Assembly (NCBI GenBank): GCA_038204425.1 | Contig: JBBRCZ010000006.1 | Span: 32,001-96,000, forward strand | DNA length: 64,000 nucleotides | Direction: 5' to 3' | Origin: Spirochaetia bacterium | GTDB lineage: Bacteria > Spirochaetota > Spirochaetia > DSM-27196 > Salinispiraceae | Shown: positions 1 through 64,000 of the stretch, piece after piece | Numbering within the stretch: position 1 is the stretch's first letter | How the letters are laid out: every line of letters begins with the position of its first letter | The notes under the pieces: model-generated | The model's input: only the letters and a program-made list of their open reading frames with translations | The model's database searches: none | What the model was told of the DNA's origin: nothing | Program-made: the position numbers and the translations under genes

Positions 1-221
1 AGAACCGAGAGATGATTACTGTTCTGTTTAAGACCTACTTTGATCGAGGCGGTTGCCACTTGATGGTAACGGTAGTTGGTCGAGACGTTTTGGAAGACGC
101 TATGAAACACCCCGAGAAGTATTCTAGCCTAATTGTGAGAGTGAGCGGCTTTTCGGCCATCTTCGTAAACTTAGACAAAGAAGTTCAACAAGAGCTCTTG
201 AGCCGGGTTCTGTATGGTTAG
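1..221 (+). CDS. C-terminal end of a glycyl radical enzyme (PFL-family), 5'-truncated by the window edge
   Basis: Glycyl-radical domain motifs: LEDAMKHPEKYSSLIVRVSGFSAIFVNL (RVxG loop); directly followed by a GRE-activating enzyme. Confidence 0.9.
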   Translation, partial: NREMITVLFKTYFDRGGCHLMVTVVGRDVLEDAMKHPEKYSSLIVRVSGFSAIFVNLDKEVQQELLSRVLYG

Positions 222-249
222 GGTGTATGGTTAGGGTGTATGGCTAAGG
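211..249 (+). repeat. 13-bp tandem repeat TGTATGGTTAGGG (2 perfect copies + 1 degenerate) spanning the GRE stop codon
   Basis: 211-223 and 224-236 identical; 237-249 TGTATGGCTAAGG. Confidence 0.9.
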
Positions 250-265
250 AGTATGAGAAAGCTAT

Positions 266-1084
266 ATGATTAAGAGTGGAACCATTCTGCAAAAAAAACT
301 AAACGTCTTTGATATCCAGCGATTTTGCCTGCATGACGGGCCTGGGATCAGAACTACTGTCTTTCTCAAAGGCTGTGGCCTGCGCTGTCCTTGGTGTGCC
401 AACCCCGAGTCGCAGTCCAAGCAAGTACAGACGCTACGGATCGCCAACACCAAAAATCCCGCCCTGCCGCCAACTCTAAAAGCGTGCGGAGCTATGCTCG
501 GTGTAGAAGAAATTATGCAGACCGTGCTAAAAGATAAGGACTACTATCAAAATAGCGGTGGAGGACTCACTGTTTCCGGTGGCGAACCAATGCTGCAAAC
601 CCCTGCATTGTTAGAACTCTTGCACGCCGCCAAGTATGCAGGCCTCAGTACGGCTATTGAGACCTGCGGTGACACTAAGCAAGAAGATTTTGGCGCCGTC
701 AAGGCTTTGGTGGACTACTTTCTGTTTGACGTAAAACATCTGGATTCGCAGAAGCTAAAGCACGTAACACAAGGAAATGCTGAGAGAATACTGTCAAATC
801 TGCGTTTTTTGGCCAGCCATGACGCAGACAAAATTACCGTACGAGTACCTTTGATTCCTGGTTTTAATATGGACTCAGAACTGATGAATCAAATCTTTGA
901 CTTGCTGATTAGTCTGGGCATTAAAAAAGTAGACCTCTTGCCCTACCACGTCTTAGGCAAAAACAAATACCAGCAACTCGGCATCGCCTATCCCGGAGAA
1001 ATGATTTCAGCAATAAGCCGTGCTGAGTGCCAAATCCTAGAACGACTTGCTGCCTCAAGGGGGCTAACCGTCAATGGAGCCTAG
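266..1084 (+). CDS. Glycyl-radical enzyme activating protein (radical SAM)
   Basis: IQRFCLHDGPGIRTTVFLKGCGLRCPWCANPES (CxxxCxxC), GLTVSGGEP, LLPYH. Confidence 0.93.
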   Translation: MIKSGTILQKKLNVFDIQRFCLHDGPGIRTTVFLKGCGLRCPWCANPESQSKQVQTLRIANTKNPALPPTLKACGAMLGVEEIMQTVLKDKDYYQNSGGGLTVSGGEPMLQTPALLELLHAAKYAGLSTAIETCGDTKQEDFGAVKALVDYFLFDVKHLDSQKLKHVTQGNAERILSNLRFLASHDADKITVRVPLIPGFNMDSELMNQIFDLLISLGIKKVDLLPYHVLGKNKYQQLGIAYPGEMISAISRAECQILERLAASRGLTVNGA

Positions 1085-1719
1085 CGCGGCAAAAGCTCAT
1101 AGCCTTGGACAACATAAAGACGGTGGAATAGGCGATAGGACTCGGCATATTTGATGTGATCCTTGCCGCATTGCATGGCTCTAAATTGATGTTGAATAGG
1201 AACTTGCGACAAAATAGGCGTATGGTCACATTGGGTTTTATGTTCTTTGAGCATCGTCATTTTTAGGTCAAACTGAGCGCTAATATCAATATAAAACTGT
1301 GGTTCAAAGGCTATGCCGCCAAGGTTGTCGGCGTAGAATACTGGCACCCAGGATACATCAGTAATTAGTCGGCTAATTACGCGATGGTCGGGATGATAGT
1401 CGCCTGGGTCGTGGGTAAAGATCACGTCAGGTTGTAGTTGAGCATACAATTGGCGACATGCTTTGTAGGTCTCTTGGTCGTAGATTATCTGTCCGTCTTC
1501 AAAGTTTAAAAAAATTGGCTCAATACCAAGGTGGGCCAATGAAGCACGAGCTTCGGCCTGACGGATTTTGGTCAAACCTGGGCCTTCAGGTTTGCCGGCC
1601 TGTCCATTGCTTGCAATCACGCAACTTAGCTCGTGCCCTTGCTGTTTGTACTTAATCAAAGTGCCCATGAAGGTTGCTTCTAGATCATCAGGGTGGGCAC
1701 CAACGGCCATCACTTTCAT
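1081..1719 (-). CDS. PIG-L/LmbE family metal-dependent deacetylase
   Basis: GAHPDD and DYHPDH motifs, HKTQ; RBS GAGGAG upstream. Confidence 0.9.
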   Translation of the reverse strand: MKVMAVGAHPDDLEATFMGTLIKYKQQGHELSCVIASNGQAGKPEGPGLTKIRQAEARASLAHLGIEPIFLNFEDGQIIYDQETYKACRQLYAQLQPDVIFTHDPGDYHPDHRVISRLITDVSWVPVFYADNLGGIAFEPQFYIDISAQFDLKMTMLKEHKTQCDHTPILSQVPIQHQFRAMQCGKDHIKYAESYRLFHRLYVVQGYELLPR

Positions 1720-1750
1720 AAACTCTCCTCGCTAGATTAGTTGCCAATAA

Positions 1751-1804
1751 TATAAGTCAGAATAGCCTTAACTGGACTAAATGTCATCAAATCATTGACT
1801 TATA
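1751..1804 (-). promoter_or_regulatory. Putative promoter of the deacetylase (ATGACA-N17-TATTCT) bracketed by a 9-bp inverted repeat
   Basis: TATAAGTCA at 1751-1759 and TGACTTATA at 1796-1804. Confidence 0.4.
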
Positions 1805-1816
1805 GCTCGTCTAAAA

Positions 1817-3877
1817 CTATTCGCTGTGGCCCAAAACTTCGAGATATTCATTGAGTTTGAGTGGTCTGTAGTAGAGAAAACCTTGAAACAACGATATTTT
1901 ATGGTCTATCAAAAACTTGGCTTGCTCACGACGTTCAACACCTTCTGCAACGACACTTAAGCCAAAGGCAAAGGCAATGTCTGCCACGGCGCTAACCAAG
2001 GCCTCGGAAGCTTTGCTGCCAGGGATTCCTGCCAAAAAAGCCTTGTCCAGTTTAAGCATGTCGACCGGCAAGCGGTGTAGGTAGCCAAGCGAAGAGTAGC
2101 CCGAACCAAAGTCGTCGATAGCAATCGACATGCCCGCGTTTCTAAATCTTTCAAGTGCGGCGCTCCCACGGCCACCAGCTTCCATCAATATCGACTCGGT
2201 TACTTCTAGTCTGATTTTTTTTGGATTGATCTTGTAGTAATCCAAACGTTCCATAAGTTCGTCAGAAAAGCCGGCGTATAGCAACTGACTTGGCGAAAGG
2301 TTGAGCGCCACCGGTGGAAAGTCTGGCCGAGACAGGTAGGGGGCCAAATCACTAAAGACCATGTCGATAATGAGCTTGCCAAGATCTCGCATTAGGCCGG
2401 CTGATTCGGCAAGAGGTACAAAAATAGACGGGCTTGAGACATAGCTTTTTTGCAAAGACTGCCAGCGCACCAAGGCTTCGCACGAGGCTATTGTTCCATT
2501 TGCATTGACTATTGGCTGATAGACCATAGAAAAGCGCTTCTCCGCTAGGTCATGGCGCAGATTTGCAATTGTTAGAATTTTCTCTAGGCTGGCTTGGTGG
2601 GACATTGGTGAGTAGACGGTAATCTGTCCTGGGTGCTTTTTGGCATCACGCAAAACACTCCAACAGGCCGAGAGGACACTGGAGCGATCTTTAACAGAGT
2701 CGGGTAGCCAGTTGACTCCGATCGAGCAGCTCAGGGCTTGTGTTCCCTCGTCGACCTTAATTCCGGCCTTAGCAAGTTCGTAAATCGCTTGTCCAAGCGC
2801 AACAAGTTGGGCTCCAGAACTAGCTTGTCTGGTCAAGATTGCAAACTCACTGCCACCAAGTCTAAATACACTTGATTCCAGCGGTATAACTTGGCGAATA
2901 GTGGTGACAAATGACTTAATTACAGCGTCGCCATATTCAACAGAAAAGCTTTCGTTGAGATCCATTAGTTCGTCCAAATAGATCAATATCAGGCCTGTTT
3001 TGGCGTGGGGCGAGCCCATTTCATCATCAATAGCCTGCAAAAAGGCGCGGCGGTTGGAGATGCCCGTCAAGTCGTCAGTCAAATTTAGCTGTGCGAGCAG
3101 GCGCTCACTGCGTTTGAGTGCGTCGCGAGCTTGTGAGACCTCACGTGCTTGCAACAAAAAAATGCGGAAAAAACCGAGTGCGATCAAGACACAGAAGCCA
3201 GTTAGCCCAAAGGTCATACGAGAAAAACGAACAAAGAACAATGGATCTATGACAAAGCCGAGGCTGCTTTCGGCCACAGCTGACAAGCCAAAAAACATAC
3301 CAAACGTTATGGCCGACAGTACCAGTCTGTTTCTTTTGAATGTTCCCCAGCGAACGTGGTCAATCAACAATGCCACCAAGCTGGTGATCATAAACAAAAC
3401 CTGAATCAGGTCGGTTATGTAGTAAAGTGGGCCTTTTTGAGCTAGCTGCGGATTAAAGTTTCCGGTATCAAAGAGACTTGAAGCGACAATAAAATTGTTG
3501 GGTGATGCAGCGACCATAATATAGGCAATAATCATCAAGAGTGTGCCTAGATAGCACATCAGTAAGAAGACCCTCCTCGCATGGGCAGGCTTAAGAATAT
3601 TTGCATAAAGAAAAAGTGGCATGGCTAGCCAGAACAAAAAGTGCACCGATTGTTGCACTAAATAGACGGCACCCAGTAGTTCTTGACCGGCGTCGCTGCC
3701 CAACAGTAGAAACAGGGTGATCTCTAACGCACTATAAGCAAAGGTGATCAACAAAATCATTACAAATGAGAGGTAGTTGTTTTCTTTAAAATAGCTTCGG
3801 ACCAGCAATAGATAAATAACCGTAGTAGCTATTAGTCCGCAGGATACCCCTGCTAAGATAAGATCGGGCAAGAACAT
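1817..3877 (-). CDS. Multi-TM GGDEF(degenerate)-EAL protein, probable c-di-GMP phosphodiesterase
   Basis: Hydrophobic N-terminal ~240 aa; RLGGSEF instead of GGDEF; intact CEALVRW, IDDFGSGYSSL, KLDK, AEGVE, QG. Confidence 0.88.
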   Translation of the reverse strand: MFLPDLILAGVSCGLIATTVIYLLLVRSYFKENNYLSFVMILLITFAYSALEITLFLLLGSDAGQELLGAVYLVQQSVHFLFWLAMPLFLYANILKPAHARRVFLLMCYLGTLLMIIAYIMVAASPNNFIVASSLFDTGNFNPQLAQKGPLYYITDLIQVLFMITSLVALLIDHVRWGTFKRNRLVLSAITFGMFFGLSAVAESSLGFVIDPLFFVRFSRMTFGLTGFCVLIALGFFRIFLLQAREVSQARDALKRSERLLAQLNLTDDLTGISNRRAFLQAIDDEMGSPHAKTGLILIYLDELMDLNESFSVEYGDAVIKSFVTTIRQVIPLESSVFRLGGSEFAILTRQASSGAQLVALGQAIYELAKAGIKVDEGTQALSCSIGVNWLPDSVKDRSSVLSACWSVLRDAKKHPGQITVYSPMSHQASLEKILTIANLRHDLAEKRFSMVYQPIVNANGTIASCEALVRWQSLQKSYVSSPSIFVPLAESAGLMRDLGKLIIDMVFSDLAPYLSRPDFPPVALNLSPSQLLYAGFSDELMERLDYYKINPKKIRLEVTESILMEAGGRGSAALERFRNAGMSIAIDDFGSGYSSLGYLHRLPVDMLKLDKAFLAGIPGSKASEALVSAVADIAFAFGLSVVAEGVERREQAKFLIDHKISLFQGFLYYRPLKLNEYLEVLGHSE

Positions 3878-3971
3878 ATGCTAAGTATACAGTAAGCCGA
3901 CTTGTTGATGTTGGTTTTTTTTTAACTTGTAGCTAGTTGCCATTCTATAAACTTATGGGCATGCTCTTGGC

Positions 3972-4880
3972 ATGAAATCCAGAGAATTGAGCTCCTCACT
4001 GCTTTTACTAGTAACAGCTCTCATTTGGGGCTTGGCCTTTGTTGCCCAAAGAGAGGGGGCCAAAGTGCTTTCCACTTTTTCGTTTAATGGCATTCGGTTT
4101 GCTTTAGGTGCGCTTTCTTTGTCGCCGGTGATTATCTTTATGCAAAACCGAGAGAAAAACATCAAGGCTTCAATGGGTGGGCTTGCACAAGGTCACATCA
4201 GAGTGCTTGGACTTGCTGGTATTTCCTGCGGACTGGTGCTCTTTGCTGCAGCCTCGTTGCAGCAGCTTGGCATGAGTGACACAATCTTTGGGCAAGCTAC
4301 GAGTGCCGGAAAAGCTGCCTTTATCACGGGATTCTACATCCCCTTGGTGCCGATTGTTGGTTTGTTCTTTAGGCAAAAAATTTCCTGGCCAGCATGGATA
4401 GGAATAGTGGTGTCGCTTTTTGGACTGTATCTCTTGAGTATCACCAGTGATTTTACCGTCTCAGGCAGCGACGTGCTGGTATTAATCGGCGCACTCTTTT
4501 GGACAGCGCATATTCTGTTGATAGACCATTTTTCGCAACGATGTGATGCCCTGCTTTTGGCGTGTTTACAGTTTCTTACTTGTTCCGTTTTGAGCCTCAT
4601 AATCGCCCTTGGTTTTGAAAAGCCTAGTTGGGAAGCAATACGTGCTGCAGCATATCCCCTGCTCTTTGGTGGCATAGCTTCAGTTGGCATTGCCTATACC
4701 TTGCAGGTTATTGGGCAAAAACACGTGCGGCCAAGCTCTGCGGCGCTCTTATTGAGCCTAGAAACGGTTTTTGCCAGTCTTGGTGGCTTAATTATTCTTG
4801 GTGAACTCATGAGCGGACGGGCACTTGCAGGTTGTGCATTGATGTTGGCAGGGATTCTTGTCTCGCAGCTCAAAAGGTAG
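3972..4880 (+). CDS. DMT/EamA family transporter
   Basis: IWGLAFVAQ, SAGKAAFITG, LLSLETVFA; about 10 TM segments. Confidence 0.9.
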   Translation: MKSRELSSSLLLLVTALIWGLAFVAQREGAKVLSTFSFNGIRFALGALSLSPVIIFMQNREKNIKASMGGLAQGHIRVLGLAGISCGLVLFAAASLQQLGMSDTIFGQATSAGKAAFITGFYIPLVPIVGLFFRQKISWPAWIGIVVSLFGLYLLSITSDFTVSGSDVLVLIGALFWTAHILLIDHFSQRCDALLLACLQFLTCSVLSLIIALGFEKPSWEAIRAAAYPLLFGGIASVGIAYTLQVIGQKHVRPSSAALLLSLETVFASLGGLIILGELMSGRALAGCALMLAGILVSQLKR

Positions 4881-5636
4881 TTAGTGCAGAATATTGTCCA
4901 AAAATTTACGCGTGCGTTCTTCTTTGGGCTTATCGAACAGCTCACGTGGACTGCCTGTTTCTACAACCAAACCGGCATCCATAAAGATGACCCTGTCGGC
5001 TGCAGCCTTGGCAAAACCCATCTCGTGGCTGACTACTACCATCGTCATGCCCTCCCGTGCAAGATCAAGCATCACGTCGAGTACTTCTTTGACCATTTCG
5101 GGGTCAAGCGCACTGGTTGGCTCATCAAAAAGCATGATCTTGGGGTGCATAGCCAAAGCTCGGGCTATGGCTACACGCTGTTGCTGACCACCAGACAATT
5201 GGTCAGGAAAGCTATACTCTTTTTCACTCAGGCCGACTTTTGCAAGTAGGGAACGGCCTTGCTCGCGTGCCTCATTTTTTCCGATTTTTTTAACGTTGAT
5301 AGGGCTAAGGCAAATGTTGTCTAAGACGTTGAGATGTGGAAAGAGGTTAAAGTTCTGAAACACCATGCCCACCTCTTCGCGTAGGCGTCGAATATCGGCA
5401 TTGGCGGCACAAACTTCTATGTCTGCCACGCGGATGCTGCCACTGCTTAGGTGTTCTAGCCGGTTTATAGAGCGCAGCAAAGTGGATTTGCCGCTACCGG
5501 ATGGGCCGATAATGAGAACCACTTCGCCCTTGGCAACGCTTAGGTTTACGCCTGCCAATGCTCGTTGTTCTTGGAAGACTTTGACTGCGTCACGAATCTC
5601 AATTATTGCCTGAGTGTCTTTGTCAGTTGTACCCAA
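4881..5636 (-). CDS. Polar amino acid ABC transporter ATP-binding protein (GlnQ-like)
   Basis: Walker [31 protein letters not shown]. Confidence 0.95.
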
Positions 5637-5637
5637 T

Positions 5638-6519
5638 TTATTTACGCCCTCTCTTTTGCAGACGTTCTTCCATAATACCTACCAGGCGAGACAAAAATAG
5701 CGTCATGACCAAGTACAAGAGGGCAACCATAGTAAAGGTTTCAAAATAGGCGAATGACTGGGACGTGTACTGTCTGCCGCGCGTCATAAGGTCTGGCAAG
5801 GCAACAATGCTCACCAAAGAACTGTCTTTGAGCATGGCAATAAGTTCGTTTCCGAGGGCTGGAAGGATTACTCGGACTGTTTGGGGGAGAATAATAAACC
5901 TAAAAGCTTGGCGGCGGGTCATCCCCAAGGCAAGCGCTGCTTCCATTTGGCCTCTGGAAATGCTTTGAATCCCGGCTCTAAAAATTTCACCAATATAGGC
6001 ACCGTAGCAGATCGAGAGAGCAGCCACCGCTGCCAAGACACCTTCTGTTCTTAGCAACTGCCCTAAAGAGTAGTAGATGTAAAAGAGTTGAACGATCAAC
6101 GGAATGCCGCGAATCACTTCTACGTAGACGGTGGAAACTCTGTTGATCAGTGTATTGCGTGAAATTTGGCCCAGTCCTGCAAACAAGCCGATGACCGTAG
6201 CACATGCAATTGAAAGCAAAGTAACTTGAAACGTGATTATTAGTCCGTCGGGCACAAATTTTAGCGCGTTCCAGTAGTAATTGCGATAACTGCCATCTGC
6301 GATGCGCTCCAAAACAGGATTGGGTGTGCTGGATGGAAACACCTGTAACCATAGTGTATGAACAAAACTCTGTACCTCGGCGGTATTGATCAAAGGCACG
6401 ACTATCAGCAAGCCAATGGCACCAATCAGTGCGATTCGCCAAGCTGAGAAGACACCCTTGTTTCCTCGTTCGGGAATCAGGGTGCCGTCTGCAATAACTA
6501 TGGTTACCGGTTGGGACAT
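5638..6519 (-). CDS. Polar amino acid ABC transporter permease
   Basis: [16 protein letters not shown] loop ([10 protein letters not shown]), KDSSLVS. Confidence 0.93.
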
Positions 6520-7298
6520 TACTTAATTCCCCATTTGGCTTTAATGGCGTCCAATCCACCATTGGCCCTCAGCGTACTAATGCCTTGGTTGAGCTTGGCC
6601 AAGAGTTCGGTGTTATCCATACGTAAGGTATATGCATAAGGTTCAGCTGTAATCAAATCTCCAACGATTAAAACTTTGCCCTTAAAATTTGGATTGACAA
6701 GTGCGTAGTCGGCGGCTACCGGGCTGTCTATGACCACACCTGCAAGATTGCCGTTGACCAGATCCTGAAACGCCAAGCCGATCTCGGCGTAAGTTCTTAC
6801 CTCTACAACCTTTGCAGCGTCAGCAGTATTGTTGCCTGTCGTGCCAATCTGCACGCCAACCTGCTTGCCAGCCAGTTCTTGTAGCTTGGTGGTTTTGCTG
6901 TCTGTTGCAGGTACTACTAATACTTGGCCCACATTTACATAAGGGTCAGAGAAGGCAAACTTGAGTTTTCGCTCGTCAGTAATACTGACCGAACTAGCAA
7001 TCATGTCGTACTTACCGTTCTCAAGCGATATAAAAATGCCATCCCAAGAGACGTTTTCAAATTGGGGAGTAAAACCCACCAGTTCGCCTATAGCTTTGAG
7101 CAAGTCAATGTCAAACCCGATGATGTTACGGTTTTCGTCAACATATTCCATTGGTGGAAAGCTTGCATCGGTTGCGACCTTAATCACTTGGAGAGTGGTC
7201 GTCGCATTATTGGAACTAGAGTTGGATTCGCCTTTTTGACAAGCTACAAAACCTGCAGCGATTGCAATCACAAGAGCCAGAGTGAGAAAACGCTTCAT
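6519..7298 (-). CDS. Amino acid ABC substrate-binding lipoprotein (family 3)
   Basis: Lipobox FVAC; DASFPPMEY, GFDIDL, ITDERK; RBS AGGAGA. Confidence 0.93.
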   Translation of the reverse strand: MKRFLTLALVIAIAAGFVACQKGESNSSSNNATTTLQVIKVATDASFPPMEYVDENRNIIGFDIDLLKAIGELVGFTPQFENVSWDGIFISLENGKYDMIASSVSITDERKLKFAFSDPYVNVGQVLVVPATDSKTTKLQELAGKQVGVQIGTTGNNTADAAKVVEVRTYAEIGLAFQDLVNGNLAGVVIDSPVAADYALVNPNFKGKVLIVGDLITAEPYAYTLRMDNTELLAKLNQGISTLRANGGLDAIKAKWGIK

Positions 7299-7319
7299 AA
7301 GATATCTCCTATGAACGAA

Positions 7320-7349
7320 ATACTAAAGCCAAGTTCTAAGCCATGTCAA
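7320..7349 (-). promoter_or_regulatory. sigma70-like promoter of the amino acid ABC operon
   Basis: TTGACA-N18-TAGTAT on the minus strand, just upstream of the RBS. Confidence 0.55.
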
Positions 7350-7370
7350 CGCAAGCAACGACCATAGAAG

Positions 7371-9206
7371 CTAAACTTTAAAGACTTTTACGCTCTCCAC
7401 GAGGCTTTGTCCCACTTCGCCGATTTGGTGCGAATGGTCAGATACTTGATGGACCGCTTGGTTGATTTCTTGCAATCCGATCACAATTTCGCCAATGTTA
7501 GAGGTAACCTCTCCGGACAGGCGGCTTAAGTCAAGAAAGCTTACGGCCAGCTGTTTGGTGTTGTCGCCAATAGTTGCTGCTTCGTCGATAATCACCGTCG
7601 AACCAGCTCTTAGACTCTGCATGGTGTCCAAGACTTGACGGCCACCTGCGCGCATGTCTTGAATGTTTTTAACAATCTCTGTAATGGATTCGGCTACCGC
7701 AGAAATTTTTAAGCTGATGCTATCAAAGGCTTTGGAGGTACCTTCCCGGGTGGCGTCAGCCTCGCTGATACTTTGAGTGATGGTGCGAATAGTTTCTGCG
7801 ATCTCGCCTGAGCTTGCAGCTGAGGCGGCCGCAAGCTTGCCAATTTCATCGGCTACTACCGCAAATCCTCTACCGAGATCGCCAGCGTGAGCAGCCTCGA
7901 TGGCGGCGTTCATGGCCAAAATATTGGTTTGACTGGCAATCTTGGCTATTACATCTGACATTTCTTGAATAGCACTGACTTGCTCAGAAATGGACGCGAC
8001 TTTGGCAAACGAGTCTTCAAAAATCTCTCGTCCAGATTCGCTTTCTCTAACCAAGCTATTGGCGGCCTCGCGATCGAGCTCAGCGATATGGGATACTTTT
8101 TCCAATGAACTTATCATGTCTGTTACAGCGACGGTGGAGGTCTCAACATGTGTGCCTTGTTCGGCAATACGTCCGCGATAGCTTGCAACCCCGTCTGCAA
8201 CGCCGCGCGACCTGCCATCGGCCTCCCTAACCATGTTATCCATGGTTAACATCTGAGCGCGAATAGATGCAGTGTTGGCTTCTATTTCGATCGCGCTTGA
8301 AGTGGCAGTTGACACAGCTTGGCCCAAGTGGTTCCTTAGTTCGATATTGGTCTCACTGGCGTCCTTTATTTTGCCTATCGAACTATGAAGCGCCTCAAGA
8401 AGTAGGTCCAGATTCTTACTCAGCCGGCCAATTTCATCCTTGGATCGTGTATTAAAACGACCGCGGAGATCGCCAGTGCTCATGATCTGAACTTGGTTTT
8501 GAATCGACTTAAGCGAGCGTGCAATAGATCGGGACAACAAAAAGGAGAAGATCAGCAGTAACGTTGCGCAGAGAGAGACAACTATCCCAACGATCAGGAA
8601 GGCGCGGGCTTTGACAAGGCCAATTTCATTGGCAACCACGTCATCTTGGGCCGCGAGTTTTTCTACCGTTATAAGCAGGATAATTTGCGCGCTGGCCTCG
8701 CGGCTAGCGAAGTCTCTCACCATAGAACGCAATCGTCCCCTTCCTACGTCAGTAGAGGACGCGGAGTAAATGCTTAGGTCAATAATACTGCCCAATTGAG
8801 TATTGTTTTCTTCCGCTGCAACTGACAATAGATCGGTTAAAGACTTTTCTAAAGCCTTGAGGCTGGAACTTCCCAGTTCCTTAAGTTTGGCTACCACGTC
8901 GATGGCACCGGCCAGCGCTTGATTGACACGCGGCAGGTACGTCAAACTCGCAAGCTTGGCAAAGGCATCTTCATAATTCTTAAAGGCTAGGTCATAACTC
9001 AGTTTTTGTTTGACCAAGTTGGCATTCATTAGCTTGGATGCCTCTATCTGTAAGTCACGTACCGCTAGTTCGGTTTGCGAAAATTGAGTGTATTCTTGGT
9101 CTATCAAATCAATCGGTGAAATAACTAAGAGGTAACAGCCAACAGCGACTGCAAACATAGACAGGTTTATAAAAACCAGAAAATAAAGCTTTGTTTTTAT
9201 ATTCAC
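7371..9206 (-). CDS. Methyl-accepting chemotaxis protein (2 TM, HAMP, MA domain)
   Basis: [37 protein letters not shown] hairpin tip; [15 protein letters not shown] start after AAAGGA. Confidence 0.95.
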
Positions 9207-9313
9207 AATAGTCCTTTGGTCTCGGATATGATTAAGCTACCAGATTAAGCGGCTTCTTCCAAGTGCTGACGCAATTCGTATGCGCGTTCTAAATTATACC
9301 GTATACTAATGCC

Positions 9314-9652
9314 ATGGTGGCAGAAGGTTTTTGGATAACTAACCCAATCTGGGATCCTAGCAAGGAGATGCTAATCGTTTCTTTGCAAGGACAGCTAGAT
9401 GCGTCGGAGGTTCAGCAGTTTAGAGACCAACTTATCGCGACCTGTGACAAATATCCAACGCTCAAAGTTGTCAGAGTAGATGTCGGCGGCTTGCGCTATG
9501 TTTCTTCAACTGGCATTGGAGCCATTATTGATACTATGAAGTTACTGCGCTCGCGATGGGATGCTGAGCTGCAACTGTGTCGAGTGCAACAGCCAGTTAG
9601 GCAATTGATAGACCTTCTTGGTTTTTCACCCTATCTGAGCATAAAAGATTAG
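9314..9652 (+). CDS. STAS domain anti-sigma factor antagonist
   Basis: LQGQLDA...LRYVSSTGIG...LLGF; phosphoacceptor Ser motif. Confidence 0.88.
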   Translation: MVAEGFWITNPIWDPSKEMLIVSLQGQLDASEVQQFRDQLIATCDKYPTLKVVRVDVGGLRYVSSTGIGAIIDTMKLLRSRWDAELQLCRVQQPVRQLIDLLGFSPYLSIKD

Positions 9653-9675
9653 AAATAAAGAATAAAGAACTGGAG

Positions 9676-10518
9676 ATGATTATGAAATTGAACATGAATT
9701 TGACTTTAAGGTGTCTGATGAGTGCTTTGGTGCTTTTGACAGCAAGTACCGCGTTGTCTGCACAGGCCACCGCCTATAAAGATGGCATCTATTTTGCTCA
9801 AGAAGCAAATTTTGCCGCTTCAGGATGGAAGGGGCAGCTGATTGTAAGAGTAAAAGCTGGCAAAATTGTGGCCGTTAACTGGAATGGCGTCAACAATCTC
9901 AATCTCTTAGACAAAAAGACCGTTGCCCAAACCGGCGGCTACGGCATGGGCAAGGTGGCCAAAAAGGGTGAGTGGCATCTCCAGGCCGCAGCTGTTGAAA
10001 CGTGGGTTATTAAAAATCAAGGTATAGGCGGACTTACCGTCAATGCCAACAAGACGACTGATGGTATTGCTGGAGCTAGTGTAAAAGTTGACGGCTTTGT
10101 TGCACTCTTTAACCAGGCTATAAGCTCGGCACCTGTAGCCAGTGGTTTGTACAAAAAAGACGGCTGGTATCGAGCCGAAGAAGTAGCCTTTGATCCACGA
10201 GCTGGCTGGAAGGATTCAGTCCTCCTTACCGTGGTAAATGGGCGAGTGGTGGATGCAGTTTGGAACGGCGCCTACAAGGACGCAACAAAAAAATCAAAAC
10301 TTAGCGAGTCCATTTCTGGTGCATACGGAATGGAAAAAGCAGCCAAAGCAGGAGCATGGCATGTACAAGCGGCAAGAGTTGAGGCTCACTTTTTGACCGT
10401 GCAAGATCCGGCCAAGGTGGCGCTCAAGGATGGCAAAGTAGACGGCCTCAGTGGCGCTAGTCTTAACCAGAGCGGGTTCTTTGCGCTCGCTAGCAACGCC
10501 TTAAAGACTGCGCGATAG
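9676..10518 (+). CDS. Exported tandem FMN-binding domain protein (PplA/Tpp15-like)
   Basis: Signal peptide; two homologous halves (YKDG..GWK..WNG..YGM..WHxQA..), ending in DGIAGAS and DGLSGAS FMNylation-type motifs. Confidence 0.8.
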   Translation: MIMKLNMNLTLRCLMSALVLLTASTALSAQATAYKDGIYFAQEANFAASGWKGQLIVRVKAGKIVAVNWNGVNNLNLLDKKTVAQTGGYGMGKVAKKGEWHLQAAAVETWVIKNQGIGGLTVNANKTTDGIAGASVKVDGFVALFNQAISSAPVASGLYKKDGWYRAEEVAFDPRAGWKDSVLLTVVNGRVVDAVWNGAYKDATKKSKLSESISGAYGMEKAAKAGAWHVQAARVEAHFLTVQDPAKVALKDGKVDGLSGASLNQSGFFALASNALKTAR

Positions 10519-10520
10519 TT

Positions 10521-10539
10521 TTGGCTTGCAAAGCCAAAG
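10521..10539. terminator. Short hairpin between convergent genes
   Basis: TTGGCTT-GCA-AAGCCAA, with T and A flanks, between the stops at 10518 and 10549. Confidence 0.45.
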
Positions 10540-10548
10540 CCGAGCAAG

Positions 10549-11412
10549 TCACTTGCTGAGTGAGTTGCTCCTTAGGTACTCGTAGAACCAGCGAGTACTG
10601 AGCGCCTCAAAGGTGCCATCGGCCTTGAGAGCTGCGATAGCTGAGTTGATAACTGACTTGAGCTCGTGTCCTTTAGGAAACACAAAACCCAGTTCTTCTA
10701 AGCCAAGTGGCTGACCCACAAGCTTAAGTTTTTCTGGGTAGACCGCCAAGTAGCCGCGAGAACTGGAGCTATCCATCAAAATCAAGTCTACGTTGCCCGC
10801 TAGTAGAGCATCAACGACGCCGTCAAAATTGTCAAAAAGCTTGATGCGCGGGTTTTGTTCATTGCCGCCAAAAAAAGTATTTACTGCTACGCCAAAGTTG
10901 CTTGTGCCGGTTTGACTGCCAATTAGCAACTTTTCGTTACCAACAAAGCTGGCGACATCCGAAAAACGTGTTTCGTCACTTCGTACCAGCATCAATTGTT
11001 GAACCAACAAATAGGGGTCGGAAAAATCTACTAAACTTCGGCGTTCTTGAGTAATGCCTATGCCATTCATGCCCATGTCAACCTTGCCTGAAGCTACGTG
11101 AGCCAACATTTTGTCCCAAGAAACAAGTTCAAACACCAAGCTTGCATTGAGCCGTTTGGCAATTTCGGCCACTGCGTCGTATTCCCAGCCAATGCCCTTA
11201 TTTGAACCAAGTAACGTAAAGTTGAGCGGCACGTAGTCATTGGCAACGGCGATTTTGATTACACGCTCTTGTAGGTCGGCAAGGCCTGACAGACCTAAAA
11301 TGCTGCTGGTTGTAGTCGGCTTGGTATTGCCACAGGCAAAGCTAAGAAGAGCGATAAAAAATAGAGCCATAGCAAAAAAAACCTGGCTAACTGGCTTAGG
11401 TAAAAGTGTCAT
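10549..11412 (-). CDS. Amino acid ABC substrate-binding lipoprotein (family 3), orphan
   Basis: Start moved to ATG 11412 (AAGGA RBS); lipobox SFAC; NDYVPLNF, ITQERR, FSDPY. Confidence 0.88.
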   Translation of the reverse strand: MTLLPKPVSQVFFAMALFFIALLSFACGNTKPTTTSSILGLSGLADLQERVIKIAVANDYVPLNFTLLGSNKGIGWEYDAVAEIAKRLNASLVFELVSWDKMLAHVASGKVDMGMNGIGITQERRSLVDFSDPYLLVQQLMLVRSDETRFSDVASFVGNEKLLIGSQTGTSNFGVAVNTFFGGNEQNPRIKLFDNFDGVVDALLAGNVDLILMDSSSSRGYLAVYPEKLKLVGQPLGLEELGFVFPKGHELKSVINSAIAALKADGTFEALSTRWFYEYLRSNSLSK

Positions 11413-11456
11413 AGAATAGTCCTTGGAGCGCATAATCGCTCTATTGATAATCAACA

Positions 11457-12092
11457 CTACACTTGTTTAGGTTTTTTTGCATCTCTATATTTCTGCAAAA
11501 GACGCCTAAAGCTGGCTATCATGTGTTTGCTTATTGCAATGTCGTCGCCAAGAACTTCAAGAGTATTAGCAATCGACTCAATAGTCGACAAGCATTCTCT
11601 GCGCGGTTCTCGACGTAGATTGCCGTAGAGCGAAGGCTGACTTGGCATGACCACCGCTCGATTAAGTTTTAAGAGCCAAGGGTTCCGCCACCACAAAGCC
11701 TTGGCCTGAGCCCAAGTACCATCTATGGCAACAATACCTTGTATCGACGAAACATCTTTGGGCACAAGGTCGCCTAGTTTATCAAAAAAATGAATGGCTG
11801 ATTGCGCCTGACTCTGGACAAGCTGTTCAAACTTGTAAGTGCTCCCTAAAAAAAGAACTAACCATTGCCGCGCATCTGCTTCTGCTCCAAGGGCGTGGCT
11901 TAGCTTGGCCCAAGAAAGGCCGGTAGCCAAAACTGAGTTCTTTAGAATCAAGTGAGAGATAAGCGCCGTTCCAAGCTCTTTGTCTGGTTCTTGAGGATGC
12001 TGAAGGATGAGCACTCTCAAGCGATTGTCAAAGACTTGCAGGTGATCACAAATACAAAGAGAGAGGGGCTTTTGACAACGCTCACACAACAT
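11457..12092 (-). CDS. DTW-domain tRNA-uridine aminocarboxypropyltransferase (TapT-like)
   Basis: CERC..CIC, ILQHPQE, IDGTWAQA, LSTIES; start moved to ATG 12092. Confidence 0.88.
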   Translation of the reverse strand: MLCERCQKPLSLCICDHLQVFDNRLRVLILQHPQEPDKELGTALISHLILKNSVLATGLSWAKLSHALGAEADARQWLVLFLGSTYKFEQLVQSQAQSAIHFFDKLGDLVPKDVSSIQGIVAIDGTWAQAKALWWRNPWLLKLNRAVVMPSQPSLYGNLRREPRRECLSTIESIANTLEVLGDDIAISKHMIASFRRLLQKYRDAKKPKQV

Positions 12093-12126
12093 CTTCTTTG
12101 ATTTCCTTTGCACAAAATCTTGGGAC

Positions 12127-12179
12127 AAACTAAGGTTAGGCAGGCAGCTTGTCAAGTGTGGGGCCAAGTGTGGTAGTCT
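12127..12179. promoter_or_regulatory. Back-to-back promoters for tapT-like (-) and loaP-like (+) genes
   Basis: Minus: TTGACA(12150-12155)-N17-TAGTTT(12127-12132). Plus: extended -10 TGgTAGTCT (12171-12179), 6 nt before ATG. Confidence 0.6.
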
Positions 12180-12185
12180 GACCAG

Positions 12186-12701
12186 ATGAATTGGTACGTG
12201 GTTCAGGTAGTTAGTGGCAAAGAAACTCAGTATAAGCGCCTGGCAGACTCGAGATTATCTAAGTCAACTGAAGTCGAGTGGTTTTTTCCAACGCGAGCTC
12301 TGGTTGAGCGTCGTCGAGGCCAAGACAAGTTACGCAACGTGCCTCTATATCCTGGTTACCTATTTATCTGCTTGCAGTCTGCCGATCCTCAAATTTTTGA
12401 TGTCTTGTCGCGTCAGCTAGGTTTTATTCGATTTTTGGGTAGCTCGGGACAAGCTGATCCACTACCAGAACAAGACTTGGAGCTGCTCAAAGTACTGCGA
12501 AGCCATGGCGATAGTCCAGGTTTGTCAACGGTAAGTTTTGCCGAAGACATGACCATAAAAGTCATCTCTGGGCCCCTTAAAGATTTGCAGGGCAGGATCG
12601 TAAAGATTGATAAGCGCAAACAACGTGCCCGTGTTAGGCTTGACCTGTATGCTGAGTCCTTTGACTTGGACTTTGGCTATAAGCTCTTGGGACAGGCTTA
12701 G
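12186..12701 (+). CDS. NusG-paralog transcription antiterminator (LoaP/UpxY-like)
   Basis: NGN domain WYVVQVVSGKE...PLYPGYLFI; KOW-like KVISGPLKDLQGRIVKIDKRKQRARVRL (basic RK-R hairpin as in LoaP); sits upstream of a long biosynthetic operon. Confidence 0.88.
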   Translation: MNWYVVQVVSGKETQYKRLADSRLSKSTEVEWFFPTRALVERRRGQDKLRNVPLYPGYLFICLQSADPQIFDVLSRQLGFIRFLGSSGQADPLPEQDLELLKVLRSHGDSPGLSTVSFAEDMTIKVISGPLKDLQGRIVKIDKRKQRARVRLDLYAESFDLDFGYKLLGQA

Positions 12702-12734
12702 CCAATTGCGGCTTTTGAACGCTCAAAACTAGAA

Positions 12735-12763
12735 TTGACGTCTTGTTGCTTGCATGCTATTGT
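12735..12763 (+). promoter_or_regulatory. sigma70 promoter of the glycan operon
   Basis: TTGACG (12735-12740)-N17-TATTGT (12758-12763) with extended TGn. Confidence 0.75.
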
Positions 12764-12779
12764 TCAATTTGTGAACAAT
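12759..12779. promoter_or_regulatory. Palindromic operator overlapping the -10 and +1 positions
   Basis: ATTGTTCA-ATTTG-TGAACAAT, perfect 8-bp arms. Confidence 0.7.
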
Positions 12780-12782
12780 GCT

Positions 12783-12844
12783 GGCTGTCGCTTTTGAGTG
12801 TGTTCCGGCCGCCGAAAGAAGCTGTCAGTTATAGCCCTTTTTTT
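12783..12844 (+). terminator. Candidate leader terminator/attenuator
   Basis: GGCTGT(12783-88) or GCTGT(12821-25) can pair with ATAGC(C)(12831-36), followed by T7 (12838-12844). Confidence 0.4.
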
Positions 12845-12871
12845 GCGCCAGTTAGTCTAGCGCAAGCTACG

Positions 12872-12891
12872 CACGCCCACACGCCCACACG
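12872..12891 (+). repeat. 8-bp tandem repeat CACGCCCA x2.5 just upstream of the regulator start
   Basis: CACGCCCA CACGCCCA CACG. Confidence 0.8.
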
Positions 12892-12900
12892 GATACAATT

Positions 12901-13500
12901 TTGGAACACGAATTAGAACTTGATATTCTCGAACACATTTCTCAAACTGAGCAAAAAGTTAGACAGCGGGACTTGGCCCACATTATTGGCAAGAGTCTCG
13001 GTATGACCAACGCAATCCTGCAGCGTTTGGTTCAAAAAGGCATGCTTAAAGTGGCACAAGCAAATGGCCGGAGTTTGTCGTATGTTGTCACTCCAGATGG
13101 AGTGCGAGAGCTGGCAAGTCGCAGTTACCGTTTTTTTAAACGCACCATAAAAAATGTGGTTTTTTATAAAGATGGCATAGAGAAGGCAGTCAAAAGTTGT
13201 TTGCAAGAGTCAGTGCCCAAAGGCTCTGCTGCGGTAGTCTTACTTGGCCAAAGTGACCTTGATTTTGTGGTGGAGCACGTTGTTCAATCGGCTGGCTTAG
13301 TTTTGTTGAGGCACACGGAGCCTAACGAGCTTGAAACCGTGCCAGGTTTAAAAGTGGTGGCATGTTTGCTAAGTGAGTCGGCATCTGAATCGATGCGTGC
13401 GTTTACAAAGACAAGGACCGCTTCTGTGTGGCATGATGCGCAACTAATAGACTTGTCACAAATTGTTTTGGGCACAACAATGGATCAGGAGAGAAGCTAA
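12901..13500 (+). CDS. EPS-locus-associated MarR/winged-helix transcriptional regulator with C-terminal Rossmann-like extension
   Basis: RQRDLAHIIGKSLGMTNAILQRLVQKG...YVVTPDG; TTG start. Confidence 0.85.
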   Translation: MEHELELDILEHISQTEQKVRQRDLAHIIGKSLGMTNAILQRLVQKGMLKVAQANGRSLSYVVTPDGVRELASRSYRFFKRTIKNVVFYKDGIEKAVKSCLQESVPKGSAAVVLLGQSDLDFVVEHVVQSAGLVLLRHTEPNELETVPGLKVVACLLSESASESMRAFTKTRTASVWHDAQLIDLSQIVLGTTMDQERS

Positions 13501-14498
13501 TGCAGTTAAGAGGCAAAAAAGTCTTGGTGACCGGAGCCGACGGTTTTATTGGCAGTCACCTGACTGAGGCGCTGTTGGCAGAAGGCGCGCACGTTAGGGC
13601 ATTTGTTTACTACAACAGTTTTAATTCTTGGGGCTGGTTGGATAGCCTACCTGCTGAGGTTTTAAGTACAATCGAAATATTTGCTGGGGATATTCGAGAT
13701 CCAAATGGGGTTAGAAAAGCAATGGATGGCATTGAGATAGTCTTCCATCTGGCGGCTTTAATTGCTATTCCTTTTAGCTATCATTCTCCAGATAGTTACG
13801 TGGACACCAATATAAAAGGAACTCTCAATATCCTGCAGGCAGCTCGTGAGCTCGGGACCAAGAAAATTTTGGTTACTTCTACATCGGAAGTGTATGGCAC
13901 CGCACTCTACGTTCCCATTGACGAAAAACACCCCTTCCAAGGACAGTCTCCCTATTCGGCAACCAAAATTGGGTCTGATCGTATGGCAGAGAGTTTCTAT
14001 CGTAGTTTTGATCTGCCCGTAAGCATCGTGAGACCATTTAATACCTACGGACCTCGTCAATCGGCCCGTGCTGTTATCCCAACCATCATCACTCAGTTGT
14101 TGGCCGGCAAGTCCGAGATCAAGCTTGGCAGCCTTCATCCCACCCGCGACCTGCTTTTTGTAAAAGATACGGCGCGTGGTTTTATTGAGATAGCTAAGTC
14201 CGATAAGACTATCGGGCAAGAAATCAATATCGCCACTCAAGCCGAAATAAGTATAGGTGACTTAGCCAATGAACTGATTGCGCAGATAAATCCCGCTGCC
14301 ACTATAGTGACTGATGATGTGCGACTACGGCCCAACCTTAGTGAAGTAGAACGCTTGCTGGGCTCAAAGGAAAAGATTGAAGCGTTAACGGCTTGGCGGC
14401 CAGAGTTTGACCTCAAGGCTGGTTTGGCAGCTACTATCGCTTGGTTTAGAGATTCAAGCAACTTGGCCCGTTACAAGGCGGATATTTACAATGTATAG
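13500..14498 (+). CDS. legB: NDP-GlcNAc 4,6-dehydratase, LegB-like
   Basis: GADGFIG, YNSFNSWGWLD, HLAALIAIPFSY, YSATK. Confidence 0.85.
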   Translation: MQLRGKKVLVTGADGFIGSHLTEALLAEGAHVRAFVYYNSFNSWGWLDSLPAEVLSTIEIFAGDIRDPNGVRKAMDGIEIVFHLAALIAIPFSYHSPDSYVDTNIKGTLNILQAARELGTKKILVTSTSEVYGTALYVPIDEKHPFQGQSPYSATKIGSDRMAESFYRSFDLPVSIVRPFNTYGPRQSARAVIPTIITQLLAGKSEIKLGSLHPTRDLLFVKDTARGFIEIAKSDKTIGQEINIATQAEISIGDLANELIAQINPAATIVTDDVRLRPNLSEVERLLGSKEKIEALTAWRPEFDLKAGLAATIAWFRDSSNLARYKADIYNV

Positions 14499-14507
14499 GC
14501 ACTCAAC

Positions 14508-15659
14508 ATGAACCCCAGTCTCAAAGAACTTGTCGATTTTATTAAGCAACTCTATCCAAGTGAAAATCCAGTACCATTACATGCACCGCGTTTTTTGGGT
14601 GCCGAAAAGCAGTATCTGGCAGAATGTATAGATTCTACCTTTGTGTCATACGTTGGTGCCTTTGTGACCAAGTTTGAAAAACAAATTAGTGACTTAACTG
14701 GTGCAAAGCATGCTGTGGCGATGGTAAACGGAACAGCCGCTTTGCAAATGGCTTTGATAGCTTCTGGTATGCAAAGTGGAGATGAAGTCATAACTCAGGC
14801 ATTGACCTTTGTTGCCACGGCAAACGGCATTCGACACGCCGGTGGTGAGCCTGTTTTTATTGATGTGGACCGAGATACGCTTGGTATGAGCCCAAAAGCT
14901 TTGGAAGATTTTTTGGCTAAGTTCGCAGCCGTTCGCGACGGCGCCGTCTACAACAAGCTCAGCGGTCGACGAATCTTTGCAGTTATGCCAATGCATACGT
15001 TTGGTTTTGCGTGTCGAATTGTGGAACTTGCAAGCATCTGCAAAAAATGGGGTTTGGAGCTTATCGAGGATTCAGCTGAGTCGCTGGGCACTTGGGTAGG
15101 CGAACAGCACACCGGCACTTTTGGCAAGGCTGGTTTGTTGTCTTTTAATGGCAATAAACCCATTACTTGCGGCGGCGGTGGCATGTTGATTACTAATGAT
15201 GACGCAGTCGCCCACAAGGCGCGGCATATTTCGACCACCTCCAAAAGAAAACATGCCTGGGAATTTTTTCATGATGAGCTTGGTTGGAACTTGCGTATGC
15301 CCAACGTCAATGCAGCTCTTGGCTGTGCACAAATGGACAGACTTGACCACATACTATCAAACAAAAAAGAAACTGCAGCATGGTATGCAAGCTGGTGTGA
15401 TAAGCACAATGTCGGTTTTATTAAGCCCGTTGATGGCACTCGCCCAAACCACTGGTTAAATACCATAGTAGTGGCAGATTCCCTTGAGCGGGAAGAGTTC
15501 TTGGACTTCAGCAATAGCAATGGCGTTCAAACTAGGCCAATTTGGGTTCTGATGAACAAGTTGCCTATGTATCAAAACTGTTTAGTTGGCGATCTTCAGC
15601 AATCGCAGTGGCTCGAGGACCGCTTGGTAAACATTCCAAGTAGCGTAAGGGTGCAATGA
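14508..15659 (+). CDS. legC: LegC-family PLP aminotransferase (DegT/DnrJ)
   Basis: VPLHAPRF, IEDSAESLG, SFNGNKPITCGGGG, RMPNVNAALG. Confidence 0.85.
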   Translation: MNPSLKELVDFIKQLYPSENPVPLHAPRFLGAEKQYLAECIDSTFVSYVGAFVTKFEKQISDLTGAKHAVAMVNGTAALQMALIASGMQSGDEVITQALTFVATANGIRHAGGEPVFIDVDRDTLGMSPKALEDFLAKFAAVRDGAVYNKLSGRRIFAVMPMHTFGFACRIVELASICKKWGLELIEDSAESLGTWVGEQHTGTFGKAGLLSFNGNKPITCGGGGMLITNDDAVAHKARHISTTSKRKHAWEFFHDELGWNLRMPNVNAALGCAQMDRLDHILSNKKETAAWYASWCDKHNVGFIKPVDGTRPNHWLNTIVVADSLEREEFLDFSNSNGVQTRPIWVLMNKLPMYQNCLVGDLQQSQWLEDRLVNIPSSVRVQ

Positions 15660-16291
15660 AAATTGTTCTTTTGGGCGCTGGTGGGCACGCAAAAAGTTGT
15701 ATTGCTTGTCTTGAAAGCGCTGGCTACCAGATAGCTGGTCTACTAGCTGGGCCTGAGCAGATTGGGCAGCGGTTTATGGGCTACGAGGTTTTGGGTGGCG
15801 ACGAGCAAATTGATTCACTAGCCAAGGCTGGGTATGAGTTTTTGGTAGCCGTTGGCCATATAGAAACCGCATTGGTTCGTCAAAGCTTGTTTGAGCGAGT
15901 TTTAGAGTCTGGCGGCCAGCTTCCGTCAATAATTGCGGCTGATTCCATAGTGCATCGATCAGCAGAGCTTGGTGCTGGAACCTTGATTATGCACAGGGGT
16001 TTTGTGAATGCAGGCGCCAAGCTTGGCAGAAACTGCATCATTAACACAGGCGCGATCGTTGAACATGATGTGACTATCGGCGACCATGTACATGTATCCA
16101 CAGGAGCCATTGTCAACGGCTCGGTTTGCATTGGCGACGGAAGTTTTATTGGCAGCGGTGCCGTGATTAGAAATAATTTGAGTATAGCAAGTCAAGTGGT
16201 GATTGGGGCAGGGGCAGTAGTGGTAAGCAGTATTGTGCTGCCGGGCACCTACGTTGGAAACCCGGCCCGTCGTCTGGAGAGTCTTGGATGA
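15656..16291 (+). CDS. NeuD/PglD-type sugar N-acetyltransferase (hexapeptide repeats)
   Basis: GAGGHA, INTGAIVEHD, GNPAR. Confidence 0.88.
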   Translation: MKIVLLGAGGHAKSCIACLESAGYQIAGLLAGPEQIGQRFMGYEVLGGDEQIDSLAKAGYEFLVAVGHIETALVRQSLFERVLESGGQLPSIIAADSIVHRSAELGAGTLIMHRGFVNAGAKLGRNCIINTGAIVEHDVTIGDHVHVSTGAIVNGSVCIGDGSFIGSGAVIRNNLSIASQVVIGAGAVVVSSIVLPGTYVGNPARRLESLG

Positions 16292-17292
16292 ACAAAGTAC
16301 TAATAATTGCCGAAGCTGGTGTAAACCACAATGGTGATATGGACATGGCCTGCAGTCTAATTGAAAAAGCCAAATGGGCAGGTGCCGATATTGTTAAGTT
16401 CCAAACTTTTAAAACCGAACTTTTGGTGACGGCCGATGCCAAAAAGGCTGATTATCAGTCAAGAGAGACGGGCAGCAATGAGAGTCAGTTTTTGATGCTT
16501 AAGAAACTTGAGCTCAACCCTGCAGCCCACCAGACACTACTTGAGCACTGTGCCAAGACAGGGATTCAATTTATGTCGACTGCCTTTGATCACGATAGCA
16601 TCGACTTGCTCGCGAGCTTTCAAATGCCCTTTTGGAAGATACCATCCGGAGAACTTACCAATATTCCCTACCTTCGACGCATCGCTTCCTTAGGTAAAAA
16701 GCTTATTCTGTCGACGGGAATGGCCGTCCTGGGAGAAGTGGAGCAAGCTCTGGATGTGCTAATGCAGGCAGGCGCTTCTCGTGACGACATTACAGTCTTA
16801 CATTGTACTACCGAGTATCCTACGCCTTGGGACCAGGTTAACCTACGAGCTATGTTGACCATACGCGAAGCTTTTAAAGTGGCTGTTGGCTATTCGGATC
16901 ATACAGCTGGCGTTGAGGTGGCAATAGCTGCCGTCGCTATGGGCGCAACAGTTATTGAAAAACATTTTACCCTCGACAAAAATCTAGCCGGCCCCGATCA
17001 CAAGGCTTCACTCGAACCCCAAGAACTTAAGGCCATGGTGGACAGCATTCGACACATCGAAATAGCGCTCGGTGATGGTGTCAAAAAGCCGACCGAATCA
17101 GAGCTAAAAAACAAGATTGTTGCTCGCAAGAGCATTGTTGCTGCCAAAAAAATAGAGAAAGGGCAGGTTTTTTTGGAAGGCTCATTGGCGTTAAAACGGC
17201 CAGGTAGCGGCTTGCCTGCCAGCTTTCTGGAACACTTATTGGGCAAACCTGCCCGTCGTGACTATGCAATTGACGAGTGTATTGAGCTCTAA
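16288..17292 (+). CDS. neuB: Nonulosonic acid synthase (NeuB/LegI)
   Basis: IIAEAGVNHNG, VKFQTF, GYSDHT, IEKHFTLD, SAF/AFP-like tail. Confidence 0.93.
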   Translation: MNKVLIIAEAGVNHNGDMDMACSLIEKAKWAGADIVKFQTFKTELLVTADAKKADYQSRETGSNESQFLMLKKLELNPAAHQTLLEHCAKTGIQFMSTAFDHDSIDLLASFQMPFWKIPSGELTNIPYLRRIASLGKKLILSTGMAVLGEVEQALDVLMQAGASRDDITVLHCTTEYPTPWDQVNLRAMLTIREAFKVAVGYSDHTAGVEVAIAAVAMGATVIEKHFTLDKNLAGPDHKASLEPQELKAMVDSIRHIEIALGDGVKKPTESELKNKIVARKSIVAAKKIEKGQVFLEGSLALKRPGSGLPASFLEHLLGKPARRDYAIDECIEL

Positions 17293-18450
17293 ATGAAAAA
17301 AATTGGTGTTTTTACTGGTACCCGTGCCGAATATGGCCTGCTAAAGCCGTTGATAAAGGAAATTGCGCTCGACCGAGACAATTTTGATGGGGTGGTGATT
17401 GCAAGCGGAACGCACCTATCTCCCGAGTTTGGAAAAACCATTGACCAGATTGATGACCTGTTGCCGGTTGAAGCCATAGAGACACTGCTAAGCTCCGACA
17501 CCAGTGTGGGTGTGGCTAAATCTTTTGGCTTGGGTGTTTTGGGCTACACCGAGGTCTTGGCTAGGATCAAGCCGGATTGCTTGCTAATAGTCGGTGATCG
17601 TTATGAGGCACTTGCGTGTGCAATTACAGCGGTTATGCTTGGGATACCAATAGCTCACGTGCATGGCGGTGAAATTTCAGAAGGTTCCTATGATGAATAC
17701 TATAGACACGCAATCACTAAGCTAAGTCGCCTCCATTTTACATCTACCGAACAATATCGACAACGCGTTATACAAATGGGGGAGCAGCCAAGTACCGTGT
17801 TTAATGTGGGTGCAATAGGTCTGGATAATGTTAGATTGGCCAACTATCTTGATAGGCCTGCCCTTGAAATGAGTCTTGGAATCAAACTGGCCAAGCGGGT
17901 GCTTTTGATTACCTATCATCCAGAGCACACGGTAGGCACCAGCGATCTGAGGACAAAATTTTTGCGCTTTTTGTCGGGGCTTGTCCAGGCAAGTGACGCC
18001 CAGCTTATTTTTACCAAGGCAAATGCCGATGCCAACGGTCGCATGATTAACCAGATGATTGACGAGTTTGTGGCAAAAAATAGTGACAGGGCTGTTTTGT
18101 TTGATTCGCTCGGTTTGCAACGATATTTTTCCCTGCTACGGTTTGTTGAAGTTGTAATAGGCAACTCTTCCAGTGGTCTTATAGAAGTGCCCTCTTTTGG
18201 AATTCCAAGCATTAACGTAGGACGCAGGCAAGATGGTCGCTTTAAAGGGCTAAGTATCATAGATTGTGAAGAAGAAGATATTGAAAAAGCGATTGAAAAG
18301 TCTAACGATCCTCAGTTTAGAACCGCTATAAGGCAGCTCACTAATCCTTACGGAACGGGAGACGCTTCCAAGCAAATCGCAAAGGAGCTTAGAACCTTTG
18401 CGTGCCCGACAAGTATCAAAAAGTTTTACGATCTGGAAGTAACACTATGA
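17293..18450 (+). CDS. neuC: Hydrolysing NDP-sugar 2-epimerase (NeuC/LegG)
   Basis: TGTRAEYGL, GDRYE, HVHGGE, GNSSSG, GRRQ. Confidence 0.92.
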   Translation: MKKIGVFTGTRAEYGLLKPLIKEIALDRDNFDGVVIASGTHLSPEFGKTIDQIDDLLPVEAIETLLSSDTSVGVAKSFGLGVLGYTEVLARIKPDCLLIVGDRYEALACAITAVMLGIPIAHVHGGEISEGSYDEYYRHAITKLSRLHFTSTEQYRQRVIQMGEQPSTVFNVGAIGLDNVRLANYLDRPALEMSLGIKLAKRVLLITYHPEHTVGTSDLRTKFLRFLSGLVQASDAQLIFTKANADANGRMINQMIDEFVAKNSDRAVLFDSLGLQRYFSLLRFVEVVIGNSSSGLIEVPSFGIPSINVGRRQDGRFKGLSIIDCEEEDIEKAIEKSNDPQFRTAIRQLTNPYGTGDASKQIAKELRTFACPTSIKKFYDLEVTL

Positions 18451-19526
18451 AGAATATAGAATCAAACCTTGCGCTCTTGATTGGCCCCACAGCCACAATC
18501 AGGGAAGCCTTAAAGCAGATAGATATCAATCAAGAAGGTGCGCTTTTTGTCGTTGACGAAAGACGATTTTTGCTTGGGGTATTAACGGATGGTGATATAC
18601 GAAGAGCAATAATTCGCGGCAAGCAACTGACGGAAACCATAAATACGCTTTACAATACGCAACCCTATTCGGTGCTAAAGAAAGAATTTGACCTTGCAGT
18701 CATTCGCAAGGTTTTGGTTGAGAAAAGATATGATGTGATTCCTATCTTAGAAATTGATGGTGTGATAATCGGCTATGAAACGTGGGCCGAACTACTAGGG
18801 GGTGATGAAAATCAGAGCCATGAGCGGGTTATTGAGGTGCCCGTTGTAATTATGGCAGGTGGCAAAGGCACCCGCATGGCTCCCTTTACCACGGTATTGC
18901 CAAAGCCCTTAATTCCCATTGGTGAAAAAACAATTCTTGAACTGATAATTGATCAGTTTGGTCGTTTTGGGGTCAAAGATTACTACATAACGATCAACTA
19001 TCGCGGTGAAATGATAAAAGCTTACTTTGATTGTATAGAACGAGACTATTCGATTGAATACATTAAGGAAAGCGATTTTTTTGGTACCGCCGGTAGCCTC
19101 AAATTGCTTCCCCAGAACCTGGGCGACACATTCATAGTTTCTAATTGTGATATTATTGTCAAAGCAGATTTTGCGGAGGTCTTAGATTTTCACCGTGCAA
19201 CTAAAGCTGCGCTTACCGTTCTTTCATCGATCCAGCACCATACCGTGCCTTATGGGGTAATCAAATTTGAGCAAGGTGGTCGCGTTCTAGAGATTGAAGA
19301 AAAGCCCGAGTTCTCTTTCTGCATAAACACGGGTGTATACATACTAAATCGTGAATGTCTTTCCTATATTCCAGATGGAAAGGTCTTCCACATGACAGAT
19401 TTGATGGCAGCACTAATGAGTGATGGCAAGCAGGTAGTTACGTATCCAATAAATGAACGAGAATATATTGATATAGGTCAGTGGGAAGAATATCAAAAAG
19501 CAATTATTTTGCTAAAAGGACAGTAG
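18447..19526 (+). CDS. CBS-domain nucleotidyltransferase (PtmE/LgaF-like)
   Basis: TDGDIRR CBS pair; IMAGGKGTRM..PKPL, GTAGSL, DIG; ATG 18447 overlaps the upstream TGA. Confidence 0.88.
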   Translation: MKNIESNLALLIGPTATIREALKQIDINQEGALFVVDERRFLLGVLTDGDIRRAIIRGKQLTETINTLYNTQPYSVLKKEFDLAVIRKVLVEKRYDVIPILEIDGVIIGYETWAELLGGDENQSHERVIEVPVVIMAGGKGTRMAPFTTVLPKPLIPIGEKTILELIIDQFGRFGVKDYYITINYRGEMIKAYFDCIERDYSIEYIKESDFFGTAGSLKLLPQNLGDTFIVSNCDIIVKADFAEVLDFHRATKAALTVLSSIQHHTVPYGVIKFEQGGRVLEIEEKPEFSFCINTGVYILNRECLSYIPDGKVFHMTDLMAALMSDGKQVVTYPINEREYIDIGQWEEYQKAIILLKGQ

Positions 19527-19530
19527 CGGA

Positions 19531-20382
19531 ATGTACCATAGAATTATCGCGAAACTTGACATAAAGGGCCCCAATTTGGTCAAAGGGATCCACCTGGAAG
19601 GTTTGAGAGTTCTCGGAAAGCCGGAAACTTTTGCTAGGTACTATTATGAACAAGGTGCCGACGAACTCATGTACATGGATGTTGTAGCTAGTCTCTACAA
19701 CCGCAATAGCATTCATGAGCTTATTTCCAGAACTGCCAAAGAGGTCTTTATACCTCTGACAGTAGGGGGAGGTCTTCGAAGTATCGATGATATTCGATCG
19801 GTTCTTCGAGCTGGGGCAGACAAGGTTTCACTCAATACGGCCGCGATTAAAGACCCGCAACTTATTCGTCAGGCCGCAAGGTACTTTGGATCCTCAACTA
19901 TTGTGGCAACCATCGAAGCTATCAAGCAGCCGAATGGGCAATACTTTGCGTTTATTGACAATGGACGTGAAGAGACAGGAATAGAAGTTGCGGAATGGGC
20001 ACAGCGTGTAACCGAGTTAGGTGCCGGCGAGATTGTTCTGACCTCGGTTGACCGTGAAGGCACAGGAGAAGGATTCGATATCGAATTGACAAAAAAAATA
20101 AGCGACTTGGTCGGGATCCCAGTCATCGCTTGCGGTGGAGCCGGTAAGCCAGTTCATGTGCGAGATGTGCTTCAAAATGGGCACGCAGATGCAGTAGCAA
20201 TAGCTTCTATGTTTCACTATGATTTTGTTCACCGACAGAATGATCAGGGGCACCATGAGAGCGAGGGCAACAATGAATTTCTTAAGAACAAGCGTCGGTC
20301 CGGCAAGATTGATGCAACTGGTTTGTCTGAGTTGAAAGCCTATCTAAAATCTGAAAAAATACCTTGCAGGACAACAGAATGA
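19531..20382 (+). CDS. HisF-like cyclase paralog of the acetamidino-modification module (WbuZ/HisF2)
   Basis: [24 protein letters not shown]; inside a glycan locus next to hisH2 and an amidotransferase. Confidence 0.88.
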
Positions 20383-21035
20383 AGAGCTACAAAATAGCAA
20401 TTGTCGATTATGAGATGTGCAACCTATTTAGTGTTAGTCACGCTTGCGAATTTGCAGGTGTGCAAGCAATAATAACCCGCGATCCCAAAACAATAATGCA
20501 ATCTGACGGAGTTATTCTGCCAGGCGTTGGCGCCTTTGGTGATGCAATGAAAAATCTTAAAAAACATGGCCTTATTCAGGTAGTAAAAGATGTTGTTCAA
20601 TCTGGGAAGCCGTTTATGGGGATCTGCTTGGGATTACAACTATTGTTTAGTGGAAGCGAGGAATTCGGAGACCACGAGGGACTTGGCATCATCCCGGGCA
20701 TCGTAAAAAAGTTCCCGGAATCCGCGAATGGCAAGAGAGTAAAAGTGCCTCAAATTGGATGGAACAGAATAAAAAAACAAAAGGACCACGCTGTGCTTAG
20801 CGATGTACCTGATGGTGCTTTTATGTATTTCGTGCACTCGTTTTACGTTGAACCTGAAGAACGTGAATCGGTATTGACAAGTACTGAATATGAAGGGCTC
20901 GACTATTGTTCGAGCATTCAAAAAAATAATACGATTGCGTTCCAGTTTCACCCAGAAAAAAGTGCCGGAATAGGACTCGGAATCTATACATCATGGAAGA
21001 ACATTATTGAAAAAAACAACGAAGGGAAGCAATAG
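20379..21035 (+). CDS. HisH-like glutamine amidotransferase (WbuY/HisH2)
   Basis: LPGVGAF, GICLG, YFVHS, QFHPEKS; ATG 20379 overlaps the upstream TGA. Confidence 0.9.
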   Translation: MKSYKIAIVDYEMCNLFSVSHACEFAGVQAIITRDPKTIMQSDGVILPGVGAFGDAMKNLKKHGLIQVVKDVVQSGKPFMGICLGLQLLFSGSEEFGDHEGLGIIPGIVKKFPESANGKRVKVPQIGWNRIKKQKDHAVLSDVPDGAFMYFVHSFYVEPEERESVLTSTEYEGLDYCSSIQKNNTIAFQFHPEKSAGIGLGIYTSWKNIIEKNNEGKQ

Positions 21036-21038
21036 AAT

Positions 21039-22262
21039 ATGAAGGATCTTCAAGTTAAATACGGGTTACCAGCAGAGGTTAAGTTTTGTGTACGTTGTGT
21101 GATGTCCAATCAGCGGCCGGCCTCAACGGCTGAGTTTAAGCACAACAAAGACAGTAAAAAGATTACCTTGAATATTGATTCAGAGGGAGTTTGTGACGCA
21201 TGCAGGCATGCCGAAGAGAAACAGCTTATAGATTGGAAGAAGCGAGAAGATGAGTTACTGCGCTTACTCGATAAGCATCGAAAAAATGACGGATCATACG
21301 ATTGTCTTGTTCCAGGTAGTGGAGGAAAAGACTCAGCGTACCAGTCACATGTTTTGAAGTATAAATACGGCATGCACCCGTTAACCGTAACGTGGCCGCC
21401 AATACTGTATACTGACTATGGCTTAAAAAACTTTAGGAATTGGATTGATGTAGGTGGTTTTGACAATCTGTCCTTCAATAGGAATGGTAAAGTAATGAAG
21501 CTTTTGACAAAGCTGTCAATTGAAAATTTGATGCATCCATTTCAGACTTTTATACTCGGCCAGAAGAATTTGGCGCCGAAGTTGGCTTTGAAGTTTAACA
21601 TTCCCTTGATTTTTTACGGCGAAAATGAAGCTGAATATGGAAATCCTTTGGCAGACAACACCTCTTCACTGCGAGACAAGTCGTATTTTGCCATGAACAA
21701 TCTGGATGAAATCTATTTAGGCGGTGTCTCAATCCGTGAGTTGAGGGAGAAATTCTCCGTTGACCTTGTCGATCTCATGTCGTTCCTGCCACCTCCTATT
21801 GAAGAAATAGAGAAAAGCAATATTGAAGTTCATTATTTAGGCTATTATCTTAAGTGGACTCCTCAGGAAGTATATTATTATGCTGTAGAAAATACAGGGT
21901 TTAAAGCTCGTCCATTCAGAACACAAGGTACTTATTCAAAATATAATAGCATAGACGACAAGATTGACGATCTACACTATTACACTACGTTCATTAAGTT
22001 TGGCATTGGAAGAGCGACATACGACGCATCGCAGGAGATCAGGAATGCTCACTTGACTCGTGAAGAAGGCGTGGCACTGGTCCAGAAATTTGACGGGGAG
22101 TTTCCTGATCGATATTTTGATGAAGTTATGGAACACATTGAACTAAAACCTGAACGATTTCATGAGCTTTGTGATCAATTCCGGTCTCCGCACCTCTGGG
22201 AAAAGTCGAATGGAGAGTGGAAGTTGCGACACAACGTTGGAAAAACGGGAACTGCTGATTGA
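21039..22262 (+). CDS. N-acetyl sugar amidotransferase (WbuX/PseA/PtmG family)
   Basis: CVRC...CDAC, PP-loop SGGKDS, YGENEAEYG, KFGIGRA. Confidence 0.9.
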   Translation: MKDLQVKYGLPAEVKFCVRCVMSNQRPASTAEFKHNKDSKKITLNIDSEGVCDACRHAEEKQLIDWKKREDELLRLLDKHRKNDGSYDCLVPGSGGKDSAYQSHVLKYKYGMHPLTVTWPPILYTDYGLKNFRNWIDVGGFDNLSFNRNGKVMKLLTKLSIENLMHPFQTFILGQKNLAPKLALKFNIPLIFYGENEAEYGNPLADNTSSLRDKSYFAMNNLDEIYLGGVSIRELREKFSVDLVDLMSFLPPPIEEIEKSNIEVHYLGYYLKWTPQEVYYYAVENTGFKARPFRTQGTYSKYNSIDDKIDDLHYYTTFIKFGIGRATYDASQEIRNAHLTREEGVALVQKFDGEFPDRYFDEVMEHIELKPERFHELCDQFRSPHLWEKSNGEWKLRHNVGKTGTAD

Positions 22263-22284
22263 TAAACCGCGGGCCTTTAAATAG

Positions 22285-23214
22285 ATGAATATTCTCATCA
22301 TTGGATTTGGATCTATAGGGAGGCGTCATTGGGAGGTCTTGGGCGAGCTCTACCCACAGTCAACCATGTCTGTAGTAAGCCGTCAATCTCTGAACCTTGA
22401 TAATGTTTATCCTGATCTTGCCACGGTTCCAGACATTGCGGCATATGATTATTACGTCATCGCAACAGAAACATCTTTGCACTATGAGCATTTGAAGTAT
22501 TTGTCGGATCGAGTAAGAGGAAAAAAAATACTGGTCGAGAAGCCTCTGTTTGATCAGATTCGCGACTTTAATGAAGGTGAGAATAGAATTTTCGTTGGCT
22601 ACAATCTACGTTTTCATCCATTGATTGCAGCATTGCGGAATGAAATTCAGCATAAAAAAGTTTTGGCAGTTCAAATTGTTGCGGGACAGTATTTGCCATC
22701 ATGGCGTCCTCAAGAAGACTATAGACTGTCTTACAGTGCGTCAAAATCTCGGGGTGGTGGGGTTCTAAGGGACTTGAGTCACGAAATCGATTACGTCCAG
22801 TGGATCTTTGGATCCTTGCTTGTGGAGAATGCCTTTTGCGGAAAAATATCGGATTTGGAGATTTCATCAGATGACTACGCAGTGGTCGTTGGCAGATCTG
22901 AATTGGGCGCAATTGTTACAATAACAGCTGATTACTTGTGCCGTAAACCGCAAAGAACTGTCACAGTTATCGGAAGTGAATCAACTTACTACCTGGATAT
23001 TATTGAAGGCCAACTAGAAATTGTCGCAGAGGCTGGAGTCAGGAAGATGGTAACTCCAGACGGTTTTTCAAGAAACTATACTTATAGGCGAATGCATATG
23101 GAAATTATACAAGGCGATATTGAGAATGCATGTACATTGGACCAAGCAAGGCAGGTCATGTTTGTTATCGCAGAGGTTGAAAGAGCGCATAGAGAAGGGT
23201 GGAGCAATAAATGA
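22285..23214 (+). CDS. Gfo/Idh/MocA oxidoreductase (PtmF/ElaA-like)
   Basis: GFGSIG, VEKP, GYNLRFHP, GGGVLRDLSHEID. Confidence 0.85.
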   Translation: MNILIIGFGSIGRRHWEVLGELYPQSTMSVVSRQSLNLDNVYPDLATVPDIAAYDYYVIATETSLHYEHLKYLSDRVRGKKILVEKPLFDQIRDFNEGENRIFVGYNLRFHPLIAALRNEIQHKKVLAVQIVAGQYLPSWRPQEDYRLSYSASKSRGGGVLRDLSHEIDYVQWIFGSLLVENAFCGKISDLEISSDDYAVVVGRSELGAIVTITADYLCRKPQRTVTVIGSESTYYLDIIEGQLEIVAEAGVRKMVTPDGFSRNYTYRRMHMEIIQGDIENACTLDQARQVMFVIAEVERAHREGWSNK

Positions 23215-23930
23215 GTGATATTCTTTGTACTATTTGCGCACGGGGTGGCTCAAAGGGCGTGAAAAATAAAAATATTCGGATCTTGGCTGGTAAACCGTTG
23301 ATCGCCTACACGATAGAGGCTGCGAAGGCCGCGAACATTTTTGATCACATTGTTGTAAGTACCGATTCAGACTTAATTTCTGAAGTGGCCCAAGAGTACG
23401 GCGCGGAGATTTTTTTTAGAAGACCTCAGGAACTTGCTAGTGATCAATCAGCGAAGGTGCCTGTTGTTCGACATGCGTTGATTCAAAGTGAGCTGCATTA
23501 TGATCGCCAGTTTTCCTATTTGGTGGACTTGGACGCAACCTCTCCATTGCGGTCGGTTGACGATATTAGAGCGGCCATGCATGTTTTTAAGGAAACTGGA
23601 GTCGATAATCTCATTACCGGCATGCCTTCTAGACGTTCCCCTTATTTTAATATGGTTGAACTAAATCACAACGGAAACGTGATTCTTTCTAAGCAAGTGG
23701 ACAGGCCAATCGTGCGGCGACAGGATGCACCTCGTTGTTATGATATGAACGCTTCAATCTATATATGGAAGCGTGAGGTGCTCTTAGCCAAAGATGGCGT
23801 CATCCTAAACAATACAGGCTTCTATGAAATGCCAGAAGAACGTTCTATCGACATAGATAGTGAATTGGATTTCGAGTTTGTAGAGTTTCTCATGGATAGG
23901 AAACTGAAGAAAAATGTTATTACAGAATAA
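23211..23930 (+). CDS. Acylneuraminate cytidylyltransferase (PtmB/LegF/ElaB-like)
   Basis: ICARGGSKGVKNKN, VSTDS, TSPLR, RRQD, IDIDSELD. Confidence 0.92.
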   Translation: MSDILCTICARGGSKGVKNKNIRILAGKPLIAYTIEAAKAANIFDHIVVSTDSDLISEVAQEYGAEIFFRRPQELASDQSAKVPVVRHALIQSELHYDRQFSYLVDLDATSPLRSVDDIRAAMHVFKETGVDNLITGMPSRRSPYFNMVELNHNGNVILSKQVDRPIVRRQDAPRCYDMNASIYIWKREVLLAKDGVILNNTGFYEMPEERSIDIDSELDFEFVEFLMDRKLKKNVITE

Positions 23931-24687
23931 GCTTGTAGTTGTATCGGGAGGGGCAGGTTTACTAGGCCAGAAAATCTGTCGTGGTATTGTTGAGCAAGGT
24001 GGGCGAGTAGTCATTGCCGATTTGGACGGTAGAAGAGCAGAAGTCCTAGTGGATGAACTGGCTAAGCAGGGCTTTGAGAAAAGCGTACACGTCGAGACGG
24101 TGGACATTAGCGATGAAAGCTCCATTAAGAGTTTAATTGATTTAGTGAGTGAAAAGTATGGGAGAATCGACTCGTTTGTAAATGCTGCTTATCCAAGAAA
24201 TAGTCTCTATGGTAAAAAGCTTGAAGAAGTAAGTTACGATAGCTTCTGCGAAAATGTTTCGATGCACTTAGGTGGATATTTTTTGGCTATGAAAGTGTTT
24301 GGCCTGTATTTTCAAGAACTTGGCGTAGGAAACGTAATTAATATTTCCTCAGTTTATGGCTTCGTTGCACCACGATTTGAAATTTATCAAGATACAGCAA
24401 TGACGATGCCAGTCGAATATGCTGCTATAAAGGCTGGTGTTATTCAGTTGACTCGATATATGGTTAAGTATTTCAAGGGTAAGCACATTAGATTCAATTG
24501 CATTTCACCGGGGGGTCTTATTGACAAGCAGCCTGAGGCTTTTTTGGAAAAATACAACGCTTTTGCCCAAAGCAAAGGAATGCTAGATCCAAAAGACATA
24601 CTAGGCTCAGTTTTTTTTCTTCTCTCCGATCTATCAGAATGGATTACAGGGCAGAATATCATAGTTGATGACGGGTGGAGCCTGTAA
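23914..24687 (+). CDS. SDR oxidoreductase (PtmA/ElaC-like)
   Basis: GGAGLLG, NAAYPRN, MPVEYAAIK, ITGQNIIVDDG. Confidence 0.88.
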   Translation: MLLQNKLVVVSGGAGLLGQKICRGIVEQGGRVVIADLDGRRAEVLVDELAKQGFEKSVHVETVDISDESSIKSLIDLVSEKYGRIDSFVNAAYPRNSLYGKKLEEVSYDSFCENVSMHLGGYFLAMKVFGLYFQELGVGNVINISSVYGFVAPRFEIYQDTAMTMPVEYAAIKAGVIQLTRYMVKYFKGKHIRFNCISPGGLIDKQPEAFLEKYNAFAQSKGMLDPKDILGSVFFLLSDLSEWITGQNIIVDDGWSL

Positions 24688-25391
24688 TGTTTGCGGTGGC
24701 AAAATCACTTAGATCTAGGCTTGGATCGTTTGTAAAATGGGTGAACAAACAATTTCTGCGATTTAGAAGCGATCTAATAATCGAAAAGAGATGTATAATT
24801 GATCTAAAAACCAGATTTGAGGGTGGCAATCGCATTGGGGCAGAATCACGTATTTACAAGTCGTATTTTGGTTTTGGAACCTACGTTGGCGCCCGAGCTT
24901 CAATCAATTCCTCAAAAATAGGGAGGTTTTGTTCGATTGGAAATGAACTTAGAATTGTAGCCGGAAAACATCCTTTGGCCACATTCGTTTCTACTCATCC
25001 GGCTTTCTACTCGCTGCAAAAGCAAGCAGGATTCACATATGCAAACGAACAAAAATTTTCCGAGTATGAATTTGCGGACATTGAAGAAAAGTATTGGGTT
25101 GATATTGGCTCTGATGTTTGGATCGGAGACAACGTTCTTATTTTGGCAGGCTGCAGTATAGGTGTTGGAGCAGTTGTCGCAACAGGTGCAGTTGTGACAA
25201 AAAACGTTGAACCATATTCAATAGTGGGTGGGATCCCTGCAAGAGCAATAAAAAGTCGCTTTGATGCTGCGACTGTTGAGTCACTACTAAAAACACAGTG
25301 GTGGAACAAGCCAATCGAATGGATAAAGAAGAAATCAGAAAAAATGGCAAATGTAGAAACCTTTATTAAAGATTTTGAATTGGAATCATAG
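24687..25391 (+). CDS. CatB/Vat-related hexapeptide O-acetyltransferase
   Basis: IGRFCSIG, IGSDVWIG, GAVVTKNVEPYSIVGGIPA, WW; ATG overlaps the upstream TAA. Confidence 0.85.
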   Translation: MFAVAKSLRSRLGSFVKWVNKQFLRFRSDLIIEKRCIIDLKTRFEGGNRIGAESRIYKSYFGFGTYVGARASINSSKIGRFCSIGNELRIVAGKHPLATFVSTHPAFYSLQKQAGFTYANEQKFSEYEFADIEEKYWVDIGSDVWIGDNVLILAGCSIGVGAVVATGAVVTKNVEPYSIVGGIPARAIKSRFDAATVESLLKTQWWNKPIEWIKKKSEKMANVETFIKDFELES

Positions 25392-25416
25392 TGCTGATCG
25401 GCTATAGGAGATAATA

Positions 25417-26751
25417 ATGGTTGATTTTCTTTTCTCATATCAACATAAAGCCAGAGAAATAGAGGCCCTTTGTTTGATCAAGGTGGAGTTAGAGAGAAGG
25501 GGGTATATCGTTGAATTTGTTTGCACTTTTGACCCAAAAAGAATTGGTTTTGCAAGGAGAGCCAAGCCTGTAGTTACCGTAGCTTCCGCGCTCTATGACG
25601 ATGACTCTCTTTCTTTTTTTGTCTACGATATCGCTGGATTTTGCAATAAAGTTGTCAATTTGCAATGGGAACAAGTGCTTTCAATTGACGAAGAACAGGA
25701 TGTTCACGGATATCACAATCCAAAAGGAAGCGCAAAAGATGCTCTTCACCTGTGTTGGGGTAGGGCTAGTCAAGAGCGCCTAATTAAAAATGGGGTTCCC
25801 GAAAGAAATGCTTTAGTTACGGGCCCCGTGCAAATGGATTTTTTAAATGAAAAAATGCGTGGCTACTTCTACAATAAAGAAGAACTTGCCCACAAATTTC
25901 AGCTAAATCCCCAATGCAAATGGATGATATTTGTATCGAGTTTTACCTTGACAAATATGACACAAGAAGAGTTTGCGGATATTGTTGCAAGCGTGGGGAA
26001 TGAAGCAATTGTCATGAAAAAGGTGGCAATTGATTCCAAAAGAACTATATTGGGCTGGTTCAGGAGTGTGATTCTTGACTTTCCAGAAATGGAGTTTATT
26101 TACAGGCCTCATCCAGATGAGAATGGCGACGTTGAACTTCTCGAATTGGCACAAAACAATGCGAATTTTCATATAATTCCAGACTACTCAGTAAAACAGT
26201 GGGTTATTGCCTGTGACCGGATCTTTACATGGTACAGTACGGCAATTGCTGATGTCTATTTTGCTGGTAAAACGTGTGAGATTTTGAGGCCAATTGAAAT
26301 ACCTTACAAATATGACATGTCAATTTATCAGGGTGGTCGATTTATAGCAAACTATGAGAGTTTTTCTGCGGTTCTTTCACAAGGGTCTACGGATTTTCCC
26401 CTTAAAGAGGATCTTGTAAAACACTATTTCGATGCCTATAGTGATACTTTTTCTTTTTCCAAAGTGTGCGATGTTTTGGAGAAAGTGTATAGTTCTTTGG
26501 ACTATCAGATGAAGATTCCTATCAAACTAAAACTAAGAAACCTACTCTATAGAAACTATAACCGTTTAATCGGATTGCTATCTATCTTGCCGTATAAAAA
26601 GTTGTTTTTCTTTAGCAAGGATATTATGCGGAGAATCGCCCATTTTAAGGGTACTTTAGAGCGAGTCAAAAAAGATAGCCAAAAAAATATCGCTAGTAGT
26701 GAGGAAATTGAAACTATCATAAAAAAATTGAAAAACTGTTTTGGTAGGTAA
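25417..26751 (+). CDS. Surface carbohydrate biosynthesis protein (GT-B-like; candidate nonulosonate transferase)
   Basis: HKAREIE, LCWG, TGP, YRPHPDE, ST motifs; follows the CMP-nonulosonate genes. Confidence 0.55.
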   Translation: MVDFLFSYQHKAREIEALCLIKVELERRGYIVEFVCTFDPKRIGFARRAKPVVTVASALYDDDSLSFFVYDIAGFCNKVVNLQWEQVLSIDEEQDVHGYHNPKGSAKDALHLCWGRASQERLIKNGVPERNALVTGPVQMDFLNEKMRGYFYNKEELAHKFQLNPQCKWMIFVSSFTLTNMTQEEFADIVASVGNEAIVMKKVAIDSKRTILGWFRSVILDFPEMEFIYRPHPDENGDVELLELAQNNANFHIIPDYSVKQWVIACDRIFTWYSTAIADVYFAGKTCEILRPIEIPYKYDMSIYQGGRFIANYESFSAVLSQGSTDFPLKEDLVKHYFDAYSDTFSFSKVCDVLEKVYSSLDYQMKIPIKLKLRNLLYRNYNRLIGLLSILPYKKLFFFSKDIMRRIAHFKGTLERVKKDSQKNIASSEEIETIIKKLKNCFGR

Positions 26752-26752
26752 A

Positions 26753-26990
26753 ATGGTCAAAATTGTGATTGTGTCGAGACATAATGTCTAGAATAACCGA
26801 GACACGGAATAGACCTAATAGTTGACCAGACTATAAATGACTATGAAATCGCTCTGAATGATATTTGTTTTCGCAATCCATTTGCCCCTGGTCCGTTAGC
26901 GCAAAGTCTTAGCATTTGCAGTTAGTCCAAATAGGGACGCGACATAAAAGTCAAAAGTAAATGGGTTGCCGTAAAATCTTCTGCATTCTA
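26753..26990 (+). pseudogene. Decayed GT2 glycosyltransferase N-terminus
   Basis: MVKIVIVSRHNV*N (TAG at 26789) then, in a shifted frame from 26809, IDLIVDQTINDYEIALND; resembles the GT2 consensus M.KISVIVPVYNVE...IDSI..QT..DYEII.VND. Confidence 0.6.
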
Positions 26991-27020
26991 CAAAATAAGT
27001 ACCGTAAAAATGAGTAAACA

Positions 27021-28541
27021 TTGAGAATCAAAAATTCCATGAAGAACATCAGCTTTTCTCTTTTCTCCTACTTCTTTATTTTTATTTCAAAGTATATTGC
27101 AAGGTATTTCTTTATCTACGTATTTGGGAATGAGCTCCTCGGCGTGAATGTTTTGTTCTCAAATATAGTTTCTATGCTTTCGTTGGCTGAGTTGGGCTTT
27201 GGCGTTGCTGTTACAACGCTGTTGTATAAACCTCTTCAAGAAAAAAACATCGAATACATAAAGTCTATAATAAAATTTACCAAAAAGATTTTCTATTTCG
27301 TAGCTGGATTTATGCTTCTTGCTGGAATTTTTGCATCATTTTTCATTGATTCAATAATTAAGGATTCTCCATTTGATCCAGTTGAAATTAGATGGTTCTT
27401 TTTGCTTTTCTTGGCCAGCTCAGTGGTTTCATACTTCAATTCAGATAAACTTATACTTTTGATTGCCGATCAAAAGCAGTATTTTGAAAAGATTGTTACG
27501 ACTATCGCTTCGCTAACGCTTGTGGTTGTCCAGATAGTGGTTTCAATTATCACTCGAAATTTCTATTTTTTCTTGTTGGTTCAGATATTCATCACGATCG
27601 CGCAGAACATTTTTCTTTCAAGAAGAATTGTGAGGCTCTACCCCTATCTTAAGGATCGTAGCGTGCTTCCAATTTCCCACCAAGATCTAAAAGAGCTTCG
27701 AAAAAACATGCTTGCGATGTTGAGCCACAAACTGGGTGGTGTTGGGGTTCTCTATACTACGAATATCATAATTAGTATGTTTATTGGCATATCAGAAGTA
27801 GGTTTGTTTTCAAATTACAGCCTAATATTTTGGGCTATATTGGCGCTATGTTCTCAAATATTCGATGGGTTTACTGCCAGTATTGGTAATATCTGGGTTA
27901 CTGAGTCAGTCGGTACAGTCTATTTACATTTCAAAAGAATAATGTTGCTTAACTATTGGATCTATACTACGGCTACAGTTTGTCTAATAGTTCTTATTCA
28001 ACCACTTATTGCGCTATGGTTAGGCGCAGAATACAAAATAGATCTCCCTATTGTGGTAATACTAATCATCAACTTTTATTTCACCGGGACTCGAAGTGTT
28101 GTCAATAGTTTTAAAAATACCAAAGGATTGTTTTGGAATGATAGATTTAAGCCAATTGCCGAAATACTCGTCAATCTAATCGTTTCTCTGGTCCTTGTTA
28201 ATTTTTTTGGACTAATTGGTATATTTTTGGGTACTACCGCGAGCATGTTGTTCGTTGTTTTGTGGGTTGAACCGCACATTCTGTTCAAATATGGTTTAAA
28301 GATGCCCAGTAGACTGTTTTTCGTTCAGTACTTTTTGATGTTTTTTCTAACTGGGCTTCTGTCGACGGTCTTGTTTTTTGGCACAATACTTTTGCAAAAT
28401 GATGCAATCGGTCTGCTGGTCAAGTTGGTGTTGTGCATAGTTGTGCCAAATGCAGTTTTATATTTAATATATAGAAGAAACGAGGCGTATCTTTATCTAA
28501 AGAAGGTCGGTTTATCACTATTGACTCGAACCAGAAATTAG
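27021..28541 (+). CDS. wzx: Oligosaccharide flippase (Wzx/MOP family)
   Basis: About 12-14 TM; LSLAELGFG..LYKPL, ADQKQY, ASIGN, NLIVSLVL. Confidence 0.8.
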   Translation: MRIKNSMKNISFSLFSYFFIFISKYIARYFFIYVFGNELLGVNVLFSNIVSMLSLAELGFGVAVTTLLYKPLQEKNIEYIKSIIKFTKKIFYFVAGFMLLAGIFASFFIDSIIKDSPFDPVEIRWFFLLFLASSVVSYFNSDKLILLIADQKQYFEKIVTTIASLTLVVVQIVVSIITRNFYFFLLVQIFITIAQNIFLSRRIVRLYPYLKDRSVLPISHQDLKELRKNMLAMLSHKLGGVGVLYTTNIIISMFIGISEVGLFSNYSLIFWAILALCSQIFDGFTASIGNIWVTESVGTVYLHFKRIMLLNYWIYTTATVCLIVLIQPLIALWLGAEYKIDLPIVVILIINFYFTGTRSVVNSFKNTKGLFWNDRFKPIAEILVNLIVSLVLVNFFGLIGIFLGTTASMLFVVLWVEPHILFKYGLKMPSRLFFVQYFLMFFLTGLLSTVLFFGTILLQNDAIGLLVKLVLCIVVPNAVLYLIYRRNEAYLYLKKVGLSLLTRTRN

Positions 28542-28733
28542 ATAAGTGGTTAATAGTTGGTTTGTTGCGATTGGGCCTTAGTTTCTGGTGTACAAAATAC
28601 TAAACAACCGCGACCACGTTTTGAATTGCATTGGGAATCTTTATTGTCTCAATTGCTTGTCGTTCTATACTGTAAAAAATGGCGGTCACTACTAAGCTGC
28701 GTTTTTTTAGGATCGTCTAATAGGGAGGAAAAA

Positions 28734-29687
28734 ATGAAGTCAGACAGCAAAGCAGAAATATTGGTATCAATTGTCATTCCCGTTTATAAAGGCTCTAACT
28801 TTGTAGCCCAAGCAATTGAATCTGCCTTGGCGCAAACCTATACTAATATCGAAATAATTGTTGTGAACGATGGCTCGCCTGATGGCGGAAGAACGAAGAA
28901 AGCTTGCGAGCCGTACATGGATAAGATCCAATACATTGAAAAAGAAAATGGCGGAGTTTCAACCGCGTTGAATCTGGCCATAAAGACAATGAAAGGGCAG
29001 TACTTTTCATGGCTAAGTCACGATGACTTATATTTGCCAACAAAGATTGAGCGTAATTTGCAAGCAATTGAAGCGTGTTCCAGTGAGATAGTTGTACCCT
29101 ATTCGGATTACGAATACATTAATTCCAATTCTAGTATAGTTAAAAAAACGTATGTGAAGTCAAACGAATGTGCCATGGTTAGTGTTTTGATGGGCAATAT
29201 CAATGGGCTTTCGCTTTTGATTCATAGATCTTGCTTCGAAAAAGTGGGCCTTTTCGATGAAAAAGAAACAACTATTCAGGACTACAAACTTTATTTTGAA
29301 CTTGCCAAGCACTATCGTTTTGTACACACGCAGGAAATTCTTGTAGCTAGCCGCATTCATGGCGCTCAACAGGGTAAAGAAAAGTATGGCGAGCATATTC
29401 AAAGGTCGGATAGATTCTTTGTTTCTTGCCTGCAGGAACTTGAAGCGAATTTTTTGCAAACATTACCAACTAGAAAGTCCAAAATTTTTTTTGATATCGC
29501 TTACCGGCATCGACGCAATGGCTACAAGCAAACGGAGAAAACTGCCCTGAAAATGGCCTTTCGATATCGAAATTCGCGTTTTGATTATGGCATCAACGCA
29601 TTGGCTTACAGAGTAAAAACGCTTGCCGTGTTTTATCCATGGCTGGTTCTAAAGTTCTTGTATGGAAAAATTAGGAAACTGTCGTAA
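28734..29687 (+). CDS. Glycosyltransferase family 2
   Basis: VSIVIPVY, VVNDGSPD, ENGGVSTALN, WLSHDD, QDY; start at ATG 28734 after GGAGG. Confidence 0.92.
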   Translation: MKSDSKAEILVSIVIPVYKGSNFVAQAIESALAQTYTNIEIIVVNDGSPDGGRTKKACEPYMDKIQYIEKENGGVSTALNLAIKTMKGQYFSWLSHDDLYLPTKIERNLQAIEACSSEIVVPYSDYEYINSNSSIVKKTYVKSNECAMVSVLMGNINGLSLLIHRSCFEKVGLFDEKETTIQDYKLYFELAKHYRFVHTQEILVASRIHGAQQGKEKYGEHIQRSDRFFVSCLQELEANFLQTLPTRKSKIFFDIAYRHRRNGYKQTEKTALKMAFRYRNSRFDYGINALAYRVKTLAVFYPWLVLKFLYGKIRKLS

Positions 29688-31060
29688 TGGTACAGCATAT
29701 TTCCGTAGTTAAAGATGCGTTTCCAATTGCACGAGTAACGATTCTGTTATTGTTGTTTTACGCCGCAAGTGCTTGGATTTCTGGGCCACAAAGCGCCGTA
29801 TTTTGCATGATCCTAGCTAGCATAATTCTTTACGTCTATTTTGTTTCCAAGAAGCTTGGCCTATACCAATCGCTGGTGCTCTTGATACCCTTCCTGGTTT
29901 TATTTGATTCACCATTGTTTGCGTTTACCGCCTTTAACCTCCGAATCTGGTATGCAATTGTAGTTGTTGGCATTATACGAAAAGTAATTCTATTGTTAAG
30001 CGGAAGAGTTCGATTCTCCGGAAAAAAAATAGTGCCAATAGTTTTTTTTGTTGTGCTCTCTGTGTTCCATTTCATTATCGATGACCAGAATGGGCGACTT
30101 TCAAATATCAAATACTGGCTATTTACTATCGGTGCTGCCTTGATTCTTGTTGCGGATCTCAAGCCAGTTTTTATTAAACAGAAGAGGTTCATGCTGGGGT
30201 ACATTCTTGCCATGATCTATTTTGTTACATTATTTGGGCTTGTACAGTATGCGGCAGTCAAAACAGGGTTGGGGCAACGCTTTATGTTAAATCCTTCGAC
30301 AGTTCGACCTGATGCATTCTTTTCTGAGACAACCTGGTATGCTAGCTATGCTTTATTTGGACTGATCTTGTTATTCTACTATTGTACCCACTACATGAAA
30401 TCAACTGGATTTCTACTAAGTTTGACCTTTATTGCAGCAATCTTTATTTCAAATACCAGAAATGCATATTTAGCCATCGCGCTTGTATCTTTGTTTGCAA
30501 TGCTTTTTTTTGCGGGAAGATTGCATTTGCCATTTTCGAAGCACTTGGCAAAAGGATATTTTTTACTTCTAATAGTTATATCTATCGTCATTTCGTTTGT
30601 TCTACCATTGGTTGCCGACACAGTAGCAAATCTGCAGGTTAAGCTGTCACTGCAGGACGCCTCGGCTATGGGTCGTGCCACCGGTTTTACTAAATCATTT
30701 CAACAAATTTCTGCCTCCCCATATCTTGGGCAGGGCTTCAACTGGTCCATGGAGGACACGATACAGTCAGCCGGAACAGCAATTGGTGCTAAATCATTTA
30801 ATCTGTTTCTGCAGATCTTTCACATCTTTGGTCTTCTTGGACTAGTACCTTTCGTGATCATAGTTGGTCGCCGTCTGTCTTGGCTTGGTCTTCGTACGAT
30901 TGCTTTGAATAGTTTAGAATATAGATATTCATTTTATTTCTTCTTAGCATTCTTAAGCATGTCATTTTTTGCGCCAATTCATCAGCACTCTGCGGGAGTG
31001 TTATTTCTCGCAGTTTCAGCCTGGCTAGGAAACGAGAAGATCAATGAAACCAAAAATTAA
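29687..31060 (+). CDS. Wzy polymerase / O-antigen ligase family membrane protein
   Basis: Multi-TM; RPDAFFSE, SNTRNA, SAMGR, PYLGQG, FNLFLQ. Confidence 0.7.
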   Translation: MVQHISVVKDAFPIARVTILLLLFYAASAWISGPQSAVFCMILASIILYVYFVSKKLGLYQSLVLLIPFLVLFDSPLFAFTAFNLRIWYAIVVVGIIRKVILLLSGRVRFSGKKIVPIVFFVVLSVFHFIIDDQNGRLSNIKYWLFTIGAALILVADLKPVFIKQKRFMLGYILAMIYFVTLFGLVQYAAVKTGLGQRFMLNPSTVRPDAFFSETTWYASYALFGLILLFYYCTHYMKSTGFLLSLTFIAAIFISNTRNAYLAIALVSLFAMLFFAGRLHLPFSKHLAKGYFLLLIVISIVISFVLPLVADTVANLQVKLSLQDASAMGRATGFTKSFQQISASPYLGQGFNWSMEDTIQSAGTAIGAKSFNLFLQIFHIFGLLGLVPFVIIVGRRLSWLGLRTIALNSLEYRYSFYFFLAFLSMSFFAPIHQHSAGVLFLAVSAWLGNEKINETKN

Positions 31061-32135
31061 GTTTGTAATGCTCCAACTCAAACTCGGTGGAGGCAACAAA
31101 GTATTTGTCGAACTTGCCAAAGTTCTCAACGGTCTTGGTTTCGATTGTGAATTGATTGTCGGCGCCACTAAACACCATGATAGCCTCAAAACGGATAGCA
31201 TTGTGACAAGCAAAGTTGGTTATCGGTCAACAAACATTCTTTCACGAATGCTAAGTTTGTTTGCTCTTTTGAGAAAACTATTTTTTGCTGAGCGCCATGA
31301 CGTCTATGTTTTTTCGGACCCATTTGTTGCATTGCTTATGTTACTTGTGCCCAGTAAACGAATGATGAGATTTATTCAAGCGGACGACTATCGCCTTTTC
31401 GATGGCAACCGCAAGTTCCCCCAATTCTTGCTTTCTATATACCATTTTCTAATGCAAATTAGTTTTTTGAAACGCAACGTCACAATGATATTCAACTCGC
31501 AATTTGTCTATCAACAATACCGAAAGCGAGGCCCAAGCCTTCAAAAGGCTAGATTTGTGTATCCGGGCATAGATCACAAAGATTTTTTTTGCGAAACCAA
31601 TGCCGTCAGGATCTCCGATTCAATAGCTGTCCTAGCAAGAGAAGAACCCGTCAAGGGACTAAAAGTGGTCGAAGATGCTCTTGAGATACTCAAGAGTCAA
31701 GGTCATTTCGTTAAGCTTGCCAAGATTAGCTACTTCGGTACTCGTCTGCTTGCATCTCGACATCCGGAACTTGAGCATGTGCAGACTAGTTCCTCCTGTC
31801 CGAATCGATACGTTCTTAGTCGGACTGACATGTTTGTCTTTCCTTCTCTGCGCGAGGGATTTGGCCTGCCTCCACTCGAGGCGATGGCATGTGGATGCGC
31901 TGTTATTGCTTCTGATTGCGGGGGAGTAAGAGAGTATGGTAAACATAATGACAATTTGCTTTTCTTTACAGCTGGTGATGCACGAGACTTGGCAAGTAAG
32001 TTAGTAAGCTTGATTGAAGACAAGGAAACCAAAGAAAAAATTAGGCAAGCGGGACTCGAGACAGCAGCTCAATATTCTTGGAAGAACGCCGGGGCCGCAC
32101 TAAAAAAACATCTGTCGGAATGTTTTAATTTATAG
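31044..32135 (+). CDS. Glycosyltransferase family 4
   Basis: GGGNK N-terminal loop; PSLREGFGLPPLEAMACG (EX7E). Confidence 0.92.
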   Translation: MKPKIKFVMLQLKLGGGNKVFVELAKVLNGLGFDCELIVGATKHHDSLKTDSIVTSKVGYRSTNILSRMLSLFALLRKLFFAERHDVYVFSDPFVALLMLLVPSKRMMRFIQADDYRLFDGNRKFPQFLLSIYHFLMQISFLKRNVTMIFNSQFVYQQYRKRGPSLQKARFVYPGIDHKDFFCETNAVRISDSIAVLAREEPVKGLKVVEDALEILKSQGHFVKLAKISYFGTRLLASRHPELEHVQTSSSCPNRYVLSRTDMFVFPSLREGFGLPPLEAMACGCAVIASDCGGVREYGKHNDNLLFFTAGDARDLASKLVSLIEDKETKEKIRQAGLETAAQYSWKNAGAALKKHLSECFNL

Positions 32136-32153
32136 TATACTAAGGAATTGTTT

Positions 32154-33182
32154 ATGTTTAAGAATAAGACCCTGTTAATAACGGGGGGCACCGGTTCTTT
32201 TGGAAATGCCGTCCTAGATAGATTTTTAAGCACCGATATCGCAGAAATTCGGATCTTTAGCCGGGACGAGAAGAAGCAAGACGATATGCGGCACAAATAC
32301 ATGGCCGACAAGCTTCGATTTTACATTGGTGACGTTAGAGATAGAGAGTCCCTAGACAACGCGATGCGTGGCGTCGACTACGTTTTTTCTGCTGCCGCTT
32401 TAAAACAAGTTCCATCCTGTGAGTTCTACCCTCTTGAAGCTGTAAAAACCAATGTTTTTGGTACTTCCAATACTATTGAGTCAGCAATTGCTCATGATGT
32501 CAAACGAGTGGTTGTCTTGAGTACCGACAAGGCGGTCTATCCGATTAACGCGATGGGCATGTCAAAAGCTATGATGGAAAAAGTAATGGTGGCTAAGTCT
32601 CGAAACTTAGATATCAAGAAGACCTTGCTAAGTGGAACTCGCTACGGCAATGTGATGGCATCACGTGGCTCTGTGATTCCTTTATTTATTAGGCAAATCA
32701 AGCAAAACAAAGCAATGACCATAACTGATCCAAACATGACCCGTTTCATGATGTCGCTGCTCGATGCAGTAGAACTGGTTCTCTTTGCTTTTAACAACTG
32801 CAACCAGGGCGATATGTTTGTACAAAAAGCTCCTGCTGCCACCATTGAAGACCTAGCATACGTCCTCCGCGATATTTTTAATGGCAAGAACGAGGTAGCG
32901 GTAATCGGCACCCGACACGGTGAAAAACTGTATGAAACATTGCTTTCAAAAGAAGAAGCAATCTGCGCACACGATATGGGAGACTACTATAGAGTCCCCG
33001 CTGACACGCGAGACTTGAACTATGGTAAGTTCTTTGAAGAAGGCGATACGAGAATCAGCATTTCAGAAGAGTACAACTCACACAATACAGAACGTCTGGA
33101 CAGATCAAGCTTAAAGAAGCTTTTGCTTAACTTGGACTATGTAAAGTCGGCAATTCTGGGCACAGAAGGTGAAGGCGTATGA
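32154..33182 (+). CDS. fnlA: UDP-GlcNAc 4,6-dehydratase/5-epimerase (FnlA/WbjB/CapE)
   Basis: TGGTGSFG, SRDEKKQDDMR, AALKQVPSCEF, STDKAVYPINAMG, RHGEK. Confidence 0.9.
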   Translation: MFKNKTLLITGGTGSFGNAVLDRFLSTDIAEIRIFSRDEKKQDDMRHKYMADKLRFYIGDVRDRESLDNAMRGVDYVFSAAALKQVPSCEFYPLEAVKTNVFGTSNTIESAIAHDVKRVVVLSTDKAVYPINAMGMSKAMMEKVMVAKSRNLDIKKTLLSGTRYGNVMASRGSVIPLFIRQIKQNKAMTITDPNMTRFMMSLLDAVELVLFAFNNCNQGDMFVQKAPAATIEDLAYVLRDIFNGKNEVAVIGTRHGEKLYETLLSKEEAICAHDMGDYYRVPADTRDLNYGKFFEEGDTRISISEEYNSHNTERLDRSSLKKLLLNLDYVKSAILGTEGEGV

Positions 33183-34297
33183 TCGAGGTTTTGATAACCG
33201 GCGCCAAAGGATTTATTGGCAAAAACCTTGTTGTGCACCTCGATAATCGGTCAGATATTCATTTGCATAAGTTCGACCATGGCGACTCTTTGGAGAGTTT
33301 GGAACTAGCTCTTAAGTCTTCCGAAGTAGTTTTTCACCTTGCGGGAGTCAATCGTCCGACGGACATGGCTGAGTTTGCTCAAGGAAACCGAGATTTTACC
33401 GGCAAGATGCTCGAGATTCTTCGACGTCTCGATAGGTCACCTTTATTTATGCTAACTTCGTCGATACAAGCTGAACTGGATAACCCCTACGGAAAGAGTA
33501 AAAAAGAGGCAGAAGAATTGATTCTGGAATTCTACAAGGATACGCCAGAACAAGTGTATATATTTCGTCTAACAAATGTATTTGGAAAATGGTGCCGACC
33601 GTTCTACAATTCTGTAGTCGCAACCTTCTGTCACCAATTAAGCCACGGAGAAGAGATTAGAATAGACGACGCCACGAAGCAAATAGAATTTGTTTATATT
33701 GATGATCTAGTCTCAACGTGTTTGTCCATAGTCGAAGGTAATTTCAAAGGCTCAAGCAATCGACCTTTTGTTACGATGCAACCGACTTACCGGGTCGAAC
33801 TGGGTGATCTTGCCGACCGTTTGCGTTTTGTTGCATCGATTCGCAAGACAGGGCTCTTGCCAGATCTTTTTGATCCTATGAATAAGTATCTGTATGCCAC
33901 CTATCTGTCGTACCTTGAGGCAGATGATTTTGCTTATCAACTAGAGAAAAAGTCAGATGACAGAGGCTACCTTTTTGAACTTTTGAAGTCCGCTCATTTT
34001 GGACAAATGTTTGTTTCTCGAACCTATCCAGGGATTAGTCGCGGAAACCATTACCATCACACCAAGGTCGAAAAATTTGTAGTTGTGGAAGGGCAAGCAA
34101 AAATATCCTTTAGACAGATACTTGGCAACCAGAGTTTTGATTATTTGGTCGAAGGTTCAGAATGTCGAGTTGTTGATATTCCACCTGGCTACACCCATTC
34201 AATCACCAACATTGGTGAAACCGATCTTATCACTTTGTTTTGGGCCAATGAAATATTTGATGCAAATCACCCCGATACTACATTTCTAAAAGTTTAA
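33179..34297 (+). CDS. fnlB: SDR-cupin reductase/epimerase (FnlB/WbjC/CapF)
   Basis: HLAGVNRP, NVFGKWCRPFYNSVVATFC, RGNHYHHTKVEKF, PPGYTH. Confidence 0.9.
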   Translation: MIEVLITGAKGFIGKNLVVHLDNRSDIHLHKFDHGDSLESLELALKSSEVVFHLAGVNRPTDMAEFAQGNRDFTGKMLEILRRLDRSPLFMLTSSIQAELDNPYGKSKKEAEELILEFYKDTPEQVYIFRLTNVFGKWCRPFYNSVVATFCHQLSHGEEIRIDDATKQIEFVYIDDLVSTCLSIVEGNFKGSSNRPFVTMQPTYRVELGDLADRLRFVASIRKTGLLPDLFDPMNKYLYATYLSYLEADDFAYQLEKKSDDRGYLFELLKSAHFGQMFVSRTYPGISRGNHYHHTKVEKFVVVEGQAKISFRQILGNQSFDYLVEGSECRVVDIPPGYTHSITNIGETDLITLFWANEIFDANHPDTTFLKV

Positions 34298-34326
34298 CAC
34301 AATGACACAAGGACTGGAAACTTAAG

Positions 34327-35472
34327 ATGCAACAAAACAAAAGAACTAAAGTGATGACTGTAGTTGGCACGCGTCCTGAGATAATTCGTTTAGCGTGTGT
34401 GATGCAATATTTAGATAAGCATGTCGACCATGTCTTAGTGCATACGGGCCAAAACTATGACTATGAATTGAACAAGATTTTTTTTGACGACATGGGACTT
34501 AGGAAGCCCGACCACTTTCTTGAAGCCGCAGGTGAATCTGCCGCAGCAACAATTGGCCGCATAATAGAAAAAATGGATCTAGTGTTGGAAAAGGAAATGC
34601 CCGATGCCTTATTAGTTTTGGGTGACACCAATTCTTGCTTGGCAGCGCTGCCAGCGAAACGCAGAAAAGTTCCAATTTTTCACATGGAAGCTGGCAATCG
34701 ATGTTTTGACCAACGTGTCCCCGAGGAAACCAATCGGAAAATAGTCGACCACCTTGCAGACATCAATATGCCTTACTCGACAATCGCTCGGGATTACCTT
34801 TTGCGCGAAGGCATTCCTGCTGATCGAGTTATTAAAACAGGAAGTCCGATGTTTGAGGTATTAAATCACTATAAAGAAAGAATCGCTGCTTCTCAAATTC
34901 TTAAAACACTGGGACTTAAAACTGGCAGCTACTTTGTGGTGAGCTGCCATCGCGAAGAGAATGTTGACTCGGATACGAATCTCGATAACCTAGTTCTTAG
35001 TTTGAACGCAATTGCGCAGACATTTGGACTACCTATCATCATGTCCACCCATCCCCGAACTAGAAAACGCTTTGAAGCCAAGAAAGTAAAACTCAATTCG
35101 TTGATTCAAACCTTAAAGCCGATGGGCTTTTCTGACTATGTTAAGCTCCAGCTAGAATCAAAGCTGGTTTTATCTGACTCTGGCACTATAAATGAAGAAT
35201 CGTCTATTCTCAATTTTCCGGCACTCAACATTAGAGAAGCACATGAACGACCTGAGGGCATGGAAGAGGGTTCCGTGATCATGTCCGGTTTGGAACCAAA
35301 CAGAGTTTTGGAAGCGGCAAATATAGCTATGGCCCAAACTAGGTTGGATGAACGTCAGTTTCGTTTGGTAGCTGACTATTCAATGCCTAACGTTTCCGAG
35401 AAAGTTTTACGAATTATTCTGAGCTACATTCCCTACATTAACCAGAACGTCTGGAAAAAAGGGTCGTTATAG
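34327..35472 (+). CDS. fnlC: Non-hydrolysing UDP-sugar 2-epimerase (FnlC/WbjD/CapG)
   Basis: GTRPEIIRL, HTGQNYDYEL, HMEAGNRCFD, DSGT, ERPE. Confidence 0.9.
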   Translation: MQQNKRTKVMTVVGTRPEIIRLACVMQYLDKHVDHVLVHTGQNYDYELNKIFFDDMGLRKPDHFLEAAGESAAATIGRIIEKMDLVLEKEMPDALLVLGDTNSCLAALPAKRRKVPIFHMEAGNRCFDQRVPEETNRKIVDHLADINMPYSTIARDYLLREGIPADRVIKTGSPMFEVLNHYKERIAASQILKTLGLKTGSYFVVSCHREENVDSDTNLDNLVLSLNAIAQTFGLPIIMSTHPRTRKRFEAKKVKLNSLIQTLKPMGFSDYVKLQLESKLVLSDSGTINEESSILNFPALNIREAHERPEGMEEGSVIMSGLEPNRVLEAANIAMAQTRLDERQFRLVADYSMPNVSEKVLRIILSYIPYINQNVWKKGSL

Positions 35473-35473
35473 A

Positions 35474-36313
35474 ATGGCCATCCAAACGATTAGTGCGTCG
35501 GTGGTTCTGTTCCAAACAAAACCCGCGGATTTGTTTAGACTTGTAGAATGTTATCTTAGGTCTGATTGCGCTGGGACCCTGTATTTAATAGACAATTCAC
35601 CGTCAGAAACAGACATTTCCCGCTTTTCCGACTCTCGAATACAGTACCGCTTCAACAATAGCAACCTTGGTTATGGGGCAGGGCACAATGTTGCGATTAA
35701 CGAGAGTGTTAAGAAGGGCTACAAATACCATGTAGTCCTAAATCCCGACGTCTATTTTGACACGGAGCTCTTGACCGGCTTGCTTGGCTACGCTGAGACT
35801 CACTCGTCGGTTGGACTAATAATGCCAAAAGTTCTCTACCCTGACGGAAGCTTGCAATATTTATGTAAACTTTTGCCGACCCCGTTTGACCTCATTGGAC
35901 GCAGATTTTTACCTTTTAAGTCTATTGTCGAGAAGAGAAATCAGAGGTTCGAACTCAGGGGCAGTGGTTATAACCAAGCAATGAACATACCCTACTTGTC
36001 AGGTTGCTTCATGTTTTTGAGAAATGAGGCTGTCACAAAAGTAGGTGCTTTTGATGAAAAAATATTTATGTATTGTGAAGATATCGATCTATCGCGGCGA
36101 ATTCACGAGCACTATCAGACCATATTTTTGCCCAACTTTACCATCATCCACGAGCACAAAAAAGAGTCGTTTGTTAATAAAAAATTACTAAAAGCCCATG
36201 TTAAATCCGCTATTTACTATTTTAATAAGTGGGGATGGATTTTTGATAGGGAAAGACGGTTATTTAACAAGCGTGCATTGACCTACCTAGAGAAACAGGA
36301 TGCACCAGACTAA
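35474..36313 (+). CDS. Glycosyltransferase family 2 (WbbL-like rhamnosyltransferase)
   Basis: IDNS, NLGYGAGHN, LNPD, SGCFM, FMYCEDID; adjacent to rml genes. Confidence 0.8.
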   Translation: MAIQTISASVVLFQTKPADLFRLVECYLRSDCAGTLYLIDNSPSETDISRFSDSRIQYRFNNSNLGYGAGHNVAINESVKKGYKYHVVLNPDVYFDTELLTGLLGYAETHSSVGLIMPKVLYPDGSLQYLCKLLPTPFDLIGRRFLPFKSIVEKRNQRFELRGSGYNQAMNIPYLSGCFMFLRNEAVTKVGAFDEKIFMYCEDIDLSRRIHEHYQTIFLPNFTIIHEHKKESFVNKKLLKAHVKSAIYYFNKWGWIFDRERRLFNKRALTYLEKQDAPD

Positions 36314-36322
36314 GGAGTAAAC

Positions 36323-37195
36323 ATGAAAGGTATAATTCTTGCCGGTGGAGCTGGAACGCGTTTGTATCCGGTTACCAAAGTTGTCTGCAAACAGCTTTTG
36401 CCGGTTTTTGATAAACCTATGATCTACTATCCGCTATCTACTCTAATGTTAGCGGGTATCACCGACATTCTCATAATATCGACACCGGAAGATACGCCGC
36501 GCTTTAAGGATCTACTAGGCACTGGTCAAGAAATCGGGATTTCTTTGCACTACAAAGTGCAAGAAGTTCCCAATGGCTTGGCTCAAGCTTTTGTTTTGGG
36601 GCGTGAGTTTATTGGTGATGATTCGGTTTGCCTAGTTCTTGGAGACAATATCTTCTTTGGCCATGGCTTAACTGAAATGCTGCAAAAAGCGGCGGTAATT
36701 CAAAATGGTGCCAAAGTGTTTGGCTATTATGTGGCAGACCCAGAGCGCTACGGAGTGGCCGAATTTGACAAACAGGGGAATGTACTCAGCCTCGAGGAGA
36801 AGCCCACTAAACCAAAGAGCAACTATGCTGTAGTCGGTCTCTACTTTTATGACAATCAAGTGGTGGACATCGCCTCCAAGCTGAAGCCGTCCGCTCGAGG
36901 CGAATATGAGATCACCGACCTCAACAAAGAATATTTGGCCAGTGGGCAGCTGAGTGTCGAGTTAATGGGGCGAGGGTTCGCTTGGTTGGATACTGGAACT
37001 CATGACAGCTTGGCCGATGCAACTTCTTTTGTTAAGGCCGTGCAAGACAGGCAGAACCTAAAAATCGCTTGTATAGAAGAGATCGCTTGGCGCATGGGAT
37101 TTATAGACAAGCAGCAGCTGGCCACGCTGGCCGAGAAACTAAAAAAGTCAACCTACGGTGAGTATTTGCTCAAGTTGCTATCAGATCAAAATTAA
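36323..37195 (+). CDS. rfbA: Glucose-1-phosphate thymidylyltransferase
   Basis: [35 protein letters not shown]. Confidence 0.96.
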
Positions 37196-37212
37196 CTATA
37201 CGAGAGGTTCCA

Positions 37213-37761
37213 ATGCCGTTTGAATTTATCCCAGGCCCACTGAAAGGTATCGTAATCATCAGACCAGGAGTGTTTCCAGATGAGCGTGGGTTCTTTTTTG
37301 AATCCTACAAGCATTCTGAGTTCTGCAAGGCAGGTATTACAGAAACCTTTGTCCAAGACAACCACAGTCGATCTAACCGAGCTGTGTTGCGAGGGCTACA
37401 CTATCAAAATTCGCCACATGCGCAAGGAAAACTTGTCAGGGTCGTAAGAGGAGCGGTTTGGGATGTGGCGGTTGATATTAGACCAGATTCAGAAACCTAT
37501 TTGGAATGGTTTGGAATAGAATTATCAGAAGAGAATCGTACTATGTTTTATGTTCCGGCAGGTTTCGCACATGGCTTTTTGACACTAAAGGACGATACGG
37601 AATTTCTATACAAATGTACAGCTGAGTACCACAAGGCAAGCGAAGCCGGGATTCGCTACAATGATCCCAAACTTGCAATTAAGTGGCCGGATCTGGGAAC
37701 GGCAGCTTTGGTTTCTACCAAAGATGATGTATTGCCGCGCCTCGATCAGGGCAAGGAATAG
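37213..37761 (+). CDS. rfbC: dTDP-4-dehydrorhamnose 3,5-epimerase
   Basis: DERGFF, QDNHS, LRGLHYQ, GFAHGF, YKC. Confidence 0.96.
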   Translation: MPFEFIPGPLKGIVIIRPGVFPDERGFFFESYKHSEFCKAGITETFVQDNHSRSNRAVLRGLHYQNSPHAQGKLVRVVRGAVWDVAVDIRPDSETYLEWFGIELSEENRTMFYVPAGFAHGFLTLKDDTEFLYKCTAEYHKASEAGIRYNDPKLAIKWPDLGTAALVSTKDDVLPRLDQGKE

Positions 37762-37765
37762 AAAT

Positions 37766-38671
37766 ATGATTTGGATTGTTGGTAGTAAAGGCATGCTTGG
37801 AACCGAACTTGCAAAAACTCTTGAACAAACAGGAATTGCTTACCACGGGAGCGATCGAGAACTGGATATAAGGGACTTGGCATTGCTCACTACTTTTGTA
37901 GAAGCGACTTTTGGCAAGTCCACTGAGAGTAGTCTACGATGGATAGTTAATTGTTCTGCCTATACCGCGGTAGATAAAGCCGAAGACGAATATGAACTTG
38001 CAAAGTCGATCAATGCTGACGGCGTTGCCAACTTGGCTACTTTAGCCAATAAGCTGGATGTTCCCTTACTACATCTCAGCACCGACTATGTATTTGACGG
38101 TGAAGGAATAAAAGGTGTTGACGGCCAACTGCGGGCCTACCAGGAGCATGATCCAATTGCGCCACAAGGGGCCTATGGAAAAACCAAATCCATGGGTGAG
38201 CAAGTTCTTAGGTCTATCTGCCCAAAACACGTCATATTGAGAACCGCTTGGCTCTATGGTGAATATGGACCCAATTTTGTTTCAACAATGCTTAGACTAA
38301 TGGCAGAACGTGAGAACTTAGGGGTGGTTGCGGACCAATGGGGAGCACCTAGCTGGGCGGCAGATTTGGCCCAAGCGATTGTTGCAGTGATTCGCCATCC
38401 ATTGCCAAGTTGGGGTACTTTTCATGCCAGCGGAGAAGGCTGCTGCAGCTGGTACGACTTTGCATGTGAGATTCAAAACCAAGCTTTGGAGCTTGGTATC
38501 TTGATCAAGAAGGCAACCATCAATTCATTGAGCAGCGAACAGTACCCCACAAAAACTAAGAGACCTGCTTGGTCGGTACTAGATAAGTCAAAGTTAGCAG
38601 CCGACTATGGCTTTGTTTTTCCTGACTGGCAGTCGAGCTTAATTGCCTACTTAAAAAGCATAGTTAAATAA
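37766..38671 (+). CDS. rfbD: dTDP-4-dehydrorhamnose reductase
   Basis: GSKGMLG, AYTAVDKAE, STDYVFDG, YGKTK, RP; start moved to ATG 37766. Confidence 0.94.
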   Translation: MIWIVGSKGMLGTELAKTLEQTGIAYHGSDRELDIRDLALLTTFVEATFGKSTESSLRWIVNCSAYTAVDKAEDEYELAKSINADGVANLATLANKLDVPLLHLSTDYVFDGEGIKGVDGQLRAYQEHDPIAPQGAYGKTKSMGEQVLRSICPKHVILRTAWLYGEYGPNFVSTMLRLMAERENLGVVADQWGAPSWAADLAQAIVAVIRHPLPSWGTFHASGEGCCSWYDFACEIQNQALELGILIKKATINSLSSEQYPTKTKRPAWSVLDKSKLAADYGFVFPDWQSSLIAYLKSIVK

Positions 38672-38684
38672 AGGAAGCGCCATA

Positions 38685-39827
38685 ATGCAACAAACAACTA
38701 ATTCCGCTACTCCACGATCATTAAACAATATTCTGGTCACTGGAGGTGCGGGTTTTATCGGCAGCAATTTTATTCGTTATCTGTTTGGACTCGGCGCTCT
38801 CGACCCCTTTGAACAGCGGCAGTTTAAAGGCCGCGTTATCAATCTGGACGTCTTAACCTATGCTGGCAACCTGTTAAATCTTGTAGACGTTGAAGAAGCT
38901 TTTGGACTTACAGGTCAAAGTCAGTCTGATGTACGTTACTTCTTTGAGCAAGCTGATATTAGTGACCGCCAGGCAATAGAGCTTGTCTTTGCAAAGTACC
39001 AAATCGATACTGTGGTGCACTTTGCTGCAGAAAGCCATGTGGACCGAAGTATCCACGGACCAGAAGCCTTTGTCAAAACTAACGTATTTGGCACTTTTAC
39101 TTTGTTGGATGTGGCGCGGCACTATTGGAAAGACAGATCGGATGTGCTTTTTCACCAGGTTAGCACCGATGAAGTCTATGGCTCGCTTGGCGAGACTGGC
39201 TTTTTTTATGAGGACACAGCCTACGATCCGCGCAGTCCCTACAGTGCGACCAAAGCTGCAAGTGATCACTTGGTAATGGCCTACAGTCATACTTACCACA
39301 TGCCGGTCACCCTAAGTAATTGCAGCAACAACTATGGTCCATTCCAGTTTCCCGAAAAGTTGATACCTGTCATGATTTTAAACATGTTGGAAGCAAAGCC
39401 TTTGCCTGTTTATGGAGACGGTAAAAACATTCGCGATTGGCTCTATGTTGAGGATCACAACAGTGCTGTTTGGGCAATTATGAACCGAGGCAGATTAGGT
39501 CAATGTTATAATATTGGCGGTGAAAATGAGTGGGAAAACATTAGGCTTTTAAAAGCACTTATAGGAATAGTTGCTCGCCAGACTGGTAAGTCAGATGCAG
39601 ACCTCAACTCGTTAATTAGCTATGTGAAGGATAGACCAGGTCATGATCGTCGATATGCCATTAACTGTGACAAGCTAAAAGGGGAACTTGGCTGGCGTCA
39701 ATCGTTAAGCTTTGAAGAAGGCCTAGAAAAAACCGTCGCTTGGTACCTCGGTAACCATGAATGGCTCGCTTTGGTCAAAAGTGGCGTGTACCGAACTTGG
39801 ATGGAACAAAACTACCAATCCCGCTAG
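38685..39827 (+). CDS. rfbB: dTDP-glucose 4,6-dehydratase
   Basis: GGAGFIG, HFAAESHVDRSI, STDEVYG, SPYSATK, RPGHDRRY. Confidence 0.96.
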   Translation: MQQTTNSATPRSLNNILVTGGAGFIGSNFIRYLFGLGALDPFEQRQFKGRVINLDVLTYAGNLLNLVDVEEAFGLTGQSQSDVRYFFEQADISDRQAIELVFAKYQIDTVVHFAAESHVDRSIHGPEAFVKTNVFGTFTLLDVARHYWKDRSDVLFHQVSTDEVYGSLGETGFFYEDTAYDPRSPYSATKAASDHLVMAYSHTYHMPVTLSNCSNNYGPFQFPEKLIPVMILNMLEAKPLPVYGDGKNIRDWLYVEDHNSAVWAIMNRGRLGQCYNIGGENEWENIRLLKALIGIVARQTGKSDADLNSLISYVKDRPGHDRRYAINCDKLKGELGWRQSLSFEEGLEKTVAWYLGNHEWLALVKSGVYRTWMEQNYQSR

Positions 39828-39833
39828 GTCTGC

Positions 39834-41051
39834 TCACATTGAGGCGTTTATTTGGGCCGCAATCGCTATTCCGATTCTTTGGAAGTTGGAAATTTCTCCG
39901 TTTAGTCTGCCATAATACAGCGGTATACCAATTGCAATGTTTAAGTAGGTAAACGGTGTCAAAATAATGCCGGTCTGGACACTGCCGGTGTTGTCAGTAA
40001 AATTGTGTCTCCATTCTATTGCCCAGTCAATGCCGCTATTATCTAAGTTTTTCCACAAAAGCTTAATGGTACAGTTGTGTCCCGACAAGGCAAGAGCGTC
40101 GCTAACTAGGGCCACGCCTTGGTCGCGCTCACCGTTGAAGAAATACTCTCCACCAAGCTGAATATTAGGGGTCTTCCATTCATAATAGAAGCCAGTGACG
40201 ACACTAAAAAACCATTGTGACCAATTAGTAGACACTACTTTGGCTTCGGCAAAGTAGTCTATGCCCAAGAACGCAGTTTTAATCGAAGTGAAGGCCTGCA
40301 GCCCCAAGGATTCTTGATATAAGACTCCAAGTCCCCATTCTATAGGTCCAAGACTTAAAGTACCGCGCAATCCGTAGCCCAAATTATACGGCGAAAAAGC
40401 TGCAGCGCTACCATGGTACCAGTCTTTGGAAATAACGATTGCGCTGAGGTAATGTAGGCCAAGTGGAATATCTGCTTTAATGATAAAAGGATTGCTGCCT
40501 CCCGGGCCTCGAGACAAGAGATCTACGGCGTTGTAGATACGAGCATTGCCCCAAGTGGGTAGTGCATTGCCAAATCGCAGAAAAATAGCGTCTGCAATCG
40601 TGTAGTCAAGAATTAGGTTGCCCAAAGCAATGGTGTAGCCAGGATAGGAAGCGCTTATACTAACCAGTCCATATAGGTCGCTGGTGGGCCTAATTGAAAC
40701 ACCAAATGAGGAGTTGAGTGTAACTCCAGCATTGGGGTCAAAGCCTTTGGCAATATCAGTAAAATCAATCCAGTCGGCCCAGCCGACGCCGAGCCCGCCT
40801 TGGAGCGTAAAACTCGCAAAAACTTTGATGGCACTATCACTTATAAAGCTTTCTAAAAAGTTGGTGTTGTTGTCCTCGACTTTAAGATCCTCGGTGTCGG
40901 TAAACAAATCATCAACAGAAACATCCGGGATTTCCTGATATTCCAAAACAACCAAGTCATCCTCTTGCGCATAAGTCTGGCTAGGTATTGTTAAACAAAG
41001 AGCAAGAAAGCCAAGCAATAAGCGCGCACCGCGGCCGAGCCTATTAACCAT
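39834..41051 (-). CDS. Putative outer-membrane beta-barrel protein
   Basis: Signal peptide, acidic N-terminal segment, alternating aromatic/hydrophobic strands; last gene of a LolA-like/ABC permease cluster. Confidence 0.55.
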   Translation of the reverse strand: MVNRLGRGARLLLGFLALCLTIPSQTYAQEDDLVVLEYQEIPDVSVDDLFTDTEDLKVEDNNTNFLESFISDSAIKVFASFTLQGGLGVGWADWIDFTDIAKGFDPNAGVTLNSSFGVSIRPTSDLYGLVSISASYPGYTIALGNLILDYTIADAIFLRFGNALPTWGNARIYNAVDLLSRGPGGSNPFIIKADIPLGLHYLSAIVISKDWYHGSAAAFSPYNLGYGLRGTLSLGPIEWGLGVLYQESLGLQAFTSIKTAFLGIDYFAEAKVVSTNWSQWFFSVVTGFYYEWKTPNIQLGGEYFFNGERDQGVALVSDALALSGHNCTIKLLWKNLDNSGIDWAIEWRHNFTDNTGSVQTGIILTPFTYLNIAIGIPLYYGRLNGEISNFQRIGIAIAAQINASM

Positions 41052-41853
41052 TCAGTTTCTCCAAATAGGCTTGAGTAAAAGTATTTTGTGGCAAATCCAC
41101 AAGAGAAGGCTGACTAATGGTAATCTGTGTTTTTTCGCTCACAAATGAACCGGCAATATTTTTGCCTTTAAGAATATCTACGATAATAATATTGGTAGGG
41201 ATGTAGCGACTGCCCACTTTTTGATACTGTGGAATCGCTGTCGTGCGCAAATGTTGGCCAGACAGACTATAGTCTTTGGTTTGGCGGACGAGGCTATCCG
41301 CGCTGCTCAACCATACTTTCATGCGTGGAAAAGTGACTTCGTCAGTGGTGGACTCTAGATCAAGTACCCAACAATCAAATCGGCCAAGTTTTTCTGGTGT
41401 TACCTTGGTAACCTGGTAGTCGCCACCCAAATTGGATCTTGTAAAGTCAGAATTTCGCGCATTGAGGTTCTGAAAACGATCGCGCGCGCTTGTAAATGTG
41501 GCGCGACGACTTTCGGGGTCATAGAACCACAAGTTGTTATCAACCTTAAGGTATCCTTTGCCCTTGTCCACTTCTGGCAGTTTCATAACAATCAGATACT
41601 TGTTCTCACGGTCCCTTCTAAAGATAATTGCGGTTTTGTATACCTTACCTTCTCCAGGAACATCCTGAACAAACTGATACTGTGCAGTAAAGTCACTATC
41701 CATAAAAGTAACCAGTTGGTCTGACTGTTTGAGAACATCCTGCGCGCGTGCAACGTTGGGAGTTTGTGCTCCAAGACCGGTTGCCATAACAATTAAAAAA
41801 GTTAAGACCAGAAAACTGTGCGTGTGCACTTTAGGTAAACTGAAGACATGCAT
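41044..41853 (-). CDS. LolA-like outer membrane lipoprotein-sorting protein
   Basis: Signal peptide; PEVDKGKGYLKVDNNLWFYDP, NSDF, DYSLSG, FTQAYLE. Confidence 0.8.
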   Translation of the reverse strand: MHVFSLPKVHTHSFLVLTFLIVMATGLGAQTPNVARAQDVLKQSDQLVTFMDSDFTAQYQFVQDVPGEGKVYKTAIIFRRDRENKYLIVMKLPEVDKGKGYLKVDNNLWFYDPESRRATFTSARDRFQNLNARNSDFTRSNLGGDYQVTKVTPEKLGRFDCWVLDLESTTDEVTFPRMKVWLSSADSLVRQTKDYSLSGQHLRTTAIPQYQKVGSRYIPTNIIIVDILKGKNIAGSFVSEKTQITISQPSLVDLPQNTFTQAYLEKLNG

Positions 41854-41883
41854 ATTTGATACACTCCTTGTTGGATAAGTGGC

Positions 41884-43173
41884 TTATTCGGCTCGAAGCG
41901 CTTCGCATGGTATAATATTGCGGGCATAACGAGAAGGCAACCAAGCCCCCAGCACGATTGAAGAGGAAACCAAGAGTGCGTCAAAGAGCCAGGTTTCAAA
42001 ATATATATTCCAAGATAGCTTTCCCCTATAGAGAAATATATCAAAGCCCGACAAGTGACTTAGGTCTATATTCTGAACAAGCAAAAGACCCAAAAACCCC
42101 AGCAAAGTGCCGCCGACGATGCCAATACTACTGAGTAAAAAGGCTTCGATCAAAAAAAGGTTACTGATTCTTTGGCGTTTCATACCCAAGGCGCGCATCG
42201 TGCCAATTTCCTTTACACGCTCCCTAACAATGATACGATAGGTGTTTAGCACACCAATAGTGATGATACCAAACATTAGAGCGAGGAAAAACCAGGTCAC
42301 CAGTTCAATTGCTTCAAATAATGAGCGCAGCTGATAGAGGTGGTCTTCAACACTTAAGACTGCATAGCGCCATCCGTCCCAGACTTGACTAAGCTGGTTC
42401 ATATAGTGGTTTCTGTCCTTGCCATAGTCAAAGGTTTTTAGTCCAGACAAGGAAAGGGCTTGACTTATTTTTAAGGTATTGGCCCTGATATCACGTGTTT
42501 CCTCGAGATAGATGCCCAAATTGTTGTAGTCTTCCTCGGGCAGACGTATTAACTCATTGAGGGCTGAACGATCCATATAGACCGTATAGGCGCTAAAAAT
42601 ACTGGCATCTCTAAAAATGCCTGCTACGACTAAATTTATGGTGTTGATAGGCCCAGCAACCATCGGAGCTTGCAAAATTACATCATCGCCAAGCCTAAGG
42701 TCTAAGTTTTTTGCGGTCTGACTAGACACCAATATGCCCGTCTTACTGAAAACGTTTTGTGGACCTCCAGCAAGGTAGCTTAAGTCGTTGAGCACCGGGC
42801 TTGCGGCGCTCCAGTCAAGCCCGATGATCCGACGCAAAGGTCGACGCTCGCCATTAAAGAACAAGAACCCAGTGTCATAAACATGAGTCCGGCGGACAAT
42901 TGCCCGTATTTGGTCAATGCCCGATTGGGCAATTGCAGTCCTAATAAGCGCCTCATCTTTGACGAGATCCAAGTTGTTGGTATTTGACCGCCCATGTACA
43001 AGTATGTGGCCGCCATAATAACGGCTGCCACCATCGTTAAGATTTTTTGCAAGCCCCGCTACCAACGCTTGGGCAATAGTAACAATCGCAAAACCAAATA
43101 TGGCCGCTAATACGAGCAAAACGTAGCGCCGCTTCTGTCTGTTGAGATTACGTCCTGCTAGCCAAAAAATCAT
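41884..43173 (-). CDS. FtsX/LolE/MacB-like ABC permease
   Basis: LAGRNL, large periplasmic domain, ERVKEIGTMRALG, EALR C-terminus. Confidence 0.88.
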   Translation of the reverse strand: MIFWLAGRNLNRQKRRYVLLVLAAIFGFAIVTIAQALVAGLAKNLNDGGSRYYGGHILVHGRSNTNNLDLVKDEALIRTAIAQSGIDQIRAIVRRTHVYDTGFLFFNGERRPLRRIIGLDWSAASPVLNDLSYLAGGPQNVFSKTGILVSSQTAKNLDLRLGDDVILQAPMVAGPINTINLVVAGIFRDASIFSAYTVYMDRSALNELIRLPEEDYNNLGIYLEETRDIRANTLKISQALSLSGLKTFDYGKDRNHYMNQLSQVWDGWRYAVLSVEDHLYQLRSLFEAIELVTWFFLALMFGIITIGVLNTYRIIVRERVKEIGTMRALGMKRQRISNLFLIEAFLLSSIGIVGGTLLGFLGLLLVQNIDLSHLSGFDIFLYRGKLSWNIYFETWLFDALLVSSSIVLGAWLPSRYARNIIPCEALRAE

Positions 43174-43176
43174 AAG

Positions 43177-44685
43177 CTATGACTCCTGTCTAATGGCATT
43201 GAGAGGTGAGATTTTTAGCGCCTTTTGTAAAGGAACTATCCAAGAAATCAGGCCAATGGCCAAAGACAGCGCCACGCTCAATAAGAGACTGTCCAGCTCA
43301 AGAACAGGGCGCAGACTGCGGCTACCAAACAAGTTGATGAGTAGCGCATTCTCTAAGGCAATTCCGTTGCTGTTGAGGACCATGACGGCGATGCTGCCAA
43401 GCACTATACCAGCTATTCCGGCGACAAAGCATAAAAACATGATCTCTGCGCCAAGTAAGACTTTAACAAAGCTTTTACGCGCGCCCAAGGCCCTTATTGT
43501 CCCGATTTCTTTTGTCCGTTCAAAAATTGAAATAAGTAGAGCATTGGAAAGAATAAAAGTAATTACAACAGCTAAAATTATCAAACCCACATTGAAAATC
43601 ATCTTGAGCGCAAGAATGTAGCTTGCGGTTGCGCCGGCCGCCGACTTCCAGTCGCCAATCGTCACCGCTAGTCCGCGTTTGCCTAACAGCTCAGCAATTG
43701 TTAGTCGCGCTTCTGCTGGAGATACCCCGTCTTTAATCTTTATTAGAATAAAATGCCATTGGTCAGAAGGCAGCGAGGCAGTGTTTTCAAATGGGCTATG
43801 TAGTCGTTGTAGTTGCCTTGCTTCTTCCGCAAGGGCAAGCTCATTGCTCAGGTCTGTCAACAATTGATTACTGCGGTTGTCGTTGATCACTAAGTCGACT
43901 CCTGTATCCATAAACAGGTCGTCGAGCGATTGGGTGAGCATAGTATTGCTTTCCGCGGGCACTGTCGTTTGGGTTTCAACTGTAGCTATGCCGAGCAGAT
44001 CCCTGAGGGTATGAGCACCAACCCATACGGTTTTTAAAAGGGCTTCATTGTCCAAGTGGTGGCGGACGATTGCGGCTAATTTGCCTGTTCGTATACTAAA
44101 GCTGGAATTGCTGTAGTAGTTTAGACTTATTTCTTCGCCAATTACTAAGGTTCGGCCTAGGTCCTTTTCTATCTGCAAGGCTCTTTGTTCTGGTATAACT
44201 ATCCAGTTTGCCGCGTTGTTTACTAGGGAACCTCGGATTAAGTCAAACTGGTTAAACGTATCAAAGTATTGTTTCCCATCCACGCCAAACGCAATACTCT
44301 TCAATCGCAAGCCACCAACACCAAAAACAATCGGGCTGGATATCATTTGAACGATTGAACTGGAAAGCTTGGTTTCAAGCACTGCGTTGTACACTTTTTC
44401 GGGAGACTCAAGGTATGGAAGTCGAGCCAGTTCACCAATTACCGGCAGGTCAATACCAAAAAGGCTGCTGGGTTCTTCTGAATTGGCAGCAATTACTAGG
44501 TCGCCCGTAAAATTATTGATAAATGAGGCTTGCAATCCGGCATTAGAGGTGTCGATAATTGCATTACCAAGTACCAAAAAACTTATACCTATGGCAATTA
44601 GTGCGCCAAGGGTCAAGTTGCGGCCTTTGTTGCGGCTCAGATTGCGAATAGATAGTGAGAATGCCAGCCTGAGTGAGAAGGTCAT
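43177..44685 (-). CDS. FtsX/LolE/MacB-like ABC permease
   Basis: SIRNLSRN, ERTKEIGTIRALGA, ISPLNAIR; start probably ATG 44685. Confidence 0.88.
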   Translation of the reverse strand: MTFSLRLAFSLSIRNLSRNKGRNLTLGALIAIGISFLVLGNAIIDTSNAGLQASFINNFTGDLVIAANSEEPSSLFGIDLPVIGELARLPYLESPEKVYNAVLETKLSSSIVQMISSPIVFGVGGLRLKSIAFGVDGKQYFDTFNQFDLIRGSLVNNAANWIVIPEQRALQIEKDLGRTLVIGEEISLNYYSNSSFSIRTGKLAAIVRHHLDNEALLKTVWVGAHTLRDLLGIATVETQTTVPAESNTMLTQSLDDLFMDTGVDLVINDNRSNQLLTDLSNELALAEEARQLQRLHSPFENTASLPSDQWHFILIKIKDGVSPAEARLTIAELLGKRGLAVTIGDWKSAAGATASYILALKMIFNVGLIILAVVITFILSNALLISIFERTKEIGTIRALGARKSFVKVLLGAEIMFLCFVAGIAGIVLGSIAVMVLNSNGIALENALLINLFGSRSLRPVLELDSLLLSVALSLAIGLISWIVPLQKALKISPLNAIRQES

Positions 44686-44760
44686 ATATGCTATGATTGT
44701 AGCACGGCTCTTTATCATGTTACTATAGAAAATAAAGGCAGTGAGCAAGGAGATTAGGCA

Positions 44761-45837
44761 ATGCCGGTTGTTTATTCGGTAGTTTTGGCGGGGTTCATCA
44801 ACCTGCTACTCATACCTTTAGTGCTGTACGTTTCACATAAACGGGCTTGGTTCGATCAGCCCGATGAGCGAAAGATTCACAGTCACCAGATACCGCGTTT
44901 GGGTGGCATAGGTATTTTTTGGTCATTTATAATTGCCTTGGCGATAGGTGGCGTAATCTTTCTTGGAAGCGAAGAAACACTCAATGTCGTAAGGTTGTAC
45001 TGGCCTGCTGTTATAGCCGCTTTACTTATCCATCTGACTGGACTCTTTGATGACTTTGCCAATTTGCGCGCTCTTTTTAAATTTCTCGTGCAAATCGCGG
45101 CGGCGGTTCTTGTTGTTAGTTTTGGCTATCGTTTTACAAGCATCTGGTTGCCGTTTTTGGAAGGCCCACTAGAATTGGGTTTTTTTGGCTATCCCTTAAC
45201 AGTTCTCTGGATAGTCGGCGTCATAAACGCTGTCAACCTCATTGATGGCATGGATGGCCTTTGTGCCGGAATAAGCGGCTTTGCAGCCATGGTTATTGGC
45301 ATGATACTTCTCGGAAATGGACAAACAATTCCCGCTTTAATTGCATTTGTACTTGCTGGATCTCTAGCAGGCTATCTATTTTACAATTTTCCACCTGCTA
45401 CTATTTTTATGGGCGATTCGGGCAGTACTTTTTTAGGTTTTATGTTGGCTGTTTTACCACTTCTCGATGTTTCGGGTCGCAATCCGGGAATGTGGTTTTG
45501 GGATGGGGCACTCATAATGGTAATACCTATATTTGACACCATATCTTCGATGATTAGGCGCAAAAAATCGGGCGCTCCGGTTATGGCTCCCGATCAGTGG
45601 CACTTGCACCACAAACTGCTCAAACTTGGTCTGTCAGTAAGGTCTATTCTCAATTTTATCTATCCAACCATGATAGTAATTGGAACTTCGGTAGTTTCGG
45701 TGCTCTTTGTTTCGCCAATGCTGCACTGGATAATTGTCATTGCCACATTTGCAATGGTGCTTGCCGGTTTTCTTATTTTACATTACCTCAAAGAAAGTAG
45801 GCTATCCAACCATGTTAACATTAGGGAAACCAAGTAG
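44761..45837 (+). CDS. wecA: Undecaprenyl-phosphate GlcNAc-1-phosphate transferase (WecA/TagO family)
   Basis: DQPDERKIH..PRLGG, GLFDD, NAVNLIDGMDGL, IFMGDSGS, HLHH; RBS AAGGAG. Confidence 0.88.
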   Translation: MPVVYSVVLAGFINLLLIPLVLYVSHKRAWFDQPDERKIHSHQIPRLGGIGIFWSFIIALAIGGVIFLGSEETLNVVRLYWPAVIAALLIHLTGLFDDFANLRALFKFLVQIAAAVLVVSFGYRFTSIWLPFLEGPLELGFFGYPLTVLWIVGVINAVNLIDGMDGLCAGISGFAAMVIGMILLGNGQTIPALIAFVLAGSLAGYLFYNFPPATIFMGDSGSTFLGFMLAVLPLLDVSGRNPGMWFWDGALIMVIPIFDTISSMIRRKKSGAPVMAPDQWHLHHKLLKLGLSVRSILNFIYPTMIVIGTSVVSVLFVSPMLHWIIVIATFAMVLAGFLILHYLKESRLSNHVNIRETK

Positions 45838-47689
45838 AACTAAGGTTGGTGCACCCAGACTTCGTTGGATGTTTCTTTGTCTTATGGCGGTATCGACATT
45901 GTCCGCGGCCAACAGTCAAATCAGCGGCCAAGCTATAGGCCAAGCTATGCTTACCGTTGACGACACTACGGTTGCGGCTATTGAAGAACTTGCAACCATT
46001 CGTGGCCTAGTTAGAGCTTTGCCTGTAAAGCCATGGAGCGTCGCACAGGCTCTTGGCATCCTCGAGGGCTTGGAGAAACCGCAAGGTTTGGATTCGGTAT
46101 TGGCCGGCGCATTTGGCTGGAGCTCTGCCTTGAGTCGTTCCGAACGGCAGCTAATAGAGACGCTACGAGCTGATCTCAATAAATCTATGCTGTTATCTGA
46201 GTCGAGTTTTGACTTTGATGTCTCGTTAGGCATCGCACCGGAACTCTATCTGAAGTCTAGACCAAGTACCTCAATAGACGGAAACGCGTGGGAATACGGC
46301 TATGAAGAACGGTGGCCCTTGATCTGGCTAGATTTGTATGGAGCCTGGGGTGGAGAAAAAGATCTTGAGTCTAGTTTTTATGGTATCTGGGGTGGTGGAA
46401 CTGTTGATATCCGCGAGGACCACAATACGCTTAAGCTTGATCTAAGTGACGGTAGACCAGCCAATTTTAGCAATTTTCCAGAAGACGCAAGTTATATTGA
46501 TTTTCAATTTCCTCATCGCAGCCTTGTGGCCAGCGGTGGAAAAAACTGGCTTTTCTCGCTAGGTCGCGACAAGCTCAATTTTGGCAATGGCAAACAGGGA
46601 AATTTGGGCATTTCAGACCATGCTGACTTTTATGATTATGGACGATTGCAGCTTTACTCTAAGCCGCTTTCCTACACCTCACTCTGGCTTGGCCTTGACC
46701 CAAGCGTATATGGTCTAGAAAATCTAATGCCTGCTAATTATCTAGCCCTTAATTTGGAGGAGGCTAAAAATGCGTTTATCCACAGAATTGACCTCAACTT
46801 TTGGGATACTCTTCATGTTGGCATAGTGGAAGGTGTGATGGTAGGTGGCGTTCAACCATCTCTGAAGTACCTCAACCCTTTTATTATATTTCATAATCTT
46901 TTTCCCTGGTTGGATGATCCAGACATAACCAGTGCGTCTAGCCTCTCAGGCTTTGAGTTTACGCTTACGCCGGTACGCGGCCTTAGACTGTGGTATCAAT
47001 ACTATCAGAATCAAGTTCAAACTGAATTTGAAAAAGCAGTCTATGGTGACTCCGCCGCTGCGCTTCCTGATGCCAACGCACAGTTGGCCGGTGTCGAGTT
47101 TTCCTGGGCTATTGGCGCATTTGACCAAGACTATCTAGAGGGTGACTTGTTGGCGGCTAAAGGCCCATATATTTTTAACCTTGGTATAGAATGGGCAATG
47201 ACCAATCCTTGGATGTACATCAGAGAAAATGCGCTCAACTCTTGGTTTTGGCGCCGCCGTCTCCCCAGCAATGTGGCAGGTGGTGACCTGTTTAAAGACA
47301 AGGTTATCGGTTGGCACTTGGGTCCTGATAGCACAAGCCTTGCGGCCTGGATTCAGATTTCTCGTTACAGACTAGGCGCAGTCAAGCTCGACTTTGAATA
47401 TCGCGCCCAAGGTGAGAATACTATCTATACACCCTATCAAACTGGCCCAGCTGCAGTGTCACTAGTTTCACCAAGTGGGATTCCGATTGAAACCTATCTC
47501 TTTGGCTTATCTGGCAACCTAGATGTTTACAAGCCAAGTAAAGAATGGTCCTTTTTGCCCGCGCTTTCAATTCATACCGACTTGCGATATCTTTACACCA
47601 GTAATGCCCAACACCAAGCCGGACTGACCTGGGACGAATGGCAGTGGGTCGTAGGCTTGAGTCTAAACTGGAAGGTTGCTACGCCATGA
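45812..47689 (+). CDS. Wzi-like (capsule assembly) outer-membrane protein, copy 1
   Basis: Signal peptide; N-terminal helical cap with VKPWS, SLGRD..FG, HRID, YLNPF, IGWHLGPDS; start uncertain. Confidence 0.6.
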   Translation: MLTLGKPSRTKVGAPRLRWMFLCLMAVSTLSAANSQISGQAIGQAMLTVDDTTVAAIEELATIRGLVRALPVKPWSVAQALGILEGLEKPQGLDSVLAGAFGWSSALSRSERQLIETLRADLNKSMLLSESSFDFDVSLGIAPELYLKSRPSTSIDGNAWEYGYEERWPLIWLDLYGAWGGEKDLESSFYGIWGGGTVDIREDHNTLKLDLSDGRPANFSNFPEDASYIDFQFPHRSLVASGGKNWLFSLGRDKLNFGNGKQGNLGISDHADFYDYGRLQLYSKPLSYTSLWLGLDPSVYGLENLMPANYLALNLEEAKNAFIHRIDLNFWDTLHVGIVEGVMVGGVQPSLKYLNPFIIFHNLFPWLDDPDITSASSLSGFEFTLTPVRGLRLWYQYYQNQVQTEFEKAVYGDSAAALPDANAQLAGVEFSWAIGAFDQDYLEGDLLAAKGPYIFNLGIEWAMTNPWMYIRENALNSWFWRRRLPSNVAGGDLFKDKVIGWHLGPDSTSLAAWIQISRYRLGAVKLDFEYRAQGENTIYTPYQTGPAAVSLVSPSGIPIETYLFGLSGNLDVYKPSKEWSFLPALSIHTDLRYLYTSNAQHQAGLTWDEWQWVVGLSLNWKVATP

Positions 47690-49350
47690 AATTTTTTGCC
47701 AAAAGACGCGTCCCATGCTTCGTGGCATTCGTATTATTTTTTGTGAGCACCACAGTCTTTGGGCAGAATTTTGTGGATCCCAATGATGGTGTATATTTTG
47801 ATCTCGAACGCTGGTCTTTGCTGCGCTTAACGGGGCCCTTGCCGTCGCTCAAACCTTACACTATCCAAACTATAGTTGTCGCTTTAGAAAACGTCCTTGC
47901 TAATCCAAATACGCCAACTGAAGATCAGAGACAGGCCCAAAAATACCGAAGCAGAGTTGGTGACGGATTTCATGCAGGACTCGGGTCCGAATTAAGGGCT
48001 TCTAATTCTGGCAGTGACCCTTTTGGTTTTGTCGCCTTTGAAGCAGAGGCCTCTGCTATGATTATTGACGAAATATCGGCCGCCTTGGACATAAAGCTCT
48101 ACGGTCTTAATCGAGATGGAGGCTTGCAGCTGCCACAGTTTAAAGGTTTAAAAGAAGACTACATAGAGGACTGGTCAGATCTTGGTGATGGCATCTTGAT
48201 AAGGCAAATTGCCCATACTTTGGTGGGCATTGGAAAAACTGGCGAGAGCTTTGAGGCTTCGCTAGGGTTTACCAGAAACAGCTTTGGACCATTCTATCAA
48301 AATGGTATAGTCTTGGGACCTCAGGCGCCAGTCGCGGGTCGTTTTTCAATAAACTTGCGCCAGCCTGGCTTTGATTACACCTTTGCTCTGATAGAAATTA
48401 CTGGTCAATACAACGATTTATCCAGTTTGGTGGGCAACAAAAGACTTTTTTTACACGAACTCAACGGTCACATCTCTCCTTGGTTTGAACTTGGCATCTT
48501 TGAAACCGTGGTAACCGGCGGGCAACTTAATGCTTTGTACTTACTACCCTTGGCGGCGTATTTTCAACTTCAGGGTGTTGGTGGATTTGCGGACAACTCA
48601 TTGCTCGGCCTTACAGCAAAACTAAAGCCGACTCCAGGTTTAGACATAAACGCTGTGCTCTACCTCGACGACCTGCACTTTAATGATATTGCACAGTTTG
48701 AATTTGACACCAAGTGGAAAATGGCGTTTCAACTAGGAGCTTCTTTTAGTCCCAGTGATGAGATCGTTAGTCAGGTACTCAAGCGGATAGATTTTGACTA
48801 CACCGCGGTCATGCCCTACATGTATACCCACATCAATAGCCTGGGTAGCGCCGCCGATGCTATCAACTACGAAAACTATACCCACAATGGCCTCAACCTT
48901 GGCCCTGCCTTAGAACCCAACTCGGAACGTTGGAATCTTAACACCAATATGCTGATCTTCACTAACCCCAGTTATGGACGACTTGAGCTCAATATTGGCT
49001 TTGTCTTGGTTCGACACGGAAATGCGAGTGCCGGTATCATTCCAGGTGGGACTGGTGATATTTTTGACGACGGCTATCTCGCAGGTGTACCCACCTTTCA
49101 ACGACCTTTTGTGGATCCCACAGGACAACCCTACACCCGATTCTTGACTCAAGCAGTTTTAGAAACCACGCTGCAATGTCAGCTCGGGCTGGTATATGAA
49201 CTGGGTTCCAGCGATCCAAATGACAGAGCCGCCGGAAGAATTAGGCTTGCGTTTGACTATACTTTTGAGCAGCAGTGGAATACCGACTTTGCCTTAGGTT
49301 CTGATCGCAGTCTACACTATCTTGGGTTTGGCATTTCTTGGCTCTACTAA
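47686..49350 (+). CDS. Wzi-like (capsule assembly) outer-membrane protein, copy 2
   Basis: Signal peptide; SLKPYT cap, RNSFGP, LGIFETV, YLLP, DNSLLG, PYMYTH, LGPALEPNS; aromatic C-terminus WLY. Confidence 0.62.
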   Translation: MKFFAKRRVPCFVAFVLFFVSTTVFGQNFVDPNDGVYFDLERWSLLRLTGPLPSLKPYTIQTIVVALENVLANPNTPTEDQRQAQKYRSRVGDGFHAGLGSELRASNSGSDPFGFVAFEAEASAMIIDEISAALDIKLYGLNRDGGLQLPQFKGLKEDYIEDWSDLGDGILIRQIAHTLVGIGKTGESFEASLGFTRNSFGPFYQNGIVLGPQAPVAGRFSINLRQPGFDYTFALIEITGQYNDLSSLVGNKRLFLHELNGHISPWFELGIFETVVTGGQLNALYLLPLAAYFQLQGVGGFADNSLLGLTAKLKPTPGLDINAVLYLDDLHFNDIAQFEFDTKWKMAFQLGASFSPSDEIVSQVLKRIDFDYTAVMPYMYTHINSLGSAADAINYENYTHNGLNLGPALEPNSERWNLNTNMLIFTNPSYGRLELNIGFVLVRHGNASAGIIPGGTGDIFDDGYLAGVPTFQRPFVDPTGQPYTRFLTQAVLETTLQCQLGLVYELGSSDPNDRAAGRIRLAFDYTFEQQWNTDFALGSDRSLHYLGFGISWLY

Positions 49351-49364
49351 ACCCAAGATAGTGT
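49314..49364. repeat. Perfect 16-bp inverted repeat straddling the stop codon (hairpin/terminator-like)
   Basis: ACACTATCTTGGGTTT (49314-49329) and AAACCCAAGATAGTGT (49349-49364). Confidence 0.85.
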
Positions 49365-49470
49365 GTCCAATAGTAAAATATTTCTAATATTTAGGTTTTT
49401 TTTGCCGAATTTAAAATCACACTACCGTTGTATGTCGTACATATATCGTACGTAAGTCAAAGGGGCAGTT

Positions 49471-49821
49471 ATGCAAAAGCAAAAAATCGACGAAGTAAGT
49501 GCACGTTTACACTATCTAATCAAAGATGGCGTTGTTCCATTGCCAGCTTTTGGTAAAGCTGAAGTATTGTTGCAGCAAGCGCGTTTGATGGTCACAATGC
49601 GCAAGGTTTTAAGGAGCTATCTCGACGCACTAGCGGATGGCGATTATGGACAAGCTAGTGTTAGGCTTGGCATCTTTCGTTATTTGGAAGAAGGTTCTTG
49701 TAAAGAGCAATTTGAGAAATATGGATATCCCGAGCAGGAGACCAGTGCCTGGGATGAGTTAATTTCGGAATATCAAGCAGACAAAGCAACTATCTGTGTT
49801 CACCAAGCTGGAAATAGCTAA
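49471..49821 (+). CDS. Hypothetical protein (116 aa)
   Basis: Fills the intergenic gap, purine-rich RBS AAGGGG; no family recognised. Confidence 0.55.
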   Translation: MQKQKIDEVSARLHYLIKDGVVPLPAFGKAEVLLQQARLMVTMRKVLRSYLDALADGDYGQASVRLGIFRYLEEGSCKEQFEKYGYPEQETSAWDELISEYQADKATICVHQAGNS

Positions 49822-49890
49822 AGGCATACGGTATACTGACCTGATTTTTAGTCTGGTCTTCTTGGCCAAGGCGAATAAGCTGGAGGATTC

Positions 49891-51405
49891 ATGGGTCAGT
49901 TATTTTTTGAGCAACTGCGTCTTCGTGCGCAGGCTATCGATAGCGTATTGTGTGTGGGGCTCGACCCACGGTTGCCTGAGGGTTTAAGTGGCGAAGAGAT
50001 AACTGCCGGAATACTTGACCAGAATGCGCGCTTAATTGATGCCACCAAAGAATTTGCTGTAGCCTACAAGCCCAATATTGCTTTTTACGAATGTCACGGC
50101 GAGCCAGGCATGCTGGCCCTGCGCGCTACTCTTGCACGAATTCCGCAGGAAATCCCGATTATTTTGGATGCCAAACGAGGCGACATCGGTCCTACTGCAG
50201 AAGCCTACGCGCATATGGCCTTTGAAGAAGTAAAAGCAGATGCAGTCACTCTCAGCCCCTATATGGGCTGGGATTCTATTGAGCCCTTCCTTAGACACCA
50301 AGACAAGGGCGTTTTTATCCTCTGCAAAACCTCCAATCCCGGCGCCAATGACTTACAGTTATTGGGCTTGGGAAACAGCGTTGAGTCCCTCTATCAGCGC
50401 GTAGCCGACTTAACCGCCTCATGGGGAGCTCAGTGCGGCTTGGTAGTTGCTGGCAATGATGTTTTTGCGCTGCAAACCATTCGAAAACGTCACGACAAAA
50501 TTTGGTTTTTAGCACCGGGAATTGGCACCCAAGGCGGCACCATTACGGAAGCAGTGCAAGCGGGTTTGGCTTCTGATGGCTGGGGTATCCTGCCAGTAGT
50601 TGCCAGAAGTATTGCGCAGGCCAGCGATCCGCGGCAGGCAGCACTCGACCTTGTTCTTGAGTTTAGGCAAGCGCGCGATGCAGTTATGGCAGAACGTAGT
50701 CAAAACTTATCAGAATCGGACCATCACGACCATGGCACCATCAATTGGGGTGTAGAGGCCCGTGCTGGTCGCGGCCGCAATGAGCCCGCTTATGCAGAAC
50801 TTAAAGACAGAGTTTTGCGCGGTATGATTGCCAACGGGTGTTTTAAAACGGGTGAGTTTAAGCTCAAGTCAGGCGAAATATCGCCGTTCTATGTTGATTT
50901 AAGAAGAATTATGTCAGACCCGCAACTAATGCGTGATGTGGGGCTGGCTTATGCCAGCTTACTTGGACCAGGTAGCGCACTTTCTACAGTCAAATTTGCC
51001 AGGATAGCTGGAATCCCTGTTGCCGCTTTGCCACTTGCCACAGCCACCAGTCTTGCAACAGGAGTCCCGATGATCTTTCCTCGTATGCAAGCCAAAACCC
51101 ACGGAACAGGACTCAACGTAGAAGGTGAGTTTATTCCAGGAGAAGAAACTTTGCTCCTGGACGATTTGATAACCACGGGCAAAAGCAAACTCGAAGCGTT
51201 TGAGATCCTTAAACAAGCAGGATTGTCGGTCCGTCACTTAGCGGTTTTGCTCGAACGCGGTTCGCAAGGACGCCGCGACATGGAAGCCGCTGGAATCACG
51301 CTTCATGCCTTTGCTCATATCTCAGAGTTTTTGCCACTCTGCCAAGATATGGGTCTGATTACCGTTGCAGAACGAAAGCATTTGGAAACCTATGCGCTTG
51401 CCTAG
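49891..51405 (+). CDS. pyrF: Bifunctional OMP decarboxylase - orotate phosphoribosyltransferase (PyrF-PyrE fusion)
   Basis: LCVGLDP, YKPN, DAKRGDIG, TSNPG, PGIGTQGG; then FKLKSGEISPFYVDLR, LLDDLITTG. Confidence 0.93.
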   Translation: MGQLFFEQLRLRAQAIDSVLCVGLDPRLPEGLSGEEITAGILDQNARLIDATKEFAVAYKPNIAFYECHGEPGMLALRATLARIPQEIPIILDAKRGDIGPTAEAYAHMAFEEVKADAVTLSPYMGWDSIEPFLRHQDKGVFILCKTSNPGANDLQLLGLGNSVESLYQRVADLTASWGAQCGLVVAGNDVFALQTIRKRHDKIWFLAPGIGTQGGTITEAVQAGLASDGWGILPVVARSIAQASDPRQAALDLVLEFRQARDAVMAERSQNLSESDHHDHGTINWGVEARAGRGRNEPAYAELKDRVLRGMIANGCFKTGEFKLKSGEISPFYVDLRRIMSDPQLMRDVGLAYASLLGPGSALSTVKFARIAGIPVAALPLATATSLATGVPMIFPRMQAKTHGTGLNVEGEFIPGEETLLLDDLITTGKSKLEAFEILKQAGLSVRHLAVLLERGSQGRRDMEAAGITLHAFAHISEFLPLCQDMGLITVAERKHLETYALA

Positions 51406-51437
51406 AGTTTTAAGTCCAGTACGTGTGGGAGAAAAAA

Positions 51438-52550
51438 ATGACATGGTTTGAAATTTTTTGGGACAGTCTCGAGCGCCCAATTAGACTTGGCAATCAAGTC
51501 TTCGCTTTTTCTTGGTTGTCAATTATCGCAGAGTGGTTGTTGCCGGTAATCGTGCTCCTTTTTGTTTTTTTGTTTATCAACAAACGTATTGCCCGCGGCC
51601 TCAAGGCAAGCGGTCTGAGCGAAGAGCGCAAACCTAAGCTTATTAGAGCGGTAAAAATACTTTTTCGGGTAACCTGGGTTTTGATTTTGGTAGTGCTTTC
51701 GGCTCGGTTTTTGGAGTCAAGTATTCTTGGCTTCTTTACCAACGCTTACGAGATCATCTCTAGTCCATTTTACAAGAGCGCGGACACTCAAATATCAGTT
51801 TTTACACTGCTATTGATGATTCCAGTCTTCTATGGGGCGTACCTTCTCAGCAAGGCATCAAAACTCGCGATAGATCGAAGCAAATATTTTGCGGTCAATC
51901 TTGGCGAAGCCAGAAAAGGGACTATCTCAAATTTGGTGCGTTATGCTGTATTGGTCATTAGTGTTTTGGTTGGACTTTCGGTCTTGGGAGTTAACCTAAG
52001 TTCAATTTCGTTAATTCTGTTTGCACTTTTGGCGGCCTTATGCCTGGGAATGTTGCAAGTCTTGGTAAGCTTTTTTGCAGGCTTGGTCTTGGTCCTCAAT
52101 CGACCCTTTAGGGAAGGCGACTACATTTCGCTAATTCTTGCTGGCAAACAGATTGAAGGAACCGTCTTGCAAGTCCGCATGATTCATACCTTGGTTCAAA
52201 AGAGCGAGTCAGAGACCGTAGTAGTACCCAACTATCAACTCTTGCATCAAGCTGTAAACAATGCCAGCGTTAACCAAGGTAAGGCAGGTTTGAGTTTGAG
52301 TATCTTGATTGAGCACGAAAGCAACATCGCAACGGTTCGTCAGGTCCTGAGTGCCTTGGTTGGAGATTGTCCATTTTGGAACAAGAAAGACGAAGCAACT
52401 GTTCAGGTTGGCGATATTAGGCCAGAAGGCATACGAATTGATCTTTTTTTGCATCTTGAAGCAGCCAGTGATCACAGAAAGGCTCGCGCATGGCTCAACG
52501 AAGAAATTCTCAGCAGTTTTAGCAAAAAAGCAATCAGGCTTGCAAAGTAA
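51438..52550 (+). CDS. MscS-family mechanosensitive channel
   Basis: Extra N-terminal TMs; FFAGLVLVLNRPFREGDYI, VVVPN. Confidence 0.85.
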   Translation: MTWFEIFWDSLERPIRLGNQVFAFSWLSIIAEWLLPVIVLLFVFLFINKRIARGLKASGLSEERKPKLIRAVKILFRVTWVLILVVLSARFLESSILGFFTNAYEIISSPFYKSADTQISVFTLLLMIPVFYGAYLLSKASKLAIDRSKYFAVNLGEARKGTISNLVRYAVLVISVLVGLSVLGVNLSSISLILFALLAALCLGMLQVLVSFFAGLVLVLNRPFREGDYISLILAGKQIEGTVLQVRMIHTLVQKSESETVVVPNYQLLHQAVNNASVNQGKAGLSLSILIEHESNIATVRQVLSALVGDCPFWNKKDEATVQVGDIRPEGIRIDLFLHLEAASDHRKARAWLNEEILSSFSKKAIRLAK

Positions 52551-52561
52551 TATTTGCAAGC
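52538..52561. terminator. Hairpin at the convergent mscS / rrf2 junction
   Basis: GCTTGCAAA-GTAATA-TTTGCAAGC. Confidence 0.55.
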
Positions 52562-52585
52562 TGCTTTATTAAAGCTTCTTTGGTT

Positions 52586-53050
52586 CTATAGCGTGACGTC
52601 AGCGCCAACTAGTAATTCTTGAAGTTTTTTGTCAGTGCTACGGTCAATGATCGATTGCAGAGTGTTTTTGGTAAAGAACGAATTGACGTGGTCATTGGCC
52701 TCAACCCAAATGTCGTGCATAAGACACGAACTTGAGTTCTGACAAACGCTTACGCCCAAATCATCGCAACTTGTGCAAGGCGTAAGTTCTAGCCCTTCTT
52801 CTACCGCGTCAAAAATCATTTTGATGGTGATGGTACTTGGATCCTTGCTTATCAAAAACCCGCCCCCTGGGCCCCTTACGCTGTCGATGATACCCTTCTT
52901 TTTGAGCTTAAAAAAAATCTGTTCTAAAAACTCTGGTGATATCTCTTCTTCGGCGGCTATTATCTTAATTGCCTTTGGTTTGCCGCTTTTATTTAGTGCT
53001 AAGTTAGTGATAGCCAACATAGCGTAGCGTCCTTTGGTTGTAATTCGCAT
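52586..53050 (-). CDS. Rrf2 family regulator (IscR-like, Fe-S ligands present)
   Basis: MRITTKGRYA, FLEQI, SVRGPGGG; PCTSC..CQNSSSCLMH. Confidence 0.9.
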   Translation of the reverse strand: MRITTKGRYAMLAITNLALNKSGKPKAIKIIAAEEEISPEFLEQIFFKLKKKGIIDSVRGPGGGFLISKDPSTITIKMIFDAVEEGLELTPCTSCDDLGVSVCQNSSSCLMHDIWVEANDHVNSFFTKNTLQSIIDRSTDKKLQELLVGADVTL

Positions 53051-53218
53051 AAAGCCGACCTTCTTGTTTCAGTTTTTTTGGAAGTATGAGTGTGTATTTT
53101 AGCATTTTACTCATAATACGAATAGTATCCAGCCAGCGAGCGTTTTAAGTGCCTAGTAAACTGCAAGTCAAAAAAGAACTCTCTATCATGATGAAAAAAA
53201 ATAGGCTACAATAGTCTT

Positions 53219-53629
53219 ATGAAGAAGAATATCTTAACGGTCGAACGAGACACGGCTCTCGGTTCTCACCTCTCTGTCAGAGTTCGGCTTCTAAACGGAG
53301 CCTTGGGGGCTGTGTTGGACTGCTCGGGCTACCTCGACAATGAGAATACCCCAAAATTCTTGATTTTCTGTCGTGAAGTCTTTTTGGAAAAGAAGGTACT
53401 GGGACTTAATCTAGAAAGCCTAAGCTATATTTCTTCTACAGGTGTGGGGGCCTTTAGTTCACTCGGGCTTGAGGCTAGGCACGACCAGAAGCTGTTCTTC
53501 ATAACAGGGGTTCCCGATTCTATAAAAAAAGTACTTTCGGTGCTTGGCTTTAGAGATTTGATCAGAAACATAGACGATATAGAAGACTACGATTTTGGGC
53601 CACATTATGCGGCAAAATACAACCCATAA
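53219..53629 (+). CDS. STAS domain anti-sigma factor antagonist
   Basis: SGYLDNEN, LSYISSTGVGAF, VLGF. Confidence 0.85.
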   Translation: MKKNILTVERDTALGSHLSVRVRLLNGALGAVLDCSGYLDNENTPKFLIFCREVFLEKKVLGLNLESLSYISSTGVGAFSSLGLEARHDQKLFFITGVPDSIKKVLSVLGFRDLIRNIDDIEDYDFGPHYAAKYNP

Positions 53630-53680
53630 GATTGACCCATCTGGCGACATAGAGTAGAACGGTAGACACTCGAGGACGAT

Positions 53681-55180
53681 TTGGAAATTGAGCATAAACA
53701 ACCCAACATTTTTAACTCCCAAGAATCCGAAGCACTGATTGTAGAATTAAAGCAACGCGTCAAAGTCCTTAGTTCATTCATCCATCAATTGTCCTCTCTT
53801 GGCTTCTACGAAAGAAATACAAAAACGGGTGAGCTAACGCTCAATGATTTTTGGTTGTCTTGTGGATACGAGCCAGAAGACATACAAGGTGGCGTTTGGC
53901 TTGAACTAGTCCACCCTGACGATTTTTCTAAGGTCGCACAACTGTACAGTCAGGAACACCACAGTGGCAAGTTTGAGCTAGAGTATCGGGTTAGGGCCAA
54001 AGACGGCAGCTACCGTTGGGTACTCACTAAGGGCAACGTAGTCGGTCGAGATGAGCAAGGCAACCCCAATCATTACATCGGTATAGATGTCGATATGACC
54101 GAACGGCATGAGGCCGAGGAACAACTTCGCAATCAGACAGAAGAGGCCGAACAGCGCGCTTTGGAGTCCGACACCTTACGCATGGTTGGGGCAGTGGTTG
54201 CGGCTCAGATAGAGCCGAGCCAAGCAATAGTTCGTATTCTAGAACAAGCTGTGCAAGTTGTTCCTTATGAATTTGCAACCGTCTACCAGATTCGCAATGG
54301 TTCTTTAGTTGCTGTTGGTAGTGCGGCTTCCGACGGCCCGCGCTATGACCAAACCGAGGTGATAGAGTCGGGCGACAATGGCCCGCATGCCCAAGTGCTT
54401 ATCGACGGCCAAGTACTGGTTTTTAACAAAGTCGACGAGCTTTTTTCCGTTCGCACTGTTCAAAACACTGTCATCAAATCTTGGATGGGTGTGCCGCTTA
54501 TGATTCGAGGTGCCTCAACCGGTATGATGTGTTTTGAAAGCTCGTGGTCGGAGTTTTTTACTGATGTTCATGTGCGAATGGCGCTCGCCTTTGCAGACCA
54601 TGTGGCGGTAGCGATGGAAAATACTCGGCTGTATGAAGAAGTACGAAATCTTGCAATTACCGATGAGCTTACCGGTCTTTTGACGAGACGATGGATACAA
54701 GATTTTTCGGGGCGACTGTTAGAACAGGCCTACCGTAGTGCCAAAGACCTTAGTGTGCTCATGATTGATGTAGACCATTTTAAATCAGTAAATGACAACC
54801 TCGGCCACCAGTCTGGTGATGCAGTGCTCAAGACGGTTGCTACTATTTGCGCTAGCGCGCTACGCGCCGGTGATGTACTGTGCCGTTATGGTGGCGAAGA
54901 GTTCCTTGCAATCATGCCCAACACCAAACCAGATGCAGCTTTTCAAGTTGCTGAGCGTCTGCGTGAGTCGGTAATGCAAACTGAACTTGACGGCTATGCA
55001 CGACAAGTCACTATCTCGATCGGTGTAAGTTCATTAGGAGATCGAACCGTAGAAGGCTTAGCTGTCCTAATTGGGGAGGCTGACGCCGCGCTCTATCAAG
55101 CAAAACGACAAGGTCGTAACAGAACCGTGCAGTCCACCGGTGATCAACCGCGCAAGACTTTTCGCAAAATATCCATATAA
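53681..55180 (+). CDS. PAS-GAF-GGDEF diguanylate cyclase
   Basis: VHPDD..EYRVRAKDGSYRWV (PAS), SWMGVPL (GAF), DVDHFKSVND, I-site RAGD, RYGGEEF. Confidence 0.93.
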   Translation: MEIEHKQPNIFNSQESEALIVELKQRVKVLSSFIHQLSSLGFYERNTKTGELTLNDFWLSCGYEPEDIQGGVWLELVHPDDFSKVAQLYSQEHHSGKFELEYRVRAKDGSYRWVLTKGNVVGRDEQGNPNHYIGIDVDMTERHEAEEQLRNQTEEAEQRALESDTLRMVGAVVAAQIEPSQAIVRILEQAVQVVPYEFATVYQIRNGSLVAVGSAASDGPRYDQTEVIESGDNGPHAQVLIDGQVLVFNKVDELFSVRTVQNTVIKSWMGVPLMIRGASTGMMCFESSWSEFFTDVHVRMALAFADHVAVAMENTRLYEEVRNLAITDELTGLLTRRWIQDFSGRLLEQAYRSAKDLSVLMIDVDHFKSVNDNLGHQSGDAVLKTVATICASALRAGDVLCRYGGEEFLAIMPNTKPDAAFQVAERLRESVMQTELDGYARQVTISIGVSSLGDRTVEGLAVLIGEADAALYQAKRQGRNRTVQSTGDQPRKTFRKISI

Positions 55181-56043
55181 CTAACTACGCCGATAATTTT
55201 TTGGCCATCGAGTACCGGGATTTGCCGTTTGCGAGTTTTGGTAAACGTAAATACTGCTTCAACTATCGATGTTTGACTGGTAAAACTATTGGTGGGCACA
55301 TCCATAATTTCATTGGCAAGTATTTTTTCCTCTTTGGCCAACAGTTCTTCCATTGGTTCAAAAGTCTTTAGAAAATTTATATTGCCAATCATTTGAGCGT
55401 AGTTGGGAATGCCAAGGTTGAGAATCTCAAGTACTGTAATCTCGCCTTGAAAAACATTGTCGTTTCCAATTACGGGTACAAAGCTGATGGACTTTTCGGC
55501 CATTAGGTCAATCACCTGTTTGATTGGGGTATCTGGGGTGACTGAATACATTTCATGAGTCATAATCTGCTCTATAGTTAGTTCTGTCTTTACTTCAATA
55601 TTTTGGCTCTGGATGCTGCTAATTACTTCTTGCGCACTGGAAAGTAGACCGAGACTTTCAAAAACTGCCGTATTCTTTGAAAGTTTGACAAAAGAGGCCA
55701 AGCAGTTGAGGTAGAGGTTGGAAGTTGTCTTTGACGTTAGAATGAGGACTACCATGCGAATTAAGACACCATTATCCATAAAGGGTGCAGCAGGTATGGC
55801 AATGCCGATCAATATATCGTTAAACAAATCAATACGAGCATGCGGAATAGCGATGCCAGTAGCAAAGGTGGTTCCACCCAGTGTCTCGCGTTCAGCAATT
55901 GCGGCCGTGAGGTCTTGGTGAGGGATCTGAAAATGGTAACGAGCAAACATTTCGCCCAAAAGCAAGCTAGTAAGTTCAGTTCTACTTTCTGACTTGACCT
56001 TGACTTTGATATACTCTGGATCCAGAAGACTGGATAGTTGCAT
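55144..56043 (-). CDS. PTS EIIA (Ntr/Fru-type) - CBS pair fusion protein
   Basis: ERETLGGT..GIAIPHAR (phospho-His), C-terminal tandem CBS domains; start ATG 56043 after GGAGGA. Confidence 0.85.
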   Translation of the reverse strand: MQLSSLLDPEYIKVKVKSESRTELTSLLLGEMFARYHFQIPHQDLTAAIAERETLGGTTFATGIAIPHARIDLFNDILIGIAIPAAPFMDNGVLIRMVVLILTSKTTSNLYLNCLASFVKLSKNTAVFESLGLLSSAQEVISSIQSQNIEVKTELTIEQIMTHEMYSVTPDTPIKQVIDLMAEKSISFVPVIGNDNVFQGEITVLEILNLGIPNYAQMIGNINFLKTFEPMEELLAKEEKILANEIMDVPTNSFTSQTSIVEAVFTFTKTRKRQIPVLDGQKIIGVVSYMDILRKVLRG

Positions 56044-56171
56044 GGATTCCTCCGCAATTATTGTAGGCATGGGAAGGTTCAATCAGTCAACACATTGCTT
56101 AACAAATTGCTCCAATAGAAGCTGATTTGTCATAGTATCTTAACAATCTCCAATGCAGTTTTAATTTACTC

Positions 56172-56200
56172 TTGCCTAAGAAAACCCAAATCAATACAGT
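56172..56200 (+). promoter_or_regulatory. sigma70-like promoter, probably leaderless, for the MalY-like gene
   Basis: TTGCCT-N17-TACAGT-N6-GTG. Confidence 0.55.
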
Positions 56201-56206
56201 CCTAGT

Positions 56207-57397
56207 GTGAAACAATACATAAGTCAGGACTTTGATAGACGAGCTCTGGGTGGCATGAAATGGCACTTGTCCCGAGAACAAGAATTGCCCCTATGGGTCG
56301 CGGATATGGATTTTAAGGTGCCTCCAACAGTTGTGAGCGGACTTCAAAAGCGAGTTGCAGGGGCTTTCTATCCCTATACCTATGCATGGCCTAGCATACG
56401 CGAAGCCTTTGCTAGCTGGTGCAAAACCAATCAAAAGTGGGACCCTTTACAAGGGGATTTCTTGCTCGCACCAGGTCTCTTGACGGCGCTTATGGCAGCT
56501 CTTCAGGCTTACACAGCCGTAGGCGAAGGAGTCATCGTACAGGCGCCAGTATACGGGCCATTTTTTTCTATTCCCAAGCGATTAGGGCGCACGCTCATGG
56601 TCAACCAGCTCCTGGCTTCTGAAACACAAGCGCACGGCCAATTTAGCTATCAAATTGATTTTGAAGACTTTGAAAAGCACTGCCGAGCTGGCGCTAAAGC
56701 TTTTGTACTGTGCTCACCACACAACCCGGTTGGCCGGGTCTGGACACAAAGCGAGCTGCAAACTCTGGGTGAGCTCTGTAGGCGTTATAAACTGTGGCTG
56801 ATTGTGGATGAGATCCATGCCGACATGATTGCCGAAGGCCAGCAATTTGTTGCAAGCGCCCACATGCTCGCAGAGGGTCTGTTTGACGCCCAACGAACCT
56901 TGGTTCTCCAGGCTCCTTCCAAAACTTTTAACATACCAGGCATCGGTTGCGGTTTGGCTTGGTCTTTGGCGATGGAGCCTGTGCGAGAACTTAGGGCTTG
57001 CCTTTCGGACTTGTCGATGGGCTCGATCAACATTCTTGCTATGAATGCCTGCGAAAACGCCTATCTCAATGGACAAGCTTGGTTTGATGAAGTCAAACAA
57101 GTGGTGGACCAAAATGCAAATATGCTTTCTGCTCATCAGCTTGAGGCTTGGCCCAATCTGCGTATAGCTCATCGAGAAGGTAGTTTTTTGACTTGGATTG
57201 ATTGTAAGAGACAGATGGAAAAAGTCGGTATGGAAGATGAGCAATGGAACCGTCACATTAGAGAGAAGGCTAAGGTCTTTTTGAGCCCTGGCACGTACTT
57301 TGGTATCGGTGGTGAGGGCCACGTGAGGTTAAATCTGGGCTGTACCGAGGCGAACTTGCTCCAAGCCTTGGCACGCCTCGATCGGGTATTTTCCTAA
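56207..57397 (+). CDS. MalY/PatB family PLP enzyme (cystathionine beta-lyase-like)
   Basis: PLWVADMDF, LCSPHNPVGRVW, DEIH, PSKTFN, RLN. Confidence 0.9.
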   Translation: MKQYISQDFDRRALGGMKWHLSREQELPLWVADMDFKVPPTVVSGLQKRVAGAFYPYTYAWPSIREAFASWCKTNQKWDPLQGDFLLAPGLLTALMAALQAYTAVGEGVIVQAPVYGPFFSIPKRLGRTLMVNQLLASETQAHGQFSYQIDFEDFEKHCRAGAKAFVLCSPHNPVGRVWTQSELQTLGELCRRYKLWLIVDEIHADMIAEGQQFVASAHMLAEGLFDAQRTLVLQAPSKTFNIPGIGCGLAWSLAMEPVRELRACLSDLSMGSINILAMNACENAYLNGQAWFDEVKQVVDQNANMLSAHQLEAWPNLRIAHREGSFLTWIDCKRQMEKVGMEDEQWNRHIREKAKVFLSPGTYFGIGGEGHVRLNLGCTEANLLQALARLDRVFS

Positions 57398-57417
57398 AAG
57401 ACAGTGTAAGCGATAGC

Positions 57418-58374
57418 TTAGGTGATGCCTTTTTCAGAAAGCCAACGTTCGGCATCTAGGGCAGCCATGCAACCCGAACCAGCAGCGCTTATGGCCTGTC
57501 TGTACACATGGTCCTTAACATCACCTGCTGCAAAGACACCTTGTAGCGAAGTATGCGTGCTGTCCGCCTTGGTAATAAGATAGCCAGTTTCGTCACAGGA
57601 TAATTGACCCTTGAGAAATGCCGTGTTTGGTTGGTGACCGATCGCAAAAAACAACCCTGACGCTTCAATAAGAACTTCGCGGCCGTCTAGGTTGTTTTTC
57701 GTCTTTACCCCAGTTAGCATTTTTTCTCCGACAGCCTCGGTGGCTTCGGTGTTCCATCGAACTTCAATCTTGCTGTTGGCAAAAGTCCTTTCTTGCATTG
57801 TTTTACTGGCCCTTAAACTGTCTCGGCGCACCAAGAGGATCACTTGGCTGCCAAACTTTGAAAGGTAGTTGGCCTCTTCGCAGGCGGTGTCACCACCACC
57901 AATAACAACAAGAGGCTTGTTGCGAAAAGCGGGCAAGCCACCGTCACAAACAGCACAGGCTGAGATTCCTCGCTGCCAGTATTGGTCTTCGCCTTTAATT
58001 AAGAGCCTTTTTGCCGTAGCTCCCGTCGCAATAATGACTGCGTGCGCAAAGTACTCTCCAGAATCGGCTACTATCTTTTTGGGACTCACGCTTAAGTCCA
58101 CTTCATGAACGGTCTCGGTGAGAACTCTCGTGCCAGATTTGATTGATTGTTCTCGCATTTTTTCCATCAACTCTGGCCCTTGAATGCCATCAGGAAAGCC
58201 GGGAAAGTTCTCTACTTCGGTTGTTGTAGTGAGTTGGCCACCCGCAGCCACACCACCGGCCATAAAGCCCTCAAACATTAAGGGCATGAGTTGGGCCCGC
58301 GCGGCATAGATGCCCGCAGTGTGCGCGGCTGGGCCAGAACCAATGATAATTAGACGCTCAACTTCGTTTGCCAT
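57418..58374 (-). CDS. trxB: Thioredoxin reductase
   Basis: [34 protein letters not shown]. Confidence 0.95.
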
Positions 58375-58465
58375 AAAAAACTCCTGAAACCTTGGTCAGT
58401 TAGAATATGACTGGATTGAATGTTTGTGGCAAGTCAAAACGTGACACGCCCACTATGCAGAAGCA

Positions 58466-58867
58466 TTAATCAGGCTCACCAAACCTTCGGGTAAAGTGGA
58501 TGCTGCGACCACCGTCTTCCCAATGATGCTCGCTGGCAAACTCGTCAAAGATAAAAAACCCATGCCCTCGCTCGCCGCCAATTTTTCTTTCTGCCATTAC
58601 TCGAGCAAGGTCAAACCCTTGTCCGCTGTCGCTTACAACTGCCAGCCAGTGATCATCAAATAGGCGAATATCAATACTAATACACTGCCGTGGGTCAAAT
58701 AAGCCACCGTGTTCAATCGCGTTTTCGACTGCCTCTCTGAAGAGCAGTTCTATAGCGAAGCGGTCGGCACGGTTCTTAATCAAGGACAAATGCTCTTTGA
58801 GCGTAGCAAAGAATGCTTCGGCTTCCATTGAGCTCGCTTGTATGATAAAAGAAATTGCTTGTTCCAT
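58466..58867 (-). CDS. RsbW/SpoIIAB-like anti-sigma Ser/Thr kinase (HATPase_c)
   Basis: EAVENAIEHG, VSDSGQGFD, ERGHG. Confidence 0.8.
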   Translation of the reverse strand: MEQAISFIIQASSMEAEAFFATLKEHLSLIKNRADRFAIELLFREAVENAIEHGGLFDPRQCISIDIRLFDDHWLAVVSDSGQGFDLARVMAERKIGGERGHGFFIFDEFASEHHWEDGGRSIHFTRRFGEPD

Positions 58868-59024
58868 AATTATAGCTAAAAGTATCGTGCACTGCTGTCT
58901 AAACTTCCAGAAAAACGCGTTTAAATTTCACCTATAGACTAAAAAAGTCCAAACCAGACAATGTCTTCCAAACTGTACTTTGTTTACCTTGCAGTCTGGT
59001 GGGTGTCGGGTTAGAATGAACACA

Positions 59025-60770
59025 ATGAAGGCGTCTCTGCTATTTCTACCTATCAAATCTAAAGCTCCGAGTGTGGCTCTACCCTCTCTAACGCAACTCT
59101 TAACCGATGGTGGTTATATTCGTAGCATCGGTGATGGTCTCTACGCTTTTTTACCGCTTGGTATGCTTGTTTTGCAAAGCATAATCCAATTGATCCGCAC
59201 CGAGCTCAAAAGGCTCGGTGGTCAAGAAATCTTATTGCCAATGGTGAGCCCAATGCCACTATTGGAAGCCACAGGGCAGGATCAAATTCTGGGGAGTGAG
59301 CTGCTTACTCTAAAAGATAGCAAAGACCGAATCTTGGCTATCGCTCCTTCACACGATGCGCCCATGCTGGAACTTTTAAAGGGTGTCTTGCATTCGAGCT
59401 GGCAATTGCCGGCCTACTTTTTCCAGATCCAAGCCAAGGCCAAAGACGACCTCAGCCTTGGAAGTGCAGAAGCAGGCTTTTTGGCGCCGCGCGAATACTT
59501 GATGAATGATTCATTTAGCGTTCATCAAAGCTTTACGCAACTAAACAACTTTATTCCAAAGATTTACGGTGCGTTTAGACGCATATTTACGCTTTGTGGC
59601 CTGGAGCCCTTAGTATCAGAAGGTGCTCCGAGTGATCCTTTTGGCTTGCACAGTCATGATTTTATTGTGCTGGACAAGCACGGTGATTATCGGGTGGTAG
59701 TTTGTGAACAATGCCACTATATTGCCGACCAAAGGCTGGCAGTTGGCTTGTCCAAGATTAGCTGTCACCGCCCCTTGCCCCTCGAGCGTGGATCAAAGAC
59801 GGCGACGCATTGTTTGGGGGATCTTTTGAGGGAGCTGGGGTTTGCCACAAGTCAATTGGCGCTTGCTCATGTTTACAGTGCCCAAAAAGGCTTTGTGATG
59901 GCTGTTGCAAGAGCAGATCAGGCCATTAGTCGGGTCAAATTGAGTAGAATTTTGGGTGAGCCCATTTTTCAAGCCCTTGATGCGTCTGCACTGGAATCCT
60001 TGGACCTCTGTCCAGGTTTTATGTCGCCAATGGGTTTGGATCTGCAAGATACGCTGTCGTATGGATTAAGGATAGTAGTAGACAAGTCGGTTGCAGAGAC
60101 ACCTAATCTACTGATTGGTGCTAACCTGTCCGGTGAGTACTGGGTCAACAGCAATTTTGGTCGGGACTACGAAGCACATCTGGTTGGTGACATTGCTGTT
60201 GTTGATGAACGCCAACGCTGTTATCACTGTGGTGGTGAGCTTAAAGTATATGAGGCAATCAAGATTGCCTCTATTGATCGTGTCAATGATATGCACTCGC
60301 GCGCTCTGTCATTGTTGGTCAAAGACGACAAGGGTACTTTGATTCCCCCTTGCATGGGATTTTACGGTTTGAGTATCACGCGACTTTTGGGAGCGGTGGC
60401 CTTAAGCTACCGGGACGAACGAGGGCTTCGTTGGCCATTGCAAGTTACTCCTTACAAAGCGGTGCTTCAAGTTGTAGGAAAGAATTTTCGACTTCAGCTT
60501 CTTGCCCAAGAAATCCATGACTCGCTAGGCGAGCATCTACTGTGGGATGACAGGCCGATTTCATTCTCGCAAAAATGTCTCGACGCTGATAGAATGGGCA
60601 TTTCTATGCGGATAATCATTTCTACGGCAAGTCTCGCAGATCGAAGTGTTATGATTCTGTCACGAACCGGTACATTGAGGAAGCGTGTCACTTTTCATAC
60701 CGTTAGGTCGGTTTTGATGGAGTACTGGAGGCTCGAGCGTGAGGCCCACGGACTACACGAAGAGGTATAA
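59025..60770 (+). CDS. Divergent prolyl-tRNA synthetase paralog (catalytic + INS + anticodon-binding domains)
   Basis: Colinear with bacterial ProRS (GLYAFLPLG, QLP..FQIQ, RE.LM.D, GAN, MG.YG, DDR) but key motifs altered; start ATG 59025 inferred. Confidence 0.8.
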   Translation: MKASLLFLPIKSKAPSVALPSLTQLLTDGGYIRSIGDGLYAFLPLGMLVLQSIIQLIRTELKRLGGQEILLPMVSPMPLLEATGQDQILGSELLTLKDSKDRILAIAPSHDAPMLELLKGVLHSSWQLPAYFFQIQAKAKDDLSLGSAEAGFLAPREYLMNDSFSVHQSFTQLNNFIPKIYGAFRRIFTLCGLEPLVSEGAPSDPFGLHSHDFIVLDKHGDYRVVVCEQCHYIADQRLAVGLSKISCHRPLPLERGSKTATHCLGDLLRELGFATSQLALAHVYSAQKGFVMAVARADQAISRVKLSRILGEPIFQALDASALESLDLCPGFMSPMGLDLQDTLSYGLRIVVDKSVAETPNLLIGANLSGEYWVNSNFGRDYEAHLVGDIAVVDERQRCYHCGGELKVYEAIKIASIDRVNDMHSRALSLLVKDDKGTLIPPCMGFYGLSITRLLGAVALSYRDERGLRWPLQVTPYKAVLQVVGKNFRLQLLAQEIHDSLGEHLLWDDRPISFSQKCLDADRMGISMRIIISTASLADRSVMILSRTGTLRKRVTFHTVRSVLMEYWRLEREAHGLHEEV

Positions 60771-60776
60771 AACACA

Positions 60777-61667
60777 ATGAGCTTTGAACTGAGCCCAGAT
60801 TTATTGAACGATTTGATTTTTGGCATGGAAAATCAGCAGGCCCAACAAGTTCTTGATACTAAGTCGCTAAAACTCATTGAGGGTCGCCCAGAGCTAAGCG
60901 ATGATGTAAACTATCTGCTTCTGCCCGAATGGACGTCAGCCAATGGTTTTGAATTGATGGAGAGCTTCGTACTAGGGCTGCACAGTCCATTGTTAAGAGA
61001 GCGCCTGTGGTCAATTCTGGAGAGCGGGCGCGGGGTCTTTAAAAACTTTAAGGCCGCATTGCGAGAAGAGCCAGCACTCGAGCAAAAGTGGCAGCGCCAC
61101 AAGCGCTTGGCGATGAGAAGTCATATTTTGGGTTGGTACAACGAATTAAGAGACTATTGGGGGCTTTTGCCGATCGCGGCCATGGAGGAAGAGGACGGAG
61201 ATACTACTGAGCTGGTCAAGTGGGACTTTAGTATTCGATCGGCGGACATAGAGCATATTGTGTCTCTTACTAGTTTAGATAAACACTACTTCCAAGAAAA
61301 TCTGCGGCAACTTGACTTGTCAGATCTAAGCCAGGATGGAGCTGAGCAGCTTTTTTTGTACTTTAGAGAAGGCCTTGCGCCGCCCCGGCCAGAGCAATTT
61401 ATAGTTTGTTATACTCCAGATGACGAGATAGCTGGCTTTCTTTGGTATCAAAACCGTTGCGGACTCAATGAAATTCTTCAACTTGCTGTCGCAGAGGCTT
61501 ATCGAGGCTTGGGAATTGCTAAGTCGCTGATGGAACAATTCCACAAAAAGATTGCTGCTAGCACAGGGCAAAAAATCATTGTAAAACTGCCTTCTCAGCC
61601 AACTTGGGTTGCTCAAAGTTTTGAGAAACAAGGGTTCAAAAGTCTCGGTTCAATTGCTTTGTTTTAG
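60777..61667 (+). CDS. UPF0158-domain / GNAT acetyltransferase fusion
   Basis: MSFELS..LIFGMENQ, LPEWTSANGFELMESF, GRGVFKNFK; C-terminal LAVAEAYRGLGIAKSLM, FEKQGF. Confidence 0.8.
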   Translation: MSFELSPDLLNDLIFGMENQQAQQVLDTKSLKLIEGRPELSDDVNYLLLPEWTSANGFELMESFVLGLHSPLLRERLWSILESGRGVFKNFKAALREEPALEQKWQRHKRLAMRSHILGWYNELRDYWGLLPIAAMEEEDGDTTELVKWDFSIRSADIEHIVSLTSLDKHYFQENLRQLDLSDLSQDGAEQLFLYFREGLAPPRPEQFIVCYTPDDEIAGFLWYQNRCGLNEILQLAVAEAYRGLGIAKSLMEQFHKKIAASTGQKIIVKLPSQPTWVAQSFEKQGFKSLGSIALF

Positions 61668-62539
61668 GCTTGCAACCTTATATTTTCGGCGAAGACATGT
61701 ATGCGTTCAAGCTCAGCCATAACTGCGTCAGCGACTGCTTGTTTGGGATCTTCCTCGGTCCGGCCGCGATTGGCGGTCCTAAACTCTTTGGTGTCGAGAA
61801 TCGTGTCGGCATAGAAGACAACTTTATCAGCAAAAGGCATGTCTTTGGTCATGTCGCCATTTGGATTGGGACGCAGGGTATTTCCTGCGATGCCGATCAA
61901 AAGTAGGTGGTCAAAGGACTTTATGTAAGAGTCGATTTCTTTTAGACCTCTCTTGGTTTGGTCATGACCAGGTCTATAACGTGTCCCAGAAGGAAAAACT
62001 AGAACTATGTTGCCTTTGTGTTTGTGACGGACCATTTCATGTAACGCGGCCATGTTAATCGAACGAGCTCGCATAACTTCCTCTTGAGCTGTTGGGCCAT
62101 CCTCTTTGAGTTTGCTTAGGCTTCTGGATGGATAGATAACGATCCGGCTGTAAGCCTCAGCAAACGCGCGTGCAAAATTGGTTTCTTCGTTAAGCTTAGC
62201 ACCCGCCATCGCAATGATCTGATTGACTGCAGCTTTAGCGTCTGCTGAGTGCTGTTCCATTAAGTAGAAGAAATTGGGAATATCAAAGTTAGAGTAGTGT
62301 TCCATGAGTATCAGACAGGATTGGCCGGCCTGTGCTCGTCGGGCTAGTTCCAGAATATTTTCCATACCGGCCACCTGGCTGCCTGGCGTGATCAACTGGC
62401 CCAAAAGTTTATCAATGTGTAGGCGATTGGCGAGATTTGCGACTTGGAAGACATTGCTTGGATCAATTCTGGCGGCTTGGACGGAGTTTTTGAGCATGAC
62501 CGCAATTATTTCCTGCGCCATTACATCTATAGATTTCAC
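61664..62539 (-). CDS. Glycerol-3-phosphate / lysophospholipid acyltransferase (PlsC-like)
   Basis: HxxxxD motif EHYSNFD, FPSGTR; GTG start at 62539 after AGGAGAG. Confidence 0.82.
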   Translation of the reverse strand: MKSIDVMAQEIIAVMLKNSVQAARIDPSNVFQVANLANRLHIDKLLGQLITPGSQVAGMENILELARRAQAGQSCLILMEHYSNFDIPNFFYLMEQHSADAKAAVNQIIAMAGAKLNEETNFARAFAEAYSRIVIYPSRSLSKLKEDGPTAQEEVMRARSINMAALHEMVRHKHKGNIVLVFPSGTRYRPGHDQTKRGLKEIDSYIKSFDHLLLIGIAGNTLRPNPNGDMTKDMPFADKVVFYADTILDTKEFRTANRGRTEEDPKQAVADAVMAELERIHVFAENIRLQA

Positions 62540-62737
62540 CCTGGTGGCTCTCCTGATCAAAAATTGGCTTGAGTTAAGAAAAAAACCGCATAGCCATAGA
62601 ATAGAATCCAGCAAGTAGTTATAGATTGTGTTTGTGATCGTCAATGAGCATGTGCAAATCTTTGATACTTGGTATTCGTGTAAACATAGTATCACAAAAA
62701 AGTTGCTTCTCGTCTACTGGCAGGTGTTAAGCTAAAG

Positions 62738-63709
62738 CTACTGTGGAACGTTGAGTAAGGAGTACAAACGACCCTCTGAGTTGGAGCCGCGAGACAAATT
62801 GAGCGCGTCGAGTTGCGTCTCACCAAAGGACAGGTAATGGTAGTAGTAGGTGCCTGGCAGCAATTTGAGTTCTAGCTCAAAGACTCTGAGCGAAGCGTCG
62901 CGCGGGTAGGAGCCCGCGTCAAGAAGTTGGTGCATGTAGGGGTCAAAGTGATTAAAAGTGCCAGCAGCAAAAATTTCACTGCCTGCCGGGCCAACGTAAC
63001 GTAAGATAACTTTTTTGCCTGACCTACTACCAATAGAAGCTTGACGGGCCATTTCTGCTGCAGTGCTCGCCGTGCGTTGCGGTGTTTGATGAATGTTAAC
63101 AATCTCAGGGCTAATGGTGGCAAGCGAAGGTGCTCGTTCGATCGCTATCTGCGAAACCAACGAACCGTTAATCTTGCGCAGTGTGTTTTTGTTGGCAGGA
63201 TCATGGGTCCAAATGCCATCAATCACATAGCGATACTCAAGTGGTGATCCCGAGGCTGTAAGTTCTTGCTGAGTTTTTCGAGCTAGGGTGTAATAGAGGA
63301 AATAGACCGTGCTTTCTGTCCCGTCGGTAAAGTTGTTAACTGTCTTGGTCATGGTGTGTAGAATTCTATAGTTTTCATGGGCAAAGGCCATCGCTACGTG
63401 ACGAACAACTTTGCTACGCAGATCCTGAACACCACGGTTGCTGGTATGGAAACTTGGTCCCAGATTAGCTGATGTCGCGGCATATGAAAACAAAATAATG
63501 GTTTCGGGCGCTTGAAAGTCAGGTTGGAGCGAAGCTACGAACCTTGGTTGACTTGCTGTTCGCAATGACTTTATTTCCTGATGTCTGGTCTGGCCCATGT
63601 TTTGGCTATAAAGAGGCGAGTTATCAGTGTTTACAGATTCGGCCATAAGCGGATACAATCCGCAAAGGAGCATCACAAAAATACTTGTTGTTTTTCTAAG
63701 ACCACGCAT
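62738..63709 (-). CDS. Exported protein with two CBM48/AMPK-like glycogen-binding domains
   Basis: Signal peptide; YRYVIDGIWTHDPAN and AGTFNHFDPY..LLPGTYYY..DALN; start ATG 63709. Confidence 0.65.
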   Translation of the reverse strand: MRGLRKTTSIFVMLLCGLYPLMAESVNTDNSPLYSQNMGQTRHQEIKSLRTASQPRFVASLQPDFQAPETIILFSYAATSANLGPSFHTSNRGVQDLRSKVVRHVAMAFAHENYRILHTMTKTVNNFTDGTESTVYFLYYTLARKTQQELTASGSPLEYRYVIDGIWTHDPANKNTLRKINGSLVSQIAIERAPSLATISPEIVNIHQTPQRTASTAAEMARQASIGSRSGKKVILRYVGPAGSEIFAAGTFNHFDPYMHQLLDAGSYPRDASLRVFELELKLLPGTYYYHYLSFGETQLDALNLSRGSNSEGRLYSLLNVPQ

Positions 63710-63793
63710 GTATCTATTGTATCGGCAATGGCGATGCTTTCTTGATACAGTCACTTGAGAAATCTACAAGTATGTCGATGATAGTCTATAGCG

Positions 63794-64000
63794 ATGCCAG
63801 AACTAGAGCAACTTGAAAAGTTTAACCAAGACCTCATCAATATCGGCGACGAACCAGCCCAGGCTAAACGCCGAGGCGAAGATATAGAGAGGGTTATGAC
63901 GCCCGAGGAATATCCTCTCAATAATGTAGGTTCCGGCGTCAAAACAAACAAATCAACCGTCAGTGCTTCAAATGATGAGGGCCAAGGGCAGGACGATGCC
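63794..64000 (+). CDS. 5' end of a probable FlcA-like periplasmic flagellar collar protein (truncated by window edge)
   Basis: Open frame to the edge: MPELEQLEKFNQDLINIGDEPAQAKRRGE, resembling the spirochaete FlcA N-terminus as I recall it; extended -10 TGaTAGTCT 6 nt upstream; absent from the ORF track because it has no stop. Confidence 0.55.
   Translation, partial: MPELEQLEKFNQDLINIGDEPAQAKRRGEDIERVMTPEEYPLNNVGSGVKTNKSTVSASNDEGQGQDDA

What the first reader, a model, noticed from the sequence alone, without database searches (positions are those of the whole stretch)
59012..61667. Full-length but catalytically degenerate ProRS paralog coupled to a UPF0158-GNAT acetyltransferase
Seen: an intact ~580-aa ORF colinear with bacterial ProRS, but with changed motifs. 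The proline-binding PTHEE reads PSHDA. Motif 2 KFRDE.RPRFG..R reads KAKDDLSLGSAEAGFLAP, so the invariant ATP-binding Arg is gone. EVGHIF.LG reads KIASIDRVN, and motif 3 GCYGIG..R reads GFYGLSITR. The INS editing-domain Lys (K-T/S-L) also appears lost. The CEQC/CYHC cysteines are kept. A GNAT fusion gene starts 6 nt downstream. Known: aaRS paralogs are repurposed (HisZ, EpmA, GluQ), and some GNATs acetylate aminoacyl-tRNA or translation proteins. Inference: a non-canonical tRNA-binding or regulatory pseudo-synthetase, possibly working with the acetyltransferase or dimerising with the true ProRS.
Basis: partly seen in the sequence, partly recalled or inferred. Interest (0 to 1): 0.72.

Follow-up and report, generated by a model that had tools for sequence, protein, structure and literature searches.

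The report
Catalytically dead second prolyl-tRNA synthetase
This spirochaete keeps an intact but chemically disabled extra copy of the enzyme that loads proline onto tRNA; the copy belongs to an old family kept alongside the working enzyme in many related bacteria, probably for a non-enzymatic job that is still unknown.

Summary
Confirmed, and wider than first read. The 581-aa ORF folds as a bacterial ProRS (TM 0.88) but keeps 1 of 12 active-site residues, against 79 of 102 other conserved sites. A separate eukaryote/archaeal-type ProRS passes its family cut-off.

The gene is the most eroded member seen of a class-wide spirochaete paralog clade (my label: ProS2). 76 of 78 genomes carrying it also have another ProRS. 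An N-x-F-x-P helix signature is in 86 of 86 paralogs and 0 of 127 canonical enzymes. A leaderless-type promoter precedes 56 of 72.

Most members keep the catalytic residues. Two lineages lost them separately yet stay under purifying selection (dN/dS about 0.06 in the other lineage; pN well below pS among this family's members).

The GNAT link is ancestral but not obligate: ProS2 lacks it in 12 of 47 genomes, and the GNAT lacks ProS2 in 24 of 62. Editing and acceptor-stem residues are gone, weakening the tRNA-factor idea.

Best reading (0.5): a non-catalytic scaffold or regulatory subunit, partner unknown. This scan noted what seems the same family on other DNA (e1-6715899). My searches found no paper on it.

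The parts
58989..59017 (+). Sigma-70-type promoter, TTGCAG-17 nt-TAGAAT, ending 7 nt before the ATG (predicted leaderless mRNA)
   Evidence: Sequence. Same layout in 56 of 72 paralog genes vs 5 of 124 canonical proS. The generic scan did not list it because the -35 box matches only 3 of 6. No RNA data.
59025..60770 (+). ProS2: full-length P-type ProRS paralog, 581 aa (P0001), catalytically degenerate
59346..59360 (+). Proline-binding TXE loop, reads PSHDA (T109S, E111D, E112A)
   Evidence: residue roles from passages of PMC13629369
59436..59498 (+). Motif 2: R140K, E142D, RPR loop lost, R154A, F158Y
   Evidence: RPR role from passages of PMC12152171
59523..59558 (+). Family signature at the start of the helix after motif 2 (H167 ... 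L173-N174-N175-F176-x-P178)
   Evidence: N174+F176+P178 in 86 of 86 paralogs and 0 of 127 canonical ProRS; helix 170-190 in the model
59703..59714 (+). CxxC pair 1 (C227, C230); likely structural zinc site with pair 2
   Evidence: All four Cys in 85 of 86 paralogs and 105 of 127 canonical; zinc binding is inference
59817..60155 (+). INS editing domain; fold kept, K280L and H372Y, GxxxP glycine kept
   Evidence: Pfam tRNA_edit 43.9 bits; residues; triad intact in 0 of 11 copies of this lineage vs 126 of 127 canonical
60219..60230 (+). CxxC pair 2 (C399, C402)
60261..60287 (+). Ribose/metal strand, reads KIASIDRVN (E413K, G415A, H/N416S, F418D)
   Evidence: E413 is K or R in 11 of 11 copies of this lineage
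60357..60383 (+). Motif 3, GFYGLSITR (G450S; Arg453 kept)
60477..60716 (+). Anticodon-binding domain, partly eroded (DDR, K517, D522, R529, R547 kept; G515, E543 lost)
   Evidence: Pfam 17.3 bits, under its cut-off of 21; residues
60777..61667 (+). UPF0158-GNAT fusion, 296 aa (P0002): N-terminal UPF0158 domain about 1-127, GNAT about 142-296 with intact acetyl-CoA motif R243-G-L-G246
61664..62695 (-). Convergent acyltransferase gene, part of the ancestral gene block
   Evidence: Pfam PF01553; same position in relatives

Best explanation
Shown: the protein is a well-folded, selectively maintained pseudo-synthetase of an old second ProRS family (ProS2) of one spirochaete class. It sits beside, and does not replace, a housekeeping ProRS. 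In this lineage the proline pocket, ATP/metal site, acceptor-stem loop and editing site are all lost. The fold, four cysteines and a family-specific N-x-F-x-P helix are kept. Inferred: the selected job is non-catalytic. It works as a low-abundance dimeric scaffold or regulatory subunit, in the manner of HisZ, and binds a protein partner through the signature helix. In most spirochaetes the retained active site would serve as a ligand input (proline, ATP or adenylate) or a side activity. This lineage has dropped that input and keeps only the docking role. The co-transcribed GNAT is one candidate client but cannot be the family's only reason to exist.
For: Loss is targeted: 1 of 12 active-site residues kept, vs 79 of 102 other core-conserved sites, 12 of 18 family-specific sites and 58 of 270 variable sites (Fisher p 4e-6; site classes set without the degenerate lineages). 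A canonical E-type ProRS is present: 612.7 bits vs cut-off 437, motifs intact. ProS2 is one clade: FastTree 1.0; IQ-TREE quick tree SH-aLRT 100, stem 0.8. 76 of 78 ProS2 genomes have another ProRS. The two exceptions are 92-94% complete drafts, within what incompleteness predicts. Erosion occurred separately in families f1 and f74, and both keep the signature (16 of 16). Purifying selection acts on eroded copies: dN/dS 0.065 and 0.061 in f74 pairs; pN 0.16 vs pS 0.66-0.72 for G007 fragments vs G006. A leaderless-type promoter is conserved.
Against: No partner is identified and no binding is shown. That the signature is an exposed docking surface is inference; I had only secondary structure, not coordinates. 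47 of 70 core members keep all 12 active-site residues, which fits a real enzyme as well as a ligand sensor. Six of the eleven changes in P0001 are conservative (T-S, E-D three times, R-K, F-Y), so weak ligand binding is not excluded. ProS2 is lost or broken repeatedly (not found in G001, G004, G026, G040, G279; broken or split in G023, G196, G277, G284). dN/dS could not be measured on the G000 branch itself, which has no close relative with DNA. The promoter belongs to the locus: the GNAT inherits it where ProS2 is gone. Kin are not independent, so counts overstate.
Confidence: 0.5

Rival explanations
1. ProS2 is an active ATP-dependent ligase with a non-housekeeping job (other acceptor, other substrate, or stress back-up). 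In this lineage that job has lapsed, and P0001 is a late-stage remnant held by weak constraint or by its role in delivering ribosomes to the GNAT gene.
For: 47 of 70 core members keep 12 of 12 active-site residues. There are systematic pocket-side changes (SGRW aromatic in 0 of 70, H211Y/F, D201G, Y177F) and an E111L sub-variant in 7 sequences. Clean losses are frequent. Branches in f1 are long. Codon adaptation is low, 11th percentile (weak measure).
Against: Eroded copies without any GNAT found still show dN/dS about 0.06. All 11 f1 sequences used are near full length (553-624 aa) at 40-75% identity and keep the signature and four cysteines. Non-active-site conserved positions are kept at 77% vs 21% for variable ones.
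Confidence: 0.22
2. ProS2 and the UPF0158-GNAT form a dedicated module: ProS2 regulates the acetyltransferase or presents it with a substrate.
For: GNAT directly downstream in 28 of 29 loci of the order (gaps -32 to +16 nt) and in 34 of 47 ProS2 genomes of the class sample. Acetyl-CoA motif in 29 of 29.
Against: GNAT not found in 12 of 47 ProS2 genomes (f55, f57, f65, f74), which keep the signature. GNAT present without ProS2 in 24 of 62. Its invariant residues are equally conserved in 20 ProS2-less genomes. The whole block (enolase, ProS2, GNAT, acyltransferase, CBM, TPR) is syntenic, so adjacency may be inheritance.
Confidence: 0.15
3. The protein is a tRNA-binding factor: a trans-editing enzyme for the INS-less E-type ProRS, or a sensor or chaperone of tRNA-Pro.
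For: It carries the only tRNA_edit domain found in G000. The anticodon domain is present with DDR, K517, D522, R529 and R547. The editing triad is kept in 41 of 70 core members.
Against: Editing triad in 0 of 11 f1 copies, and the RPR arginine is lost in all 11. K279A is editing-defective in E. coli (PMC3973320 passage); R144 mutation costs over 1000-fold (PMC12152171 passage). ProS2 is also kept next to INS-bearing P-type ProRS (16 of 47) and next to stand-alone YbaK/ProX proteins, while many E-type-only genomes show no editing domain at all.
Confidence: 0.1
4. It heterodimerises with the housekeeping ProRS to tune it.
For: Motif-1 region residues (P44, G46, E68, P72) are conserved.
Against: The housekeeping enzyme is E-type in 30 of 47 class genomes and P-type in 16. 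tblastn of P0001 finds no hit to the E-type gene, so one interface is unlikely to fit both types.
Confidence: 0.03

Closest known systems
Canonical bacterial (P-type) ProRS, e.g. E. faecalis 2J3L, S. aureus 5ZNJ
   Same: Domain order, length and fold (TM 0.88).
   Different: 1 of 12 active-site residues kept; RPR loop and editing Lys lost; below NCBIfam cut-offs (314.5 vs 558; 244.4 vs 306.7); carries a signature absent from 127 canonical enzymes.
HisZ (HisRS paralog, regulatory subunit of HisG)
   Same: Class II synthetase paralog without adenylation activity, used as a regulatory subunit (PMC9437257 passage). This is the working model.
   Different: HisZ keeps its amino-acid pocket and lacks the anticodon domain (recalled). 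Here all domains are kept, the pocket is eroded and no partner enzyme is known.
Bacillus thuringiensis ProRS1 (P-type) plus ProRS2 (E-type)
   Same: Both ProRS types in one genome (PMC11229370 abstract and passages).
   Different: Both Bacillus enzymes are functional. Here the P-type copy is degenerate, and 16 of 47 class genomes keep it beside another P-type enzyme rather than an E-type one.
ProRSx of Streptomyces
   Same: Non-canonical duplicate of bacterial ProRS; the only ProRS paralog in that review's table (PMC9437257 passages).
   Different: ProRSx is active and has its own tRNA-ProA. No such tRNA was seen among 41 tRNAs of G000, and the active site here is lost.
Archaeal LeuRS-I and LeuRS2; insect SLIMP
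   Same: Full-length or near full-length duplicates with little or no aminoacylation, kept by selection (PMC9437257 passages).
   Different: LeuRS-I and LeuRS2 still bind tRNA and LeuRS-I still adenylates. Here tRNA-recognition and ATP residues are eroded.

Membership tests
Canonical P-type ProRS | Catalytic + INS + anticodon-domain architecture and fold | tested here: met
Canonical P-type ProRS | Score over curated NCBIfam cut-off | tested here: not met
   314.5 vs 558 and 244.4 vs 306.7
Canonical P-type ProRS | TXE loop Thr and Glu | tested here: not met
   S109, D111
Canonical P-type ProRS | Motif 2 Arg, Glu, Phe and the RPR acceptor-stem arginine | tested here: not met
   K140, D142, Y158; loop reads LSLGSAEAG
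Canonical P-type ProRS | Ribose/metal Glu-x-Gly-His/Asn-x-Phe | tested here: not met
   K413, A415, S416, D418
Canonical P-type ProRS | Motif 3 arginine | tested here: met
   R453 kept; G450S
Canonical P-type ProRS | Charges tRNA-Pro | not testable with these tools
   Needs an assay
INS/YbaK/ProXp editing domains | Conserved Lys (E. coli K279) | tested here: not met
   L280; Lys in 0 of 11 f1 copies vs 127 of 127 canonical
HisZ-type regulatory aaRS paralog | Coexists with a canonical synthetase and lacks adenylation residues | tested here: met
HisZ-type regulatory aaRS paralog | Binds and regulates a partner enzyme | not testable with these tools
   Partner unknown; needs pull-down and assay
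ProRSx | Intact active site and a dedicated non-canonical tRNA | tested here: not met
   Active site lost; only the two tRNA-Pro genes show C1:G72/A73 ends among 41 tRNAs of a 96% complete genome
ProS2 clade (defined here) | Falls in the clade; N174-x-F176-x-P178; second ProRS in genome | tested here: met
GNAT acetyltransferase (partner gene) | GNAT fold and R/Q-x-x-G-x-G/A acetyl-CoA motif (motif recalled) | tested here: met
   Pfam over cut-off; Z 15.4, rmsd 3.0, 140 aligned to 1vkc; motif in 29 of 29
GNAT toxins that acetylate aminoacyl-tRNA (recalled: AtaT, TacT) | Cognate small antitoxin gene and toxin-family match | not tested
   No small upstream gene in the operon; no toxin-specific profile was run

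The most novel reading that the evidence does not exclude
Free-living spirochaetes carry an undescribed synthetase-derived signalling module. A full-length ProRS paralog, made from a leaderless mRNA, reads proline, ATP or tRNA status through its old active site and passes it to a protein partner, in many lineages a protein acetyltransferase. Two lineages converted it independently into a ligand-blind scaffold, so the family preserves every step from enzyme to pseudo-enzyme.
Probability: 0.2. Interest if true: 0.82.

Novelty: new variant of a known kind. Interest (0 to 1): 0.6.

Why it matters
Repurposed synthetase paralogs have repeatedly revealed new biology (HisZ, EpmA/PoxA, GluQ). The review I read lists only ProRSx for ProRS. 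This family is broad: 47 of 111 genomes in a class-wide sample. The two members with source names are filed as 'proline--tRNA ligase' / 'prolyl-tRNA synthetase' or 'aminoacyl--tRNA ligase-related protein', so it hides in annotation as an ordinary proS. It offers a graded natural series from 12 of 12 to 1 of 12 active-site residues, with one invariant signature that points to the residues to mutate. That makes the function directly testable and gives a clean case of enzyme-to-pseudo-enzyme evolution seen twice.

Tried and rejected
Sole or active housekeeping proS: rejected. Assembly error or frameshifted pseudogene: rejected.

Complex prediction of ProS2 (residues 1-575) with the UPF0158-GNAT, each with its alignment: no answer, score 0.00; not counted for or against binding.

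Expression data: no RNA holder listed. The two small-share runs covered only short pieces. A metagenome scan for close relatives with DNA gave one short match, so there is no dN/dS on the G000 branch; G000 vs G002/G003 is saturated.

The genome-contig scan returned none of the ProS2 clade among the 80 loci kept. I used 77 of them as the canonical control set; three partial or misframed loci (L068, L131, L136) and the partial L046 were dropped before the tree. P0013 (near-identical to L013) and the unrelated degenerate P0010/P0011 were left out of the residue counts.

No Rfam match in 9 loci. Complementarity with stand-alone YbaK/ProX was not seen (43 matches were not listed). The UPF0158 domain got no separate fold match because the GNAT domain filled both lists, so that part is barely tested; the atlas gave only UPF0158-type or hypothetical clusters under 0.8. 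The careful IQ-TREE run did not finish, so support values are SH-aLRT of the quick tree.

Literature: searches listed no paper on this family by title or abstract start; one search found one table mention of UPF0158. The library lacks most subscription papers and I read no supplements. Large aaRS surveys or their supplementary tables could list these genes.
Full report
1. Observation. The ORF 59025-60770 encodes 581 aa. It matches the catalytic and INS domains of bacterial (P-type) ProRS over Pfam's cut-offs and the anticodon domain just under it, and stays under both NCBIfam ProRS cut-offs. It aligns end to end with S. aureus, E. faecalis and P. aeruginosa ProRS. It is predicted with pLDDT 88.7 and TM 0.88 to 2J3L. 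Contigs of two further DNA runs show no changed letter inside the ORF. The UPF0158-GNAT gene starts 6 nt downstream.

2. Active site. I took twelve ligand-contacting positions from passages of a ProRS/Pro-AMP structure paper (PMC13629369) and mapped them through the alignments. P0001 keeps one, motif-3 Arg453. Of 127 canonical P-type enzymes, 109 keep twelve and 18 keep eleven. The loss is targeted: 79 of 102 other core-conserved sites and 12 of 18 family-specific sites are kept, against 58 of 270 variable sites (p 4e-6). The RPR arginine needed for acceptor-stem recognition (PMC12152171 passage) and the INS lysine (PMC3973320 passage) are also gone. Against a fully dead site: six changes are conservative. 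E413K/R (11 of 11) with E212D (10 of 11) is nearly fixed in this lineage, which could be a rewired rather than an empty pocket (inference).

3. The working enzyme is elsewhere. G000 encodes an E-type ProRS at C5:119173-120609, 612.7 bits against a cut-off of 437, with its motifs intact. Bacterial E-type enzymes charge P-type tRNA-Pro (PMC11229370 abstract). Both tRNA-Pro genes found have C1:G72/A73 ends.

4. A class-wide family. In 41 genomes of the own order, 37 have the orthologue, four of them partial or broken; 36 of these have another ProRS. In 111 genomes of the class, 47 have a full-length copy that falls in one clade. Of these, 30 also have an E-type ProRS (one of them a P-type as well), 16 have a P-type only, and one has none found. 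Five of the second P-type copies were judged by score only. Merged, 76 of 78 have a second ProRS; G009 and G262 are 92% and 94% complete, and two misses are within expectation. In the phylum sample no genome outside the class scored at clade level (129 genomes; the 27 best were put in the tree and fell outside). The clade has SH-aLRT 100 and a stem of 0.8, and sits among P-type enzymes next to the class's own canonical copies. An old duplication fits but is not proven. The spirochaete label rests on source names of two clade proteins (P0164 'Spirochaeta lutea', P0165 'Spirochaetales bacterium').

5. What the family keeps. N174-x-F176-x-P178 is present in 86 of 86 paralogs and 0 of 127 canonical enzymes; all four cysteines in 85 of 86. 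P442, G485 and S302 are further family-enriched positions. Of 70 core members, 47 keep all twelve active-site residues, but none keeps the SGRW aromatic residue, and the proline-loop region is altered. Erosion happened separately in family f1 (1-8 of 12; includes G000) and in f74 (4-6 of 12). I set these two groups apart after seeing the erosion; both are also single branches of the tree. dN/dS is 0.065 and 0.061 for two eroded f74 pairs, like intact core pairs (0.014-0.17). Within f1, pN is 0.16 against pS 0.66-0.72 for G007 vs G006.

6. Expression signals. A -10 box lies 3-10 nt before the start in 56 of 72 paralog genes (49 with a -35 box; Shine-Dalgarno in 4). For canonical proS the figures are 5 of 124 and Shine-Dalgarno in 80. 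Shuffles give a mean of 4.2, and 33 of 1159 long ORFs of G000 show the strict pattern. G000 has TTGCAG-17-TAGAAT-7-ATG. This predicts a leaderless mRNA; no RNA data were available. The promoter is not specific to ProS2. The GNAT sits directly behind it in at least seven of 22 loci without ProS2 (read by eye), and three canonical copies show a similar layout.

7. The GNAT link. The GNAT follows directly in 28 of 29 loci of the order and in 34 of 47 class genomes. It is on another contig in one, and not found in 12. It occurs without ProS2 in 24 of 62 genomes. Both genes lie in an ancestral block of enolase, ProS2, GNAT, acyltransferase, CBM and TPR genes. In 14 of 20 ProS2-less loci the GNAT lies next to enolase, and its invariant residues are equally conserved. 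So the operon is old, but each gene lives without the other.

8. Mechanism. Shown: intact fold, targeted loss of catalytic, editing and acceptor-stem residues, a separate working ProRS, purifying selection on eroded relatives, and an invariant family signature. Inferred: a non-catalytic scaffold or regulatory subunit that docks a partner through the signature helix (0.5). Rivals are an active side enzyme now lapsing in this lineage (0.22), a dedicated ProS2-GNAT module (0.15), a tRNA-binding or editing factor (0.10), and a heterodimer with the true ProRS (0.03).

9. Comparison and novelty. It would work like HisZ if the inference holds (PMC9437257 passage) but is not a HisZ. It fails membership of canonical ProRS and ProRSx, and differs from the Bacillus two-ProRS case, where both enzymes are active. 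Papers were seen as passages or abstracts only, none as whole text. My searches listed no description of this family; the library is incomplete and supplements were not read. An earlier AI note of this scan (e1-6715899) describes a rewired second ProRS in another spirochaete. It is probably the same family; I could not see its sequence, and it is not independent support. Verdict: real, a new variant of the known kind 'repurposed synthetase paralog'; interest 0.6.

Noticed in passing
L211-L217 (G271, G255, G191, G237, G218, G193, G201): A ProS2 sub-variant has T109S plus E111L in the proline pocket but intact ATP residues, and no GNAT was found in these genomes. It may bind a different substrate.
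   Followed up: partly
window 58466-58867 (-): In G000 the divergent upstream gene is an HATPase_c_2 (anti-sigma-like) ORF, where most relatives have enolase.
   Followed up: partly
P0010, P0011: Two other full-length degenerate ProRS-like proteins (5 and 2 of 12 active-site residues) fall outside the ProS2 clade: possibly independent pseudo-ProRS lineages of unknown source.
   Followed up: no
G222 (L189, L237 and C9:76038-77447): Three ProRS genes in one genome: ProS2, a canonical P-type and an E-type.
   Followed up: no
G000 whole genome; G003, G006: No stand-alone YbaK/ProX editing protein was found in G000; G003 and G006 gave no tRNA_edit match at E 1e-6.
   Followed up: partly
L267 (G279), L225 (G026), L224 (G004): Loci without ProS2: the GNAT lies directly behind the promoter (G279), next to enolase (G026), or behind a fibronectin-III/chitinase gene (G004).
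   Followed up: partly
P0101: A 1401-aa protein carries a ProRS-like region at residues 848-1400, a possible fusion or read-through.
   Followed up: no
G000 whole genome: No tRNA-Pro(CGG), tRNA-Ile(GAU) or tRNA-Ala(UGC) among 41 tRNAs; the draft is incomplete.
   Followed up: no
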